Shown: positions 1 to 64,000, counted from the first letter of the stretch. The stretch: 64,000 bases of DNA from an uncultured Bacteroidota bacterium (GCA_963768145.1 CAVYHK010000031.1:8187-72186), one strand, 5' to 3'. Made by a program: numbers and translations. Notes: a model not told the origin generated them from the letters alone.

Positions 1-299
1 AATACTTGAACACAATCAGAAGCAAAAAAGTTTAACGACCCTGTATTTCCGGACTACGGATCGGCTGTTTTTAGCATCGCCGCAAATGCTTGACAAAGTG
101 GAACATGGAAACTAAATTGAGATGCGATGATTGTGTATGCCAGTGAATCGCGAGATGGGAGGTTGAACAAGATCAATCGATTAGACCAAGCTTTACATAC
201 AAAAGACATAACAACGACATCCCGACCTGCGTCGGGACAAGTTATGGCGTGTAACGTGCTGCATATGGCGGGAAGACGCCATATGGCAGATTTCAGGTA

Positions 300-504
300 G
301 TTCCAGCGAACATTCGCGAAGCGATGATTCGACGTTGCCTTTCCGCACCTTGTGTGTTTCCACATAGGCTGACTGTTGACTTGGACTTCGAGCCATTTAA
401 CAGAGTCGTGCATCCTTTCGGATTCTTTTATTTCTGCAAGGATTCCACCCTTACAAGAACACGTCGAATCAAAGCTCGCTTCGCGAATAAGCGTCCGCTG
501 GAAC
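300..504. repeat. Long imperfect inverted repeat (gene-less, attC-like or structured RNA)
   Basis: Perfect stacked helices: 300-308/496-504 (gttccagcg/cgctggaac), 312-324/476-488 and 325-335/461-471. Confidence 0.7.
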
Positions 505-556
505 GTGCCGCGCGACCAGCGGCGTTCCAAGAGCCGACGCCCGCTTCGCGAACGTC

Positions 557-728
557 GTGGAACACCGCAAAAAACGTCATGGCGAATAAAATAGACGAAT
601 CGGCAGGCATCATCGAATAGTGACTGCGACCTCAACGGCTCCATGATGTCACCGTCTTGTAGTCATACGTTTCAGTAACTGCCGATTCAAAAATTCGCCA
701 CGAACGTTTTTCGCGCGGCACGTTATGC
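557..728 (+). repeat. attC-like recombination site 0 (divergent, 172 bp)
   Basis: gtggAAC...GTTatgc; arms aaaaacgt/acgttttt, tggcgaat/attcgcca and gaatcggcag/ctgccgattc; shares tcatggc...gccacga with the other sites. Confidence 0.7.
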
Positions 729-769
729 GCAACGCCGCGACATATTCGTCTGAGTGACAATGAGGTGAT

Positions 770-1327
770 ATGAAGAAGTCCGATTTTTCTACGATTGCAT
801 TTTGTATCGCTGGAATATTTTCAGTCGTCGAGGGTTTGCTTATTCTAAGAGGACCACTCCAGATGCTGATAGTTCCTAGCGACTTTCGCCCACCGATAGC
901 ATCCGCCGCTTTCGTCCTTTTTCTTGCTCCCGTGATTCTCTTGTTACTCGGGGTTGTTCTTATTGCTTTTGCGAACAAAATAGGGAAAAAGTTGTTACCC
1001 GACGCGTCACAAGAACAAGTGAGCATCAGCTTGCAGGCCAAAGACCTCAAGACAATTTTGTTTTCCTTTGCGGGGCTTTTGCTCATCGGATTTGCGATTG
1101 CACCAACGCTTGAGAACATCGCTAGACTGATCGACCTTCACAACGATTTCAACTTTGTAGGCGAAAACCAACTGAGAAGGTTAGCGCGGGACTTGGGATG
1201 GACGCTGGCAGGTGGCGGTCTGCAACTGTTGTTCGGTGTTGCACTCCTCTTCCGGTGGAAGAGCAACCGTGGTTTCCTGCGAAAGCTCAGACCTATGGGT
1301 TCTCTGGATGAAGGCGACAGGAAGTAA
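770..1327 (+). CDS. Hypothetical integral membrane protein (about 4 TM), cassette 1
   Basis: 185-aa ORF with gagg RBS and four hydrophobic segments; fills the space between sites 0 and 1. Confidence 0.8.
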   Translation: MKKSDFSTIAFCIAGIFSVVEGLLILRGPLQMLIVPSDFRPPIASAAFVLFLAPVILLLLGVVLIAFANKIGKKLLPDASQEQVSISLQAKDLKTILFSFAGLLLIGFAIAPTLENIARLIDLHNDFNFVGENQLRRLARDLGWTLAGGGLQLLFGVALLFRWKSNRGFLRKLRPMGSLDEGDRK

Positions 1328-1357
1328 AGTGGTGCCAAGTTATTTTCGCGGCGCTGC

Positions 1358-1473
1358 GCATAACAGCGCGAAAAAAGACGCTCGCCATTCTATATTGCAA
1401 GTGCTCGCTTCATGGCGCGCACATTATAGGCTGCAAGGAGCGCGCCACGACTTTTTTCGCGCAAACGTTAGGC
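1358..1473 (+). repeat. attC-like recombination site 1 (116 bp)
   Basis: gcatAAC...GTTaggc; 12-bp stem gcgcgaaaaaag/cttttttcgcgc; inner stem tggcgcgc/gcgcgcca. Confidence 0.9.
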
Positions 1474-1562
1474 GCAATGCCCCTTCTTTAGAATTATAAA
1501 GAGTGAGCACAAAACTAAAGCGGCATACTAAGAGAATTCATATCAAATAAGGAGAAGAGCAC

Positions 1563-2303
1563 ATGCCAACCGGAATAGAGGAAGCAGTCGCAACTGCTGC
1601 CGCCGAGATAGCGAAAGAGTCTTCAGTTGAAATAGCAAGAGGAGCACACTCCGAACTTACGTCGGAAATCGCTGAAGCGCCAGAAGTCAAAAAGGTCAAC
1701 TTGGTGAATGAAGCTGGATTAAAAGAGCATAAAGTCAGACTCAAAGACGTAGATGGGATATTCGATAGTCTCAAAGAGAGAGGTATCAAAAGCATCACGA
1801 AGGCAAGTGAGGAATTAGGAGATCGTCTATCGCGAGCCGAACTCGAAAGGCGCCACAATTCGATCCTGGAAGTCCAACCGAGATATGGCATAAACCCTGA
1901 GACAAACTATCCATTTCGAGCCGATTACAAATTCGCAAGAGAACCAGGATCAAGCCTTAGGGAAGTTGTAAAAACTGGAAATCACTTCTCGGTTACCGAG
2001 AAGATTTCTTCTGTAAGAAAAGAAGCTTTACTGGATGTAAAGAATCACAGCGTGGATTCGATAAATCGTTTTTTACCCGATACATTGGAAAAGATCGAGC
2101 GAATGAAACGAATGTCTCCCGATACAGAGACGGTAATCTCAGTTCCAGAAGACGTGGCACTAAACCGAGGTTCCGCGAATGCTATTATAAGGATGCAAGA
2201 TGCTGGAGCAAGAGTGATTACCCATGCGCCTTATGAGGCCACCATGCGTCAAGCAATTCGTCGGTACTTCGAAATGAAGTCCAACTCACAACCAAAATCA
2301 TGA
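1563..2303 (+). CDS. Putative PD-(D/E)XK restriction-endonuclease-fold protein with low-complexity Ala/Glu-rich N-terminus, cassette 2
   Basis: aaggag RBS; motif order SEELGD (helix-1 Glu), FRADY (catalytic Asp), LLDVKN (D-x-K); ATGA overlap with the downstream ATPase. Confidence 0.6.
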   Translation: MPTGIEEAVATAAAEIAKESSVEIARGAHSELTSEIAEAPEVKKVNLVNEAGLKEHKVRLKDVDGIFDSLKERGIKSITKASEELGDRLSRAELERRHNSILEVQPRYGINPETNYPFRADYKFAREPGSSLREVVKTGNHFSVTEKISSVRKEALLDVKNHSVDSINRFLPDTLEKIERMKRMSPDTETVISVPEDVALNRGSANAIIRMQDAGARVITHAPYEATMRQAIRRYFEMKSNSQPKS

Positions 2304-5300
2304 ACAATGCCATTAGAGTTTTAGGGTGGTACGGTCGACTTCGAGCTGATCAAGTTGCCGCGTCCACCATCTCCTACGAAAAGGAAGGTCAGAGCCGCGA
2401 CAATGACCAGGCGGCAAAGAAGATTGCGGAAGGCAACTTGATCGTAGCCGACCTGATTGACAAAGCTCTGGGAAAAACCAGAGAGATTGATATACTGGTT
2501 TTCAAGGCAGACGGAGAAATAGTATTTCAATTGCAAGGTAACTTCAGTTCAGCAGAGATCGAAGTTCCAGGCGTTGTCATTGAGGAATGCGAGAACGGAG
2601 TGAATCGTTTGATCGGAACAAAGACGTGTCACATGGGAATTTTCGACCCTCTCTTTATTTCAAGTCAATATCCTGATACTCTTATTTCGAAATTACGGAA
2701 GTTCGATGACGGAAACGGATTCGCATTTAGAATATTATCGGGTTTGCCTAGGTCTAATGCTCATGACCTAAATGATGAGTCAATAAAAGCTGCCACCGCA
2801 GCAAACAAAATACATTCCCTTGAAGTGCAAAAGACGCCAAAGTTCTTCGCTAATCTAAGAGGAAGCAAGTCATTTTCTGTGTCAAATGACAGTTGGGAAG
2901 GCTATGCAAAGATAGCTGCCGAGTATTACGCGGCGACCTTTAAAAATGTGGGAAGATTGTTGAAGTGTCAGATGTTCGCATGGGGCAAAGATATCGATTC
3001 TTTGCTTCTGGAACTTTCTAATCTCAGGTTACCATCTCATCCTTTTCAGCTAGACTTTTCCGTGACTGGTGATGTGCCTGACTTTGATCCAAAACCTGAG
3101 AAGGTTGATGCTTCTGACTATAATCTTGTCAAGGATTTCTTTTCTATGGAAAGACAAGCCGAATTGCGACAATTCGTCTCGAGAGATGCACTAAGCACGC
3201 TTTTGAGTCTGTGCCCTTTCGAAGTGCCAGGCATAAAATACATTTGGGAACCTCAGTTCAACATGAATCCACCAAGACTCGATGCCGATGGAAAGGAATT
3301 CAGTATTGGGAAAGTTCAGAGCAAAGGCATACCTCTCTCCGACTTCAAGCTGTCCCCCCAAAGGCTAACTGAGCACGTCTTCATTACAGGTAAAACGGGT
3401 AGCGGTAAAACGAACTCATGTAAAATCATTGCCGACAAATTGCTCGATCAATGTCAGATAATTGTATTGGAGTCTGCCAAGAATGAGTACGCAGGATGGG
3501 CAGCCGAGCACGAGGTGAAATACTTTGCTCCAGGCAGCCGTAATTTCAATGACCTTTCTTTCCCCATTTTTAGGATTCCTTACGAAAAGAGCAATACTGG
3601 ATTCTGCACAAGACTACCAGCTTCGGAACATATCGGTGGTCTCTGGGGAGTAATTTCATCGGCGTTCCCACTCGAAGGACCAATGATACCTCTTCTTAAG
3701 CGTGCCTTGCACCGAGTTTATGAGGATTATGGTTGGGCATTGACAGGGGCAAAAGCAAACATTTTCCAAGATGTCGGCGATCCTAAGTTTCCATCTGTCG
3801 AAGCCTTGTGCGCAATTCTTGCAAAGCTTGTTGATGAATTAGGATACGAAGGAGAAATACGTTCCAACATAGAAGCAGCACTAGTGAATCGTTTGAGAGA
3901 TTTGCATGTTGGAGTAAGAAAAGAGATTTTCTCTGAAAGCGAAGAAAGTCGATTTTCTATTTTTGATTTGCTCAGAACCTCAGAACCAAGTCCTAACAAC
4001 CACATCGTCATTTCTTTTGATAACTTGGAATCTGAAGAAGACAAAGCTCTCGCGTTGGGACTATTCCTGTTGCGATTACGTGAGCAGGTGAGAATCGATG
4101 GCATCAGACATAATCATTTGCGGAGATTGGTCATCATCGAGGAAGCTCATAGAATTGTACCAAACGTCAAGTCCGAGGCAACGATCAACCCCAGTGTGGG
4201 ACAACAGAAGGAACAGGCTGTTTCGAGATTCAATGATTCCATATCCGAGATGCGGGCATACGGAGTCGGATTTATGATCGTGGACCAATCGCCGTCCAAA
4301 GTGTCCTTGGACGTGCTTAGAAATATCGGTACTAAGATTGTGCATTCAGTGCAGGAGGAAGATGACCGGAAGGCGGCCTGCTCAATCCTTGGGGAAGAAC
4401 CTGAGATAGGGAGTTATCTTGTTGGGTTAGACCGCGGATTTGCCCTCGTGCACACCCGCGGCATGCAAAAGTCGGAACTAGTGAAGGTCACCGAACGGAG
4501 AAACAGTGATTTGTTGCCAAAGAAAAGGAAGACTCCCGACACATTTGAAGATGAACCATTCGAAGTTGAGGATGTCTGCAACCATTTACTGAGCGAGTTG
4601 ATTACGGGACTTGTATCCTTAGATAGGTCTGACGGTTCGATTGATCATATGCGCAGAAATGAAGTTGACCTATTTTTGCGCTATGGCATAAGGTCAGAGC
4701 AGGGAAAGCAGCGGGCTTGGCAATCTTTGTGTGAAGGAAAACCAGATGTCGGTTTGGTCGCTGATTGCGCATCTTGTCAATTAAAATGTCGGATTCCCGC
4801 CATCCTGCAGATCGTTGCACAAAGGGATGGAACGGTGATTGGTTCAACCAAAGCTGATGAATACTCCACAGCAGAACTTTTCCTTTCCACAATTCAATTA
4901 TGGAAATCAAGATCGATAAATGTTGCTCGGTCAGTAAATGAACTCACAAGCCACGTTGTCAGCGAATACATCCTGCCTAAAAGTAAAAACACATCCGACA
5001 GAGATTTACTTTATGATGATATAGAAAAGCTTTGCAATGGATTCGTGCAATGTCTAGCGCTCCATTCCAATTATAACAGAGAGCTGGCCAACATTGTTAT
5101 TTCCTTGGCAGGCAGTCAAGAACTCTCGAATTTACCAAGTCCAGAAAGTGCAACAACCACGGTTGGAAAGACATCGAAATTGAAAGACGACATCGAGGAG
5201 AGACCTCTACCATTATCTGCGGTAAATACATTTGACAGAGCCGAGGAAAGCGTTATCGGTCAAACTCTAATAGAATACATTGATGAAAAGGTCGGGATAT

Positions 5301-5401
5301 TTCTTAAGGAATTGCGCAGCGTTAAGAATTACTTTTCATTATTTACACTGTCGCTTCTGATTATGATTGTAGTCTTCTTCATCCTGTTTCTGGTAAAATG
5401 A
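2300..5401 (+). CDS. HerA/FtsK-superfamily (DUF87-like) ATPase with C-terminal transmembrane tail, cassette 2
   Basis: Walker A ITGKTGSGKTN, Walker B LVIIEEAHR, HerA motif SEMRAYGVGFMIVDQSPS; CASCQLKC cysteine cluster; ends in hydrophobic FSLFTLSLLIMIVVFFILFLVK. Confidence 0.88.
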   Translation: MNNAIRVLGWYGRLRADQVAASTISYEKEGQSRDNDQAAKKIAEGNLIVADLIDKALGKTREIDILVFKADGEIVFQLQGNFSSAEIEVPGVVIEECENGVNRLIGTKTCHMGIFDPLFISSQYPDTLISKLRKFDDGNGFAFRILSGLPRSNAHDLNDESIKAATAANKIHSLEVQKTPKFFANLRGSKSFSVSNDSWEGYAKIAAEYYAATFKNVGRLLKCQMFAWGKDIDSLLLELSNLRLPSHPFQLDFSVTGDVPDFDPKPEKVDASDYNLVKDFFSMERQAELRQFVSRDALSTLLSLCPFEVPGIKYIWEPQFNMNPPRLDADGKEFSIGKVQSKGIPLSDFKLSPQRLTEHVFITGKTGSGKTNSCKIIADKLLDQCQIIVLESAKNEYAGWAAEHEVKYFAPGSRNFNDLSFPIFRIPYEKSNTGFCTRLPASEHIGGLWGVISSAFPLEGPMIPLLKRALHRVYEDYGWALTGAKANIFQDVGDPKFPSVEALCAILAKLVDELGYEGEIRSNIEAALVNRLRDLHVGVRKEIFSESEESRFSIFDLLRTSEPSPNNHIVISFDNLESEEDKALALGLFLLRLREQVRIDGIRHNHLRRLVIIEEAHRIVPNVKSEATINPSVGQQKEQAVSRFNDSISEMRAYGVGFMIVDQSPSKVSLDVLRNIGTKIVHSVQEEDDRKAACSILGEEPEIGSYLVGLDRGFALVHTRGMQKSELVKVTERRNSDLLPKKRKTPDTFEDEPFEVEDVCNHLLSELITGLVSLDRSDGSIDHMRRNEVDLFLRYGIRSEQGKQRAWQSLCEGKPDVGLVADCASCQLKCRIPAILQIVAQRDGTVIGSTKADEYSTAELFLSTIQLWKSRSINVARSVNELTSHVVSEYILPKSKNTSDRDLLYDDIEKLCNGFVQCLALHSNYNRELANIVISLAGSQELSNLPSPESATTTVGKTSKLKDDIEERPLPLSAVNTFDRAEESVIGQTLIEYIDEKVGIFLKELRSVKNYFSLFTLSLLIMIVVFFILFLVK

Positions 5402-5440
5402 ATCAGCCTAGATCGCTAATCAATTGGGGTCGGGCACTGC

Positions 5441-5555
5441 GCTTAACAAGCAAGAAAAAGACGCTCCACATTATATATGCAAGGGGGTCGCTTCATGGCG
5501 CGCACATTAGATAAAGAAGGAGTGCGCCACGACTTTTTCTTGCGGGGCGTTATCT
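5441..5555 (+). repeat. attC-like recombination site 2 (115 bp)
   Basis: gcttAAC...GTTatct; stem gcaagaaaaag/ctttttcttgc; closely similar to site 1. Confidence 0.9.
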
Positions 5556-5595
5556 GCAATTGCCCGTCAGTCTGTTCCAAGAAAGAGGAGGAGAT

Positions 5596-7701
5596 ATGAA
5601 ACGGCGTGCTCAATTGATTTCGGTTATGTTTTTGCTCCTAGTATTTTACAATGAGATAATGGCTCAGTGGGTTCGGACTCAGGGGCCATACGGCGGCAAT
5701 GTGTGGACGTTAGCGAGCAATGGTTCCACTCTCTTTGCAGGGACCGATCATGGGCTGTTCAGCACCACAAACAACGGCTCACTCTGGACGGCAACAGACG
5801 CTGGGCTAGCTGGCTCGAAGGTCCTTGGGCTGGCATTTAAAAGCTCTAATGCTTTTGTTGCCACCGCAGGAGAAGGGGTCTTTCTTTCTACGAATAACGG
5901 TGATGCTTGGGAGCCCATCAACACGGGACTAACTGAGACTTATGTCTACGCTCTTGCCATAAGCGACAGCGTTATTTTTGCAGCAACAGATCGTCACGGA
6001 GTTTTCCTTTCCACCAACAACGGAACAAACTGGTCTGCGGCCAATAGCGGTATCACGACTCAGGATGTGTATTGCCTATCGGTGGCGGGTACGAAAGTAT
6101 TCGCAGGGACTGATAGTGGGATCTTTGTCTCCACAAATGACGGTGCAAGCTGGTCTGCCGCAAACGTAGGCTTGACAAAGAAACTCGTCGAGTCATTTGC
6201 TGTTAACGGCAATAATATCTTCGCGGGAACTTGGGGAGCCGGGGTGTTCCTTTCCACAAACGGCGGCGCAAGCTGGGCTCCTACAAATAACAAACTTTCG
6301 GGCGCCCATGTTTATTCACTGACCGTCAGTGGAACCAGTGTTTTTGCCAGCACAATGGAAACCCCCTTCGTCTTCTCCACAACAGACAGCGGAAATTCGT
6401 GGACTGCGATTGGCATAGCGCAAACGCAGTTTGGTGTGCCCGCTTTGATCGCGAATGGCGGAGTCCTCTTCGCAGGGACTTTTGGCGGCGGCGTGTTTCT
6501 TAGCACGAACAACGGTAAAGATTGGACGCAAGCGAGCACAGGGCTGACCGACTTGGGCATTCAGAGTCTAACCGTATCTAGCGGTTCCATTGTTGCGGGA
6601 ACTTATGGAGAGGGAGCCTTCCTTTCATCTGACAACGGCAATAGTTGGGGTACTTCAGATAACGGATTCACATTGCCGTTTACCTACGTTAATTCCCTGG
6701 TCATCAGCGGTACGAACCTTCTGGCAGCTACTCTAAATGGTATCTTTCTTTCTACGGACAACGGGGCGCACTGGAACTTGGTCGGAAGCGATTTGATAAG
6801 CGGTTCGGTCCCTAGTCTTGCCATAAGCAACGGAAATCTCTTTGCCTGTTCCAATACTGATCATATTTATCGTTCGACCGATAACGGCCAAAGCTGGACT
6901 GCAGCCAGCTCAGGTTTCGTAAATCCTCCAGGGTCTGAGATCATTTCCAGCGTAGCTTGCCTTGCCTCAAGTCGCTCAGGACTCTTGGCGGGTAGCACGG
7001 GACGGGGCGTGTTTCTGTCGACTGACAGTGGCGCAAGCTGGAACGCGGTTAACACTGGTCTTACTGGTGGCTACGTTACTGCACTCGTGGCAAATGACAG
7101 CTCCGTGCTTGCAGGAAGTTGGGGAGTCTTTCTTTCTACCGATGGCGGTGTACATTGGAACGCCGCCGACAGTGGCTTACCTTCGCCATACCCAGGGATT
7201 AATTGTTTCGAATTCTTCGGTTCCAATGTGTTTGCTGGCACCGACGGCGGAGGCATCTTTCTCTCAACTGACAGAGGCTTAAGTTGGGCTGCTGTCAATA
7301 TGGGGCTAGAGGGTGCACGCGTCCTATCCATAGCAGTGAGTGGCAAGGACCTTCTCGCAGGTACAGAGAGCGGATTGTGGAAGCGCCCTCTTTCCGAAAT
7401 GATTACAGCGGTAGAGACCAGGTCGAATCCCATCCCATCAGCTTTCTCCCTCATGCAGAACTATCCTAATCCATTTAATCCATCGACCATCATTAGCTAC
7501 CATTTGGCAACAAATGCCAATGTGGTCTTGAGAATTTTCGATGTTCTCGGGCGGCAAGTCGGAACACTTGTCAATGAGCGTCAGAGAGCGGGTGACCATT
7601 CCGTGAAGTTTGACGGGGGCGCTCTACCAAGCGGTGTATATTTCTATAAACTTGAAACGGGCGTGTACCATGACACCAAAAAGTTGCTCATGCTCAAGTG
7701 A
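5596..7701 (+). CDS. Secreted BNR/Asp-box repeat beta-propeller protein with T9SS C-terminal sorting domain, cassette 3
   Basis: gaggaggag RBS before ATG 5596; Sec signal peptide; many S-T-D/N-N-G-x-x-W Asp-box repeats; CTD LMQNYPNPFNPST...KKLLMLK. Confidence 0.9.
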   Translation: MKRRAQLISVMFLLLVFYNEIMAQWVRTQGPYGGNVWTLASNGSTLFAGTDHGLFSTTNNGSLWTATDAGLAGSKVLGLAFKSSNAFVATAGEGVFLSTNNGDAWEPINTGLTETYVYALAISDSVIFAATDRHGVFLSTNNGTNWSAANSGITTQDVYCLSVAGTKVFAGTDSGIFVSTNDGASWSAANVGLTKKLVESFAVNGNNIFAGTWGAGVFLSTNGGASWAPTNNKLSGAHVYSLTVSGTSVFASTMETPFVFSTTDSGNSWTAIGIAQTQFGVPALIANGGVLFAGTFGGGVFLSTNNGKDWTQASTGLTDLGIQSLTVSSGSIVAGTYGEGAFLSSDNGNSWGTSDNGFTLPFTYVNSLVISGTNLLAATLNGIFLSTDNGAHWNLVGSDLISGSVPSLAISNGNLFACSNTDHIYRSTDNGQSWTAASSGFVNPPGSEIISSVACLASSRSGLLAGSTGRGVFLSTDSGASWNAVNTGLTGGYVTALVANDSSVLAGSWGVFLSTDGGVHWNAADSGLPSPYPGINCFEFFGSNVFAGTDGGGIFLSTDRGLSWAAVNMGLEGARVLSIAVSGKDLLAGTESGLWKRPLSEMITAVETRSNPIPSAFSLMQNYPNPFNPSTIISYHLATNANVVLRIFDVLGRQVGTLVNERQRAGDHSVKFDGGALPSGVYFYKLETGVYHDTKKLLMLK

Positions 7702-7712
7702 CGGGCAACAGC

Positions 7713-7847
7713 AGATTACAAGCAAGAAAAAGACGCTCCATATTATATACGCAAGGTGGTCGCTTCATTGCTCTCGCCCGTTATCTCGATGCTCCGCAAC
7801 TTTTATGGCGGGCGAGAGCAACGACTCTTTCTTGCGATACGTTAGCC
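7713..7847 (+). repeat. attC-like recombination site 3 (135 bp; left core agattac, AAC mutated)
   Basis: Same arms gcaagaaaaagacgctcca...gactctttcttgc; inner stem ttgctctcgccc/gggcgagagcaa; right core GTTagcc. Confidence 0.85.
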
Positions 7848-7883
7848 GCCACGCAACGGCAGGGAAAGCTACGAAGAGGTTTT

Positions 7884-8357
7884 ATGAATAGAAGGTCATA
7901 TCTACTTTTTTTCACGGTGATTTTGCTGGTTGGGGGTTCGTGCAGAAAATCGCCCACTGGCCCTCAGTTACCTTCTCAACCGGTCGAGAACACTGATCGG
8001 ACACAATACTATTTCTCTACGGCTGATTACAAAGATACGGTCTGGGTAGAGGTGGAGAACGGAACGGACTCAACTATTTACAGGTGGTACCCACATGCGA
8101 CTGTTGATCTCAAACAAGCAGACGGAACCTGGCAGGTCGGGGGCATCATAGACGAGACGCCTTTGGGGCCAGTTCTCCCACACAAGACCGCAAGGAGATG
8201 GATGTTCATAATGAACGACGACAGTGTTTGGTCGGTCGGAACTTACTCTTTCAACGCAGAGGTATTCTTTACTGACGACCAGACCTGCGCGACGAAAGGG
8301 TGCGTAAGCGTAAGTGTGCGATCTAACCCTTTTTCACTAGGATGGAAGGAACCTTGA
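7884..8357 (+). CDS. Hypothetical lipoprotein, cassette 4
   Basis: True start is likely MNRRSYLLFFTVILLVGGSC (lipobox-like GGSC) after gagg RBS; the longer ORF call runs through the attC-like site. Confidence 0.75.
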   Translation: MNRRSYLLFFTVILLVGGSCRKSPTGPQLPSQPVENTDRTQYYFSTADYKDTVWVEVENGTDSTIYRWYPHATVDLKQADGTWQVGGIIDETPLGPVLPHKTARRWMFIMNDDSVWSVGTYSFNAEVFFTDDQTCATKGCVSVSVRSNPFSLGWKEP

Positions 8358-8385
8358 GGAGCGACATCACCAGCCGCCGTGCGGC

Positions 8386-8516
8386 GGCTAACATGCGGGA
8401 CAAAGACGCTTCCCGATCAGGATCATATCGGGACAGGCTATTTAAGGATCGCTTCATGGCACGCACATTATTTCAAGAAGGAGCGCGGGAGGGCGTGATT
8501 CTCGCGCACGTTATCT
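8386..8516 (+). repeat. attC-like recombination site 4 (131 bp, partly eroded)
   Basis: ggctAAC...GTTatct; retains aaagacgct, tcgcttcatggc and cgcacatta; contains an extra hairpin tcccgat...atcggga. Confidence 0.8.
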
Positions 8517-8553
8517 GCCATGCGTCTGATATAGGTAATATCAAGGAGACAAC

Positions 8554-9225
8554 ATGAAAACAACTTCTATCCGAATCCTTGGTCTCATTGGCCTGGGAGC
8601 AGCTCTTCTCATGTTCGTTGGTGACATGTGTCTGTATGGACATTTTGGGAATGGTGGCGATGCTATCTCCAAGCTTGTCATTTCAAATGAATCCGATACC
8701 CGTATTGTAGTTGGCGGATTCATCGGCCCGATTGCTGCCATCTTGTACTGTGTCGGATTCTTCTCTGTTTATTTCATGATATCCCCGAGAAGCCGGATGT
8801 TAGCTATCGTGATTGCAGGGGGCGCGGCCGCAGTGATGGCAATTGGAGGCGCTTATCATGCCATGTGGAGTATACGAGCCTTCCTGATCAAAGCTGGCCT
8901 GTCATCTGGCGATTATCAAGCATTGTATAGCCAAATCAAAGACTACACGTTACTTTTCTACAACACAATGTTTGCAGGCGCAGAAGTGATTTCTCTGCTC
9001 CTGTTGTTTGCTGTTCTATCCGGCAGATCGCTTTATCCGAGATGGAGCGTCGTTGTCAATCCCGGAATCCTTCTCCTGTTGAGACCGCTCGCCGATCTTA
9101 TCCCAGCGCCTCTGGGTGCGATCGTCTCGGGTGGGTATCTCAATCTCATGTTTGTTGTTTTTTTCTCAGTGAGTGTCTTGGTAACTCGATCGGCCGACGA
9201 TACGCTCCAGACGCACGGCGCATGA
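8554..9225 (+). CDS. Multi-pass membrane protein (DUF6796-like from memory), cassette 5
   Basis: aaggag RBS; 223 aa with about 6 TM segments. Confidence 0.8.
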   Translation: MKTTSIRILGLIGLGAALLMFVGDMCLYGHFGNGGDAISKLVISNESDTRIVVGGFIGPIAAILYCVGFFSVYFMISPRSRMLAIVIAGGAAAVMAIGGAYHAMWSIRAFLIKAGLSSGDYQALYSQIKDYTLLFYNTMFAGAEVISLLLLFAVLSGRSLYPRWSVVVNPGILLLLRPLADLIPAPLGAIVSGGYLNLMFVVFFSVSVLVTRSADDTLQTHGA

Positions 9226-9268
9226 CAGTGGTAACACCGACCCCGATTAGGAACATATCGGGGCAGGC

Positions 9269-9373
9269 AGTTCACGCATTCCATTTTTTTGGATAGAGGA
9301 GTTAACTCAACGCTGCACTCATTGTATATTCTAGTGGTTGCGTGGCGCCGCATAGTTGCCGCGGACGTTAACC
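9269..9373 (+). repeat. Degenerate attC-like site 5
   Basis: Right end cGTTaaccgcaacgc fits the family consensus; left end ggcagttcac only weakly complements the cassette-5 start; arms not conserved. Confidence 0.4.
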
Positions 9374-9442
9374 GCAACGCGGCTGAAAATTTCGACAACA
9401 AAAAGGACGAGTCTATCATCGTAACACTCCAATGAGAAGGAG

Positions 9443-9811
9443 ATGTCTCCAATGACGCGATTCCTGAAGCGATTGCTGTTTTGGTCACCAAGAGTGCTCA
9501 GTATTCTGTTTGTTCTGTTTATCAGTTTGTTTGCGTTGGATGTGTTTAATGAGGGCCACGGGTTTTGGCAAACGCTGCTGGCTCTCCTTATACACTTAAT
9601 CCCAACAGTACTTGTCATCATCGCAGTTGTAATTTCCTGGCATCGGGAATGGATTGGAGCGGTGTTGTTTACTGGCGGCGGACTGTGGTACCTGTTGGCG
9701 AACTTGAGGCACTTCTCCTGGATACTGACGATTTCTGGCCCGATGTTGTTGATTGGCATCCTGTTCTTACTAAGTTGGCTGTATCGGAAGGACCTTCGAA
9801 TCAGCTCGTGA
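9443..9811 (+). CDS. Small 4-TM membrane protein
   Basis: aaggag RBS; WSPRVLSILFVLFISLFALDVF start and hydrophobic pattern of a conserved hypothetical family. Confidence 0.8.
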   Translation: MSPMTRFLKRLLFWSPRVLSILFVLFISLFALDVFNEGHGFWQTLLALLIHLIPTVLVIIAVVISWHREWIGAVLFTGGGLWYLLANLRHFSWILTISGPMLLIGILFLLSWLYRKDLRISS

Positions 9812-9952
9812 GATGGCGACAAAACCAAAATATTTGCAGTGCCACCGTTCGCTTTAGTATTTTGTAGCAGCGCCACGCCCCAGCATTAATTGAGTGCTCG
9901 GGTACGTGTGTTTTCTGCTTATATCAAAACGATACCAAGGAGGAATCAACTT

Positions 9953-10390
9953 ATGAACGAAACTCTTCAGTACGCCGGATTTTGGCGTCGCTTTTCCGCC
10001 TATGTAATTGACAGCGTCGTCATTGCTTTCGCTCTCGACCAGTTAGGTACTCTCTTCTGGAGCATGTTAGCACTGTCATCCAATAGCTACGAAATTCAGG
10101 GTCAGTATCATGCAATATACTTGTTGGTGATGTCCGTTCCACTCGGGTGGATGTACTTCAGCGGTATGGAGAGTTCGCCGCTTCAGGCCACGGTTGGAAA
10201 GCTGGTTGTTGGCCTCTACGTGACCGATTTGCAGGGGCAGAGAATCTCTTTCGGGCGTGCCACCGGCCGATTCTTTGCGAAGGTTCTGTCAGGCATGATA
10301 ATCCTAATCGGCTACCTGATTGCTGGGGCCACACAAAAGAAGCAAGCGCTTCACGACATGATGGCGAGCTGCTTAGTCCTGCGGAAATAA
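9953..10390 (+). CDS. RDD family membrane protein
   Basis: YAGFWRRFSAYVID, QATVGK, QALHD motifs; aaggagg RBS before ATG 9953. Confidence 0.92.
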   Translation: MNETLQYAGFWRRFSAYVIDSVVIAFALDQLGTLFWSMLALSSNSYEIQGQYHAIYLLVMSVPLGWMYFSGMESSPLQATVGKLVVGLYVTDLQGQRISFGRATGRFFAKVLSGMIILIGYLIAGATQKKQALHDMMASCLVLRK

Positions 10391-10432
10391 GTGGTTCAGA
10401 ATGGATTGACGTAACATGAATGAGGCAATCAA

Positions 10433-11635
10433 ATGCATAATCCTATGATGGGAACTCTCTACCAAATGGGACTTCGGTTGAAGAGATGCAAGTGGATCTT
10501 GATCGCTTTGCTGACCATTTTTGTGCGGGGGGTCTCTGCCCAGGGTTTCGAACAGTTTCTTCACAGGCTCGAATCTCTGCCTGAGTCAGACAGAGCGGCG
10601 ACGGTGGACAGCCTCCTCACGGTAACGAAGTCATTTCCGATTATCGAGCAAGACACCGTCGTCCACTACATCTACAACGGTCCAGCGAAGAAGGTTTCGG
10701 TCCCGGGTGACGTGAACGGATGGAAACCTGACTCGATGCCGATGACGCAAATCGGTGGGACGAGCCTATGGTACCTGACTCAGAACTACCCCGCTGACGC
10801 AAGATTGGAGTACAAGTACGTTGTCGACGATACGATCTGGATTCTCGATCCGCGTAACTCGAATCAAGCGATCGAAGGATTCGGTCCAAATTCTGAATTG
10901 AGGATGCCAGAATATACTCCGCCACCCGAGATAGAGTATTACCCGAATATCGCGCATGGCACCGTGGCTGACACAATCTGGTACAGCTCAAATATTTCGA
11001 ACAAAAGGAAGATCGAGGTATATCTGCCTGCCGGCTACGCCTCTATATCGGATAGTTTCCCGGTTGTCTATTTTCAAGATGGATCTGAAGCCGTGTCGCT
11101 GGAAAAAGCTGAGAACATTATCGACTACCTCATTTCCAAAAAGTTGATTCGACCTGTAATTGCTGTCTTCGTCCCGCCGATGAATCGCAATGCAGAATAT
11201 GCGGGGGATCAGGTGAGTCTGTTCATGAATTTCTTTGTAGACGAGCTTGTCAACTTTGTGGACACACATTACCGAACGGTCAAGAACCCGATGGGTAGGG
11301 CAGTGATCGGGGCTTCGTTCGGAGGAAATATCTCCTTATGGTTGGCAGCCAGGCATAATGAAATTTTCGGAAACGTTGCCGCACAGTCGAGTTATGTCGA
11401 TCCGCAACTTGAGCGGATTTTCCAGGATGGGCCGATGCTGAATCTGAAAATCCATCTCGATGTTGGGACTTATGACATGCCTGAACTCATTCCGATGGTG
11501 AATGATTTACATTCAATTCTGCAAGCGCGTGGTTACATGTTTGAATACGGCGAGTACCATGAAGGCCACAGTTGGGGGAGCTGGCGAGCAAGGATTAGAA
11601 ATGCCCTGGAGTTCTTCTTCCCTGCAAAGGGTTAG
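10433..11635 (+). CDS. Fes/enterochelin-esterase-like alpha/beta hydrolase with N-terminal Ig-like (CBM48/E-set) domain
   Basis: GASFGG nucleophile elbow, EGHSW catalytic His, LEYKYVVD...DPRN; signal peptide (start could be a downstream Met). Confidence 0.88.
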   Translation: MHNPMMGTLYQMGLRLKRCKWILIALLTIFVRGVSAQGFEQFLHRLESLPESDRAATVDSLLTVTKSFPIIEQDTVVHYIYNGPAKKVSVPGDVNGWKPDSMPMTQIGGTSLWYLTQNYPADARLEYKYVVDDTIWILDPRNSNQAIEGFGPNSELRMPEYTPPPEIEYYPNIAHGTVADTIWYSSNISNKRKIEVYLPAGYASISDSFPVVYFQDGSEAVSLEKAENIIDYLISKKLIRPVIAVFVPPMNRNAEYAGDQVSLFMNFFVDELVNFVDTHYRTVKNPMGRAVIGASFGGNISLWLAARHNEIFGNVAAQSSYVDPQLERIFQDGPMLNLKIHLDVGTYDMPELIPMVNDLHSILQARGYMFEYGEYHEGHSWGSWRARIRNALEFFFPAKG

Positions 11636-13077
11636 GTTGCTTTGGTGAACGGCCATTCTTTCTTTGAATATGCCCGAACGAAATATGCGACCAGTCCGGC
11701 GACCAAGATTATTGCTGCATATTCTATCTGCTGACAGAAATTATGTCGTAAGAAAAGCACGAATAGAAATCCAGCGAGTGAGATAACTGCAGGGATCGGA
11801 TAAAGCCACATCTTGAAGGGGCGCGGCGTGTCCGGGTGCTTCCGCCTCCAGACCAATAGGCCGACCGTTTGTGAGAGGAACTGTATGACTATTCTTATGA
11901 CGACAAGCGCCGCAATCACTTCCGCAAGACTCAAAAAGCAAAATAAAGCCGCTACGAATCCGAGCGTAAGAAGCGAGACATAGGGAAATTGATGCTCCTT
12001 GTGAACCCGCCCGAAGATTTTGAAGAAGTTGCCGTCAAGCGAAGCTGCGTAAGGTATTCTTGAATATCCGAGAAGCAGTGAGAAGACCGATGCGAAAGCG
12101 GTCCACATTATCAAGAAAGTTGCAAGTTCGCCTGCCCAATTTCCATAGAGGCTTTCCATCATTGCTGAGATCAGAAAACGACTATCTTTCGTCCCGTCCA
12201 TTAGCTCCTGCCACGGAATGACGCCCAATATGCTCACGTTCATTACAATGTAAATAACCGCGACAAGTGCTATCGAAATCAGAATGGCGCGCGGGATTGT
12301 CTTTGTCGGCTCTTTAACTTCATCGCCTAAGAAACAGACGTTGTAGTATCCCCAGTAATCGTAAACCGAGATGAGCATTGCGGAGCCGAGTCCGAGGAAG
12401 AAATTTGGTGAGAGTGAGAATGCATCTCGCGGAAAATTAAATGCCACGGAACTCCTGAAGTGGGTGACCCCTGCGAAGATCACCCAGGCGATTGTTCCCA
12501 TCACGACAATCCAAAGGAACCGAGAGAGTTTGTTTATGGCGGTGATTTTCCTGTAGAGGAGAATCAAGGCAATAGCACAGGCAGAGATGGCTACAAACGT
12601 AAGTCCGCTGGCGGTCAGGTTAGCGTGGAGATCTTCTGCGAATGGAAGTGGGATGACAAAAATCGCTCGGCTGAGTTGCGGAAAGAAGTAAGTCGAGTAC
12701 TGTGCTAATCCAATACATCCTGAGGCAATCGAGAGCGGCGCGCTGAAAAGGAGCTGCCAGATGAAGAGGAAGGACATCATCTTTCCGAGCCTGCCTCGTC
12801 CATAGATTTCGCCGAGATAGTGGTACGTGCCGCCGGAGCCGGGAAGGGCGGCGCCAAGTTCTGCCCATACCATCCCGTCGCACATTGCGAGTATCGCTCC
12901 GAGTATCCATCCTAACATTGCCTGCGGTCCGCCCATCGCGGAGATGATCAGTGGGATTGTTATGAATGGCCCCACGCCGATCATGTCAATCATGTTGAGC
13001 GAAACCGCGCCTGAGAGGGTTAATCCTCTGAGAAGTTGCTGTGGTTTCTGGGGAGTTTCAGTGTCGGATTTGGTCAA
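11632..13077 (-). CDS. APC-family amino acid permease
   Basis: MIGVGPF, AELGAALPGSGG, GDEVKEPTKTIPRAI, RPFKMWLYP; about 12 TM. Confidence 0.93.
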   Translation of the reverse strand: MTKSDTETPQKPQQLLRGLTLSGAVSLNMIDMIGVGPFITIPLIISAMGGPQAMLGWILGAILAMCDGMVWAELGAALPGSGGTYHYLGEIYGRGRLGKMMSFLFIWQLLFSAPLSIASGCIGLAQYSTYFFPQLSRAIFVIPLPFAEDLHANLTASGLTFVAISACAIALILLYRKITAINKLSRFLWIVVMGTIAWVIFAGVTHFRSSVAFNFPRDAFSLSPNFFLGLGSAMLISVYDYWGYYNVCFLGDEVKEPTKTIPRAILISIALVAVIYIVMNVSILGVIPWQELMDGTKDSRFLISAMMESLYGNWAGELATFLIMWTAFASVFSLLLGYSRIPYAASLDGNFFKIFGRVHKEHQFPYVSLLTLGFVAALFCFLSLAEVIAALVVIRIVIQFLSQTVGLLVWRRKHPDTPRPFKMWLYPIPAVISLAGFLFVLFLRHNFCQQIEYAAIILVAGLVAYFVRAYSKKEWPFTKAT

Positions 13078-13130
13078 GCTGGACCCTATCGTGTAAGATT
13101 GGCTGTGACGTTGCGATAAAGAGCCGTGGA

Positions 13131-13245
13131 ACCTTGCGAAGGTCCCTGAGACTTCCGTGTCTCGAACGAGTTTTCGATTTTAGTCCCGACAGGGACTTTA
13201 TATTTTTAAAACTCAATACAAATGGGGATGCGTCCAGTAGGGACG
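13131..13245. repeat. REP-like palindromes left of tnpA remnant
   Basis: accttgcgaaggt (13131), agtcccgacagggact (13182), cgtccagtagggacg (13231). Confidence 0.7.
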
Positions 13246-13254
13246 AAATATTTT

Positions 13255-13634
13255 TCACACGATCTCCTTCAAGATATATCTCTCGTCAAAACGAATATTG
13301 AATTTGCTGAGCAGGCCGACATATTCATCGCGGAAGGATTGCTTTTTATGATGTTGCTCCTGATTGTTTATGTATTTAACCACTGCATCAATCTGAGAAT
13401 GGGAATACGAAAAGGCTCCATATCCCTCTTGCCATCTGAACTTGCCCCCTATGAAGTGTTTGTCGTTTATCCATGCTGAAGATGAACCCTTTATATCCTG
13501 AAGCAGATTCGGAATCAATTGGTGCGGCTTGTAGCCAATAAAAACGTGTAAATGGTTTGTTGTACCATTTATTGCAATTAGTTTATGACCGTTCGTCTGA
13601 ACAATACCTGTGATGTATTTGTATAGTTAGCCAT
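13255..13634 (-). pseudogene. tnpA: IS200/IS605-family (Y1 HUH) transposase pseudogene with 5' internal deletion
   Basis: ATG GCT AAC (MAN) at 13634 is out of frame with LYKYITGIVQ...NHLHVF...IKGSSS...WQEGYGAFSYS...YINNQEQHH; the usual TQIYIHxVF segment is absent. Confidence 0.85.
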
Positions 13635-13647
13635 TATTCTCCTCTCT

Positions 13648-13798
13648 CGTCCCTACGGGACGTTTTTCGGCCAAGAGGAACAATTATCTACAAATATCCT
13701 GTCCCTGACGGGACATTCTCGCAGCCACATTGGGTTCCGCTGAGCCATGAAACCTTGCGAAGGTTGCAACGCTTTTGCTGCGATACCTTCGCAAGGTT
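13648..13798. repeat. REP-like palindromes right of tnpA remnant
   Basis: cgtccctacgggacg (13648) and tgtccctgacgggaca (13700) are near reverse complements of the left-side pair; also aaccttgcgaaggtt (13751) and accttcgcaaggtt (13785). Confidence 0.7.
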
Positions 13799-13827
13799 GC
13801 AATGCTTTCGGAAGGCTGCCAAGGCTG

Positions 13828-15747
13828 TCAATGCCTTGCCTGAGAAATCAAATTGAATAATAGTTTGAGCCCGCCGTCGTTCAGAATTTTTACCTGCCTG
13901 TAAAGCGCGAGCGAGGTGTAAACATAGGTCCCTCTGCCGTACTGCGTCCAAAGAAGTGAGGTCGGGGGTTCGGTTTCATCTTCATCACTCATCGCCAGCA
14001 GCCTTTCATATTTGGCGGAAGTTTTCGTCGTATCTCCGTCGGGCAAGTAGATGTTTCTTTCCTGCACCCAGCCGTTCCAATCAGAAGGCACGATCTCATT
14101 CGGATAGTGGAACAAGCGATTTACGGGATCAAGGACCGTAACAGGTTGATCTTCTTCCGTAACCCGGTCACCCGTGACATCTATCGGGTAAGGCGCAAAA
14201 CTATGTCCATTCCACTCCTGAGGTCTGTCGTAAAAGCATACGACGTTGCCTCCGTTCATTATATAGTCGAGAATCCTGGCGTTGTATTTCACAAGATCAT
14301 GTCGATATAAATATGCTCTTATGTCAAGAACGATTGTGCTGAACTCGCTCAAGTTTTCCGAAGCGAGATCAGCTGAATCTATGAGCTGATATCTTATCCC
14401 GAAAGCATCGAATGTTTCCTGAAGAGTGTTGTCGTAAGTATTTACCAGTCCGATATAGTCGGTTGAGTCAAACTTTGCGTTGATATTCTTTAGATAAACC
14501 ACATCGTGCGTTGCAGCAAGTCCCGGTACGATCGTTTCCAGGTGAGGGACAACGTTAATAACCAGAGAATCGTCCGTGGCCACGGCGGTCGGCACCTCGA
14601 CATTTATTGCTATCTCGTCTCTTACCGCAGGTTGAAGTTCCTGATGTTCGACGTATAACCTATTCTCCCGCCAATTGACGATAATACTAAAGTCCACGTA
14701 TTTACCCGTGTGATTAAATGTGTCGAGATGATAAGCCAGTTTGTAAGTCTCGTCCCTGTTCGGTTGGTTCCGAATCAAGGAGTACTTCGGTGACACGAAG
14801 ATTGAGAACGGCTTCAACGGGACTGCGTACCCTTCAGGAAGGACTGCTGTTTGTCTCGATGAAGGCTTGATTCCGGAAAATAAATTATACGGGTCGTACG
14901 GATATTTCCCGTCACTGCGGACCAGTTGATAAACCGGCTGCTTGAACGGGCCCGGTAGTTTTGTGAAGTCTAATTTGTCCAGCCCTTGCGTGCGGTGTTT
15001 CTTCAACGCATCCCATGCAATCTGTTGGATTGTTTCCATTCCATATTTCGTGTCCGAAGGAATTGTTACAAGCGAATCCTTCTTTAAGTCGGACTCTCGA
15101 AACACTCGAAAGAACAACTTCTTTACCCGCCACGGGGCGAGTCCCTGGCGAAATTGTTCGGGATGATAAGCTGGATCGGCAGCTTTATCGAATGCCTCGT
15201 AAATTGTTATCCCGACGGCTTGATGATTCCCATGTTGGCGGTAGGGAAGAGTGGTTATTGTATCATGGTTCGTAATAATCACGTCGGGCTTGAGTGCGCG
15301 TATCATATAAACAATTCGGGAAAGCACGGAATCCTTCCCGCCCCACATCCGAAAAGTCTCCTTGGCTGTTTTTGAAAATCCGAAGTCGGGGAAGCCAAGG
15401 AAATAAGCCTGCGTCCCCAAGACCTTGGATGCGGCGAGAGTCTCTTCTGTGCGCATCTCGCCAAGTTCATCATAGAGTTCAGGACCGATTACGTTTTGTC
15501 CGCCTTCGCCGCGAGTGTAGAAAATGCTATAGGCCGTGATGCGTTTGATATGCGTGTAATATGCAAGACTCGCACCGCCTTCGTCATCGGGGTGAGCGGA
15601 GACGCACATGAGAACAAGACTGTCTTTGAAGCTGGCAGACCGCTGCTTTCCAGACGCGGGGAAAGGGAATGATAAAGCTAGCGCTGCGGTAAGCACTAAG
15701 AGATTCCTGCAAATGCTATTGTCCTTTAAAAGTTGTATGATGCTCAA
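13828..15747 (-). CDS. PIG-L/LmbE family deacetylase, secreted, with C-terminal GATase-like domain
   Basis: SAHPDDE, TRGEGGQN, DFGFSKT, HGNHQA motifs. Confidence 0.92.
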   Translation of the reverse strand: MSIIQLLKDNSICRNLLVLTAALALSFPFPASGKQRSASFKDSLVLMCVSAHPDDEGGASLAYYTHIKRITAYSIFYTRGEGGQNVIGPELYDELGEMRTEETLAASKVLGTQAYFLGFPDFGFSKTAKETFRMWGGKDSVLSRIVYMIRALKPDVIITNHDTITTLPYRQHGNHQAVGITIYEAFDKAADPAYHPEQFRQGLAPWRVKKLFFRVFRESDLKKDSLVTIPSDTKYGMETIQQIAWDALKKHRTQGLDKLDFTKLPGPFKQPVYQLVRSDGKYPYDPYNLFSGIKPSSRQTAVLPEGYAVPLKPFSIFVSPKYSLIRNQPNRDETYKLAYHLDTFNHTGKYVDFSIIVNWRENRLYVEHQELQPAVRDEIAINVEVPTAVATDDSLVINVVPHLETIVPGLAATHDVVYLKNINAKFDSTDYIGLVNTYDNTLQETFDAFGIRYQLIDSADLASENLSEFSTIVLDIRAYLYRHDLVKYNARILDYIMNGGNVVCFYDRPQEWNGHSFAPYPIDVTGDRVTEEDQPVTVLDPVNRLFHYPNEIVPSDWNGWVQERNIYLPDGDTTKTSAKYERLLAMSDEDETEPPTSLLWTQYGRGTYVYTSLALYRQVKILNDGGLKLLFNLISQARH

Positions 15748-15916
15748 ATTTCCTCCCAGAGCTTCTAAGTCAAATACTCAATTTCCATCTACGATTCTAA
15801 CATCCCAGGCGGTGCAAAAGTTTGTGACCCAGTAAGTTAAAATGTTCCATAGAAACTTTCTCGTTATGACTCAAAATTCTTTGATCGTCTGTTTATATTC
15901 CATCTGAGACATTATA

Positions 15917-18724
15917 ATGGTATTCAACTCAGAACAAGGACGCACTGGAAAAATGTTGAGATTAAGAAGAGGAATTCTCTTCGTTTTCTTGGTAGCGCAG
16001 ATAATTCCGGCTTACGCTCAAAAATACGTGGGGAATTTTAGATCGTTCTCTGCAAGCGGCAAGAAGATCTCAATCCAATCCGACAGCTCTGGCTTCGTGT
16101 TTGTTTTCTATAAGCCTAATCTTGTCCGCGTCGATTTCCTGCCTACGCTGTCTACAACCTTTGACAGTTCGGTGGTCGTTGTTCAAGATACAACTATGCC
16201 GGTCAGCTACATTATAGCGGACAGCGATTCGACTTTAGCGATAGAGACATCTTCTCTCAGCATCTTGTGCCGGAAGTTCCCTCTTCGTATCGGGTTTTAT
16301 TCTACAAACGGGCAGTTCATCATCGGTGAGCCCCTTTCCGGAGGCGCAGCTATCTCCCAATCGGAGAGAATTGCGAATTTTTCTATCCAGCCGAATGAGC
16401 ATTTCTACGGCACAGGTGAGCGAGGGATGAGTCTCGACCTTTGTGGGGAGGCGTTCGACAGCTACAACGAGCAGCATGGCGGTTATGGTGCGCCCGCGCC
16501 ATCGACGATGAATATCAACATACCATTTATTATTTCGACCAATAACTACGGAATCTATTTTGAAAATACGTACGAGGGACAATTCGACGTCGGCAGCTCG
16601 AATCCAAATGTACTCACTTACACTGCCGATGGTGGCGAGCTGTCCTATTATTTCATTTATGATTCAACGATGAAGAATGTATTGTCCGATTACACCTGGC
16701 TGACCGGCCGCGCTCCGCTTCTTCCTAAATGGGCTTATGGTTATATACAATCTAAATACGGATATAGAAACGTGACGGACGCGTCTCAAATGATTCAGAG
16801 AATGAGGAATGACGGCATACCCTGCGACGCAATCATACTGGATCTGTATTGGTACCAGAACATGGGAGACCTTTCATGGAACACAAGCTTGTGGCCAAAT
16901 CCGAGTCAGATTACTAGCAACTTTTTGTCGCAGGGATTCAAGACGATCGTTATCACCGAGCCATATATTGTTCAGTCATCTTCAAACTTCGCGGATGCGA
17001 ATGGCAATGGCTACTTTGCAGATAATTCTTCGTACCAAGCCTACATCCTGAGCAATTGGTGGTCTTGCGGCTGCAATGCAGGCCTTCTCGACATAACGAA
17101 TCCCGTCGCACAAAGTTGGTGGTGGAGCAAGTATTATTCTATCTTCTCGACCGGCGTTTCCGGATTGTGGACCGACCTCGGCGAACCGGAAAGAGATTAT
17201 AGTGATATGCTGTTCTATGGTGGATCAGATTCAAGGATTCACAATATATATGACTTTCTCTGGGCTAAAACTCTGTTCGATGGATTCAACAGCTCATTTC
17301 CAAACAAGCGCTTGTTCAATCTAACGCGTTCGGGATATGCCGGGATTCAGAGATTCGGAGTCGTCACATGGTCGGGAGATGTGTCGAAGACGTTTGGCGG
17401 TCTCGCCGTTCAATTACCATTTCTTCTGAATATGGGAATGTCAGGGATTGCATATCACAATTCGGATATCGGAGGATTCGACAACGGGAACACTACTGCG
17501 GAATTATACACAAGGTGGATGGAGTTTGGCGCATTCTGTCCGGTCATGAGAGCGCACGGATATGACGGCGACAACGGAACTGAACCATGGACATTCGGCA
17601 CAGCGACGGAGGACATCGTCAGGAAGATGATCGAGTTGCGTTATTCGCTCCTTCCTTATAACTACACCATGGCACACGAGACTTTTGAATCTGGTATTCC
17701 TCTCGCAAGACCGCTGATCCTCGAATACCCCGGCGATCCGAATGTTTACGATGAAAGTTCTGCCTACATGTGGGGAGACAATATACTTGTGGCGCCAGTT
17801 GTACAATCGGGGGAAAAGTCACAAACCTTTTATTTACCGGCGGGAAGGTGGTTTGACTATTGGACGGATAAGATTTACAATGGCGGAACAACAGTCAGCG
17901 TTGACGCGCCGCTAAATGAAGTTCCGCTTTTCATAAAAGCGGGCAGCATAATCCCGATGCAGCAAGTAATGAATTATGTCGATGAGTTCCCAGCCGACAC
18001 TATGGTACTCGCGATCTATCCCGATCCAAACGCAGTCTCGACATTCTCTGTTTACGAAGACGACGGAAAAACTTTGGATTATCAAAATGGCGCATCGGCA
18101 TCGACTCAGTTCAGTGAATCAATGGGTTCGAGCGGCAATCGATCGAGAATGCAAATTTCTGTCGGTGCCTCGATCGGAAGCTACGATGGCAAGCCGGCAA
18201 ATCGCGTTTATGTCTGTGAAATTCACAAGGTTTCCTATCTTCCCGCGGGCGCAGAAGTTTCTAATCTGGTTTCAGGCGAAAATTCCGGACTCGGGTTATG
18301 TTCTTCGGTAGATTCTCTAAATTCATCTGCATCGGGATATTTTTACGATACATCGGCTCAAATTCTATATGTCAAGACCTCAGCAGATGCAGACAGCGAA
18401 TATTCTATCGTGATAGACAGTGTGGATGTCGCCGGCGTAAAAGACAATTCCAATCTGCCATCGGGGTACAGACTGGGACAGAATTTTCCAAATCCATTCA
18501 ATCCGTCAACGATTATCTCGTACGATTTGCCGAAGGCATCACATGTGCTGCTGGTAGTGTACGATGATCTGGGCAGGAAGGTGAGGACGCTCGTTGACCA
18601 GCAGAAACCTGCGGGAAGCTATCAGGTTGTGTTTGACGCGAGCGATCTTCCGAGCGGAATGTATTTCTACAAGATTACTGCCGGAGCATTTACAGCGACT
18701 AAGAAACTCGTGTTGGTTAAGTAG
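15917..18724 (+). CDS. Glycoside hydrolase family 31 (alpha-glucosidase/xylosidase-like) with T9SS CTD
   Basis: GYIQSKYGY, WTDLGEPE nucleophile, WSGDV, SDIGGF, YEDDG; CTD QNFPNPFNPST...KKLVLVK (start may be 15953). Confidence 0.95.
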   Translation: MVFNSEQGRTGKMLRLRRGILFVFLVAQIIPAYAQKYVGNFRSFSASGKKISIQSDSSGFVFVFYKPNLVRVDFLPTLSTTFDSSVVVVQDTTMPVSYIIADSDSTLAIETSSLSILCRKFPLRIGFYSTNGQFIIGEPLSGGAAISQSERIANFSIQPNEHFYGTGERGMSLDLCGEAFDSYNEQHGGYGAPAPSTMNINIPFIISTNNYGIYFENTYEGQFDVGSSNPNVLTYTADGGELSYYFIYDSTMKNVLSDYTWLTGRAPLLPKWAYGYIQSKYGYRNVTDASQMIQRMRNDGIPCDAIILDLYWYQNMGDLSWNTSLWPNPSQITSNFLSQGFKTIVITEPYIVQSSSNFADANGNGYFADNSSYQAYILSNWWSCGCNAGLLDITNPVAQSWWWSKYYSIFSTGVSGLWTDLGEPERDYSDMLFYGGSDSRIHNIYDFLWAKTLFDGFNSSFPNKRLFNLTRSGYAGIQRFGVVTWSGDVSKTFGGLAVQLPFLLNMGMSGIAYHNSDIGGFDNGNTTAELYTRWMEFGAFCPVMRAHGYDGDNGTEPWTFGTATEDIVRKMIELRYSLLPYNYTMAHETFESGIPLARPLILEYPGDPNVYDESSAYMWGDNILVAPVVQSGEKSQTFYLPAGRWFDYWTDKIYNGGTTVSVDAPLNEVPLFIKAGSIIPMQQVMNYVDEFPADTMVLAIYPDPNAVSTFSVYEDDGKTLDYQNGASASTQFSESMGSSGNRSRMQISVGASIGSYDGKPANRVYVCEIHKVSYLPAGAEVSNLVSGENSGLGLCSSVDSLNSSASGYFYDTSAQILYVKTSADADSEYSIVIDSVDVAGVKDNSNLPSGYRLGQNFPNPFNPSTIISYDLPKASHVLLVVYDDLGRKVRTLVDQQKPAGSYQVVFDASDLPSGMYFYKITAGAFTATKKLVLVK

Positions 18725-18823
18725 TCTCAGCTCTGCAGATGTGACTTGATTTCCTTTGTCCTCGTGCGTGCCGGAACTACTGAGCCATGTTGCTGTCGTC
18801 TGGCAGTGACAAATCTCTTCCTC

Positions 18824-20032
18824 TTAAGGTTCGGCTGTATTTAGCGGTTTCAGAGCGACTTCAATTATGTTCTCATCCTTCTGCATCTCGACCAGCCTCT
18901 CATTTGATGGTGCGCCATCAAGGAGCAGCGTGCAGCAGGCGGCCTTCGACTTCTCGAAAATTATGTTTGTCATCTCCTCAATGTTGATTCCGTCGTTTCG
19001 AAGCTTATCAAGTATTCCTGCGAGAACCCCGACTCGGTTATAATGTCGAACCACGAGCGACTGCGTAGCAGATGAGCGCGCCCGGATATTGACTGTGTTC
19101 ACCGGCACACCTGTCTCTTGAAATGACTTGACGATCCGCACCACCTCATCGGCAATTGCTTCCGAAGCCTGATCGGTCGATGCGCCAATGTGAGGTGTCG
19201 CGGTGACCATGGCTGCGAGCTCCTTATCGACGAACGGCGCTTCACCCCCCGTTGGCTCGTTCTCGAAAACGTCCATGCCGACACGAAGTTTCTTCGTTCT
19301 GACTGCATCCTTCAAAGCTTGTGTGTCGACCACCTCGCCCCTCGAAGTATTTATGAGAATTGCCCCGGGCTTCATGGAATCGAGAAAGGACTGATTGACC
19401 ATGTGGTGAGTCTCCTCTTTGTACGCAACATGGATAGTAACTGCATCCGATTGCTGTGCGAGCGTCTTAGGATCCGAAACACGGACAACACCAAGTTCCT
19501 GTGCCGCTTCTTCGGTTAGATTTCTCGACCATGCAATCACTTTCATCTCGAGACCCAGGGCGCGCCTTGCTACCGCTCTGCCAATGGCTCCGAGCCCGAT
19601 TATTCCCAGTGTGCGCCCCTTGAGTCCTCGTGCTTTGCCGTATTCTTTCTTTTTCCATGATCCGTTTCGTAGATCGGATGTCGCATTTGGTATCTGTCGG
19701 TCTGCCGCGATCAAAAGTCCAATCGCGAGTTCAGCGACGGCCTCGGTGTTTTTCCCGGGGCAGTTTGAGACATAGATACCTCTTGCGTTAGCGGCATTTA
19801 GGTCGATTGTGTTTACTCCGGCTCCTGCACGGATGATGAGAGAAAGATTCGGCGCCGCTTCGATTGTCTTAGATGTGACCTTCGTCGAACGGACAACAAG
19901 AATGTCCGAATCCCCGATGGCTTGCGGGAGGTTATCTGCGGTCAATTCAGGATTTACCGTGACTTCCATCCCAAGTTTCTTTAACGCCGAAACTGTCTTA
20001 TCCGATAGCTTGTCAGCAATGAGGACTTTCAT
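18824..20032 (-). CDS. serA: D-3-phosphoglycerate dehydrogenase (with ACT domain)
   Basis: IIRAGAGVNTID, GLGAIG, INTSRG, TPHIGAST, C-terminal HYNRVGVLAGI ACT. Confidence 0.85.
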   Translation of the reverse strand: MKVLIADKLSDKTVSALKKLGMEVTVNPELTADNLPQAIGDSDILVVRSTKVTSKTIEAAPNLSLIIRAGAGVNTIDLNAANARGIYVSNCPGKNTEAVAELAIGLLIAADRQIPNATSDLRNGSWKKKEYGKARGLKGRTLGIIGLGAIGRAVARRALGLEMKVIAWSRNLTEEAAQELGVVRVSDPKTLAQQSDAVTIHVAYKEETHHMVNQSFLDSMKPGAILINTSRGEVVDTQALKDAVRTKKLRVGMDVFENEPTGGEAPFVDKELAAMVTATPHIGASTDQASEAIADEVVRIVKSFQETGVPVNTVNIRARSSATQSLVVRHYNRVGVLAGILDKLRNDGINIEEMTNIIFEKSKAACCTLLLDGAPSNERLVEMQKDENIIEVALKPLNTAEP

Positions 20033-20122
20033 AATTGCTCCTTTCTGATGAAGGTTGAACTTGCTGAGTTGCCTTTTGGGTCAACTCAGAGTTGGACGCG
20101 ATATTTTGATCCTTGTATTGAA

Positions 20123-20151
20123 AATTTAGTTCCTCTTTTATTGAGATTCAA
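20123..20151 (-). promoter_or_regulatory. sigma70-like promoter for serA
   Basis: Minus strand TTGAAT-N17-TAAATT. Confidence 0.55.
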
Positions 20152-20239
20152 AGCCACCAGCTTGGCGGGTTGCTAAGGGCTATCCGAAACTCGCAAACCC
20201 ATGAGGATTATCTTCATCGCAGTAATCGCACATTGAGGT

Positions 20240-20255
20240 TGTGACTCATCTCACT
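20240..20255. promoter_or_regulatory. CRP/FNR-family-like operator
   Basis: TGTGA-ctcatc-TCACT in the divergent serA / DUF362 intergenic region. Confidence 0.4.
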
Positions 20256-20391
20256 TTGTTTAGAGAAGGGCCTTTCCTATGAATAGAAAGGTGCTAACTA
20301 AAGATGTAACTTGAAACAAAGACCGCTCTTAGAGACCTTGACAGGTTAGATTAATTTTTCTCAAATAATGCTAGCATAATCCGGAGGCTAT

Positions 20392-21909
20392 ATGAAGGAA
20401 AAAGATACTGAGAACTTCGCTGAACTGGATTCTTCACGGCGAAGATTTATAAAGACAGTCGGCACTGCTGCTGCAGGTTTACTCGTTGTCCCTTACCTGC
20501 GACCATCGGGGGTCTTCGCCTACGCGCACAAGGGGACCTCTTTTTCAAAAAGCCCGCTAGACTACCTTGCGACCGTCGCAATAACAAATACAAATCCATC
20601 TACGGGCTCCCTCCCGGCAGATAGCTACGTTTACGATGACGCCGGAGGCGGCGTCAAACAGAAAGTGTACTACCTTCTCGGATTGCTCGATCAAAATCAA
20701 TCTGGCAAGGTGTCAGCCTTGTTTAGCACGGGAAAAAAAGTCGTAATAAAAATGAATTTGACGGGTGGATCGAGCAATGCAACAAGTCCGAACCTGAAGG
20801 GGCTTCCCGCGACTGAAGTTATATGGTCCCATCCGATGGTTGTCGAGGCCGTGGTACAGTTTATAATTGATGCGGGCGTTTCGCCAAGCGACATCTCAAT
20901 AGTGGATAGCCTTGGAAGCGGCGACTCTTTCACCAAATCTGCCTATCAGGGCTACGTGGATGCCAAGAATGCATTGGGATGCAATCTGGTTGACACTACC
21001 CAGGGTACTTTTGTTGACATCCCCATCACAGGCGGTTTTAATTTTTCGTCTATCCATATGAATCAGATATTTAAAGATGCGGACGTCTATGTTTCAGTCC
21101 CGAAATTGAAGCAGCATGCCACAGCTGGACTGACATGTTCGATCAAGAATCAGATGGGGGCGACGCCACAATCATACTACGAGTTGAGTGGTTATACTTA
21201 TCGGCGGGAAAGGCTTCACCATGCATCGGGCACTGCCTCAGAATGGAATTACCTGCCCGAGACTCTCTGCGATTTGAATGCAGCCCGGCCGGTCCATCTT
21301 GCCGTGGTTGACGGAATCAAATCCGCTGTCGGCGGGGAGGGACCTTGGAATGTTCCCACCTGCCCCTTCGCTCCCGCCTCAAAACACGTTTTGATTGCTG
21401 GATTGGACCCGGTTGCAACCGATACGATTGGTGCAAAAATTATGGGACTCGATCCTGAAGCAACGACTCTGACTTTACCAGGGCCGCTTACGGACAATGG
21501 TGTTTCATCCACAGAGTGCGATAACTATCTGAACCTTCTCAACGGAAGGAACGGTTGGACAAATCAACTAAATAGCATTAACATCGTCGGTGACGGGAAA
21601 AACTTGGTAACCGCAATACGACCGAAGGTTGAGGCACAGCAGCCCAAAGAATTCAAGCTGGGCGCGAACTATCCGAATCCGTTTAATCCATCGACCATGA
21701 TAGTTTTTTATTTGCCGCGCAATGAACATGTGACGTTGAAGGTGTATGACGTTGCCGGCCGTGCCATAGAGACCCTTGTTGATGGCGTGGCCCCTGCAGG
21801 CGAACACAAATTGCAATGGAACGCGACGGGGTTGGCAAGCGGCATTTATATTTGCAGAATGCAGGCCGGGAATTTCTCCGAAACGATAAAAATGGTTTAT
21901 CAGAAGTAA
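20392..21909 (+). CDS. Tat-signal DUF362-domain protein with T9SS CTD (paralog 1)
   Basis: SRRRFIK twin-arginine motif; KVVIKMNL, VSVPKLKQH, SIKNQMG, VVDGI, DPVATD DUF362 motifs; NYPNPFNPST CTD. Confidence 0.88.
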   Translation: MKEKDTENFAELDSSRRRFIKTVGTAAAGLLVVPYLRPSGVFAYAHKGTSFSKSPLDYLATVAITNTNPSTGSLPADSYVYDDAGGGVKQKVYYLLGLLDQNQSGKVSALFSTGKKVVIKMNLTGGSSNATSPNLKGLPATEVIWSHPMVVEAVVQFIIDAGVSPSDISIVDSLGSGDSFTKSAYQGYVDAKNALGCNLVDTTQGTFVDIPITGGFNFSSIHMNQIFKDADVYVSVPKLKQHATAGLTCSIKNQMGATPQSYYELSGYTYRRERLHHASGTASEWNYLPETLCDLNAARPVHLAVVDGIKSAVGGEGPWNVPTCPFAPASKHVLIAGLDPVATDTIGAKIMGLDPEATTLTLPGPLTDNGVSSTECDNYLNLLNGRNGWTNQLNSINIVGDGKNLVTAIRPKVEAQQPKEFKLGANYPNPFNPSTMIVFYLPRNEHVTLKVYDVAGRAIETLVDGVAPAGEHKLQWNATGLASGIYICRMQAGNFSETIKMVYQK

Positions 21910-22273
21910 AGGACTGAAACCCTCGAAGCTGCTCGACGAATTCCCCTGAGTAACGGCCATCTTCAAGAAGACTGGTCGCAAAAACATCGGTTGCGACAGT
22001 GAGGATGTGCGCCGTGTGCCTTCAAGTCAAGTTGAACGAACCACTCGCCTTAGAGTTGACACAACGTCAAGTGGTAAACCAAAGACGGTTTTTCTCAATG
22101 ATCAAAGAGCGTTCTTTGCGATCTGAACCTGAATGAATAATTGTTTCGAACTGGATAGATTGATATCCGTATATTCCGTAACTTCTGAGGTTCTCGCGTA
22201 TCGCGATGAAACGGAATTCGAGAGTATCTCTTGAAATCTTGTGCATCAAACCAAATAAAGGTTGGGAAGCTTT

Positions 22274-23797
22274 ATGAAAGAAAAATCAAAGTCCTCACTC
22301 GCGGCAGAAATTAACAATTCTATAGAAATGGATTCTTCGAGGCGAAGATTTATAAAGACAGTCGGCACGGCGGCGGCTGGATTGCTCGTTGTTCCGTATT
22401 TGAAACCGTCGGGAGTTTTTGCCTACAATCATAAACGCACTTCTTCTTACCTGGCAACGGTCGCTATCACCAATACGACAGGCACTCCCGCTGATAGCTA
22501 TACTTATGATGATTCTAACGGCGGCATCAAACAGAAAGTGGAATATCTCTTTAGCCAGCTCGATGGGGTTTCCAGTTTGTTTAGCAAGGGCAAGAAAGTT
22601 GGGATAAAAATAAATCTGACTGGCGGTTCAGGCAACGCTGATAAAAACGGAAATGTTGACGGCGTGCCTATCGGGGAAATCATGTGGACTCATCCGACCG
22701 TTATTCAAGCGGTGGGTGAATTCATTCTCAGTTGCGGTGTTAATCCCGGCGACCTTTACATCGTGGATTCCTTCTGGGACACCACCTGGAAGAATGCAGG
22801 ATCTACAGCACCGTTCGGCTCCAACGACAGATTCGGTTATCTGGCAGTTCAAAAGGCTTTGGGCTGTAACGTAGTCGATCTAAACGACACGACCGCAGCC
22901 AATATCACAACCATATCAACCGGAAGCAATTACTTCAACTTCCCTTCGTTCACTATGAACAAAATATTAGAGGAAGTCGATGTCTATGTGTCGATTCCCA
23001 AATTGAAGCAGCATTCTATGGGCGGCCTTACATCCGCACTCAAGAATCAGATCGGGACGGTTCCCATGACGTTATACACAATAACCGGCGATAACGGCCG
23101 CAGAGGAAAGCTTCACCATGCCGCAAGCACCGATCCGGAATGGAAATACTTGCCCGAGACGATTTGCGATCTAAATGCAGCTCGCCCAGTCCATCTTGCT
23201 GTTGTCGATGGAATTAAGAACGCGACGGGCGGGGAGGGAGCCTGGTGTGCGAATTTTGCGCCGTGCACGAAGCATGTTCTGATTGCGGGAATAGATCCTG
23301 TTGCGACTGATAGCATCGGTGCGTACATCATGGGCCTCGATTGTGAGGCAAAGACTCTCCCGTTGCCTGCCAAGATGACGGACGGCACCGCGACCTCTAC
23401 GACAACCGATAACTATCTCTATCTTCTCAATGCAAAAGGTGTCGGTACAAACCAACTGAAAGAGATCAACATTATCGGTGACGGAGCAAATCTGATTACC
23501 TCGGTCCGACCAAATATTGATACGACACAGCCTGCTGATTTCAAACTCTGTGCGAATTTTCCAAATCCGTTCAATCCATCAACGATAATTGTCTTTTATT
23601 TGCCACAAAATGAGCACGTTAGTCTGAAGGTTTTCGACGTCACGGGTCGGGCAATCGAGACACTTGTTGAAGGAGAGGTTCCTGCTGGCGAGCACCGTTT
23701 GCATTGGAGCGCGACTGGCCTGGCAAGCGGAGTCTATATTTGCAGAATGCAGGCAGGAAATTTCTCTGAAACAATAAAGATGTTGTATCAAAAATAG
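22274..23797 (+). CDS. Tat-signal DUF362-domain protein with T9SS CTD (paralog 2)
   Basis: Identical DSSRRRFIKTVGTAAAGLLVVPYL; same DUF362 motifs and CTD. Confidence 0.88.
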   Translation: MKEKSKSSLAAEINNSIEMDSSRRRFIKTVGTAAAGLLVVPYLKPSGVFAYNHKRTSSYLATVAITNTTGTPADSYTYDDSNGGIKQKVEYLFSQLDGVSSLFSKGKKVGIKINLTGGSGNADKNGNVDGVPIGEIMWTHPTVIQAVGEFILSCGVNPGDLYIVDSFWDTTWKNAGSTAPFGSNDRFGYLAVQKALGCNVVDLNDTTAANITTISTGSNYFNFPSFTMNKILEEVDVYVSIPKLKQHSMGGLTSALKNQIGTVPMTLYTITGDNGRRGKLHHAASTDPEWKYLPETICDLNAARPVHLAVVDGIKNATGGEGAWCANFAPCTKHVLIAGIDPVATDSIGAYIMGLDCEAKTLPLPAKMTDGTATSTTTDNYLYLLNAKGVGTNQLKEINIIGDGANLITSVRPNIDTTQPADFKLCANFPNPFNPSTIIVFYLPQNEHVSLKVFDVTGRAIETLVEGEVPAGEHRLHWSATGLASGVYICRMQAGNFSETIKMLYQK

Positions 23798-23980
23798 CAG
23801 AGAGCTTTGTCCAGATAGGCACGAGAACGCGAGTAGTACACAAGGGAATTAAGTGCGTGGAACTCGTTGCCGCTTCATGTCTTAACGGCATAAGCGTTCT
23901 TTCTTCTAATTCTCGAAGGCCTCCGCAGACCTTCTCACAAGTATCTGCAAGCGCATCCTTGCGAGGACGAGATCCGAATT

Positions 23981-26548
23981 TTGAGATTCGCAAGTAAACA
24001 TATTTGGGCATTTGGCGCGGCAATATTGTATCTGTTTGTTGGAGTCTCAGCGGCGCTCGCTCTTAATCTCCACAAAAGCATTTCTCAGTATGGTCATAGT
24101 TCCTGGATTCGTGAGAACGGTTTGCCAGCGAATGATGTCAAAGTGGTTCTTCAGACACGTAATGGATACATTTGGCTGGGCACCACATCAGGTCTGTTCC
24201 GTTTCGACGGTGTGGACTTCAGCGAGGTGATGACAAACCCGGACAATTCAAGAATCCATGAATCGATTTCTGCTCTGTGTGAGACCGAAGATTCGAGTCT
24301 GTGGATCGGGACTCAGTTTGGGGGATTGCGGAGGTTGAAAGACGGCAGGATAGACCGCTATACCTCAGACAACGGATTCTATGATACGCAGGTTAACGAC
24401 CTGTTTGAGACGAGGGACGGGCGGCTCTTGATTGGCACAGCGATCGGGATCTTTGTGTTCCGAGACGGGAAGTTCAAAAATGTTTTTGCCAATCCCAATT
24501 ACATAACAAATCTTGCTGAAGATTCGTTTGGGAGAATCTGGGCAGGCACCTATGACGGGGTACGATTATTGGATGGCACTCACTTCACCAAAACCCAAAG
24601 CATTACCGTCGCAGATGGCTTGCCTAATAACTTGATTACTTTCTTCTATGTGGATCACGAAGCAAATGTCTGGATTGGTACTTTTAACGGCCTGGCACGT
24701 TGGAAAAACGGAATAATTACTACCTATAACGTTGTCAACGGTTTGTCAGATTATCATATCAACGCAATATTTGAAGACCGTGACGGTAATCTTTGGGTAG
24801 GAACCCAGAGAGGGATTAATCGCCTCTGCGAGAATAAATGGACCTCGTATAATACTTCGGATGGGCTGACGGCGAACAATGTTTTATCATTTGCTGAAGA
24901 TCGGGAGGGAAGTATCTGGGTTGCGACGGATAATGGATTGGACCAATTCAAGGACGTCAACATTACCACGTTAACAAAATCCGAGGGCCTTTCAGACAAC
25001 CATATCTGTGGCGTGATCGAGACTGCAGACGGCGCGCGATATTTTCTTAGTGACCAAGGAGCAAGCGTTACGCGGCTCGAAAATGACAAGGATACGGTGT
25101 ATAACATTCCTGTCGGGCCTGCCTATTTGGCGCGAGATGGCAGTGTTTGGATTGGGCAGAGTGGATCCCTTTTCAATATAAGGAAGGGAAGGGTTATCCA
25201 GTATGATGCGCATGCTGGTCTGCCATCCAAATGGATCTCAGCTATCGCCGAAGATGGTAAAAGCATATTCATGTACCTGGATCACGCCGGGATCTTTCGA
25301 TTCATTAATGGGCGATTGGAGCCTTATCTGCTCGCTGATCGAGTTAGGTTTCCAATGCCTCAAGAATACGTAACGTGTTTCTATCAGCAATCAGATAATT
25401 TGCTGTGGGTCGGTACTGCGGATTCGCTGGTGAAAGTGCAGAATGGGAAGATCGTTGGTTTCACGACAACAGATGGCTTAGCCGGTAATTGGGTAAGTTC
25501 CATATTTGACGATGAACAAGGGAGCCTCTGGATAAGCTCTCCGCAGGGAGGACTCGCTCGCTACAGGGATGGAAAGTTTACTCCTTACACAACTAAGATT
25601 GGCCTGTTCAATGCCCAGGTTTTTTGCGTGCTTGGTGACGATTGCGGTGGTCTTTGGTTGAGCAGCCCTGAAGGAATCGGCTATGTTAAGAAACAGGAGC
25701 TTGACGATTATGCTGACCATCGAATTCAAAAAATCAATTCGAAAGTCTATTCAACTGCCGACGGCATGAAAACAGACGAGTGTTGGGGTGGATGGCAGCC
25801 CGCCGGCTGGAAATCAAAAGACGGCGATATCTGGTTCGCGACACGAAATGGGGCAGTGATGATCGATCCTAAGGGCTTCAAAAAAAATGAGCTTCCTCCA
25901 CCCGTGTTGATCGAAAAGGTCGTTGCAGACCAGAAGTCAATCGCCGCTGGCAAAGTCACGACGTTTCCGCCTGGGACAGACAAGTTTGAGTTCCACTATA
26001 GTGCTCTGAGTTTCTTGGTTCCTCAAAGAGTCATGTTCAAATATAAACTCATGGGATATGACCGCGATTGGATTGATGCCGGAACGCGGCGAGCGGCCTA
26101 CTATACGAACCTTCCACCCGGCGACTATCAGTTCCGGGTTGTAGCAAGTAACAATGACGGAGTATGGAATGAAACCGGTGCAAGTTTCAGCTTCACGCTC
26201 GAGCCGCAATTCTTCCAGACATATTGGTTCTACGTCTTAATGTTCGTGATTGCCGGGGGTTTCGTGTTTGGTACCTATCGCCTCCGGGTTTTACAATTGT
26301 TGAGAAGAGAAAAGGAGCTGAATGTCCGCATCCAGGATGCACTTGCAAACATAAAGACCTTGAGCGGATTAATACCGATTTGCTCGAACTGCAAGAGGAT
26401 TCGAGATGACAAAGGGTACTGGGAGTTTTTGGAGAAGTACATACAAAGCCATTCGGAGGCGCAATTCTCCCATGGCATTTGTCCGGACTGCGTTGCAAAA
26501 TTATATCCCGATTTGCTTCCGGAGTTGGATAAAAAGAAAAAGAAATAG
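23981..26548 (+). CDS. Two-component-regulator-propeller / Y_Y_Y ligand-binding sensor with C-terminal Cys/His zinc-binding domain, no kinase
   Basis: Repeated EDxxGxxWxGT propeller motifs, YTNLPPGDYQFRV, one TM, then LIPICSNCKRIRDD...SHGICPDC. Confidence 0.88.
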   Translation: MRFASKHIWAFGAAILYLFVGVSAALALNLHKSISQYGHSSWIRENGLPANDVKVVLQTRNGYIWLGTTSGLFRFDGVDFSEVMTNPDNSRIHESISALCETEDSSLWIGTQFGGLRRLKDGRIDRYTSDNGFYDTQVNDLFETRDGRLLIGTAIGIFVFRDGKFKNVFANPNYITNLAEDSFGRIWAGTYDGVRLLDGTHFTKTQSITVADGLPNNLITFFYVDHEANVWIGTFNGLARWKNGIITTYNVVNGLSDYHINAIFEDRDGNLWVGTQRGINRLCENKWTSYNTSDGLTANNVLSFAEDREGSIWVATDNGLDQFKDVNITTLTKSEGLSDNHICGVIETADGARYFLSDQGASVTRLENDKDTVYNIPVGPAYLARDGSVWIGQSGSLFNIRKGRVIQYDAHAGLPSKWISAIAEDGKSIFMYLDHAGIFRFINGRLEPYLLADRVRFPMPQEYVTCFYQQSDNLLWVGTADSLVKVQNGKIVGFTTTDGLAGNWVSSIFDDEQGSLWISSPQGGLARYRDGKFTPYTTKIGLFNAQVFCVLGDDCGGLWLSSPEGIGYVKKQELDDYADHRIQKINSKVYSTADGMKTDECWGGWQPAGWKSKDGDIWFATRNGAVMIDPKGFKKNELPPPVLIEKVVADQKSIAAGKVTTFPPGTDKFEFHYSALSFLVPQRVMFKYKLMGYDRDWIDAGTRRAAYYTNLPPGDYQFRVVASNNDGVWNETGASFSFTLEPQFFQTYWFYVLMFVIAGGFVFGTYRLRVLQLLRREKELNVRIQDALANIKTLSGLIPICSNCKRIRDDKGYWEFLEKYIQSHSEAQFSHGICPDCVAKLYPDLLPELDKKKKK

Positions 26549-26886
26549 CAAGTGGGTCGCACCAATGCTGCTGAATCGCATGGACCGATTATTTTGATTC
26601 AACAATTGTGAATTCAGAATCTCCCGGAGTGGTGCTTCGGAGGAAACTTTGAATTACCTTTTGTAAACGTTTGTGGGTAGATTTCTTCACACGGATGTAA
26701 ACTTTACCGATAATGGTGCGAGGTTAGCTTCTGCGGAAACAATTTACGCTGTCATAAGTGCTCAATCTGCAATAGGTTGCCGTCAGTCCATGGGATTCAT
26801 GGATTCTCAGAAGGTCGGTATGGAATTGGATAGTTATATTCTTGAGAATTGGTTGATGAGACCCGAGCAAAATGAATGATTGCGGT

Positions 26887-26904
26887 TCGGCCAAAGGATT
26901 GCAT
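26887..26904 (+). promoter_or_regulatory. Possible sigma54 (-24/-12) promoter of the pilin-like operon
   Basis: tcGGccaaaggattGCat (GG-N10-GC with TTGCA); imperfect at -24. Confidence 0.3.
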
Positions 26905-27020
26905 TCGTAAAAGGATATGGATATATTTTCGCAAATAGTAATTGCTTCGGCAAGAGATTCAGTGTGTTCACATTTTGGTCATGATTTAGTGACACTTCCC
27001 AGAACTCAAGAGGAGATGAG

Positions 27021-27536
27021 ATGGGTACAGGACAAATGCTAATATCGATAGGGGCCATCGTGCTCCTGGGGACGGTAATCCTAAACACAAATAGAGGGAT
27101 TACTAGCAGCAGCCAGGTTATGCTGGAGACGAATTTCGGTCTCGAGGCAGTTTCGCTTTGTGCTTCGACCATAGATGAAGCCGAGTACCTCCCCTTCGAT
27201 GAGAGCACCCGCAATAGCAGGGCGGACAGCGGCCTATCCCAACTAACCTTGCCAGCGAACCTTGGAGAGGAGAGCTCCGTGAATGATACACTGAATGACT
27301 TTGACGATTGGAACGGCCACATAGGCGTAGGATACCGTCTGGAGAAGGATTCACTAGCTACTGGCTGGTACATGCGGAAGACTCAAGTTCACTACGTCGA
27401 TTTCTACACCCTTAATATTGATAATACTAATAGACAATGGCTGAAAAGGCTGGATGTATGGGTCTGGAATACTGCGGATTCAGCTGGCTCAATCGTCCAT
27501 ATGTACTCCATCTATGGCTACTGGTATTTCAGGTGA
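27021..27536 (+). CDS. Type IV minor pilin / pseudopilin-like protein
   Basis: N-terminal MG plus hydrophobic helix; NDFDDWNG and KRLDVWV motifs typical of MSHA/PilV-like minor pilins. Confidence 0.6.
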   Translation: MGTGQMLISIGAIVLLGTVILNTNRGITSSSQVMLETNFGLEAVSLCASTIDEAEYLPFDESTRNSRADSGLSQLTLPANLGEESSVNDTLNDFDDWNGHIGVGYRLEKDSLATGWYMRKTQVHYVDFYTLNIDNTNRQWLKRLDVWVWNTADSAGSIVHMYSIYGYWYFR

Positions 27537-27545
27537 GGTGAAATC

Positions 27546-28181
27546 ATGGGTTCTACTGTACTAATCGACATCATAGGCTCCATGTTGATTGGAGGATTGC
27601 TCCTTCTCTCCGCTTTGCGGATGAATGAAACCGCTACAAAGAATACTTATCAGTCACAGGAGAATTTGACAGTTCAGCAGAATATGACAGCGATAATCCA
27701 GACAATCCAACAAGATTTCAGGAGAATCGGGTATTGTAAAAACCCGTCGCTCACATCTAATCCCGCATATTACATCCTTTATGGGACTGCGGACAGCATA
27801 GTATTTGCTGCTGACCTTTATGATTGTGGCACATTGAACACTGTAAAATGGTGGTTGGGGGCAAGTATTAAGACGCCAAATCCCGACACGATGTGGATGT
27901 TGTGCAGAAAAGTTGACAATGGAACTACGCTCGATGCAAATCTCGGGATAACGCAGTTCTCTATGGTGTACCTTGATGCGAGCAATGCTATAATACCACC
28001 CCCTTACGTCGCAGGAGTAACTCCGCGGATTCCTCAGTTGATTCAATTGACCATCAGAATAGAGCCAACAGCCGCGTATGCAGAGCCAACAGCCCTCTAT
28101 CGTGATACCGCCTATACACAGAACTTTGCTTACTGGCGGCAAACAAGATTGGTGTCTAGAAATATTACATTGAATAGATAG
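27546..28181 (+). CDS. PilW/PulJ-like minor pilin
   Basis: MGSTVLIDIIGSMLIGG helix, IQQDFRRIGY motif, C-terminal SRNI. Confidence 0.65.
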   Translation: MGSTVLIDIIGSMLIGGLLLLSALRMNETATKNTYQSQENLTVQQNMTAIIQTIQQDFRRIGYCKNPSLTSNPAYYILYGTADSIVFAADLYDCGTLNTVKWWLGASIKTPNPDTMWMLCRKVDNGTTLDANLGITQFSMVYLDASNAIIPPPYVAGVTPRIPQLIQLTIRIEPTAAYAEPTALYRDTAYTQNFAYWRQTRLVSRNITLNR

Positions 28182-28191
28182 GAGTTCAACA

Positions 28192-29673
28192 ATGGTCGGA
28201 AGAGCAGCTTTGATTGTCATAATGGGCTTCAGTCTGATATTTGGGATTGCAGGCCAGTATTGGAATAGGACCAATGATCGCGCGGTGGAAAACTTCTACA
28301 ATTATTATGATTCAACCGCCTCACACGAATTGGCGATCAGTGCAATAAACATATTAGCCGACACTATTTTCTGGGCCTCTGCTAATGGGACGTCACTGAA
28401 GAATCTCAATATTGGCTCAAGGAGTTTTGGCGGAAACGCTACGTACACCATGTACACTCGACCGGATACACTCAATGGTGATAGCGTCATTCGCGCTTAT
28501 GCCTACGGAGTCTACACGAGCGCCATGGGTAAGCCCATAAGGGACACCGTAGAAATAGTCTTGAGACCTGGAAGGTTTTGTTCATGGTCATTCTTCACTG
28601 GTGATGACAATGGCGTCTATTGGCAAACAGGTGACACCTGCTTTGGACCCTATCATACCAACACGAAGCTCTGTATTGACGGTGCTCCGGTGTTTAGCCA
28701 GAATGTCACCGTTGGTACCGGTTTGACCGCATATAACGGTGGCACCGCGAAAAGCGTAACTCCGAGCCAATTACCCGACTCAAAGGGGGATTCATTAAAA
28801 TGTGGTAGCTATGAATCCGGAGTCATAATTCCGTTGCCGAGTTCTCTGGCCAATTACAATAACATATCGGGGACCACCGTGTTCAACGACACAACCTCCA
28901 CACCTTCAGGCAAGAAGTACTCCTACGATGTCTATTTCTCGTTCACTGGCTCTGATGGAAATGTCGGGTATTACACTCAGGTTTCGTCGATAAGCGGCAC
29001 CACGGTTACGAGTGTTAAAAGGGTTCCAGCGACGGGGCTTACTACTGTACCAATAAGCTCATTTGGGAATGCCGGTGGGCAGGGAGAAGGAAGCGTAGTT
29101 GTTGTGCAGAATGGAGACATCCATGTATCTGGAACGATGGATGGGCGGGTCACATTTGTTGCGGAACAAACCATGACGGGGCAGCCCGCCCGCGTAAGTT
29201 CAAGCGCATTTGGTAATAGTACCAGCGGAAGCTTTGATTTCTTGGGTTCCAACGGAAACACCAATAATGGAAACATCATAATAAGTGGAAGCACGACCTA
29301 TAACGACAAGCCGATCGGTAATGATGCCAGTGAGGAGCTAGCTCTCGTTGCTGATAACAGCATCATGGTAGGGGAGGATGGGTATGATGGGCCGGCTGCG
29401 CTGTCGGCTAATTCGACCGTCAACGTGAATGCGGAGTTATTCTGCCGGTCGGGCAAGTTCTTTGGGAATAACTATGGCAAAACTAAAATGGGAACTCTGA
29501 ATATTCTCGGCTCCGTAGCCCAGAATGTGCGCGGGCCAGTTGGCACTGTTGGCTCACCTGGAACCGGATACACGAAGCACTACACGTACGACAACCGTTT
29601 TTCGGGAACGTTGACATCCCCTCCTTACTCTCCCTCGACCGGATGTTACAACATTGTCTCCTTCCGCGAGTGA
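28192..29673 (+). CDS. PilX-like large minor pilin (DUF4900-like C-terminus)
   Basis: MVGRAALIVIMG helix, GPYHTN, GTLNILGSVAQ...GYTKHYTYDNRF...PPY, terminal SFRE. Confidence 0.65.
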   Translation: MVGRAALIVIMGFSLIFGIAGQYWNRTNDRAVENFYNYYDSTASHELAISAINILADTIFWASANGTSLKNLNIGSRSFGGNATYTMYTRPDTLNGDSVIRAYAYGVYTSAMGKPIRDTVEIVLRPGRFCSWSFFTGDDNGVYWQTGDTCFGPYHTNTKLCIDGAPVFSQNVTVGTGLTAYNGGTAKSVTPSQLPDSKGDSLKCGSYESGVIIPLPSSLANYNNISGTTVFNDTTSTPSGKKYSYDVYFSFTGSDGNVGYYTQVSSISGTTVTSVKRVPATGLTTVPISSFGNAGGQGEGSVVVVQNGDIHVSGTMDGRVTFVAEQTMTGQPARVSSSAFGNSTSGSFDFLGSNGNTNNGNIIISGSTTYNDKPIGNDASEELALVADNSIMVGEDGYDGPAALSANSTVNVNAELFCRSGKFFGNNYGKTKMGTLNILGSVAQNVRGPVGTVGSPGTGYTKHYTYDNRFSGTLTSPPYSPSTGCYNIVSFRE

Positions 29674-30117
29674 AGCAATAACGAGGCGACTCTGCATTTT
29701 CATCGATGCGCCAGCGAAACGCAGCATCTGAGCGGGAATAGCAAAAACCCTGCGATTTGGCTCATCCGGTTTGTCGGCCCCGTTCAGTTTCATCTCCGGC
29801 CACCAAGTCATTAATAGCTATTTGTCCCCGAGTCCCTAAGTGGTTAAGGGTGCTATGTATACCTTGGCGGGCTGACCGCGAGCTTCTTTCAATTCTCCAT
29901 GGCTAATCTCTCCTAGCTTCTGTCATTTCTTCAGATTCCAATCTAAAATCAATCTCCAAACGGCGATGTGAGCTTTCAATTCATGGCGAGGTTTATTACA
30001 TTGCGTCGTGTTTCATTGAGCGCTCATTTCACTAAACAATAGCCCGAAGGACTCGTTCTCGCTCCCGGAGTGATCCCTTGGGGGAAGTGATGCCTTCGGC
30101 AGAAGGAGGAAAATTTC

Positions 30118-31122
30118 ATGAAGCATTTGAAGTACGTGCTGCCAGTTTTTGCCATGGCGATTCTTGCTGCTATCACAATCACATGCAGTGGTTGCTTTGG
30201 TGGCTACAACATGATGGGTCTCCATCTCTTCTCCATGAAGGTTGAAGTGCGCGGGCCGAATAATGCCGCTCTTGTTGGTGCAGTAGTCCACTGCAGCTGC
30301 GGTGAGACCGTCACAATCGACACGAACGGGGTCGCCACCCTCCACTTCTCGGACGTAGGTCCATATTACATTTCGGTTGTCTACCAGGACAAAGTCATCT
30401 CATCTTACAACGTCTCCATGCCTTCAGATGGCGATAAAACCCTGGCGGCTAACTACGTGCCTGCTCCCAGCCAGCCAGCAAACGCCGCTGCACCTCCGCC
30501 GTCAGAAGGGAATAACGCCGGGCTTGCCATGATGGCATCTCAACTTTATCCGATCCTTTTCCAGTATATGTTCAGCGCTTATGGCTACAGCATGGAATTA
30601 AGTCCGTACCAGGCAGGACAGTATACCGATTGGGTCATCTCAGGCAAGAGCGGGAATCCTTTCGAGACTCGAAAGTCCTTCCTGACCACGCAGCCGGACG
30701 GCAAAGAATGGTGGGGTATGACCTACATTTCCAACAAAGATACCATCATGATGGAAGTGATGTTCTCTGAGAAACATCAATCAATCAGACGGATGCGACA
30801 AAGATTTGGGAATGACAAACCCCAAGAAGTTCCGGTTACTGAGGGATGGTACACTGCGCCAATGCAGCTCACCCCGGAATCGGTCGAGGGTTCGGTTGTG
30901 AAAAAGGGAGTGAGTGTTACCGTTTCTGCTGGGACGTATTCTTGTGACCAGCTTGAGTTTGCCACCGCTGGAGGGAACATGACCTTGCGGATGTGGAGAA
31001 CGGCAAACGTTCCCGGCGGGGTTGTCAAATATGAAATGGTTGACAAAGATGGGGATAAGATCTATTCAGGCGAATTGAAAGCGACCGGAAACGGTGCGGT
31101 GACGCAATTGGGCTCATACTAG
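30118..31122 (+). CDS. Hypothetical exported protein/lipoprotein with N-terminal carboxypeptidase-regulatory-like Ig domain
   Basis: aaggagg RBS; signal peptide ending in CSGC; C-terminal VTVSAGTY...VPGGVVKY. Confidence 0.75.
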   Translation: MKHLKYVLPVFAMAILAAITITCSGCFGGYNMMGLHLFSMKVEVRGPNNAALVGAVVHCSCGETVTIDTNGVATLHFSDVGPYYISVVYQDKVISSYNVSMPSDGDKTLAANYVPAPSQPANAAAPPPSEGNNAGLAMMASQLYPILFQYMFSAYGYSMELSPYQAGQYTDWVISGKSGNPFETRKSFLTTQPDGKEWWGMTYISNKDTIMMEVMFSEKHQSIRRMRQRFGNDKPQEVPVTEGWYTAPMQLTPESVEGSVVKKGVSVTVSAGTYSCDQLEFATAGGNMTLRMWRTANVPGGVVKYEMVDKDGDKIYSGELKATGNGAVTQLGSY

Positions 31123-31201
31123 GGTGGTGCCTCCAGGGCTTCGTTTCTCATGACTGAATTGAGCCAGCCGTCTGAAAAGATTATGGAATGATATTCCTAG
31201 C

Positions 31202-31227
31202 TAACCCCGGCCTCAAAGCCGGGGTTA
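31202..31227. repeat. REP-like palindrome (could also act as terminator)
   Basis: taaccccggc-ctcaaa-gccggggtta. Confidence 0.6.
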
Positions 31228-31320
31228 ACTCTTAGGTCGGACTTCAGCCCGAGACTCTGATCATTGACGACTGAATTACTGTCGTCGAAATGCGGATATG
31301 AGTGCTGTTCAACTGTGGGT

Positions 31321-31349
31321 TTGATTCTCCATCGATGAGAGGCTAAATT
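31321..31349 (+). promoter_or_regulatory. sigma70-like promoter of the proline dehydrogenase-uvrB-comF operon
   Basis: TTGATT-N17-TAAATT. Confidence 0.55.
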
Positions 31350-31389
31350 TAGTGAAAAGGTGCGACTCACAACTGGGACCGGAGAATCA

Positions 31390-32286
31390 ATGAACCCCCT
31401 GAATGATCTAATCGTTTCCTCGCTTCAGCTTTTCCCTAAGGGTTTCGTCAAGCGTTTTGCGATGCGCTATATCGCGGGGGAAGATATTGGCGATGCTATA
31501 AGGGTGGTCCAGGAGACAAATTCCAAGAGCATGACGGCTACTATCGATGTACTCGGCGAAAATGTCAGTTCGAAAGATGATGCAATCGAATCTACGAAAG
31601 CCGCTAGTGAAGTACTCGAAGTAATCGCGAAAAATCGGCTTGACGCCAATCTGTCCATTAAGTTGACTCAATTTGGGTTGAACATAGACCCCGACTTTTG
31701 TCTCAATAATGTGAAAGAAGTCCTGGAGCTGGCGAAGGCCCATAATAACTTTGTCAGAATTGATATGGAAGATTCGACCACCACAACCGCGACTTTGAAG
31801 ATGTACGAAAGGCTCCGCGAATTGGGTTTTGACAATACGGGTGTTGTAATTCAGTCCTACATGCGCCGAAGCGAAGACGATGTCAAGCGTCTGGTTGAAA
31901 TGAACGCAAGCGTCAGACTTGTCAAAGGAATCTATGTGGAGCCCGAATCCATCGCCTTCAAAAGAAAAGATGAAATCAGAAGAAACTTCGTCAAGTTGAT
32001 GAACCTGCTCATCGACGGGAACTGCCGCGTTGCAATTGCAACTCACGATGACTACCTGACCCGTGCAGCGTATGACTCGATCGGAAGATCATCGGCGGAC
32101 AAACATGAATTTCAGATGCTTCTCGGAGTTCGACCTGATCTAAGAGACAAAATAGTTGCGGATGGACACAAGCTGCGGGTCTATGTCCCGTTCGGCAAAC
32201 ATTGGTATGCCTATTCCATAAGAAGATTCCAGGAGAATCCTCAGGTTGCGGGTTCTGTGATGAAAGCCATTCTAACAGGGAAATAG
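31390..32286 (+). CDS. Monofunctional proline dehydrogenase
   Basis: [43 protein letters not shown]...YSIRRFQE. Confidence 0.93.
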
Positions 32287-32299
32287 CAGCGCTGATTGG

Positions 32300-34318
32300 A
32301 TGAACAAAAGGTTTAGCCTTGTTTCCGAATACAAGCCATCCGGAGATCAGCCCGAAGCAATCCGCGAGCTCACTGAAGGATTAAGGAACAATCAGAAGTT
32401 TCAGACTCTGCTTGGGGTCACGGGGAGCGGCAAGACCTATACCATGGCACAGATCATCCAGAATATCAACAAGCCGACGTTGGTCATTTCACATAACAAG
32501 ACACTCGCTGCGCAGTTGTATGGCGAGTTCAAACAATTATTCCCAGAAAACATTGTTGAGTTCTTCATATCCTACTACGATTATTACCAGCCCGAGGCGT
32601 ACATCCCGCAGACAGACACGTACATTGAGAAGGACTCTTCAATTAATGATGAAATAGACCGTCTGCGGCTCCGGGCGACGAGCTCACTGCTAAGCGGGCG
32701 GGACGACGTCATTGTCGTGGCATCTGTCTCCTGCATTTACGGTATCGGTTCCCCGATGGATTACCAGCACGAAGTTGTTGTCCTGCGGAAAGGTGAGAAG
32801 ATGGGACGGCGGCATCTCCAGGAAATGCTCATAAAGAGCCTCTATGCAAGGAACGATGTTGAGTTCCTGCGGGGGAATTTTCGCGTGCGCGGGGATGTCA
32901 TTGAAATATTCCCTGCTTACGAAATTGAGGAAGCAGTGAGAGTCGAATTCTTCGGAGACGAGGTCGAGTCGATAAAAACCTTCGATCCATTGACAGGCGT
33001 TCCGATTGTCGGGATGGACGAGGTAATCATTTATCCCGCCAGGCATTTCGTAACCACTGAAGATAAACTCGAAGCAGCGATAATAGGGATTGAGAATGAG
33101 CTCGCCGGCAGGTTGACCGAGCTGCGTGCGCTGGGAAAATATCTGGAAGCTCAACGATTGGAACAGCGGACAAGATTTGACATCGAAATGATGCGCGAAG
33201 TCGGCTATTGCAGCGGGATAGAAAACTATTCGCGTCATATCACAGGAAGGGAGCCGGGCCAGCGTCCCTACGTGTTGCTGGACTATTTCCCGAAAGACTT
33301 TATGGTGTTCATAGACGAATCGCACCAGACCCTGCCCCAGCTCCGGGCAATGTACCACGGGGACCGCTCGCGTAAAACGACTCTCGTTGAGTATGGGTTT
33401 CGTCTCCCTTCTGCATTGGACAATAGGCCGTTGAAATTTGAAGAGTTCGAATCAGTGGTAAATCAGGTTATCTTCGTCAGCGCGACGCCGGACAAATACG
33501 AGCTTGAAAAGAGCGGCGGAGTGATAGTCGAACAGGTAATCAGACCCACCGGAATAGTGGACCCCCTTGTTGAAGTCAGACCTCTAAAGAATCAAATGGA
33601 CGATTTGATACATGAGATAAGAGGTCGCGTGAGTCGCAAAGAGCGAACGCTCGTAACGACGCTGACGAAAAGAATGTCGGAAGACTTGACTGAGTATCTC
33701 AGAAATTTGAATATCAGGGTAAAATACATTCATTCAGATATTGATTCATTGGAGCGTGTTTCAATTTTGAGGGACCTTCGACTCGGCGAGTTCGACGTTC
33801 TCGTCGGAGTGAACCTGCTGCGAGAGGGGCTCGATTTGCCGGAGGTCTCTCTCGTCGCGATATTGGATGCCGACAAAGAAGGATTTTTACGTTCGGAAAA
33901 ATCACTGATCCAAACTGCCGGAAGAGCCGCAAGGAACATAGGCAGCAAGGTGATTTTGTATGCCGACATTGTCACTCGAAGCATGAGGAAGATGATTGAC
34001 GAGACGGATCGGCGCCGGAAAATCCAGAGTGACTATAACGTGGAACATGACATCATACCGAAATCAATCTTCAAGACGGTCGAAGAGATCCGAGCATCAA
34101 CTGCGATCGCTGACGTTCGGGCAGAGAGCGAGGAGAGGACAAAGAGGCTTCAGCACGCCAGCGTCGGAGAAAAACCGGAAAAGTATCTGAGCGATCAGCA
34201 GAGAAAAGATTTGATAGATCGTCTCACCAAGGAAATGTATCAGTCTGCAAAAGAGCTCGACTTTGAGAGAGCAGCCGAGCTGCGCGACGAAATACACAGG
34301 CTTTCGGCTAAGAATTGA
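32300..34318 (+). CDS. uvrB: Excinuclease ABC subunit B
   Basis: [40 protein letters not shown]-terminal [14 protein letters not shown]. Confidence 0.99.
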
Positions 34319-35028
34319 GACCTTTCCAGCCTCTGGCGAAGATTACGGATGCGTTTGTAAATTTTATTTATCCTCCGCTATGTTCGACGTGCTGGAGAAA
34401 CCTCGCGCGCAATGAATTCTATGTCTGTCACAATTGCTGGGAAGGTTTCGAGCGGGTTGTGCCGACCGAAAGTGTAATTCAGGCCATCGAGGAAAAATTC
34501 CTTGCCGACAGATGGATCGATAAAATCGACTCGGTTTTTCTTTTCGAACAGGATCCTCGTGTCAGAGCTGCCATCCACCTTCTGAAATATTCTGGCGCGG
34601 AACGAATCGCAGAACAGCTTGGCGCCTTCATTGCACAGAAGGTTGTGACCGACGAGAAACTTTCCATTAGCGACATGATAGTTCCAGTGCCATTGCATCC
34701 GGCGAGAAAACGCGAGCGGGGCTACAATCAGAGTGAATTGATTGCAGATAGTGTCAGCAAGCAACTGGGAATCAAGAGTGAAATCCATCTTTTGGAAAGA
34801 ACGAGACAGACTCAGTCGCAGACGCTGTTCGATCTTGAGGGAAGGACGAAAAACATTGCCGGTGCGTTTTCAATAAGAAAAAAATTCAAAGATGCCGCAG
34901 AAGGCAAGAACGTCCTCCTGATAGACGACGTAATCACAACCGGATCAACGATCAGAGAATGTGCGATAGCGCTGAAGGAAAATGGAGCAGCAGAGGTATA
35001 TGCGGCTTCGGCGGCAATCACGATATAA
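34315..35028 (+). CDS. comF: ComF family amidophosphoribosyltransferase-like protein
   Basis: N-terminal CxxC...Cxx[24 protein letters not shown]. Confidence 0.92.
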
Positions 35029-35091
35029 AGATCTCGAATTACTAGTGGTGTCCTGATTTCGATTCTCTTTGAAAATTGTAAAAACATTTCT

Positions 35092-35179
35092 AACCGCAAA
35101 GGTCGCAAAGATTCGCCAAGTACCTTTATCGATTTCCTTTCAACTATAATCTTTGCGCATCTCCGCGCGCTTGGCGGTT
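35092..35179. repeat. REP-like inverted repeat pair
   Basis: aaccgcaaaggtcgcaaag ... ctttgcgcatctccgcgcgcttggcggtt. Confidence 0.5.
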
Positions 35180-35231
35180 TGGTGGGCTTTCTTTTAGAAC
35201 CGAATTCAAACTAGGACACTACCGAATTACT

Positions 35232-35260
35232 TTGGATTTTCGCGCATTTTCCTTTAAACT
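35232..35260 (+). promoter_or_regulatory. sigma70-like promoter, probably leaderless transcript
   Basis: TTGGAT-N17-TAAACT ending 5 nt before ATG 35266, with no RBS. Confidence 0.5.
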
Positions 35261-35265
35261 TTAAC

Positions 35266-36234
35266 ATGGAACGAGTTCTATACTTGGTGGCAATCGCACT
35301 AATGATTTCTTCTTGTTCAAAAAAAGCTCAGCAGGAGCAAACTCAGGAAGCCCAGCGTGTGGCCCAGATTCCTTCGGTGCCAATACCGCAGTTTGATGGT
35401 GCCTCGGCATATTCCTACCTGGTAAAGCAATGCGATTTCGGTCCGAGGAATCCGAACAGCGTCGGACACGAAAAATGTCTTGCATACTTTCAACAACAAT
35501 TCAGTCTTTACGCCGATTCGGTCGGACTACAGAGTTTCACTGTTCCCGGGTATGATGGAACAGTCCTGCACCTGACGAACTTGATTGCAAGTTTCAACTT
35601 GCGAGCGAAGGTGCGCGTTTTGATTTCGGCGCACTGGGATACACGACCGCGCAACGATCAGGAGCGCAATGGTCCGCAGGATCGGCCAATCCTCGGTGCG
35701 AATGATGGTGCAAGCGGGGTCGCAGTTTTGCTTGAAATGGCACGCTGCTTCAAGCAGAATCCTCCTCCTGAAGGCGTTGATCTAGTACTCTGGGACGGCG
35801 AAGATTATGGCAAAGAGGGCAGTCTCGATTATTATTTTCTTGGCTCGAAATACTGGGCGGCAACGAAACCATTTTCGTATTATCCGATTTTTGCCGTCAA
35901 CCTCGATATGGTCGGTGACAAAGAACTGACTCTTCCGAAAGAGCGTAACTCCGTTCAATTAGCACCGGACATCGTCGACCTTATCTGGAACACCGCTGCA
36001 GAAATGGGCGTCTCGCAGTTCGAGGATAAAGTTGGAGATGCAATTTCCGATGATCATCTTTCCCTCGACAATATAGGGGCAAAATGTATTGACATAATTG
36101 ATTTTGCATATCCGGACCAGACGAACCGGTACTGGCACACAATGGATGACACGCCGGACAAGTGCAGCGGAGAGAGTCTCGCTGCTGTCGGCAAGGTCCT
36201 TATCCAGGTTTTATACAGAAAAATACCTCTTTGA
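35266..36234 (+). CDS. M28 family peptidase / glutaminyl-cyclase-like lipoprotein
   Basis: Lipobox ISSC; AHWDTR, GANDGASGVAVLLE, DGEDYG, NLDMVG, DDH, YWHT. Confidence 0.92.
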   Translation: MERVLYLVAIALMISSCSKKAQQEQTQEAQRVAQIPSVPIPQFDGASAYSYLVKQCDFGPRNPNSVGHEKCLAYFQQQFSLYADSVGLQSFTVPGYDGTVLHLTNLIASFNLRAKVRVLISAHWDTRPRNDQERNGPQDRPILGANDGASGVAVLLEMARCFKQNPPPEGVDLVLWDGEDYGKEGSLDYYFLGSKYWAATKPFSYYPIFAVNLDMVGDKELTLPKERNSVQLAPDIVDLIWNTAAEMGVSQFEDKVGDAISDDHLSLDNIGAKCIDIIDFAYPDQTNRYWHTMDDTPDKCSGESLAAVGKVLIQVLYRKIPL

Positions 36235-36239
36235 AGTCA

Positions 36240-37098
36240 ATGGCAGAGAAATATATTCAATTGAAGATTTCTACTGACCAGCAGGTGAATGACCTCGTTG
36301 TCGGTTTTCTCAGTGATGTTGGAGCAGAGGGGTTTGTGGAAGAGTCGAATGAACTTTCCTGCTACTTCGCAGATCGCAAATGGAATCCCTCGTTCCGGAC
36401 CGACGTTGGCGAGTTTCTTGGCAACTTAAAAAAGCAGGGGAAGATAAGTAGTTTCGCAATAGAAGTCTCAGAGGATCCGCAATCAGGATTGGAACCGGCA
36501 GTGGGAAGATACGGTGGTGCCTGTCGAAGTAACGCAGAACGTTGCGATAAAGCCAAGCTGGAAAGAATACAATGGAGATGCAAGAATCGTAATCGAGATC
36601 GATCCAAAGATGTCGTTCGGTACTGGTCATCATGAGACGACACGGATGATGATCCAATTGCTGGAAAAGTTCGTCAAAGGCGGCGAGAGAGTTTTGGACA
36701 TCGGCACAGGCACCGGTGTTCTTGCGATCGCTGCTGTAAAGCTGGGCGCAATGAGCTGCGTGGCGATCGACAACGACGATTGGTCGATAGATAACGCTCG
36801 CGAGAATATTAGCAAGAACGGTGTGAACGACAGGATTCAACTCATAAAGGGTGATTTGGCCGCCGTCCCGGATTCAGAGTATGATGTCGTGGTTGCAAAT
36901 CTAAATCGAAATACGCTTCTATATATCGGGAATGAAATTTCCGGTCGGTGTACAAAGGGAGGAATTTTGCTCGTCACTGGAGTTCTTACGCTCGACGAAG
37001 AAGACGTAACCAAGTGCTATAAGGAAAAGGGGTTTGTTTCGGTCGAGGCGATTCGAGAAGCTGAATGGTCAGCCTTGGTTTTTCGGAAGTCTCCCTAG
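36240..37098 (+). pseudogene. prmA: Ribosomal protein L11 methyltransferase, split by a +1 frameshift (likely assembly error)
   Basis: Removing one G at about 36473 joins MAEKYIQ...EVSE to IRNQDWNRQW...DPKMSFGTGHHETT...LDIGTGTG. Confidence 0.85.
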
Positions 37099-37109
37099 CG
37101 AGATAAGAA

Positions 37110-38057
37110 GTGAGGTATGCGTCGATAGACATCGGAACGAATACGATTCTGATGTTGATAGGGGAAGTGATCGAATATGGTGGGCGAGGGAAGAGCGAGC
37201 TGAGGATTGAACCTCTCAGGGATTTCTACGAAGTACCGCGAGTCGGCAAGAATGTCTCCGTCACAAAAAAACTTGATCCGGCTTCAATCGAGCGTGGGCT
37301 GGAAGTCTTGAGAGATTATAAAGCCATTGCGAGCGATTACAAAGTCGACAAGATTATCGCTCTGGCCACGAGTGCAGTTAGGGACGCAGTCAACAGAGAA
37401 GACTTCACTGGACGGGTGAAGAACGATCTGGGAATAGAAGTCGAAGTGATAAGCGGAGAGATGGAAGCGGATATAGGCTTCATGGGCGCAATAAGTGGGT
37501 CTCCATACCGGAATCAACCGACCCTTGTGATTGACATCGGCGGCGGGAGTACCGAGTTAAGTTACGGAACGGGCATGCGTCCTGCCATCGCCAGAAGCCT
37601 GGACATCGGTGCAGTCAGAATTACGGAAAGATTTCTTCATCATGATCCGCCCAATCCAGCCGAGTTGGCTGAAGCCGGCGAATCGATAAGGGTCCATTTG
37701 AGTTCGTTTCCGTTTGTGAAAATAGAGCCGCGGGTTATTTTTGCAGTGGCAGGAACAGCAACGACTCTCGCGCTGATAGCGCAGAAAAGATATGACTTTG
37801 ACGTGTCGGCAGTCACGAACTATGTCATTTCCGTTGAAAAGCTCGTTGAAATTTTTGAAGCAATCAAGAAAAAATCGACAGCTGAAATCCTTAGTCTTAC
37901 CGAAGCTGCCAGGGGCAGGGCAGATGTCCTCGTTGCCGGCGCATTGATTCTTCGGAAAATTCTTGAAGCGGCGAATGCCTCGGAATTTCTGACGACGGAT
38001 CGCGGAATTCGGTATGGGTACCTTCTCTATAAGCACAAGCAGTTTTTTGAGAAATGA
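37110..38057 (+). CDS. ppx: Ppx/GppA exopolyphosphatase
   Basis: IDIGTNT, ATSAVRDA, DIGGGSTE, GIRYG. Confidence 0.93.
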   Translation: MRYASIDIGTNTILMLIGEVIEYGGRGKSELRIEPLRDFYEVPRVGKNVSVTKKLDPASIERGLEVLRDYKAIASDYKVDKIIALATSAVRDAVNREDFTGRVKNDLGIEVEVISGEMEADIGFMGAISGSPYRNQPTLVIDIGGGSTELSYGTGMRPAIARSLDIGAVRITERFLHHDPPNPAELAEAGESIRVHLSSFPFVKIEPRVIFAVAGTATTLALIAQKRYDFDVSAVTNYVISVEKLVEIFEAIKKKSTAEILSLTEAARGRADVLVAGALILRKILEAANASEFLTTDRGIRYGYLLYKHKQFFEK

Positions 38058-39364
38058 CTCCGTCGTCTCTTGCAGGGCATGCTGTCGAGCTTATCGACAA
38101 GATTGTGAAAGCAGATCTTCCAGCCGACAAAGTTGTTGCCGATTTCTATAGGTCAAGAAGATATTTGGGGTCGCACGACCGCCGGTGGATAACCGAAAAA
38201 GTCTACGGAATCATCAGGAATTTTCTGCTTCTCAAGGAAATAGGAGCAGCCTGCTCTTCCGATTCCAAGGCATTGGTTATTTTCCTGCTCCATGAAATCC
38301 TGATTGCTGGCATGAAACCGGAGGAAATCCGCGGCGTTTATACTGATCTTCTTGATATGTATAAACTTGCAGGCCTCAAGATCGACCTGGAAGAGTCGTC
38401 GACTTGTTGCGAAAGGAAAATGACGGAGCTGAAGGCAAGCAACAACGAGCTTGTCTTGAATTCGTTTCCGGATTTCTTCTGTGACCTCTTGCCGTCAAGT
38501 GTGAGAAGCGAATGCGTTCCGATAATGAAAGCTTTGAACCGTGAAGCACATGTTTGTGTTCGTGTTGACACAACGAGAATTTCTCGGGAAGCAGTCGTAG
38601 ATTCATTTCGAAAAATAGGGATAGAAGCTTCAGTGTCAGGCATCTCTCCGCTTGGGATCTATCTATCGAAGCGAGTGAATCTGAACAACGTTGAGCTTTA
38701 CAGAAATGGGTTCGTAGAAGTTCAGGAAGAAGCGAGTCAGTTGGTTGGATTGATAGTCGACCCACAGAAAGATGAGATTGTGGTCGATGCATGCGCCGGC
38801 GCAGGGGGAAAGAGTCTCGAATTCGCCTCGCTGTCGGGGGGACTATCGAAAATTTATTCCCTCGACATCGATAAGGAACGGCTCGACAATTTGAGAATAA
38901 GGTCGGAAAGGGGCGGGCATAAAGAGATATCTCCAAGATTCGTTTCGAACGATAGTTTTCAAGGGATTGAAGAGCTTGTTGCCGCCGCGGACAAGGTTGT
39001 TATCGATGCGCCCTGCACGGGAAGCGGCACTATCCGGCGGAACCCGGACAAGAAATTCCGGTTGACGAAATCGTCAGTCGAAAAGAAATCTAGTTATCAA
39101 AAGAATTTGTTGAGCCATTATTCGCAGCTTACCAGAGTCGGTGGATTCTTATACTACGCCACGTGCAGCATTTTTGAGGAAGAGAATCAGTCGGTGGTAA
39201 AGCAATTCATGGATTCAAATCCGCAATTCCAGTTTGTCGACGTGTCGCAGTTTCTCATTGGGCCGAGATACTCTGACTTGATCGAAGATGGTTTCCTCAC
39301 GATTTATCCGCACCGGGCCGAGACGGATGGGTTTTTTGTGGCGGTCATGAAAAGGATGAGTTAG
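38054..39364 (+). CDS. rsmB: RsmB/NOP family RNA m5C methyltransferase
   Basis: LGSHDRR, VQEEASQ, DACAGAGGKS, DAPCTGSG, YATCS...EEN. Confidence 0.9.
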   Translation: MTPSSLAGHAVELIDKIVKADLPADKVVADFYRSRRYLGSHDRRWITEKVYGIIRNFLLLKEIGAACSSDSKALVIFLLHEILIAGMKPEEIRGVYTDLLDMYKLAGLKIDLEESSTCCERKMTELKASNNELVLNSFPDFFCDLLPSSVRSECVPIMKALNREAHVCVRVDTTRISREAVVDSFRKIGIEASVSGISPLGIYLSKRVNLNNVELYRNGFVEVQEEASQLVGLIVDPQKDEIVVDACAGAGGKSLEFASLSGGLSKIYSLDIDKERLDNLRIRSERGGHKEISPRFVSNDSFQGIEELVAAADKVVIDAPCTGSGTIRRNPDKKFRLTKSSVEKKSSYQKNLLSHYSQLTRVGGFLYYATCSIFEEENQSVVKQFMDSNPQFQFVDVSQFLIGPRYSDLIEDGFLTIYPHRAETDGFFVAVMKRMS

Positions 39365-39401
39365 CAGTCCGGCTTGTCGATGGATGAGTCCGATTACTCA
39401 C

Positions 39402-40592
39402 TCATCCGAGCGTCTTTCGCTTTCCTATCCGTGCCACTATCTTTGCAAAGGCTTCAGCGGCAATCAATATTTCCTCTTCTGTCGTGAACCTACCGAATGA
39501 AAATCTTACCGTTGCCATGGTGGTCTTGTCGTCTCTTCCGAGTGACTTGATGACGTGAGAGGGCTGGAGGCTTCCGGAGCTGCATGCCGATCCGCTTGCG
39601 ACTGCGATGCCTTCGAGGTCCATATTTATTATTATGGCTTCGCCATCAATATCAACCTTGCTGCTGTCAATTGACACGCTGAGAATATTGGGCAGTGAAT
39701 TTTCTTCTGGGGAGTTGAATATGGCACCCGGGACGCCGGTTGATATATTATCTCGCAGGATCGCCTTGAGTTTCGAGAGTCGAATTTTCTCCGGCCCGCC
39801 TGAAGGATTGCCGGAGACAAATTCTTCGGCGCAAAGCTCTGCTGCTTTGGCAAAACCAACCGCAAGTGGAATGCTCTCCGTGCCGGGACGACGATTTCTT
39901 TCTTGTGATCCACCTTGAAACATCGGCTCGAAATCATTTCCATTCTTGAGATAAAGCGCGCCTATCCCTTTTGGGCCGTAAATCTTGTGTGCTGCGAACG
40001 AGGCGAGATCGACGCCCAGTTCCGTTACATAGAATCTTGTCTTGCAGAAAGACTGGACTGCGTCGGTATGAAAAAGAGCTCCTTTGTCGTGCGCGACTCT
40101 TGTCAGGTCCGGCAGATTTTGAATTGTCCCTATTTCATTGTTTGCATGGATAATGCTCACCAGGAAAGTCTTGTGAGTAATGGCGCGTTCTAAATCATTC
40201 GCAGACACAAAGCCTCTCGAATCCACCGGAAGAGTGGTCACTTCGAAACCATTCTTTCTTAATCGTTCAGCCGCATGAAAAATAGCGTGATGCTCGATCG
40301 AAGAAATGATAAGATGCTTCTTCTGTGAAGATGAGAATTTTGCTGCAATGCCGAACAATGCTGAATTGTCGGATTCTGTGCCGCCACTGGTGAAAAAGAA
40401 CTCCGATTCGCGAGCACCGATGAGATTTGCCAGTTTGGTCCGGCTGTTTTCGATGGCGGCTTTTGCCTCTCTTCCGTACCCGTGGATGCTAGATGCGTTT
40501 CCAAATATTTCCGAGAAATATGGAGCCATTGCATCGACAACCCGGCTGTCCGTTGGGGTTGTAGCTGCGTAATCGAGGTAGATTCTTCTCAT
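39402..40592 (-). CDS. iscS: Cysteine desulfurase (IscS/NifS family)
   Basis: YLDYAATTP, TSGGTE, HTDAVQ, AHKIYGPKG, SGSACSS. Confidence 0.95.
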   Translation of the reverse strand: MRRIYLDYAATTPTDSRVVDAMAPYFSEIFGNASSIHGYGREAKAAIENSRTKLANLIGARESEFFFTSGGTESDNSALFGIAAKFSSSQKKHLIISSIEHHAIFHAAERLRKNGFEVTTLPVDSRGFVSANDLERAITHKTFLVSIIHANNEIGTIQNLPDLTRVAHDKGALFHTDAVQSFCKTRFYVTELGVDLASFAAHKIYGPKGIGALYLKNGNDFEPMFQGGSQERNRRPGTESIPLAVGFAKAAELCAEEFVSGNPSGGPEKIRLSKLKAILRDNISTGVPGAIFNSPEENSLPNILSVSIDSSKVDIDGEAIIINMDLEGIAVASGSACSSGSLQPSHVIKSLGRDDKTTMATVRFSFGRFTTEEEILIAAEAFAKIVARIGKRKTLG

Positions 40593-40731
40593 TTGCGCAT
40601 TCTCTCGTTGATCATCTTCTGAAATATAAAACCGTTCAGGTTAAGATTTAGTTCTTCAGCACGTTCGCCACGGTTCCGTTGCGAATTTTTCCGAGATTGC
40701 CTATTTCACAAACCACGCCGTCCAAAAACAG

Positions 40732-40875
40732 AACCACGAATGACACGAATAGAAACCATGAAACTATGGATGCCACGCCTGCGTGCTGAAGCGCCCTTCG
40801 GCGCGCAAGCACGAATAGAACATTTTAGTGAAATTCGCTTTAAAAGATTAGAAACTATTCGTGCGATTCGTGTTT
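40732..40875. repeat. REP-like cacgaat/attcgtg repeats
   Basis: ccacgaatgacacgaatag, gcacgaatag and inverted attcgtgcgattcgtg in the iscS-rplU spacer. Confidence 0.55.
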
Positions 40876-40927
40876 GAAAATCTCTTTCTCGCCGGTTTGT
40901 CAAACATATAATCACCAATTTTTCTAA

Positions 40928-40956
40928 TTGAAGTTTAGGCGAAATTGCACTAAATT
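40928..40956 (+). promoter_or_regulatory. sigma70-like promoter of rplU-rpmA
   Basis: TTGAAG-N17-TAAATT followed by ggagg RBS. Confidence 0.6.
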
Positions 40957-40978
40957 AGTGTCTAATTTTGGAGGTTAA

Positions 40979-41296
40979 ATGTTAGCCGTTGTTGAAATAG
41001 CCGGTAAACAATTCAAGGTTGCTGAGAACGTCACCGTCAAAGTCCCCAAGCTGAAAGCAAAAGTGGGAGACAAAGTGAAGCTCGACAAGATCCTGCTCGT
41101 TGAAGACGATAAGGCAAAATCGGTGGGCAACTCTTATGTAAAAGGGGCGATAGTCGAGGCCACCGTGGTCAACCACGACAGAGAACGCAAGATCCTTGTC
41201 TTCCGAAAGAAAGCAAAGAAGAACTTCAAAGTGAAGAAAGGCCACCGGCAAGAGTTCACAACAATCCATATTGACAGTATAACACAATCCCACTGA
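40979..41296 (+). CDS. rplU: 50S ribosomal protein L21
   Basis: AVVEIAGKQFKV...GHRQEFT. Confidence 0.98.
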   Translation: MLAVVEIAGKQFKVAENVTVKVPKLKAKVGDKVKLDKILLVEDDKAKSVGNSYVKGAIVEATVVNHDRERKILVFRKKAKKNFKVKKGHRQEFTTIHIDSITQSH

Positions 41297-41320
41297 CGGG
41301 ATCGACAAGAGGAGATTTTC

Positions 41321-41590
41321 ATGGCACATAAAAAAGGTGGCGGAAGTTCTCGAAACGGCCGCAACAGCAACTCCCAGCGACTTGGGGTCAAGGCATTCGG
41401 CGGAGAAAGAGTTACCGCGGGAAGCATAATCGTCCGGCAGCGCGGGACGAAAGTTATGCCCGGGGAAAACATCGGCGTAGGAAAAGATGATAGCCTGTTT
41501 GCGCTGAGAGATGGGGTCGTAAAATTTGAAACCTTTAGAAGAGTGCGAAAAAAAGTCAGCATTGTTCCTCAGACTGCCGGCACAGACTAA
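41321..41590 (+). CDS. rpmA: 50S ribosomal protein L27
   Basis: [14 protein letters not shown]...RQRGT. Confidence 0.99.
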
Positions 41591-42557
<967 letters not shown>

Positions 42558-42638
42558 TATTGCCCGAAACTGTTTAAACTGAAGCATCCGGAGAGCCCTT
42601 CCGCGGAGCCTTGACAGGGTCGGATGTCTACTCTCGCT

Positions 42639-43067
42639 TCAGGATTTATTTTCCCCAACTTTCATTTGCAGGATAATCTTTGTCCCCTTTGAGTTGAAGT
42701 CAAAGCTGACGCTGTCCATCAGCGATTTCATAATATGGATTCCTCTCCCGCTCGGCTTCAGCAGATTCTCAGGCAATAGCGGATCCGGAAGATCCTTCGG
42801 ATCGAATCCCCCTCCTTCATCCTGCACTTCCAGGGTTATCTTGTGATCATCATAATCTATGTTGAGCACCACCTTTTTCATCGGATCGTTCTTGTTTCCA
42901 TGTACCACCGCATTGTTCATAGCCTCACTTGCGGCGACCAGGAGATTATGTTCTTGCGACCCTTCAAGGTCAAGCTTGTCGAGAACTGATTTTAGTTTGT
43001 GCTCAGCGGATAGAATCGATGACTCTTTGCTGCTGAGGACTATATGTTCATGTAATTCTGGCATCAT
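42639..43067 (-). CDS. RsbW-like anti-sigma factor / HATPase_c protein
   Basis: SEAMNNAVVHGN, DEGGGFD, SGRGIHIM. Confidence 0.9.
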   Translation of the reverse strand: MMPELHEHIVLSSKESSILSAEHKLKSVLDKLDLEGSQEHNLLVAASEAMNNAVVHGNKNDPMKKVVLNIDYDDHKITLEVQDEGGGFDPKDLPDPLLPENLLKPSGRGIHIMKSLMDSVSFDFNSKGTKIILQMKVGENKS

Positions 43068-44950
43068 ATATTATACTTCACACTCAATTGAAAATTAGGA
43101 TAGATTATCGGGTTTTGCAATGTTTGCCATGAGATTTGGTACCAACCTGTTATCAGCAATTGAAGATGAGACAAGTTTAGCGATAGGAAAGTAGTCGGTC
43201 CGGAATTCGTTTGTTCGGAGGCGAAATATCTTGTTGTGGCGGAGGCGTAATTGTATTGAGCCAGTGCAAAATATTTATAGCCGATACCGCAGCGATAGAT
43301 TTCGGAGGAATAGTAGAATGAAAGCCAGATCGTCTTATCGACAAAATAGTTGAGTGGATACTCCGAAAAACTTGACCAATAGAGTTCACCTCTAGTGTAT
43401 AATTTGAGATCGCCGAAAACAAAAGCCGAGATCTTAGAAGACAATTTCATTACCGTTGAATCCAGGAATGAAGCCTGTCTAAAAGAATAAGAATGAACCA
43501 GAGAAAAAGCTTCAAAGTCATAGACCGTATAGTTTGCTAAGACTTCAAATCGGTTGAAAGAATTGATTCTTGAGTCGGAGAAAATGATGGTGGGGAACAG
43601 TCTGTAGATGAAATTCCTGTTATTGTTTGCGCTTCGCTGTGATTCGATGTACACGATGTGGATGAGGTCTGCTTCTACTCCTACACCGCCCTGGAAGAAG
43701 GGGCTGAATTGTCGGTTGACATTGAGAGCGAGCGTGTTGCTAAGCTCGTCGCGGTCGTCAAAGTTGAGGTCGCTCGGCGTGTCGTAGCGGAGAAGGGAGG
43801 CTAATCCGGTCAGGCCTACTGATGTATTCCCGAGCCGTAAATGGATCTCTCCGGCAAGCGTGTTTCTCGTGCCCAAACTGTTAAGCTGGAGCTGTTGCGA
43901 GATCTGTGCCTGGGTGAATGAATTGAGCGTGTCGTAATTGATTACCGCGTGTGTTTCGTTTCTCTCGGAATGTACCATGCTAATGGACAGGGTGTTTTCG
44001 TCTATTTCCGTCAGCAATTGGCCGGATAAGTCGAAATTAAGAACTTTGATCCTTGTGTCGTACAAAATGTTTGCAGGATCGTTTCTGGGTTTATAACGAT
44101 TCGTAAAATTAATTTGGGTCTGGCTAACGCTGTCACGAGTGATAAACTGAAAAAATAAAATTGGCATGGTGAAGCCGGCGGAAAACGAGCTTTGATTCGC
44201 CGATCTATCTTCAATATTATCTGCGACTCCGAAAATGCTTTTCACGGCAGAATCTGCGCCGAAATAGAATGCTCTTAATTGTGACAAGTAAGACCCGTTG
44301 AAATTCACGGAGGACTGTGGCGAAAACCTCTGAGAGTAGTTTACACTTGCGGCTCTGTCGTAGTTTCGCCGTGGGAAGATCTGCTCATCTTCAAGAGTGA
44401 CTGAGGGGATAAGCCGGCTCCCGTCGAGCGGTGATATTGGAATCACACCATGAACGGCGTAGTCCAATCCAATGTCATCAATTCCACCCTGTCGGTCCCA
44501 TTTGTTGCCAATTTCGCCCATGACCGTGTCCAAAGACGTCGAGTAGGAAAGTCCTCCCATCACAGAAGACGCGCCGACAGAATTCAGGCCGATCTGTCTG
44601 TTGTCACTGACAAAATTGGATTGCATTTCAGCAGTGCCGTAGATATTGGCGCCAACTGCCCGTCTCATTTCTCCATCGAGATTCTGTTCGTCCCGGATCA
44701 GATTTTGTGACCCCTTTATCAATACCGAGTGAAAACTCTCGTTGATTCCGATCGTTCCTAATTTGGTATTATCGTTCAAGCCGGTGATTCCGTACCAGTC
44801 CATTGTATTTAGATTACGATCGAATGCAGTCATGACTGAATTGCTGTCGGCAGGTATGCTGGGATCTTGAGACTGTGCCGATATTGTAGAACTGAAAATG
44901 GACATGACGACGATGATGAGGGAGCTAGATTTTGTTTTCAAAAAAGGCAT
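43064..44950 (-). CDS. Hypothetical exported protein, probable outer-membrane beta-barrel
   Basis: Signal peptide, alternating beta-strand pattern, C-terminal FQLSVKYNI; overlaps both neighbours. Confidence 0.7.
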   Translation of the reverse strand: MPFLKTKSSSLIIVVMSIFSSTISAQSQDPSIPADSNSVMTAFDRNLNTMDWYGITGLNDNTKLGTIGINESFHSVLIKGSQNLIRDEQNLDGEMRRAVGANIYGTAEMQSNFVSDNRQIGLNSVGASSVMGGLSYSTSLDTVMGEIGNKWDRQGGIDDIGLDYAVHGVIPISPLDGSRLIPSVTLEDEQIFPRRNYDRAASVNYSQRFSPQSSVNFNGSYLSQLRAFYFGADSAVKSIFGVADNIEDRSANQSSFSAGFTMPILFFQFITRDSVSQTQINFTNRYKPRNDPANILYDTRIKVLNFDLSGQLLTEIDENTLSISMVHSERNETHAVINYDTLNSFTQAQISQQLQLNSLGTRNTLAGEIHLRLGNTSVGLTGLASLLRYDTPSDLNFDDRDELSNTLALNVNRQFSPFFQGGVGVEADLIHIVYIESQRSANNNRNFIYRLFPTIIFSDSRINSFNRFEVLANYTVYDFEAFSLVHSYSFRQASFLDSTVMKLSSKISAFVFGDLKLYTRGELYWSSFSEYPLNYFVDKTIWLSFYYSSEIYRCGIGYKYFALAQYNYASATTRYFASEQTNSGPTTFLSLNLSHLQLLITGWYQISWQTLQNPIIYPNFQLSVKYNI

Positions 44951-45707
44951 CCACCAAATGATTTTGCATGTCCACCTGTTTCATGAAAACGTCTTCTAAG
45001 AAACCTCGTTTGGCGTTGAAATCGGCGCTTGCAAATTCTCCGACAATCCGGCCTCTGTCGATGAAGCAGGCATTGTCGCAAACACTTTCGACAATGTCAA
45101 GCAAGTGAGAGCTGTAAAACACAGTTCCGCCATGGGCAGTGAATGATTTGATGAGTCGTTTCAGGCTGACGACCGCCTGGACATCTAGACCATCGGTCGG
45201 TTCGTCCAGGACGAGAATCTTTGGATTGAAAATAAGAGCGAGGCTTATGACAATTTTTTGCTTTGTTCCTTTCGAGAGATTCTGTATCGGTTTCTTTAGA
45301 TACTCCCCGAAGGAAAATATCTCGGAAAGGGCTTCGAGTTTTGTAAGGGCCTCTTTTTTGTCGGCTCCTCTCAAGAGGGTTGCCATTGTAATAGTTTCGG
45401 TCGGTGTCATGGACTCATAGAGTCTCGCCGATTCAGGGACGTAACCGATCTCAGATTTCGAGATTCGCACCGTGGATCGCGAATCTTCAGTTTTGCCGTT
45501 AGAGATTATAGTTTCTGAATTGGAAGATACGTCGACTTCACCGGAATCGGGCCGCTCGAGTCCGACGATAATCTTAGCGGTTGTGGTCTTACCGGCACCG
45601 TTTGGTCCGATGTAACCACATGCGGTGCCGCTGTCGATGCGAAATGAAACCGAATCGATGGCGGTTTTGCCGAAATATTCCTTGCTTACTTTTCTAAATT
45701 CAATCAC
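44925..45707 (-). CDS. ABC transporter ATP-binding protein (ABC-2 type)
   Basis: GPNGAGKTT, LSKGTKQK, LDEPTDGLD, YSSH. Confidence 0.93.
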   Translation of the reverse strand: MIEFRKVSKEYFGKTAIDSVSFRIDSGTACGYIGPNGAGKTTTAKIIVGLERPDSGEVDVSSNSETIISNGKTEDSRSTVRISKSEIGYVPESARLYESMTPTETITMATLLRGADKKEALTKLEALSEIFSFGEYLKKPIQNLSKGTKQKIVISLALIFNPKILVLDEPTDGLDVQAVVSLKRLIKSFTAHGGTVFYSSHLLDIVESVCDNACFIDRGRIVGEFASADFNAKRGFLEDVFMKQVDMQNHLVDAFFENKI

Positions 45708-46726
45708 TGAGTGAGCGTAAAACTATAAGCGTTGCTGACTGAATTAGGTGTATTGGGATCTAAGGTTGTCGCAGCAACGTGCCAAAAATATAATTGATTC
45801 GGATTCAACAATGAACCCGATAATAGTAAAGAATCTTGATTGCCAGGAAGGCTCGTCGTGTAGACATCACTGCCGTTTGAAGATGCGGAGATATAAAAGA
45901 TATAGGCATTAGCACCGGTGACGTTACCGAATGTGAATACCAGATCATTTCCCGCGTCCAGTATCGAATTGTCGGCAGGAGAAACAAGCTCCGGGCGATC
46001 CAATATTTGGTCACTTGCAGAAGCTGAAGGTTGACTTCTCCAATGATCATAATCGAATGCGATTATTCTGTAATAATAACTCCGGTCAAGACTGAGGCCT
46101 ATGGAATCGCGATATGCATTTGTCTTACTTGCTGCAACGAGATTAGTGAAGTGTGTCGTGTCCGGGGCAAATGCAGCCGTTGAATCCCTGTAGATCTCAT
46201 AACCTCCTATGTCGCCGTCGGGATTCGCAGACCAAATCACTGTCATGTACTTTCCAGAGTTGTCGTTATGTCCTCCGACGATCAAACCTGTTGGAATTTG
46301 GGGATGATATCGGTTGATCGGTTCGGCGGAGACAATATTGCTGGGTGTACTCTCGCTGTCGTTGAAATAAACTGCGGTCACCTGGAAACAATAGGTGGAG
46401 TCGTAGCTCAGACTGTCGATGAAGAAAAAGTTGTCAGAGGTCTCCGTGACGAGATGGAGACTCTTGCTATTTGTGCCAAAGTAGACGTTATAATAAAAGA
46501 AACCGACCGCGGAGACTGGCTGCCAGTAAATGTCTATTGAAGCATCGCTTGCAACATAAACCGATAAGCCTGTTGGAGGGACAATAATGAAACTGTCTTC
46601 CGCCGTCGGGATAGAAGAAATTTTCTGGCAGCCGGAGAAAATGAAAAATGAGAACAAAACGAGAAGAAAAATGTTCCTTCCAGCAGGGGGGAGATATGAA
46701 CTCTTTCTGGGGATCCTTATTTGCAT
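45704..46726 (-). CDS. Fibronectin type III repeat lipoprotein
   Basis: Lipobox FSGC; PPTGL...YNVY...FQVTAV...ESTPS FN3 repeats. Confidence 0.85.
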   Translation of the reverse strand: MQIRIPRKSSYLPPAGRNIFLLVLFSFFIFSGCQKISSIPTAEDSFIIVPPTGLSVYVASDASIDIYWQPVSAVGFFYYNVYFGTNSKSLHLVTETSDNFFFIDSLSYDSTYCFQVTAVYFNDSESTPSNIVSAEPINRYHPQIPTGLIVGGHNDNSGKYMTVIWSANPDGDIGGYEIYRDSTAAFAPDTTHFTNLVAASKTNAYRDSIGLSLDRSYYYRIIAFDYDHWRSQPSASASDQILDRPELVSPADNSILDAGNDLVFTFGNVTGANAYIFYISASSNGSDVYTTSLPGNQDSLLLSGSLLNPNQLYFWHVAATTLDPNTPNSVSNAYSFTLTQ

Positions 46727-46769
46727 CCTTAAAACTTGTATAGAAATCCTTTCTTAAGCAATACTTGTA

Positions 46770-46793
46770 GTAGGTCGGATTGTCAATCCTGTA
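46770..46793. repeat. GTAG-type REP at the 3' end of the RAYT gene
   Basis: GTAGgtcggattgtcaatcctgta, an imperfect hairpin overlapping the stop codon. Confidence 0.55.
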
Positions 46794-47907
46794 AGATTCC
46801 CGGTTTCACGTACGTCCACGGCCACTTCTCCCACGAATCGACAAGGTGTGCTTTGACCGGATTATTCAGCACGTACCAGATTGCTCTTTCTAGTTCACGG
46901 TCGTTACGAATAACATGGTCGTAACTCTCGTTCTGCCAGAAAGGACCTGAACGGTGAAGCATTTTATTTATTCTTCGCGCTGTATATTTCTTGAGGGAGC
47001 CTAACATATTCGAAACAACGTACGATGGGATGCCTGTCCCGTCGACCTGTGTTGCGTCCGATGGGACGCCTGTCCCGTCGACTTGTGTTACGTCCGATGG
47101 GACGCTTGTCCCGTCGACCTGCGTTATGTCCGATGGGACGCTTGTCCCGTCGACCTGTGTTACGTCCGACGGGACACCTGTCCCGTCGACCTGTGTTCCG
47201 TCCGACGAAGCGCCTGTCCCGTCGACCTGTGTTGCGTCCGATGGGACGCCTGTCCCGTCGACTTGTGTTACGTCCGATGGGACGCTTGTCCCGTCGACCT
47301 GTGTTACGTCCGACGAAGCGCCTGTCCCGTCGACTTGTGTTACGTCCGATGGGACGCCTGTCCCGTCGACTTGTGTTACGTCCGATGGGACGCTTGTCCC
47401 GTCGACTTGTGTTGCGTCTGATGGGACGCCTGTCCCGTCGACTTGTGTTGCGTCTGATGGGACGCCTGTCCCGTCGACTTGTGCTATGTCCGATGGGACG
47501 CCTGTCCCGTCGGCCTGACGAACGAGAGAAAAAATCATGTGTACGTGATTCGGCATGATGGTGAACGCACACAGATCGTATTCCTCCGGGTCGCGATGCA
47601 AAATCGCCTCATTAACGATTGAAGCCGCTTCTTCCTTTCGCAGCCAGTGCGGCCCACGGCAACGTCCATCAAGTAAAGCCTCATATTTCTCGAATATTTT
47701 CCAACGAATATTTTTCAGCAGTTCCTTTCGCCTATCCGGCTGTTCGATGTTCGCAAGCTGCTTTTCCATCTTGCATCTTTCTTCTCTCAAATCTTCGACG
47801 GCATTTCTTGGCAATGACCCATCAAGCCGGAATACGACATGGTATGTTGCCCCCTCCGGTTGCCAATGTGGCAGATGTCGATGGTAATATACTTTTGGTT
47901 CACCCAC
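46783..47907 (-). mobile_element. REP-associated tyrosine transposase (RAYT, Y1 HUH) with in-frame repeat insertion
   Basis: YYHRHLPHWQ...YHVVFRL, HUH MPNHVH, FWQNESYDHVIR, catalytic YVLNNPVKA. Confidence 0.92.
47020..47517. repeat. 14 tandem 36-bp units, each containing a 9-bp-stem hairpin
   Basis: Unit gtccgatgggacgcctgtcccgtcgacttgtgttac; translates on the minus strand as QVDGTGVPSDxT x14. Confidence 0.97.
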
Positions 47908-47952
47908 CTCTTTGTCCGTGAGTCCGAATGATATGACGATATACCGCCTATC

Positions 47953-49350
47953 CTAAATGTTAAATACGTCTCCTCTCTTGGGAGAAGCGATGTTTTTGTA
48001 GCCAGCCTGAGAAAGCGACTGCGTAAATGCTTCTTGTTCCGGAACTTCGCCGTGCACGAGGAAAATATTTTGAAGTCTCTTCTTATCCAATTGGCTTGTA
48101 AACTCCATCAGATCATTGTGGTCTGCGTGGGCGGAGAAGGATTGCATCTCGACCACTTCCGCCTTCAATGGATACTCGTCGCCAAATATTTTTATGACAG
48201 GTTGATGCTCCAGTATGCGTCTTCCGAGAGTGTCTTGCGCCTGATAACCGACAATCAGAATTGTGTTTTTGGGATCGTTTACATTGTTCGCGAGGTGGTG
48301 GAGTATTCTGCCGCTTTCGCACATACCTGAAGCTGAAATGATAACAATCGGCTCATGGATATCATTGAGCTTCTTCGAATCTTCGACTGTCCGAATGTAA
48401 TTTATGTACTCAAATCCGAACGGGTCCTCGTGATTCAGAACTATCTTGAAAATTTCCTTATTGAAACATTCTGGGTGAAGTCTGAAGACCTCGGTTGCGT
48501 TGACTGAAAGCGGGCTGTCAACGAAAACAGGAATTCGAGGGAGAGTTTTGTTTTCAAATAGGCGATGGAGCGTATAGGTAATCTCCTGAGTTCTTTCCAC
48601 GCTGAATGCGGGAATAATTACTTTTCCTCCGCGCTTAATTGTTCTCAAAATGACTTCAGCCAATTTGCTTTCCATTCCCTGTATCGGCTCGTGAAGTTTT
48701 CCGCCGTATGTGCTTTCAATTATCAGCAGATCGGCATCCTGAACCGGTTCGGGATTTCTTAAGATGGGCAGTCCCTTGCGTCCAAGGTCCCCCGTAAACA
48801 GAACGATTTTTTCCTTGCCATCTTCGTTAATCTGCAGTTGTACCAGTGCGCTGCCAAGTATATGTCCGGCATCGAGGAAAGTGAGTTTCACTCCGTCGGC
48901 AACAACTGTCTCTCTGTGGTAGGAAACAGAAACGAAGAGCGGCATTACTGCCAGGGCATCTTCGGTATTGTATATCGGCTCGATAGGAGGCTCATGCTTC
49001 TGAGCAAGTTTCTTATTCAAGAAAGCCGCATCTTGTTCCTGAATCTTTCCGCTATCGGCGAGCATGATTCCGGCTAGATCGCGAGTCGCAGGTGTCGTGT
49101 AAATCGGTCCTGAATAGCCTTGCTTGACGAGGTTCGGAAGATTGCCGCTGTGGTCGATGTGAGCGTGAGAAAGAACCAGCGCATCGATTTCGGCGGGATG
49201 AAAGAACTCAAAATTCTTGTTTATTCTTGTGCTCTCGGCTCGTTTCCCCTGGTAGAAACCGCATTCGAGGAGGATCTTCTTGCCGTTGACCTGGAGAAAA
49301 TGCATTGAACCGGTGACTGTCTGTGCCGCACCTATGAATTGTATTTTCAT
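47953..49350 (-). CDS. MBL-fold beta-CASP RNA-processing metallo-hydrolase
   Basis: TVTGS, SHAHIDHSG, AGHILGS, ESTYG, SASGMCESGR, FSAHAD, VHGE. Confidence 0.95.
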   Translation of the reverse strand: MKIQFIGAAQTVTGSMHFLQVNGKKILLECGFYQGKRAESTRINKNFEFFHPAEIDALVLSHAHIDHSGNLPNLVKQGYSGPIYTTPATRDLAGIMLADSGKIQEQDAAFLNKKLAQKHEPPIEPIYNTEDALAVMPLFVSVSYHRETVVADGVKLTFLDAGHILGSALVQLQINEDGKEKIVLFTGDLGRKGLPILRNPEPVQDADLLIIESTYGGKLHEPIQGMESKLAEVILRTIKRGGKVIIPAFSVERTQEITYTLHRLFENKTLPRIPVFVDSPLSVNATEVFRLHPECFNKEIFKIVLNHEDPFGFEYINYIRTVEDSKKLNDIHEPIVIISASGMCESGRILHHLANNVNDPKNTILIVGYQAQDTLGRRILEHQPVIKIFGDEYPLKAEVVEMQSFSAHADHNDLMEFTSQLDKKRLQNIFLVHGEVPEQEAFTQSLSQAGYKNIASPKRGDVFNI

Positions 49351-49375
49351 TTTAGTATCCGATTAAATTTGAACA

Positions 49376-49404
49376 AATATATTTTACCATGGTTAGTGAT
49401 TCAA
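49376..49404 (-). promoter_or_regulatory. sigma70-like promoter for the beta-CASP gene
   Basis: Minus strand TTGAAT-N17-TATATT. Confidence 0.55.
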
Positions 49405-49419
49405 GGTTAAGATGGATAA

Positions 49420-50022
49420 GGCACAAAGAGGCATAGGCACAAAGGCGCAAAGTGGAATACCGGAGTGCATTCCTCTTTCTGTGGATCAAGCAAAGTCTCG
49501 TCGGAATCTGATTGGAAACTCATCCCCCGGCCCCTTCTCTTACCAAGAGAAGGGGAGTGCCTTCCCTTGACCACTTATCATGAGCAGTTCCGCGGCGAAG
49601 TTGAGCTTTGCGAAAGCCTGCCTTGCGGAACAATCCCAAAGGATGTACCACGACGAACTCACCCCCTAGTCCCCCTCTCTAGAATTAGAGAGGGGGAGAT
49701 CACCGAGGTGTCCGCTGTTTTCTTGCCGGAAGTCCGAGAGGCTATCCCCATAATCAGACCACTAAGTCTGGGACTGGCGCGTCCCGACTTTGTCGGGGAT
49801 CCCTTCGGGACAAAGACAGTAGGCCTGAGGGGGAACTCTTCCCGCCCATCTGTCATTTCGAGGAGTCCGCTTTTGCCGGACGACGAGAAATCTTCTGTGG
49901 AGATTCACAAAAGCTGGAGTAGAGGTAATCGACAGGAGATTTCTCTCTCAACAGCATGTTTCGTGTCTAAAATTTTTCCTCACAGTTGGTTTGTGAAGAA
50001 GGACCACTCCCGCAAGCGGGAT
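49420..50022. repeat. Cluster of different REP-like palindromes
   Basis: ggcacaaag x2, ccccttctct-tacca-agagaagggg (49531), tccccctctcta-gaat-tagagaggggga (49670), cccgactttgtcggg (about 49783), tgtcatttcgaggag...gagaaatct / agatttctc, tcccgcaagcggga. Confidence 0.65.
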
Positions 50023-50476
50023 CTTCGACCCGCATTCTACGATGCGTACTTTGCAGCGTGTCCGGTGAAGGCGCTTGGAACACGGCACAAGGTGAAGCCT
50101 CCGACTCCTACGGAGCAGACGACTGCGCCGAAAAAGGGCTGAAGATAAGATGTGAAGCTGATAAGATGATATGAACTGCGGCTCATTACAAAGCGAACAT
50201 TGTTACATAGAGATAAGTACCTCCTTGTCATCTATAACCGTGAGGGGTGAGCCGCAGTCAATCTTTTTCCCGTTGGGAAAAAGACAGCTTCTGCAGCGTC
50301 TTGTAGAGTTTCAAGTGCCATTTTGCACGAAGTTGGAAAAGTTGAATCTAAAGGCTGTGTCGCTTACTTTTAAGCGACTTGGATAAGGAAGCGTGCTTTA
50401 TAAATGTCATCAAGCTAGAAGCAAGACTCACATTCAGGGAAACCTTCGAAGTCGATGATTTTGGGGCGGAACCAAC

Positions 50477-51559
50477 ATGAAGATCGGAAACATAAAAGGC
50501 GCTCTCATTGAATGCATAGTGCGCAACCTCCTGCGAAGTTGCGGTTTCACGAATGTAAAGGCAGACCGTTTGTACACCTTTGAACGCGGTGGACTGTTCT
50601 TTATCAATGGAAAAGGCGCCGCTCACGATGCAGATGTGCTCATGGATCCTCCCGTTCAGATGCCCTTTGCCTATCCGACAAGGATCATCTTTGAATGTAA
50701 GGCCTATGATGGGAAGGCTTCTCTCCCAACTGTCCGGAACGCTTTGGGATTGCGCAGTGATATCAACGATTTTGAGATTGTCACTAAAGAGTCCCTTGAA
50801 AAAAGGCAAAACAATAGGAGAGCTTCATACGCCATCGAGACTAGACAGAGATTTAACTACCAAGTAGGCGTTGCATCAATGAAAGGTTTCAGGAAACCGG
50901 CCGTTGAATTCGCAGCTAACAATAGAATACCATTGCTCGACTTAAGCTGGTTTCTTGATCCCCATACTATGCATGATATCCAGTCACTTAGTCAGTCGGA
51001 ACTTGATAGCCTACCATTAGATTTTCAAAGTGAGTTGTATGATTTGCTGAAGGACAAATCCAAAAAGCTTAGGAACGTGGTACACCGATTGCAAGAAGAC
51101 AGATCGATTCGCCAGACCAAGTACCCCGGTATTCTGGATTCGGTGTCTGCAGTTCTCCAGAGGATCAACGTCGGCCTGTTGGAAACTGGGGATTTGTTGT
51201 TTTTGTTTCGACGGGACACTGGAGGTCCGACCATTTTCTCAGAGGAGTACCGGTTCTCTGATCTATTGGGCCAAATCCACTATCAGGACGAAAGACCCAA
51301 TTTCTGGACTTTGTCAGTGCGCACTGGAAGAAACGCCGAGATAGGAGCCGAGTATGATTTTTACATTCTTGATTTGATCCTCAGATATTGGAAGGAATTT
51401 AACCTGGACAGATTGGCCGCATTTGATATCAAGGCCAGATACTTTGGGAGGATCTTTGTCTTCGGCAGCTCGTTAGAAGATTCAATTCCCTTCAGGTTGG
51501 TCTCGATTGACCAGGAGTGGCTCGACAGCGCTCGTGAAGACGCAGCTCCAGCAGGATGA
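50477..51559 (+). CDS. Mrr-like PD-(D/E)XK restriction endonuclease with unknown C-terminal domain
   Basis: GALIE...LLRSCGF, HDADV, IIFECKAY, GFRKPAVEFAANNRIPLLD. Confidence 0.8.
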   Translation: MKIGNIKGALIECIVRNLLRSCGFTNVKADRLYTFERGGLFFINGKGAAHDADVLMDPPVQMPFAYPTRIIFECKAYDGKASLPTVRNALGLRSDINDFEIVTKESLEKRQNNRRASYAIETRQRFNYQVGVASMKGFRKPAVEFAANNRIPLLDLSWFLDPHTMHDIQSLSQSELDSLPLDFQSELYDLLKDKSKKLRNVVHRLQEDRSIRQTKYPGILDSVSAVLQRINVGLLETGDLLFLFRRDTGGPTIFSEEYRFSDLLGQIHYQDERPNFWTLSVRTGRNAEIGAEYDFYILDLILRYWKEFNLDRLAAFDIKARYFGRIFVFGSSLEDSIPFRLVSIDQEWLDSAREDAAPAG

Positions 51560-51596
51560 AACCTGTGAGATATTAGAAAAGAAAGGACATTGTGCC

Positions 51597-52574
51597 ATGG
51601 CAAGAATAATTTTAGAGAAAAAGGAGTATTCACTTCTAGACTTCGACCTAGAGTCGGAGTTTGAGAAGGCTGTGATTCAAAACCAGAAGTATCTGTTTGG
51701 GAAAGACGCTGTGTACGTGGACGTCAAAAGGCCCTTTGGAAAGACCCCGCATCGGGGGATTCCGGATGCTTTCGTAATTGACTTCTATGACGCCAAACAT
51801 CCCCAGTTGTACATCGTAGAAAACGAGCTTGCTTCTCATGACGTTTACGCCCACATTGCCGAGCAGGTTGTGCGGTTTGGGACGAGCGCCATAACCTCCG
51901 CAAACCAAATACGTGAGATACTTATAAAAGCGGTCGAGAATGATGTGAACACGAAGAAAGAAATAGAGAATTACTTACCCCGGACCGTTTTCAAAACCAT
52001 TACTGAGCTTATGTTATACCTTACTGAAAGCGACATAAAGATCGTTGTTGCCATCAATGAGGAGACTACAGATTTGAACCTTGCTTTCAAAATTTTTAAA
52101 AGTCCACCAGATATCGTTGTACTGCAGCGATACTCGTCGGGGGAAGATATCTCATACTATTATGAGCCGATGAGGGAGGAGATCGAAGACATTGAACACG
52201 AAAAAGGGAAGACCGGGGAGGTCGTTGAGTTTGACACAGTGGTATGTGCAGCCTTTGAGGATGGCTTCAAACATGCTTATCTCGACAATAATGCGTGGTG
52301 GGCCATCCGGCTTTCTCAGAAAGCACGCGAACAATTGAAGTACCTTGCGATTTATGAAAAAAAACCCGTTGCACACATAAGCCACTATGCGGAAATTGAT
52401 CGTATTGAACCTTACAAAGATTCGGGTAAGTACATATTATATTTAAAGAACAAGAAGACCGTGAAACCAATTAACCTTGGCAGCGGCAAAGCTGGCGAAG
52501 CTCCTCAAGCGCCGCGGTACACAACGTTGAGCAAGCTTCTAAGCGCCAAGACAGTTAGTGAACTATGGAGTTAA
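51597..52574 (+). CDS. PD-(D/E)XK-like nuclease with C-terminal PUA/EVE-like domain
   Basis: ESEFE, GIPDAF, IVENEL...H; C-terminal DTVVCAAFEDGF...WWAIRL...LAIYEKKPVAHISHYAEI. Confidence 0.65.
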   Translation: MARIILEKKEYSLLDFDLESEFEKAVIQNQKYLFGKDAVYVDVKRPFGKTPHRGIPDAFVIDFYDAKHPQLYIVENELASHDVYAHIAEQVVRFGTSAITSANQIREILIKAVENDVNTKKEIENYLPRTVFKTITELMLYLTESDIKIVVAINEETTDLNLAFKIFKSPPDIVVLQRYSSGEDISYYYEPMREEIEDIEHEKGKTGEVVEFDTVVCAAFEDGFKHAYLDNNAWWAIRLSQKAREQLKYLAIYEKKPVAHISHYAEIDRIEPYKDSGKYILYLKNKKTVKPINLGSGKAGEAPQAPRYTTLSKLLSAKTVSELWS

Positions 52575-52583
52575 AATAAAACA

Positions 52584-54155
52584 ATGCCAACACTTCAATT
52601 CAAAGGCAAGAGCGTAATCTGGAACCATCATCTTTCAGTACCATACCACACGCTCGAAGAAGATAAGAAGCTGAGCTTCCAACCGGAGAAGGGCGAAGGG
52701 AATCTCATCATCGAAGGAGATAACCTTCTTGCTCTCAAAGCCATTTTGCCACAGTACAGCGGGAAAGTGAAGTGTATCTACATTGACCCGCCATACAACA
52801 CGGGCAATGAAGGCTGGGTTTACAATGACAACGTGAACAGCCCGCTGATTAAAGATTGGATCGGCAAGGAAGTCGGGAGGGACGACTTAACGAGGCACGA
52901 CAAATGGCTCTGCATGATGGTACCGCGTCTCAAACTTCTTCGAGATTTGCTCCGAGACGACGGAGTTATTTTTGCCAGTATAGATGACAACGAGCAAACT
53001 TTCTTGAAAATGATGATGGATGAGATATTCGGACAAGATAATTTTATGGGTAATCTTCCTCGAAGGACAAAATCTGGCGGCGGTAGTGCCGCGTCCGATT
53101 TTGCAATTGAACATGATTATATTCTAGCTTATGCGAGGCACAAGGATCAATTAGAGGATATGTTCATTCCCCACGACCCCGAATACGCAAAGAGGTATTC
53201 CGAAGAAGACAAAATTAGCAGGTTCTTTTGGGATACGTTTGAACGTTCCTATACGCAGACCAAACCATATAAGATAAAGGCTCCGGATGGGACCATGCTA
53301 ACTGGTAAATGGTTCAGAGCTGAAGATCGATTCCTCAAAGATTTGCAGGCGGGGGATATGCGATTTGTTAAGAAAAAGGATGGCTCTTGGTCGGTTCAGT
53401 TCAAACAGCGGATTGGTAAAGGCAGAAAAATTCGATCACTTATCGAGAATGAGTTTAAATCAAGTTCGGCGGACCTAGAAGAGCTCGGGATGGCAGGTGC
53501 GATTGCTTTTCCAAAGCCTTTGAGTCTTTTGAGAGAACTCATTATATCAGTGACGAGCGAGGACCTGTCTCCAATAATCCTTGACTCCTTTGCCGGTTCC
53601 GGCACAACCATGCACGCTGTCATGGACCTAAACAACGAAGATGGCGGCAACCGGAAGTGCATAATGGTCCAAATGACTGAAGCCACCGAGCATGACCCCA
53701 AGAAGAACATCTGCAAAGACATAAGTCAGGAGAGAATAAGGAGGGCGATAAAAAAATATGGCTACAAGGGCGGGTTCAGATATTTTAGGGTTGGCGAGGC
53801 AATCGATGCAGAGACCATGCTGTCAGGCAAACTTCCGACTTTTCACCAGCTTGCCAATTACGTCTATTACCTCTGCACCGGAAGCCATGTGCCGGATGAG
53901 AAGAATATCGATGAAGAATCCTTTTTTGTCGGCTTGACAAGCAACGAGCGAATTTACTTGGTCTACGATAATACTTACGACAAGCTGGCCCATCTTGCTT
54001 TGAACCTCGACCTTGTCGAGAAATTTCTCAAGGAGAGTTCCGGCAAGAAGATTATTGTATATGCCCCCGCTTGTTTCCTCGATGAAGAATACATGTCGGA
54101 GAAGAGGATTGAGTTCGTTAGCATTCCTTACAACCTGTTTACTAAGAATAAATGA
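52584..54155 (+). CDS. mod: Type III restriction-modification methyltransferase
   Basis: MPTLQFKGK, IEGDNL, IYIDPPYNTG, FPKP, LDSFAGSGTT. Confidence 0.95.
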   Translation: MPTLQFKGKSVIWNHHLSVPYHTLEEDKKLSFQPEKGEGNLIIEGDNLLALKAILPQYSGKVKCIYIDPPYNTGNEGWVYNDNVNSPLIKDWIGKEVGRDDLTRHDKWLCMMVPRLKLLRDLLRDDGVIFASIDDNEQTFLKMMMDEIFGQDNFMGNLPRRTKSGGGSAASDFAIEHDYILAYARHKDQLEDMFIPHDPEYAKRYSEEDKISRFFWDTFERSYTQTKPYKIKAPDGTMLTGKWFRAEDRFLKDLQAGDMRFVKKKDGSWSVQFKQRIGKGRKIRSLIENEFKSSSADLEELGMAGAIAFPKPLSLLRELIISVTSEDLSPIILDSFAGSGTTMHAVMDLNNEDGGNRKCIMVQMTEATEHDPKKNICKDISQERIRRAIKKYGYKGGFRYFRVGEAIDAETMLSGKLPTFHQLANYVYYLCTGSHVPDEKNIDEESFFVGLTSNERIYLVYDNTYDKLAHLALNLDLVEKFLKESSGKKIIVYAPACFLDEEYMSEKRIEFVSIPYNLFTKNK

Positions 54156-54222
54156 AAACTCCGAGTCTGACATTTGAAAGCGCGAAATCGTTTTATGGTA
54201 TCACACACCATGGCATGACGAT

Positions 54223-54351
54223 AGCCCATGGCTTAAGCCATGGGCTGGAAGATGTGTGCTCCGCATTTTCCGGGAAACCGTTTAAACGGTTTCTTCTCCC
54301 ATGGAGCATGGAGTTCATGAACCCACAAGCCCATGAATTAATTCATGGGCT
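54223..54351. repeat. Three perfect palindromes upstream of tnpA
   Basis: agcccatggcttaagccatgggct (54223), gaaaccgtttaaacggtttc (54274), agcccatgaattaattcatgggct (54328). Confidence 0.85.
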
Positions 54352-54378
54352 GCGCCCGTGGGTTGAGGGAGTCGCATC

Positions 54379-54834
54379 GTGTCACACTCGTTGACTAAGA
54401 TATGGATACATGCAATCTTCGGAACGAAGGAGAGAACTCCCATAATAAGGCCATCATTTGAGGCACGGCTCCACACACATGTGAAAGAACATCTCGAAAA
54501 CGATTTGAATTGTCAGGTAAGAATTGTCAACGGAACCGAGGATCACGTGCATATTCTTTTCCTGATGACTCCCAATCTTTCATTGAAGGATGTTATGCAA
54601 AACATAAAAGGCGAATCATCACACTGGGTGAACCAACAAGACTTCTCGACGATGAAATTCGCCTGGCAGGTGGGTTACGGAGCGTTCTCGGTAAGCGAGT
54701 CCGCTGTGAACGATGTTGAGGTTTATATCCGCAACCAGAAGCAGCATCATAAGAAGACAACGTTTATGGAAGAGTATGAGGCGCTCATGAAGAAACACGG
54801 GCTTTTGCTTGAGCCGGAAAACGTTAGTGAGTAG
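54379..54834 (+). mobile_element. tnpA: IS200/IS605-family Y1 transposase (intact)
   Basis: IWIHAIFGTKER, EDHVH, IKGESS, WQVGYGAFSVS, YIRNQKQHH. Confidence 0.93.
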
Positions 54835-54835
54835 C

Positions 54836-57370
54836 ATGTATTTAAAGAATTATCAAGTTGAAGTTGTCCGGACATTAAAGCAGTTTTTCCAAAAAGCAAA
54901 GGAGAGCAAAGATTGGGTACCGTCTCCTGAATTCGAAAAGCTGCCATCGGCTGTACAGGGTTCATGGAATTGGGTTAGAAACGTGCTCGAAGGGATGAAC
55001 GTCGAGTACAATGATCAAAGTCGGAACGGACTTGGGGAGCTTTATCCCCGAATGGTTATGAAGGTGCCCACGGGCGGCGGCAAAACCTTGTTAGCAGTCG
55101 AATCAATAAGAGAATACCAAACCTTGTTTGCGCAAAAGCGCACTGGACTCGTCGTCTGGATTGTCCCGACAGAAACAATTTATTCCCAAACGGTGAAGCG
55201 GCTCAGGGACAAGAGCAATCCGTTGAGACAGATATTAGACCAATCGAGCGGCGGCCGAACGATAATTCTCGAAAAAGGGCAGCGCCTGACTGCCCAGGAT
55301 ACCGAAGAGAACCTTGTTATTCTGTTTGTCATGATTCAGTCGGTTAGCCGCCTGAACGCGAAGGAATCGCTGAAAGTCTTTCAGGATTCCGGCGGCTACG
55401 AGAGCTTCTTTCCGCTGGACGGGAGATATGATCTCCACAAGAAACTCCTCGATCAGTATCCGAATCTTGACACGATTGCCGGAAAGGACTCAATCGCGCC
55501 TCAGATGAGGACCAGCCTTGCCAACGCTATCAGGGTTTCATCGGCGTTTATCATAGTGGATGAGATGCACAAGGTCTTTTCCGATATTGCGAGGCGCACC
55601 ATCGACGGGTTGAATCCTCAGGCGGTGCTTGGACTGACGGCGACGCCGAAGGAACACGAGATGAACATCATCGTCCGCATAACCGGTGCGCAGCTCAAGG
55701 ACGAACAGATGGTGAAATTGGATATGCACATCATTCCACCGTCGCACACGAGAACGAATGATTGGCACGCCATGGTCAGGGAGATTAAGAAACAACGTGA
55801 AGAGCTTGAGAAGAAAGCGATTTCCTTCCATAGAAAGAGCGGAATCTACATAAGACCGATTTCATTAATTCAGGTCGAGGCCACAGGGAAAGATCAAAGA
55901 GGAAAAGGTAGAGTCCACAGCCTTGATGTGAAAGAGTATCTAACTCAGATAGGATTAAATGCCGACGAATTGGCAATAAAGACGAGCAGCCAGAATGATA
56001 TTGAAGATGTCGATCTCTTCGGTTCCGAATGTCCAGTAAGATACATAATTACAAAGGAGGCGCTGCGTGAGGGATGGGATTGCTCTTTTGCTTACATCCT
56101 CGGAATAATACCGAACGTTGAATCGGACACGAGCGTCACGCAGATAATAGGCAGGATCCTCAGGCAGCATAATGCGACGAAGACTGGCATTAAAGAGCTC
56201 GATGAGAGCTATGTCTATTTTTCGAGGGGTCAAACGAGGGAGATGGTAGAAAGAGTCGACGCCGGTTTCAAGAACGAAGGGCTTGAAGACCTGACCGGGC
56301 ATATCGGCGTTGGTAGTGGAGCCACGATGTCAACGAGAACGAAGCGGGTTGGAATTAAGAAGAAATATCAGAAGTTCGAGCCTGCGTTCTACTTGCCGGT
56401 CTGGCTGATGATTGACAGCGGCCGCAGGAAGCGACGTTTCTCCTACGAGATGGACATTAAGGCGAGCCTTGACTTCTCTACTTACGTTCTTAGCGAAGCG
56501 GCAATCAAGTCCATTCAAGATTCAATGAGCAAAGAGGCACATCGGCGAATAGGTCGTGTCGTCACTCTGGACAAAGAAAGCAAAGAACGAGATTGGGAAG
56601 AACAATTCGAAGAGAGCGGCGAAAAGGAGATCGATATTGATTATTTGACGCGCCTGTACACTGAAACGATAGGAAATGCTTTTCTCGCTCGCCGACTCGC
56701 TCAAGAGCATATCCAAGCTTTGCGAAAGGAAATAACTGATGCCGAGTTGAATGGAAGCTTCGGGTACGTTGCTTCGGAACTCCACAAACGATTGCAAGAA
56801 GAAAAAAGGCGAATGGAAGAAACGACGTTCAAACAATACTTGAGTGAAGGCAAACTTGTCCTTGCGGTATCCAACGATGATGAGAGTGGTTATAAAATTC
56901 CTGAGTCGGACGAAATTGACCCAAACGTCCGCGGTGATTCGTTCAAGTACTACCTGTTTGATGATGTTGACTTCTCGGCGCTCAATAAATACGAGCGAGA
57001 TGTCGCGCGGATCATAGACGACCAAGCCAATATCTTGTGGTGGTTCAGGAATAAAGACAGAGGGAACTGGTACTCAATCCAGGGCTGGCAGAAGTACAAG
57101 ATTAGGCCCGACTTCGTCGCGGCAAAGAAAGGCAAGGGGGACAAGCTTGAGATCGTCTATGTATTGGAAAGCAAGGGTGAACACCTGATAGGAAACGAGG
57201 ACACCAAGTATAAGAAGGAAGTCCTCAATTTGATGACTGAGCAACACAAGAAAAAGAAGATCGTGAACGCAGCCCAGGGAGAGTTGTTCAAGCAGGTCAA
57301 TGAGAATGCCGAGTTCTACCTTGTCGAGCAAGGGAAAGAGGAAACCGAGATTAAGAAGCTGATGAAATGA
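54836..57370 (+). CDS. res: Type III restriction endonuclease subunit (DEAD/DEAH helicase plus nuclease)
   Basis: LKNYQ, VPTGGGKT, VDEMH, LTATP, ALREGWD, QIIGRILR, C-terminal RPDF...LESKG. Confidence 0.93.
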   Translation: MYLKNYQVEVVRTLKQFFQKAKESKDWVPSPEFEKLPSAVQGSWNWVRNVLEGMNVEYNDQSRNGLGELYPRMVMKVPTGGGKTLLAVESIREYQTLFAQKRTGLVVWIVPTETIYSQTVKRLRDKSNPLRQILDQSSGGRTIILEKGQRLTAQDTEENLVILFVMIQSVSRLNAKESLKVFQDSGGYESFFPLDGRYDLHKKLLDQYPNLDTIAGKDSIAPQMRTSLANAIRVSSAFIIVDEMHKVFSDIARRTIDGLNPQAVLGLTATPKEHEMNIIVRITGAQLKDEQMVKLDMHIIPPSHTRTNDWHAMVREIKKQREELEKKAISFHRKSGIYIRPISLIQVEATGKDQRGKGRVHSLDVKEYLTQIGLNADELAIKTSSQNDIEDVDLFGSECPVRYIITKEALREGWDCSFAYILGIIPNVESDTSVTQIIGRILRQHNATKTGIKELDESYVYFSRGQTREMVERVDAGFKNEGLEDLTGHIGVGSGATMSTRTKRVGIKKKYQKFEPAFYLPVWLMIDSGRRKRRFSYEMDIKASLDFSTYVLSEAAIKSIQDSMSKEAHRRIGRVVTLDKESKERDWEEQFEESGEKEIDIDYLTRLYTETIGNAFLARRLAQEHIQALRKEITDAELNGSFGYVASELHKRLQEEKRRMEETTFKQYLSEGKLVLAVSNDDESGYKIPESDEIDPNVRGDSFKYYLFDDVDFSALNKYERDVARIIDDQANILWWFRNKDRGNWYSIQGWQKYKIRPDFVAAKKGKGDKLEIVYVLESKGEHLIGNEDTKYKKEVLNLMTEQHKKKKIVNAAQGELFKQVNENAEFYLVEQGKEETEIKKLMK

Positions 57371-58662
57371 CTAAATCGCGGAAGCTGGATTCGAAATCCC
57401 TCATTTGCATTGACTGCATTGGCGACTCAAATCTTAAGAAACGAATAAAAGCAACTGGGAAAAAGTCCCTTTGCGCTTGCTGCGGCAACACGGAACTCGC
57501 AGTCACACTGGACGAATTGGGTAAGGTAGTCGATAAAGCGTATAGAAATTTCTATGAACCTGGCCCAGAAGTGCCGGAATATGAGGTTGGCTCAGACCAT
57601 ACGACATGGTCACAAAAGGGAAATCCTCCGCAGGAAATTCTGGAAAATCTAACGGAGGCTGACTATGAGATTGCCGAAGCGTTGGTCGATATTATGTCTG
57701 CCAAGGAGAGGTATGCCGTGGTCAGAGATGGTGCGGCCCCTTATTATGATTCAACTTCAAATTATGTAGAGACTCGTCCCTACTCGGACAGGTATTTTTC
57801 GATTTGGTATTCTTTTCGCGACAGGATTAGACATGAAAAGAGATTTTTCGATCTAAAGGGACAGGAGCTACTGAAGGCGATTTTTGAAGATATTGGAGAC
57901 TTCTCCTATGGCGGAAGTAAGCCCCCGATCAAGCTGTTGGATCCCGCGAAAGAGAGAATTCAATTGTGTAGAGCAAGACGTGCTACTAATGGTGATCAAG
58001 CCCGCGAGTTTATGAAAGAGCCTTGGTCCAAGATAGGACCTCCGCCTCCGAAATCAGCAAAAGCTGGTCGGATGAATCCTGCCGGAATATCGGTGTTTTA
58101 CGGAGCTCTGAAGGAGGGAACCTGTGTTGCGGAATTGCGTCCCCCCGCAGGATCACTTGTTGTTCATGCGCTGTTTGAGCCCTCGAGAGAAATAAAACTT
58201 CTTGATTTTACGGTCTTCGACAGAGAGCCTTCCGGTATTGATCCATTTGATGAAGACGAATACGAAAATTTGGAACGATGGAGATTCTTAGAGTCCTTTC
58301 ACGAACAAATTACAAGGCCGATACAACCAGAAGAAGAAGAGATCGAATATGTGCCAACCCAAGCGGTAGCTGATTTCGTGCGGAACATTTTGAGCTATGA
58401 TGGAATCATTTATTCTTCGGCTCAGACTGAAAAACCTGAACAGAACATTGTATTGTTTGATCCCGAAGCGATCTCTCCTGGGGGAGAACCAACAGACGAC
58501 AGCACAACGTTCTTTAACGATATCGACACTATAATCTCCGGCATCGAGCTTGACCATCCGACAAAACTAATACTCCGCTATGTTGAGGGAAGTGCATCCA
58601 TCGCGAGGGTAAAGGCAGCCAACTATCAATACGAGGATATTGATGACGAGATGATCCTCTGA
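57367..58662 (+). CDS. RES-domain protein with N-terminal Cys-rich (HEPN/RES-associated NTD-like) region
   Basis: CIDC...CACC, GPPP...AGRMNPAGISVFYGA...VAELRP, EYVPTQ, GIIYSS, NIVLF; ATGA overlap with res. Confidence 0.88.
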   Translation: MTKSRKLDSKSLICIDCIGDSNLKKRIKATGKKSLCACCGNTELAVTLDELGKVVDKAYRNFYEPGPEVPEYEVGSDHTTWSQKGNPPQEILENLTEADYEIAEALVDIMSAKERYAVVRDGAAPYYDSTSNYVETRPYSDRYFSIWYSFRDRIRHEKRFFDLKGQELLKAIFEDIGDFSYGGSKPPIKLLDPAKERIQLCRARRATNGDQAREFMKEPWSKIGPPPPKSAKAGRMNPAGISVFYGALKEGTCVAELRPPAGSLVVHALFEPSREIKLLDFTVFDREPSGIDPFDEDEYENLERWRFLESFHEQITRPIQPEEEEIEYVPTQAVADFVRNILSYDGIIYSSAQTEKPEQNIVLFDPEAISPGGEPTDDSTTFFNDIDTIISGIELDHPTKLILRYVEGSASIARVKAANYQYEDIDDEMIL

Positions 58663-58791
58663 ACTGCATCGGGACTAACAAGGGCGGTTGGCGATTCACT
58701 TTACAAAAAGATATTGGAAAGCGGCGAATGCCATGCAACCTTTAGGACTAATACGGGTCACTGGGTCATGCAAAACCCGAGTGTTGTCTCA

Positions 58792-59736
58792 ATGGGCTTA
58801 GAAGGGTTTTACAGACATACCGGCCGGCCAGTTACCGACACGCAGATTAAGTTTGATGTTTACCAGTACTACCTGAGGTCGTACAGAACATTTATCGAAT
58901 GCCATTTTACAGCCGATCAGGACATCGTACTTTCAGCTCTGGGTTTAGGATTGCGGAGGCTCCCTAGCCTTGATATCAATGTCATAAAGAAATTCTTGTT
59001 CATTGGTTGGAACACGGAATTTCTATGTAACCTTAACAACGACAGAGAACCTGAAATTCTGAAAATCAACAACCACTGGAAACCAATTCAGTCTTACTAT
59101 GCGGTCTATTCAATCGGGGAAGCGCTTGCCCATTGCATAGATGGACACAATCCTGAATCTCATACTGGATGCATAAGAAAGCTCAATACTTTCTTGGTCA
59201 AGCAAGTGAAGATAGAACCGTGGGCGTTTGCTTTCATTGGAACACAGAGAAGAGGGTACCAGCCAATAAACTTTCCTTTGGGTGTTAAACTGTTGAATGT
59301 GTTGACAAGGACTGCCGTCAGGCCTGTGGATATGCTGGCCTCTTGTCTCAGAGCCGAACATGTCAATCTAATTGAGGACTTCACACCGAGGCCACTAACA
59401 AAGTCCGAAAAGGCAGCAGGTAGGAAGAAGCGACTAAAGTGTGATCAAGATCCTGGGTACACAACCATTTTGGATTTCTTGCACAGATTGAGAATAAAAT
59501 CAAATTACAAAGACGTAGAGATTTTCATTACGCAGGCCCCCGACGATCTGATAAAAGGATTCAGCGACAATTTGTCATTCATGGTGAATACAACCGCACT
59601 TCTCTTCGAGAGCATCATTGCCTTGCGGGTCGGGTTTGAGAATCTAAACTCCATGATGAATGAATACAAGAGAAGTGTACCTAGCCCAACGGACTTAGGG
59701 AAAAGGCTAGCTATATACGAGAGTGTGTTTTCATAA
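58792..59736 (+). CDS. Putative HEPN-superfamily protein (start uncertain: 58714, 58768 or 58792)
   Basis: QSYYAVYS helix, SH, and RLRIKSNY (Rx4Y variant of the HEPN motif). Confidence 0.55.
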   Translation: MGLEGFYRHTGRPVTDTQIKFDVYQYYLRSYRTFIECHFTADQDIVLSALGLGLRRLPSLDINVIKKFLFIGWNTEFLCNLNNDREPEILKINNHWKPIQSYYAVYSIGEALAHCIDGHNPESHTGCIRKLNTFLVKQVKIEPWAFAFIGTQRRGYQPINFPLGVKLLNVLTRTAVRPVDMLASCLRAEHVNLIEDFTPRPLTKSEKAAGRKKRLKCDQDPGYTTILDFLHRLRIKSNYKDVEIFITQAPDDLIKGFSDNLSFMVNTTALLFESIIALRVGFENLNSMMNEYKRSVPSPTDLGKRLAIYESVFS

Positions 59737-60069
59737 AGTTGGCTGCCCCTTGCGAGGCGACCACGACAGCGGCTTCTTCCTTTTTCACAGCGTCATTGCA
59801 AGCCAGCTTACGAATGTACCAGAATACTTCATCGGCGCGATTGCCGCGTTCCCGAAGGGAGAGCTGGCAAGTCCCTCTGAAGGAGATGGTGAAGTGAGAA
59901 GAATTCTTGGAAACTTGCTTGAATATTACTTGGAGACTGAGTAAAATCTAGTTGACACATGGAAGGGGAGACCGGAGTAAGACTTCCAAGTGCAAATTAG
60001 AGGCAGTGCTACAAAATCGTGTTGATTTAACTTCGCAATTTCACGGCATGGTTTGAGATTTGGACTGGT

Positions 60070-60750
60070 GTGAGAACCGTCAGCATATTACCGTTCACTA
60101 AGGAGTTTAAGAAAACCCCAGGCAAACTAAGCTTCCCAGGAATGAGTTGGACTTCAGAGGGAATATTGATAGTTAGGGGAAGCAACGGAACTGGCAAGAC
60201 AACTTTTCTGAAGCAACTACGTGAAGACCAGTTAGTGTTGGTCGATGGAATGAAGTGCGACATCGCACTGATGGATCAAATGTTCTCGTCTTATATTTAT
60301 CCGTATAAACCAATATGGTGGAACATCATGTTGCCGAGAATAATCAAGGAGAGGATACCCAACGATGAGGCAATGAGACTTGCGCGTGACAAGCTGAAAG
60401 AGTTTGATCTGAACTTTGATAACATCGAGAGGCTGCCATCTGGCAGAGGAGGCCATAATATTGGATTATCAGGTGGTGAGATGCATCTGATCGTTTTACT
60501 GAGGACCAGCCTTTCGAGCCATAAGGTTTTGTTATTAGACGAGCCTACGGCTGGCGTCGATGCGGAGAATTTCTCCAGAGCATGGAAGTTGATATTTGAA
60601 TTGAGCGAGAACACGGACAAGATTATCATTGTGGTTACTCATGATGACATTCAGAAAAGTGAAACCAGAGAATCGATTGATTTTCCGGGTTTTGGAAACA
60701 AAACGATAAAGATACAGCGAACTCTCTTTATGAGGTGCAAAGATGAATAG
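60070..60750 (+). CDS. Divergent ABC transporter ATP-binding protein
   Basis: GSNGTGKTT, LSGGE, LLDEPT, VTHD. Confidence 0.85.
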   Translation: MRTVSILPFTKEFKKTPGKLSFPGMSWTSEGILIVRGSNGTGKTTFLKQLREDQLVLVDGMKCDIALMDQMFSSYIYPYKPIWWNIMLPRIIKERIPNDEAMRLARDKLKEFDLNFDNIERLPSGRGGHNIGLSGGEMHLIVLLRTSLSSHKVLLLDEPTAGVDAENFSRAWKLIFELSENTDKIIIVVTHDDIQKSETRESIDFPGFGNKTIKIQRTLFMRCKDE

Positions 60751-61708
60751 GTCGCGCAGTTTTTTATCAGTAATTACCCTTCTTCTTTTGTCGGTAATGT
60801 TTTTTAGTTGTTCTAAGGGTTGCTCTCGAAACGGGCCCACTAACGAAACAATTGTCACTGCAGCCTACGTTCCCGCAGGTTATTATTTACCTTTCCTGGT
60901 CATGGAGAGTGAAGGATTGCTGGAGAAAAGAGGTTACAGTCTTCAATTGCAGAGATTTCAAGATAACGCAGAAATGGTTAGCCTTTTGTTAAATGATCAA
61001 CTTGATGTAACGGCCCAGAGTTCCCTAACCATGTTTCCTATTGAAGCAGACAATCCCGGATTGGTGAAGTTCGTGTACGGCCAATATCTGAGAAGTTATT
61101 ATTTTGTCACCAAGAAGAACTCGGGCATTAGTTTAATCACCGACCTAAAAGGTAAAAAGATTGGAACATGGAAAAGTCCTACTGCTGAGGTATTCGTTAA
61201 ACTGGTCTTGAGGAACAATGGATTGAATGATGGTGACTATGAAATAAAGAAATATAACGCTAACGAATGGCCGTCAATGTTAGAGAACGGTCAAGTCGAT
61301 GCCGTGTTTGGTTTTGATTCGGGAGTTGCACAATTATTGGACAAGAAAGACTACGTAATCTTTGCGGAAAATGAACTCCAAAAGCTGCAGACCGGTTCTC
61401 CGATTTTTAATGGGGGTGGCTTCATAAGATCAAAACTAATAGCGGAGAATCCACAAAAGGCAAGAGCGATCAGAGATGCAATGAACGAGGCCATGAATAT
61501 CATTAGAGACGATCCGAAAAGGATAACGAAAATCGTCATGGAAAAGATAGGAGCGCCAGAAAACGTTCTTGACTTGGTGCATTTTGACGATTTCCATTAT
61601 CCTAATGAAAGCCTTTACGAATCGGCAGAAGCTACTTATAGGATGCTAAAGGACAACGACATTATGAAAAAAGACATAGACGTTCGAGGCATGTTCTGGC
61701 AACAATGA
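60743..61708 (+). CDS. ABC substrate-binding lipoprotein (SsuA/TauA/NMT1-like)
   Basis: Lipobox FSC; DLKGKKIG, LENGQVDA. Confidence 0.85.
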   Translation: MNRSRSFLSVITLLLLSVMFFSCSKGCSRNGPTNETIVTAAYVPAGYYLPFLVMESEGLLEKRGYSLQLQRFQDNAEMVSLLLNDQLDVTAQSSLTMFPIEADNPGLVKFVYGQYLRSYYFVTKKNSGISLITDLKGKKIGTWKSPTAEVFVKLVLRNNGLNDGDYEIKKYNANEWPSMLENGQVDAVFGFDSGVAQLLDKKDYVIFAENELQKLQTGSPIFNGGGFIRSKLIAENPQKARAIRDAMNEAMNIIRDDPKRITKIVMEKIGAPENVLDLVHFDDFHYPNESLYESAEATYRMLKDNDIMKKDIDVRGMFWQQ

Positions 61709-62514
61709 GAGGTATTCTAACAAGAGGGTTATTGGTAATCCTAAGGATAGGAAAGCTTCTCCTACCTATAATAGTAAGAATCGCATTCTATGCTTTGATT
61801 TACGTTTGGATAAGTTCGGCGATGAACAAACCTGCCTTCCCAAGAATAACCGCATTCGTGGACCTTCTTCAGAACGGATTTTTGAGCAAGTTTTGTCAAA
61901 ACGCCTTGCCGAGCATTATTCGATGGTCAGTTATCCTCCTCGTAGGTTCAGCTGCCGGAGTGATCGTGGGGATTACTGTCGGTTACGTGAAATCAATATA
62001 CAAGTTGACAAATTTTGAGATAGATTTCCTGCGTTCGATTCCAGCTACTACGATTGTAACATTTGTCTTTGTTGCTTTCAGTGATAATGAGGTCTCTCGA
62101 AATATTCCGGTCTTTTACATAACCTTCTTCACTATTGTGTTCTATGTGTCGAGTCACATATATATACTGGACAGAACTAGAATTAACCACCTCAAAGACC
62201 TCGGTGCGAGTTTTAGATTCATTATGTTTAATTGTCTGGTTTTTGAATCCCTTCCTATAATTCTTATTGCGATCAGACAAGCAGTCTCCCTCTCTTTTCT
62301 GGTTTTAGTAAGCATAGAATTAATTGTTGGTTCGAGCAACAATTTAGGTCTGGGGGTTATGCTTTATGACTATAAGGAATATCTGAACTACAAAGAAATC
62401 ATAATCACAATACTATTACTTGGAGGCATGGGATATATCGCAAATTATGCTTTTCACGCGCTCAACAGGAGACTAATCTTTTGGGAGCGAGGCACAAATG
62501 CCGATAGTCAATAG
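61705..62514 (+). CDS. ABC transporter permease (TauC/SsuC-like)
   Basis: DFLRSIP, EAA-like DLGAS...ESLP, IELIVGSSNNLGLG. Confidence 0.85.
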   Translation: MRGILTRGLLVILRIGKLLLPIIVRIAFYALIYVWISSAMNKPAFPRITAFVDLLQNGFLSKFCQNALPSIIRWSVILLVGSAAGVIVGITVGYVKSIYKLTNFEIDFLRSIPATTIVTFVFVAFSDNEVSRNIPVFYITFFTIVFYVSSHIYILDRTRINHLKDLGASFRFIMFNCLVFESLPIILIAIRQAVSLSFLVLVSIELIVGSSNNLGLGVMLYDYKEYLNYKEIIITILLLGGMGYIANYAFHALNRRLIFWERGTNADSQ

Positions 62515-63244
62515 AAAACAACTCTTCCATTTTCTTGACGTCCTGTCATTTGGGGTAATGCCAGCTAAGTATTTTCTTAACAAACGTTGGAAGATCAATG
62601 TGCACAATTTCTATCTTGTGACAGGCCTCGTCCTTCTTATTTATCTAATTGATAAATTGGATGCCTTCCCAAGTGCTCCATCTTTTTCTGCTCAGAGTGG
62701 AAGCATAGCACCAATTGTCACTGGCGGGATAAGCTCAGTCGGTCTTTATTTTAATATCTTCGCTTGCATAGTGTTTGTTCTCATGTTTTTCATTTCTTTC
62801 ATCATTGACTTGAAGCACGCCATAACAGGTGAAGAAATCCCGGACATTTACTATAAAGACGACGAATTAACCTCAGATTCTAAAGTGTATTATTCTGTTC
62901 TCTTATTGATAGTTGGATTTGTGATAAGGGTAATCCTGCTCAGCATCTTGTTTCTAATAGGTCTGGAGACCATCAACGTCGGCTCAGTCACTGAATATGG
63001 ATATTCTATCTTCAGTTCTGGAGATATGCCAGACTTCAGTGGAGGTTTCTTGGGAAAGATAATGACTGCTTTGAATCAACCTTTGTCTCTGTGGAATGCT
63101 CGGAACGGTCCATTCATTTGGGGAGATTGCTTTTTGTTTTTTGCAGGGCTTGTGAAGATAGTAATATTGACTTTTTTGCTGGGAATATTTCTTGAAATAA
63201 TAACAGGGATCAGATCAATGTTTCGCGAGCCCCATGGAGAATGA
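62498..63244 (+). CDS. Hypothetical membrane protein (about 4 TM)
   Basis: 248-aa ORF overlapping the permease; several hydrophobic helices. Confidence 0.75.
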   Translation: MPIVNRKQLFHFLDVLSFGVMPAKYFLNKRWKINVHNFYLVTGLVLLIYLIDKLDAFPSAPSFSAQSGSIAPIVTGGISSVGLYFNIFACIVFVLMFFISFIIDLKHAITGEEIPDIYYKDDELTSDSKVYYSVLLLIVGFVIRVILLSILFLIGLETINVGSVTEYGYSIFSSGDMPDFSGGFLGKIMTALNQPLSLWNARNGPFIWGDCFLFFAGLVKIVILTFLLGIFLEIITGIRSMFREPHGE

Positions 63245-63636
63245 TCACACTTGTCTCGCGGGCACTGGTATTGTTACCACGTGATCGACTAATTCACGCC
63301 ATCGCTCACAATCTGCTTGGGAAAGAGAGGGGGTTGAAAGGATAACGTCGTTTCTCATATTGGCCAGTGGTCGAGTAATTCAGCGAGTCGCTCTCGGCGT
63401 CAAGAGTAACCAATAGCCGCCCACAAGACGCGATCTTAAAAGTCCAATCTGTCGTGTCGTGCTCTGTGCGGGCGCGTGCCTCTCACCCATTAGTCATTCA
63501 TTGTCCATTGTACCACATCCGCGCCTTTTCATATCACCTCTACCATGATTTCCGCCGCTGTGAGCAGATGCTCATTCCGCGTGATTGATTGTTAGCCTCT
63601 TTTTGGGTATTTTTAGTAAACAAATCATGGTATGAA

Positions 63637-64000
63637 ATGACACAACCCCTCAATGTTTTGTTTCTATCCTCCGAGGTGTTTCCTTTTGCCAAGACAGGAG
63701 GACTCGCCGATGTTGCCAGCGCTCTTCCGCAGGCTTTGAAAGAAATCGGAAACGATATAAGGCTCGCGATTCCTCGTTATGGATTTGTGAATGAGAGGAA
63801 ATTCCGCATTCATGAAATCATCAGACTGAAGAATATCGACATACCAATTGGGAAGAAGACGGCGAAGCTGAATGTGAAATCTTCGTTCCTCGTTGGCGAG
63901 CGAATAAAGGTCCAGATCTACTTCATCGACAGCTCGGATTTCTTCGGCAGGGCGGGAATCTATCAGGATCCGAGGTCGAAGAAAGATTACTCCGATAACG
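63637..64000 (+). CDS. glgA: Glycogen synthase, 5' part (runs off the window)
   Basis: MTQPLNVLFLSSEVFPFAKTGGLADVASALP...IPRY (not in the ORF track because it is incomplete). Confidence 0.93.
   Translation, partial: MTQPLNVLFLSSEVFPFAKTGGLADVASALPQALKEIGNDIRLAIPRYGFVNERKFRIHEIIRLKNIDIPIGKKTAKLNVKSSFLVGERIKVQIYFIDSSDFFGRAGIYQDPRSKKDYSDN

Follow-up and report, generated by a model that had tools for sequence, protein, structure and literature searches.

Judged from its sequence, the DNA of an uncultured Bacteroidota bacterium considered here carries a real array of mobile gene cassettes with an integron-like build: positions 241-9373 of the window (the whole analysed stretch of 64,000 nt, GCA_963768145.1 CAVYHK010000031.1:8187-72186, which lies on contig C31) hold six co-oriented gene cassettes, each closed by a foldable site of about 115-170 nt that is bounded by ..AAC on the left and GTTA.. 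on the right. Arrays of this kind probably represent a parallel, I2-independent integron-like lineage, widespread in Bacteroidota however it evolved, in which the candidate enzyme is a tyrosine recombinase encoded elsewhere in the genome. Integron biology has two linked hallmarks, the I2 insertion of the integrase IntI and the extrahelical bases of the attC site that are gripped by I2. The unusual point is the existence of a second, I2-less type and not the occurrence of integrons in the lineage as such. The IntegronFinder 2.0 preprint found almost no complete integrons in Bacteroidetes, and the original prediction had spoken of a lineage in which integrons are poorly described; the latter does not hold for the phylum as sampled here, with a canonical integron integrase encoded by 90 of 301 genomes.

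The components of the array and its right edge are as follows, with scores in bits taken from the covariance model R1.

181..240, + strand: 3'-terminal remnant of a rec21-like tyrosine recombinase gene, aligning to the end of the intact gene on contig C21
241..302, + strand: attI-like junction site, containing AAC (254-256) and a short hairpin (261-287) and ending in GTT (300-302), the first boundary of a cassette
300..724, + strand: cassette 1, short and without a convincing gene, its ORFs overlapping the site
476..728, + strand: site 1, atypical or composite, with R''-like boxes ending at 505 and 563 and R' GTTATGC at 722-728
722..1469, + strand: cassette 2, with a gene at 770-1327 for a predicted membrane protein of 185 aa (no Pfam family above cut-off)
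1358..1473, + strand: site 2, R'' GCATAAC, R' GTTAGGC, 114.9 bits
1467..5551, + strand: cassette 3, with two genes, at 1563-2303 (246 aa, no family) and at 2300-5401 (1033 aa, HerA/DUF87-type ATPase; Pfam DUF87 E 1.7e-7, PADLOC HerA models E down to 6e-13)
5441..5555, + strand: site 3, 109.4 bits
5549..7843, + strand: cassette 4, with a gene at 5596-7701 for a BNR/Sortilin-repeat protein with a C-terminal type IX secretion sorting domain (Pfam Sortilin-Vps10 7e-28, Por_Secre_tail 2.9e-9)
7713..7847, + strand: site 4, R'' variant AGATTAC, 96.5 bits
7841..8512, + strand: cassette 5, with a gene at 7884-8357 (157 aa, no family, nothing in Pfam)
8386..8516, + strand: site 5, 62.5 bits
8510..9369, + strand: cassette 6, with a gene at 8554-9225 for a DUF6796 membrane protein (Pfam 1.7e-22)
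9229..9373, + strand: site 6, degenerate and last of the array, 23.1 bits
9374..10530, + strand: two small genes, DUF7670 at 9443-9811 and RDD at 9953-10390 (Pfam), with no site behind them

The six related sites flanking genes that had been predicted were all recovered, on the + strand, by an iterated nhmmer search of the whole genome, which gave six matches on the contig: four at 1346-1499, 5430-5584, 7697-7862 and 8364-8540, a partial match at 696-753 for the first site (E 3.3e-4) and a weak match at 9212-9396 for the sixth (E 1.3e-4). Model R1 matches at 1355-1476, 5438-5558, 7710-7850 and 8383-8519, four training sequences that match by construction, and at 9217-9376 (23 bits, E 0.004), which was not a training sequence; beyond these five, no R1 match was found elsewhere in the 64 kb. 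Two of the predicted positions needed revision, as the sixth site begins at GGTAAC 9230-9235 and not at 9269, and the first, although present at 557, is atypical in having a second R''-like box that ends at 505 and a long insert. The expected start in ..AAC or a variant of it is borne out, the site at 7713 having TAC instead, and CGTTANNNGC forms the shared terminus of six of six sites as read off the sequence. Likewise, the proposed conserved internal words are enriched over shuffled expectation: AAAGACGCT has 6 copies in the window, 4 of them inside sites (0.78 expected; 6 reached by 0 of 100 shuffles), and TCGCTTCAT has 4, all inside sites (0.88 expected; 4 reached by 1 of 100 shuffles). 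A survey of ORFs and Pfam domains agrees with the layout of gene followed by site, with everything co-oriented.

At the left edge, a 12-bp helix pairs AAC 561-563 of site 1 with GTT 722-724, both left flanks, the one ending at 505 and the one ending at 563, are complementary to the start of cassette 1 (GTTCCAGCGAAC..TTCGCGAAGCG), and related copies of the site are located at C44:54120-54460. At the right edge, site 6 has a hairpin in common with site 5, and no downstream partner was found for its right flank; the DUF7670 and RDD genes that follow may be decayed cassettes or the edge of the array. A conserved core begins at about 10538, where same-genus matches start (10538-10634), and from there onward is present in the majority of same-genus genomes (at least 8 of 12), in which only site-length pieces and two single cassettes of the window array were found. 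Gene content thus differs among same-genus genomes and is not fixed, in agreement with what had been anticipated for a comparison of cassettes across relatives.

That the cassettes would be discrete units exchanged at the G/TT region of R' is indicated by two observations. Firstly, in 46 adjacent site pairs genome-wide a cassette start complements the flank of the site at the cassette's own 3' end, and not that of the preceding site. Numbering from the G of GTT, complementarity between the right flank of one site (i) and the left flank of the next (i+1) amounts to 63-91% at positions 5-18, with the exception of position 11, where complementarity almost never occurs (0.04), while within one site the value is 25-56% apart from the family-conserved position 8 (0.87), and 3000 random pairs behave similarly. 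Over positions 8-20, the number of matches out of 13 is 7.87 for adjacent pairs, 4.50 (sd 1.9) for random pairs and 4.87 when both flanks belong to the same site, and the switch of partner begins at position 5 after the G. In the window, the arms of cassettes 2 (722-740 and 1346-1364), 4 (5549-5569 and 7699-7719) and 5 (7841-7863 and 8370-8392) are 95%, 86% and 78% complementary, respectively. Secondly, window 720-1474 is 100% identical to C21:64088-64842 in another array with different neighbours, the identity starting at ACGTTA on the left and stopping at GTTAG on the right; as positions -2 to +4 are invariant, the exchange phosphate cannot be placed more finely. Cassette 4 has an 88% identical copy in a further genome (G405:C137), where the upstream neighbour is different. 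End complementarity and the identical cassette in two arrays support the original prediction of integron-like cassettes with ..AAC and GTT.. bounds and a host-specific site family; repeats between housekeeping genes without end complementarity, and breaks away from the GTT, were not what was observed.

The many palindromic intergenic copies in one genome would also be expected of REP- or MITE-like repeats that spread by themselves between fixed chromosomal genes. This explanation is extremely improbable, as within clusters all copies are co-oriented and located at the 3' ends of co-oriented genes, 18 of the 19 units of the array on contig C21 are filled by one + strand ORF, gene content varies among same-genus genomes and the duplicated unit is a gene with its site and not a site alone.

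Genome-wide, 68 nhmmer sites fall into co-oriented clusters that make up about ten arrays, and the covariance model has 53 matches, 40 of which trained it. Almost all of the 55 sites with both boxes aligned (58 sites aligned) possess R'' and R' boxes, the consensus being GCRYMTAAC ... ACGTTAKSYGC, and an unpaired central spacer separates the R and L boxes as in integrons. The site is conserved in structure rather than in sequence: compensatory changes occur in 23 of 29 predicted pairs, 91.3% of cells form pairs versus 72.5% in shuffles and 33-52% with slid partners, and covariation amounts to 0.481 versus 0.165, a value as high being reached by 0 of 500 shuffles. The stem runs uninterrupted over 11-16 bp and lacks the two extrahelical bases; in the own genome the first helix is uninterrupted for at least 11 bp in 28 of 32 clear sites, the other 23 of 55 sites having given no clean L helix with a simple aligner and having been left unscored. 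Spacers after AAC and before GTT measure 2/5 in 17 and 1/4 in 11 of these 32 sites. The strand bias is weak, the bottom strand being more stable in 29 of 40 sites (site 2, folded as bottom-strand DNA, has -34.9 kcal/mol and z -3.2), and, leaving aside one invariant G.T pair, G.T occurs at 36 positions and A.C at 42.

Strong covariation and a conserved three-way junction, together with the location of every site just 3' of a gene with which it would be co-transcribed, would also be expected of elements acting primarily as RNA, whether as 3' UTR structures, as terminators or in regulating the genes upstream, in which case the covariation would stem from RNA folding. We consider this very unlikely, since it leaves unexplained why a cassette start is complementary to the flank of the site at the cassette's far end, why one GTTA-bounded cassette is identical in two arrays and why there is linkage to a recombinase gene, and since no Rfam family reached its gathering score within the window. 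The sites may have an additional role as RNA beside recombination.

With respect to the recombinase, the original prediction placed it, together with attI, to the left of the window or elsewhere, with or without the I2 insertion. An intact tyrosine recombinase gene without I2 is indeed located elsewhere, at C21:52721-53668, where the largest array of the genome, with 19 sites on the same strand, begins at the 3' end of the gene, the sites starting about 530 nt past the stop codon. The attI-like junction, on the other hand, lies inside the window, next to the gene remnant: window 181-302 is 75% identical to C21:53618-53716, which comprises the end of the intact gene and the following DNA, and the junction site itself matches C21:53657-53716, a stretch overlapping the stop codon, with 95% identity over 60 nt. 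Similarity extends to a same-genus locus (L131; 84% over 56 nt by blastn-short, 83% over 107 nt by blastn). The junction is positioned 3' and not 5' of the C21 recombinase gene and ends at the GTT of the first cassette, and, as read off the sequence, the bases following this GTT complement the flank of the first site. A tblastn search with the C21 recombinase gave no match at all on contig C31, which carries no intact gene of this type.

The best PDB match of the C21 recombinase is VchIntIA, the Vibrio integron integrase (2a3v, E 1.4e-44), in a two-piece alignment that sets 18 query residues opposite 60, and 2a3v is also closest by Foldseek (E 1.1e-17) to its AF2 model (pLDDT 81.9). The IntI-specific region of about 42 residues (I2), a helix region expected inside the catalytic domain of an integron integrase, is absent. 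With TIGR02249 the enzyme scores 233 bits (cut-off 265), model positions 180-232 being without a match. Its score with NCBIfam XerA_Arch is 222.9, just over the cut-off of 220. The distance from the catalytic lysine to the HxLRH motif is 62 residues, and 61-66 residues in 75 of 78 homologues, the remaining three being truncated, compared to 103 residues in all 12 canonical IntIs of the same phylum. R160, K185, H250, R253, H276 and Y285 are invariant across 52 homologues. The recombinase tree was a quick one with outgroups on very long branches, so that the relation to IntI is not settled by it. No gene of the own genome passes the TIGR02249 cut-off for a canonical integron integrase; other Xer-like genes are present.

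The layout of recombinase followed by array recurs in Flavobacteriales, Chitinophagales, Bacteroidales and Cytophagales, with examples in L035 (8 R1 matches), L036, G019, G029, G014 and G410 and in the same-genus genomes G400, G325, G378, G118 (twice), G360 and G372. In a class sample of 151 genomes, 16 have R1 sites and the recombinase, 12 sites only, 12 the recombinase only and 111 neither. On the other side, of 32 homologues followed by 3 kb or more of sequence, only 18 had an array detected downstream, and 11 of 50 have repeats upstream as well.

Alternatively, the arrays could be ordinary CALINs whose cassettes were made and moved by a canonical I2-bearing IntI, since lost or unassembled, the I2-less recombinase being a bystander or an inactive relic. 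Besides the 90 phylum genomes, canonical IntIs are encoded by 4 of 21 genus genomes and by 8 of the 10 assessed R1-positive genomes outside the genus, which also belong to the 301-genome phylum sample, so that a canonical enzyme may act in trans there. We nevertheless judge this explanation unlikely. In all cases that can be examined R1 arrays begin at the 3' end of the I2-less gene or at its remnant, and the I2-less genes are intact, the catalytic residues they encode being invariant. No canonical IntI was found in 17 of the 21 genus genomes, among them three near-closed assemblies (1-2 contigs each) with numerous R1 sites, nor in any of five Bacteroidota genomes that share the recombinase-array architecture.

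The type of site beside each enzyme bears on the same question. According to passages of Bouvier (2009), every known attC site has two or three extrahelical bases on its R''-L'' arm, and attC x attC recombination by IntI1 and VchIntIA, and hence excision, is abolished when both sites lack them; the same source, in favour of the CALIN explanation, has IntI1 still integrating a bulge-less VCR at attI with only an about 6-fold loss. Beside the canonical IntI of G078 and G410 two extra bases, 6 bp apart, are present on the L'' arm in five of five sites each, and these sites form another family that does not match R1, although AAC/GTT boxes and the 2/5 spacer geometry are common to both families, a similarity in favour of the CALIN explanation. 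Both systems coexist in G410, where each has a site type of its own: no R1 match was found in the 38 kb around its canonical IntI, while 8 full R1 matches and one cut at the contig end lie within the 11 kb after the I2-less gene, across the record origin, and all 8 full sites lack a bulge in the first 11 bp. The canonical IntI of G410 is also co-oriented with its array, which is on the 3' side of the gene. Not all arrays next to I2-less recombinases are bulge-less: in that of Pollutibacter (L081), 5 of 8 sites have one extra base.

In the I2-independent lineage that we favour, a cassette would consist of a gene and its 3' recombination site and be excised as a circle by recombination of two neighbouring sites within the invariant ACGTTA, and would then be integrated again at the junction site bordering the recombinase gene's 3' end. 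The location of the exchange region in ACGTTA is consistent with the integron G/TT point. The site would be recognised as folded, presumably single-stranded DNA, in which a short R helix (TAAC(G)/(T)GTTA) is followed by an internal loop that is asymmetric, by an L helix of 11-16 bp without interruption and by the conserved three-way junction. The putative acting enzyme is the C21 recombinase with its relatives, IntI-like and with the six catalytic residues, its lack of I2 being matched by sites without the extrahelical bases to which integrases with I2 bind. The window array would have lost its own recombinase gene and be served in trans.

Among known systems, the sedentary chromosomal integrons, as exemplified by the Vibrio cholerae superintegron with VchIntIA and VCR, are similar in their promoterless co-oriented single-gene cassettes, many of unassigned function, each ended by an imperfect-palindrome site of a host-specific family extending from RYYYAAC to GTTRRRY with the crossover at or beside GTT, and in the recombinase, which in sequence and predicted fold is closest to VchIntIA. 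Unlike in the superintegron, the recombinase here lacks the IntI-specific region and is co-oriented with the cassettes, the junction is at the 3' end of its gene and not upstream of the 5' end, and the sites have a conserved three-way junction and no two extrahelical bases. The integrase of the Treponema denticola integron is reported to have the same orientation as its cassettes, and same-orientation integrases of this kind are known with the I2 region. The recombinase gene here resembles it in orientation and in having the array on its 3' side, and differs in lacking I2. With six sites, called by our own models, in 9 kb and no intact recombinase gene nearby, the window array resembles a CALIN as defined by IntegronFinder, and unlike a CALIN it retains a junction site and the remnant of an I2-less recombinase gene. 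The domain layout without I2 is shared with Xer-type recombinases (XerA, XerC/D); unlike Xer acting at dif or hijacked by IMEX, the recombinases here adjoin arrays of folded sites with cassettes and no single dif, and some hosts have several copies (5 in one Maribacter genome). A role in dimer resolution at dif was rejected for the C21 enzyme, the gene of which heads a 19-site array in a genome with other Xer-like genes.

Passages of Escudero et al. (2020; PMC7790495) describe I2 as necessary for cassette capture and as conferring single-strand recombination, and state that evolutionary intermediates of integrons are lacking. It is doubtful whether the arrays represent a functioning integron into which the I2 helix was never introduced, a surviving pre-I2 stage; if true, folded single-stranded cassette capture would predate, and not require, I2 and extrahelical bases, and the stage would be the intermediate that the field has stated to be missing. 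Integron anatomy without either hallmark makes the origin of integrons directly testable and suggests another mode of reading folded DNA, perhaps via the conserved three-way junction. It also implies that a large pool of mobile cassettes in Bacteroidota and related groups escapes current detection tools, as these depend on the IntI-specific domain. Bench tests are feasible because several cultured hosts carry such arrays, among them Pollutibacter soli, Maribacter, Aquimarina amphilecti, Marivirga sericea and Mucilaginibacter arboris.

Reading of positions 1-10500 of the window (G000:C31:8187-72186) gave six related attC-like sites, all on the + strand and each directly 3' of a + strand gene, and an iterated whole-genome nhmmer search matched this contig as follows:

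Site 1: 696-753, + strand, partial match
Site 2: 1346-1499, + strand
Site 3: 5430-5584, + strand
Site 4: 7697-7862, + strand
Site 5: 8364-8540, + strand
Site 6: 9212-9396, + strand, weak match

The six sites proposed from the sequence in the original prediction were recovered by these six matches, and the conserved words are enriched, as AAAGACGCT occurs in 6 copies in the window against 0.78 expected, 4 of them inside sites, and TCGCTTCAT in 4 copies against 0.88 expected, all inside sites. The word CGTTANNNGC forms the 3' terminus of 6/6 window sites. The individual boundaries needed some correction: the first site is present but departs from the type in having two R''-like boxes, the ends of which are at 505 and 563, the last site is present but starts with GGTAAC at 9230-9235 and not at 9269, and the AAC start ascribed to the sites is replaced by TAC in site 4. 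Past 9376, no match to R1, the covariance model built from 40 sites of the own genome (G000), was found in the 64-kb window. A longer site variant, in which a large and variable insert accompanies two R''-like boxes, covers window 476-728 and C44:54120-54460, and occurs in at least two arrays.

Genome-wide, nhmmer located 68 sites with uniform orientation inside each cluster, distributed over contigs C21 (19), C10 (14), C44 (9), C31 (6), C48 (5) and C4 (4) and the smaller clusters on C51 (3), C33 (3), C1 (2), C26 (2) and C23 (1); R1 matches 53 sites in this genome. The consensus, taken from a 58-site alignment, consists of GCRYMTAAC and 1-2 nt, a variable stem, AGACGCTC followed by a hairpin, CTCGCTTCAT followed by a variable stem, ACGAC followed by the stem partner, 4-5 nt with AC at the end, and GTTAKSYGC. 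For the fold, 40 bottom strands out of the 55 two-box sites were aligned, leaving out sites longer than 150 nt or outside the extracted loci. RNAalifold proposed 29 pairs, with compensatory changes in 23 of them; 91.3% of the cells pair, compared with 72.5% upon shuffling and 33-52% when partners are slid, and the covariation score of 0.481 (shuffled 0.165) was reached by 0/500 shuffles. As the aligned sites are related copies, the shuffles overstate significance, a weakness of which the slid controls are free. Covariation was used as the evidence for structure because single sites fold only modestly better than their shuffles (z -0.9 to -3.2). A generic hairpin detector, which calls about 0.1 per kb as background, was excluded from the counts. 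The three-way junction prompted consideration of a hammerhead-like or other ribozyme, which was dismissed as the junction words were judged by eye a misfit to the hammerhead core, and the window contains no Rfam family at gathering score.

In integron arrays, the crossover at G/TT parts the right flank of a site from its own left flank, with the consequence that the first bases of a cassette pair with the flank of the cassette's own 3' site. A repeat search in the window retrieved such arms at 722-740/1346-1364 (95% complementary), 5549-5569/7699-7719 (86%) and 7841-7863/8370-8392 (78%). Throughout the genome, the right flank of one site and the left flank of the next are 63-91% complementary in 46 adjacent pairs over positions 5-18, counted from the G of GTT, compared with 25-56% at the same positions inside one site, roughly as in 3000 random pairs, with the exception of the family-conserved position 8 (0.87). 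As positions 1-4 (GTTA) are invariant, the crossover can be placed in or just before GTTA. At position 11, complementarity falls to 0.04: the top strand has A facing C there, corresponding to a potential G.T wobble in the bottom strand. In 37/40 bottom strands, the pair adjoining the R box is likewise G.T, and this pair and the position-11 mismatch may serve as strand markers; folding energy and G.T content give a weak strand bias, with either strand possible.

The units also behave as cassettes when compared between loci. Window 720-1474 equals C21:64088-64842 with a 100% match and different neighbours on both sides, the identity beginning at ACGTTA and ending past GTTAG. From approximately 10538 on, the core (esterase, amino-acid permease) is found with 66-75% identity in at least 8 of 12 genus genomes, compared with which the array region gave only site-length pieces and two single cassettes, namely 5524-7736 with an 88% copy next to a different upstream neighbour in G405, and 700-1395 with an 80% copy in G412. 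A locus by the esterase and permease genes on G372:C1 was considered as an orthologous array and discarded, its sites being oriented oppositely. Fixed gene content and order among relatives, repeats mostly between housekeeping genes without complementary ends, and indels not breaking at the GTT had been named beforehand as observations that speak against cassettes; they were looked for and none was observed, given the partner pairing, the duplicate cassette and the variable content among the genus genomes. That the window array is composed of cassettes is well supported.

The own genome, 100% complete by marker genes on 53 contigs, has no gene over the cut-off of the integron-integrase model. 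The best match is C21:52721-53668, a + strand gene for a 315-aa protein, and the 19-site array of C21 starts about 530 nt past the stop codon of this gene and runs in the same direction. For the recombinase, expected left of the window or elsewhere, the candidate is thus an intact tyrosine recombinase on another contig, the window array itself having no intact gene; of the two forms considered, with or without the IntI-specific insertion I2, it is the one without. The protein combines an IntI-type N-terminal domain (PF13495) with PF00589, and the nearest solved structure is VchIntIA (2a3v, E 1.4e-44), with XerA ranking behind. In the alignment, 18 residues of the recombinase stand against 60 of VchIntIA at the insertion, and positions 180-232 of the TIGR02249 model are without match. 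An AF2 model from a 52-sequence alignment (pLDDT 81.9; from the single sequence a poor 45) is nearest to 2a3v by Foldseek (E 1.1e-17), and the R, K, H, R, H and Y positions, which are taken here as the catalytic set of the family, are invariant across the 52 sequences.

The short form is a property of the whole group. From the catalytic Lys to HxLRH, 61-66 residues are found in 75/78 homologues, drawn from 79 loci of public genomes (the remaining 3 are incomplete), compared with 103 residues in 12/12 canonical IntIs of the same phylum. Canonical IntIs are 31-35% and I2-less homologues across Bacteroidota 40-67% identical to the C21 recombinase, which argues that the split from the canonical IntIs is old rather than a recent deletion. 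In a quick tree, 22/22 rows with an array label, set by hand from array scans downstream of homologues, fall into one clade (support 86) of 60 rows with Bacteroidota/Ignavibacteriota titles; since the two Xer outgroup rows are partial with long branches (5.9 and 7.8-9.2), this tree cannot place the I2-less clade as sister to, or derived from, IntI. Some I2-less homologues carry the NCBI protein name 'site-specific tyrosine recombinase/integron integrase'.

The head of the window array retains a trace of such a gene. The final codons of the C21 recombinase gene and the DNA beyond are matched by window 181-302, with 95% identity between window 243-302 and C21:53657-53716. Both copies of this junction end at the GTT with which the first cassette begins, and the initial bases of that cassette are complementary to the first site's flank. 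Further copies exist in C44 and in a same-genus genome (L131). By position, the junction sequence is attI-like; the original prediction had placed attI, together with the recombinase, left of the window or elsewhere, which holds for the intact recombinase on C21 and not for the attI-like junction inside the window. Upstream of the window (G000:C31:1-8186, L030), there looks to be a chimeric assembly join near C31:5570: GC is 58-64% over the initial ~5.5 kb of C31 versus ~48-55% beyond, and in the ORF at C31:5230-7419 a PanC-like N-terminus runs into the body of an ABC transporter.

Linkage of sites and I2-less gene extends to other genomes. R1 matches lie downstream of the gene and co-oriented in loci L035 (8 matches) and L036 (1), and the single match of L032 is found just upstream, as only ~4 kb of record are available beyond the gene. 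Downstream, co-oriented sites follow an intact gene in G019 and gene remnants in G029 and G014, and within the genus linkage is seen in G400, G325, G378, G118 (two loci), G360 and G372. A 151-genome class sample contains 16 genomes with both R1 sites and the intact gene (homologue at E <= 1e-50), 12 with sites only, 12 with the gene only and 111 with neither, counts that are descriptive as related genomes are not independent; 4 of the 12 sites-only genomes have a gene remnant adjoining the sites. Distant homologues (42-58% identical) are followed by arrays of host-specific AAC/GTT sites with complementarity at cassette level:

Bacteroidales MAG (L044): 11 chained cassettes
Pollutibacter soli (L081): 13 signature pairs
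Flavobacteriales bacterium ALC-1 (L071): array downstream of the homologue
Maribacter (L072, L106): array downstream of the homologue
Aquimarina, Mucilaginibacter and others: array downstream of the homologue

Repeated positions occur downstream in 18/32 loci with at least 3 kb of downstream sequence (one of the 32 titled Nitrospirota), 16 other-phylum rows having been removed, and upstream in 11/50; in loci of other phyla, they were found downstream in 0/6. A whole-genome search detected canonical IntI in 0/5 distant array-bearing genomes. The generic scan for cassette signatures, which is reverse-complement symmetric, noisy in AT-rich genomes and applied to cassette chains only, gave 0.27 pairs per kb downstream versus 0.18 upstream, with a pair beginning at most 300 nt from the gene in 13/55 loci. 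The Maribacter chromosome G005 (L106) harbours five copies of the I2-less gene, four of them near-equal in score, and a 300-nt segment repeated with 99% identity in two cassettes of L106 (12033-12332 and 20114-20413) is a hint of recent duplication or of a mobile insert of small size.

Site type and enzyme type vary together. According to Bouvier (2009, PMC2727003), all known attC sites share extrahelical bases on the R''-L'' arm, typically a conserved G with a T 6-8 nt off, and IntI1 and VchIntIA do not recombine attC x attC if both sites are without them. In the own genome, a simple aligner resolved a clean L helix in 32/55 sites, and the first helix is uninterrupted over 11-16 bp in 28 of these 32. 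Canonical IntI, by the TIGR02249 cut-off, is present in 90/301 genomes of the phylum, by far more than the literature as partly covered suggests for this group, and in 4/21 genus genomes. The two canonical-IntI arrays inspected, in G078 and G410, have two extra bases 6 bp apart in the L'' arm (5/5 sites each), C and A on the top and G and T on the bottom strand, and no R1 match within 38 kb around the canonical IntI in either genome. The single contig of G410 contains both systems, the canonical IntI heading the bulged-site array and the I2-less gene (C1:4189-4998, - strand) accompanied by R1 sites that continue across the record start; these comprise, over 11 kb, 8 full matches and a ninth truncated by the contig end, and the first 11 bp are bulge-free in 8/8 full sites. 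The two site types agree in their AAC/GTT boxes and in the 2/5 spacer geometry, and the bulge-less rule is not absolute, with one extra base in 5/8 Pollutibacter sites. The canonical IntI of G410 (C1:3484000-3494820, L133) points in the same direction as its own array, the start of which is ~126 nt past the 3' end of the integrase gene, and that of G078 is divergent, so that both layouts occur for canonical integrases in the class.

Synteny, the way in which site type varies with enzyme type, and several near-closed genomes in which canonical IntI is absent suggest that the I2-less recombinase is probably the enzyme acting on the R1 arrays. By analogy with integrons, the sites would fold as single-stranded DNA, of which one particular strand would recombine, although the bias is weak; cassettes would pass through circular intermediates and the junction site would play an attI-like role. 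The insertion has been called 'not fully conserved' in an integron-like subgroup without arrays being linked to it in the part of Smyshlyaev (2021, PMC8138268) consulted, and the consulted part of the IntegronFinder 2.0 preprint cites an earlier study with In0 only in Bacteroidetes, to which it adds a single complete integron from Salinibacter. Neither integrons without I2 nor attC arrays without bulges were found described for Bacteroidota in a literature search of partial coverage; an earlier description is possible.

With respect to cargo, the cassettes of the window encode:

185-aa membrane protein
1563-5401, two-gene cassette: 246-aa protein of no family and 1033-aa HerA/DUF87-type ATPase
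BNR/Sortilin-repeat protein with type IX secretion tail
157-aa protein of no family
DUF6796 protein

Anti-phage defence modules have been reported in chromosomal integron cassettes, and the two-gene cassette, the ATPase of which shows weak matches to PADLOC HerA models, may be a compact module of this kind. In the C21 array, one + strand ORF fills the unit in 18/19 units, and 9 of 10 cassette products scanned against Pfam are without family, resembling chromosomal integron cassettes, where one-ORF units mostly without family are usual, too. The C-terminal sorting domain of type IX secretion is a recurrent feature of cargo proteins (window 7455-7700; L017:7424-8764), and the tail-coding segment matches many paralogues in the own and related genomes.
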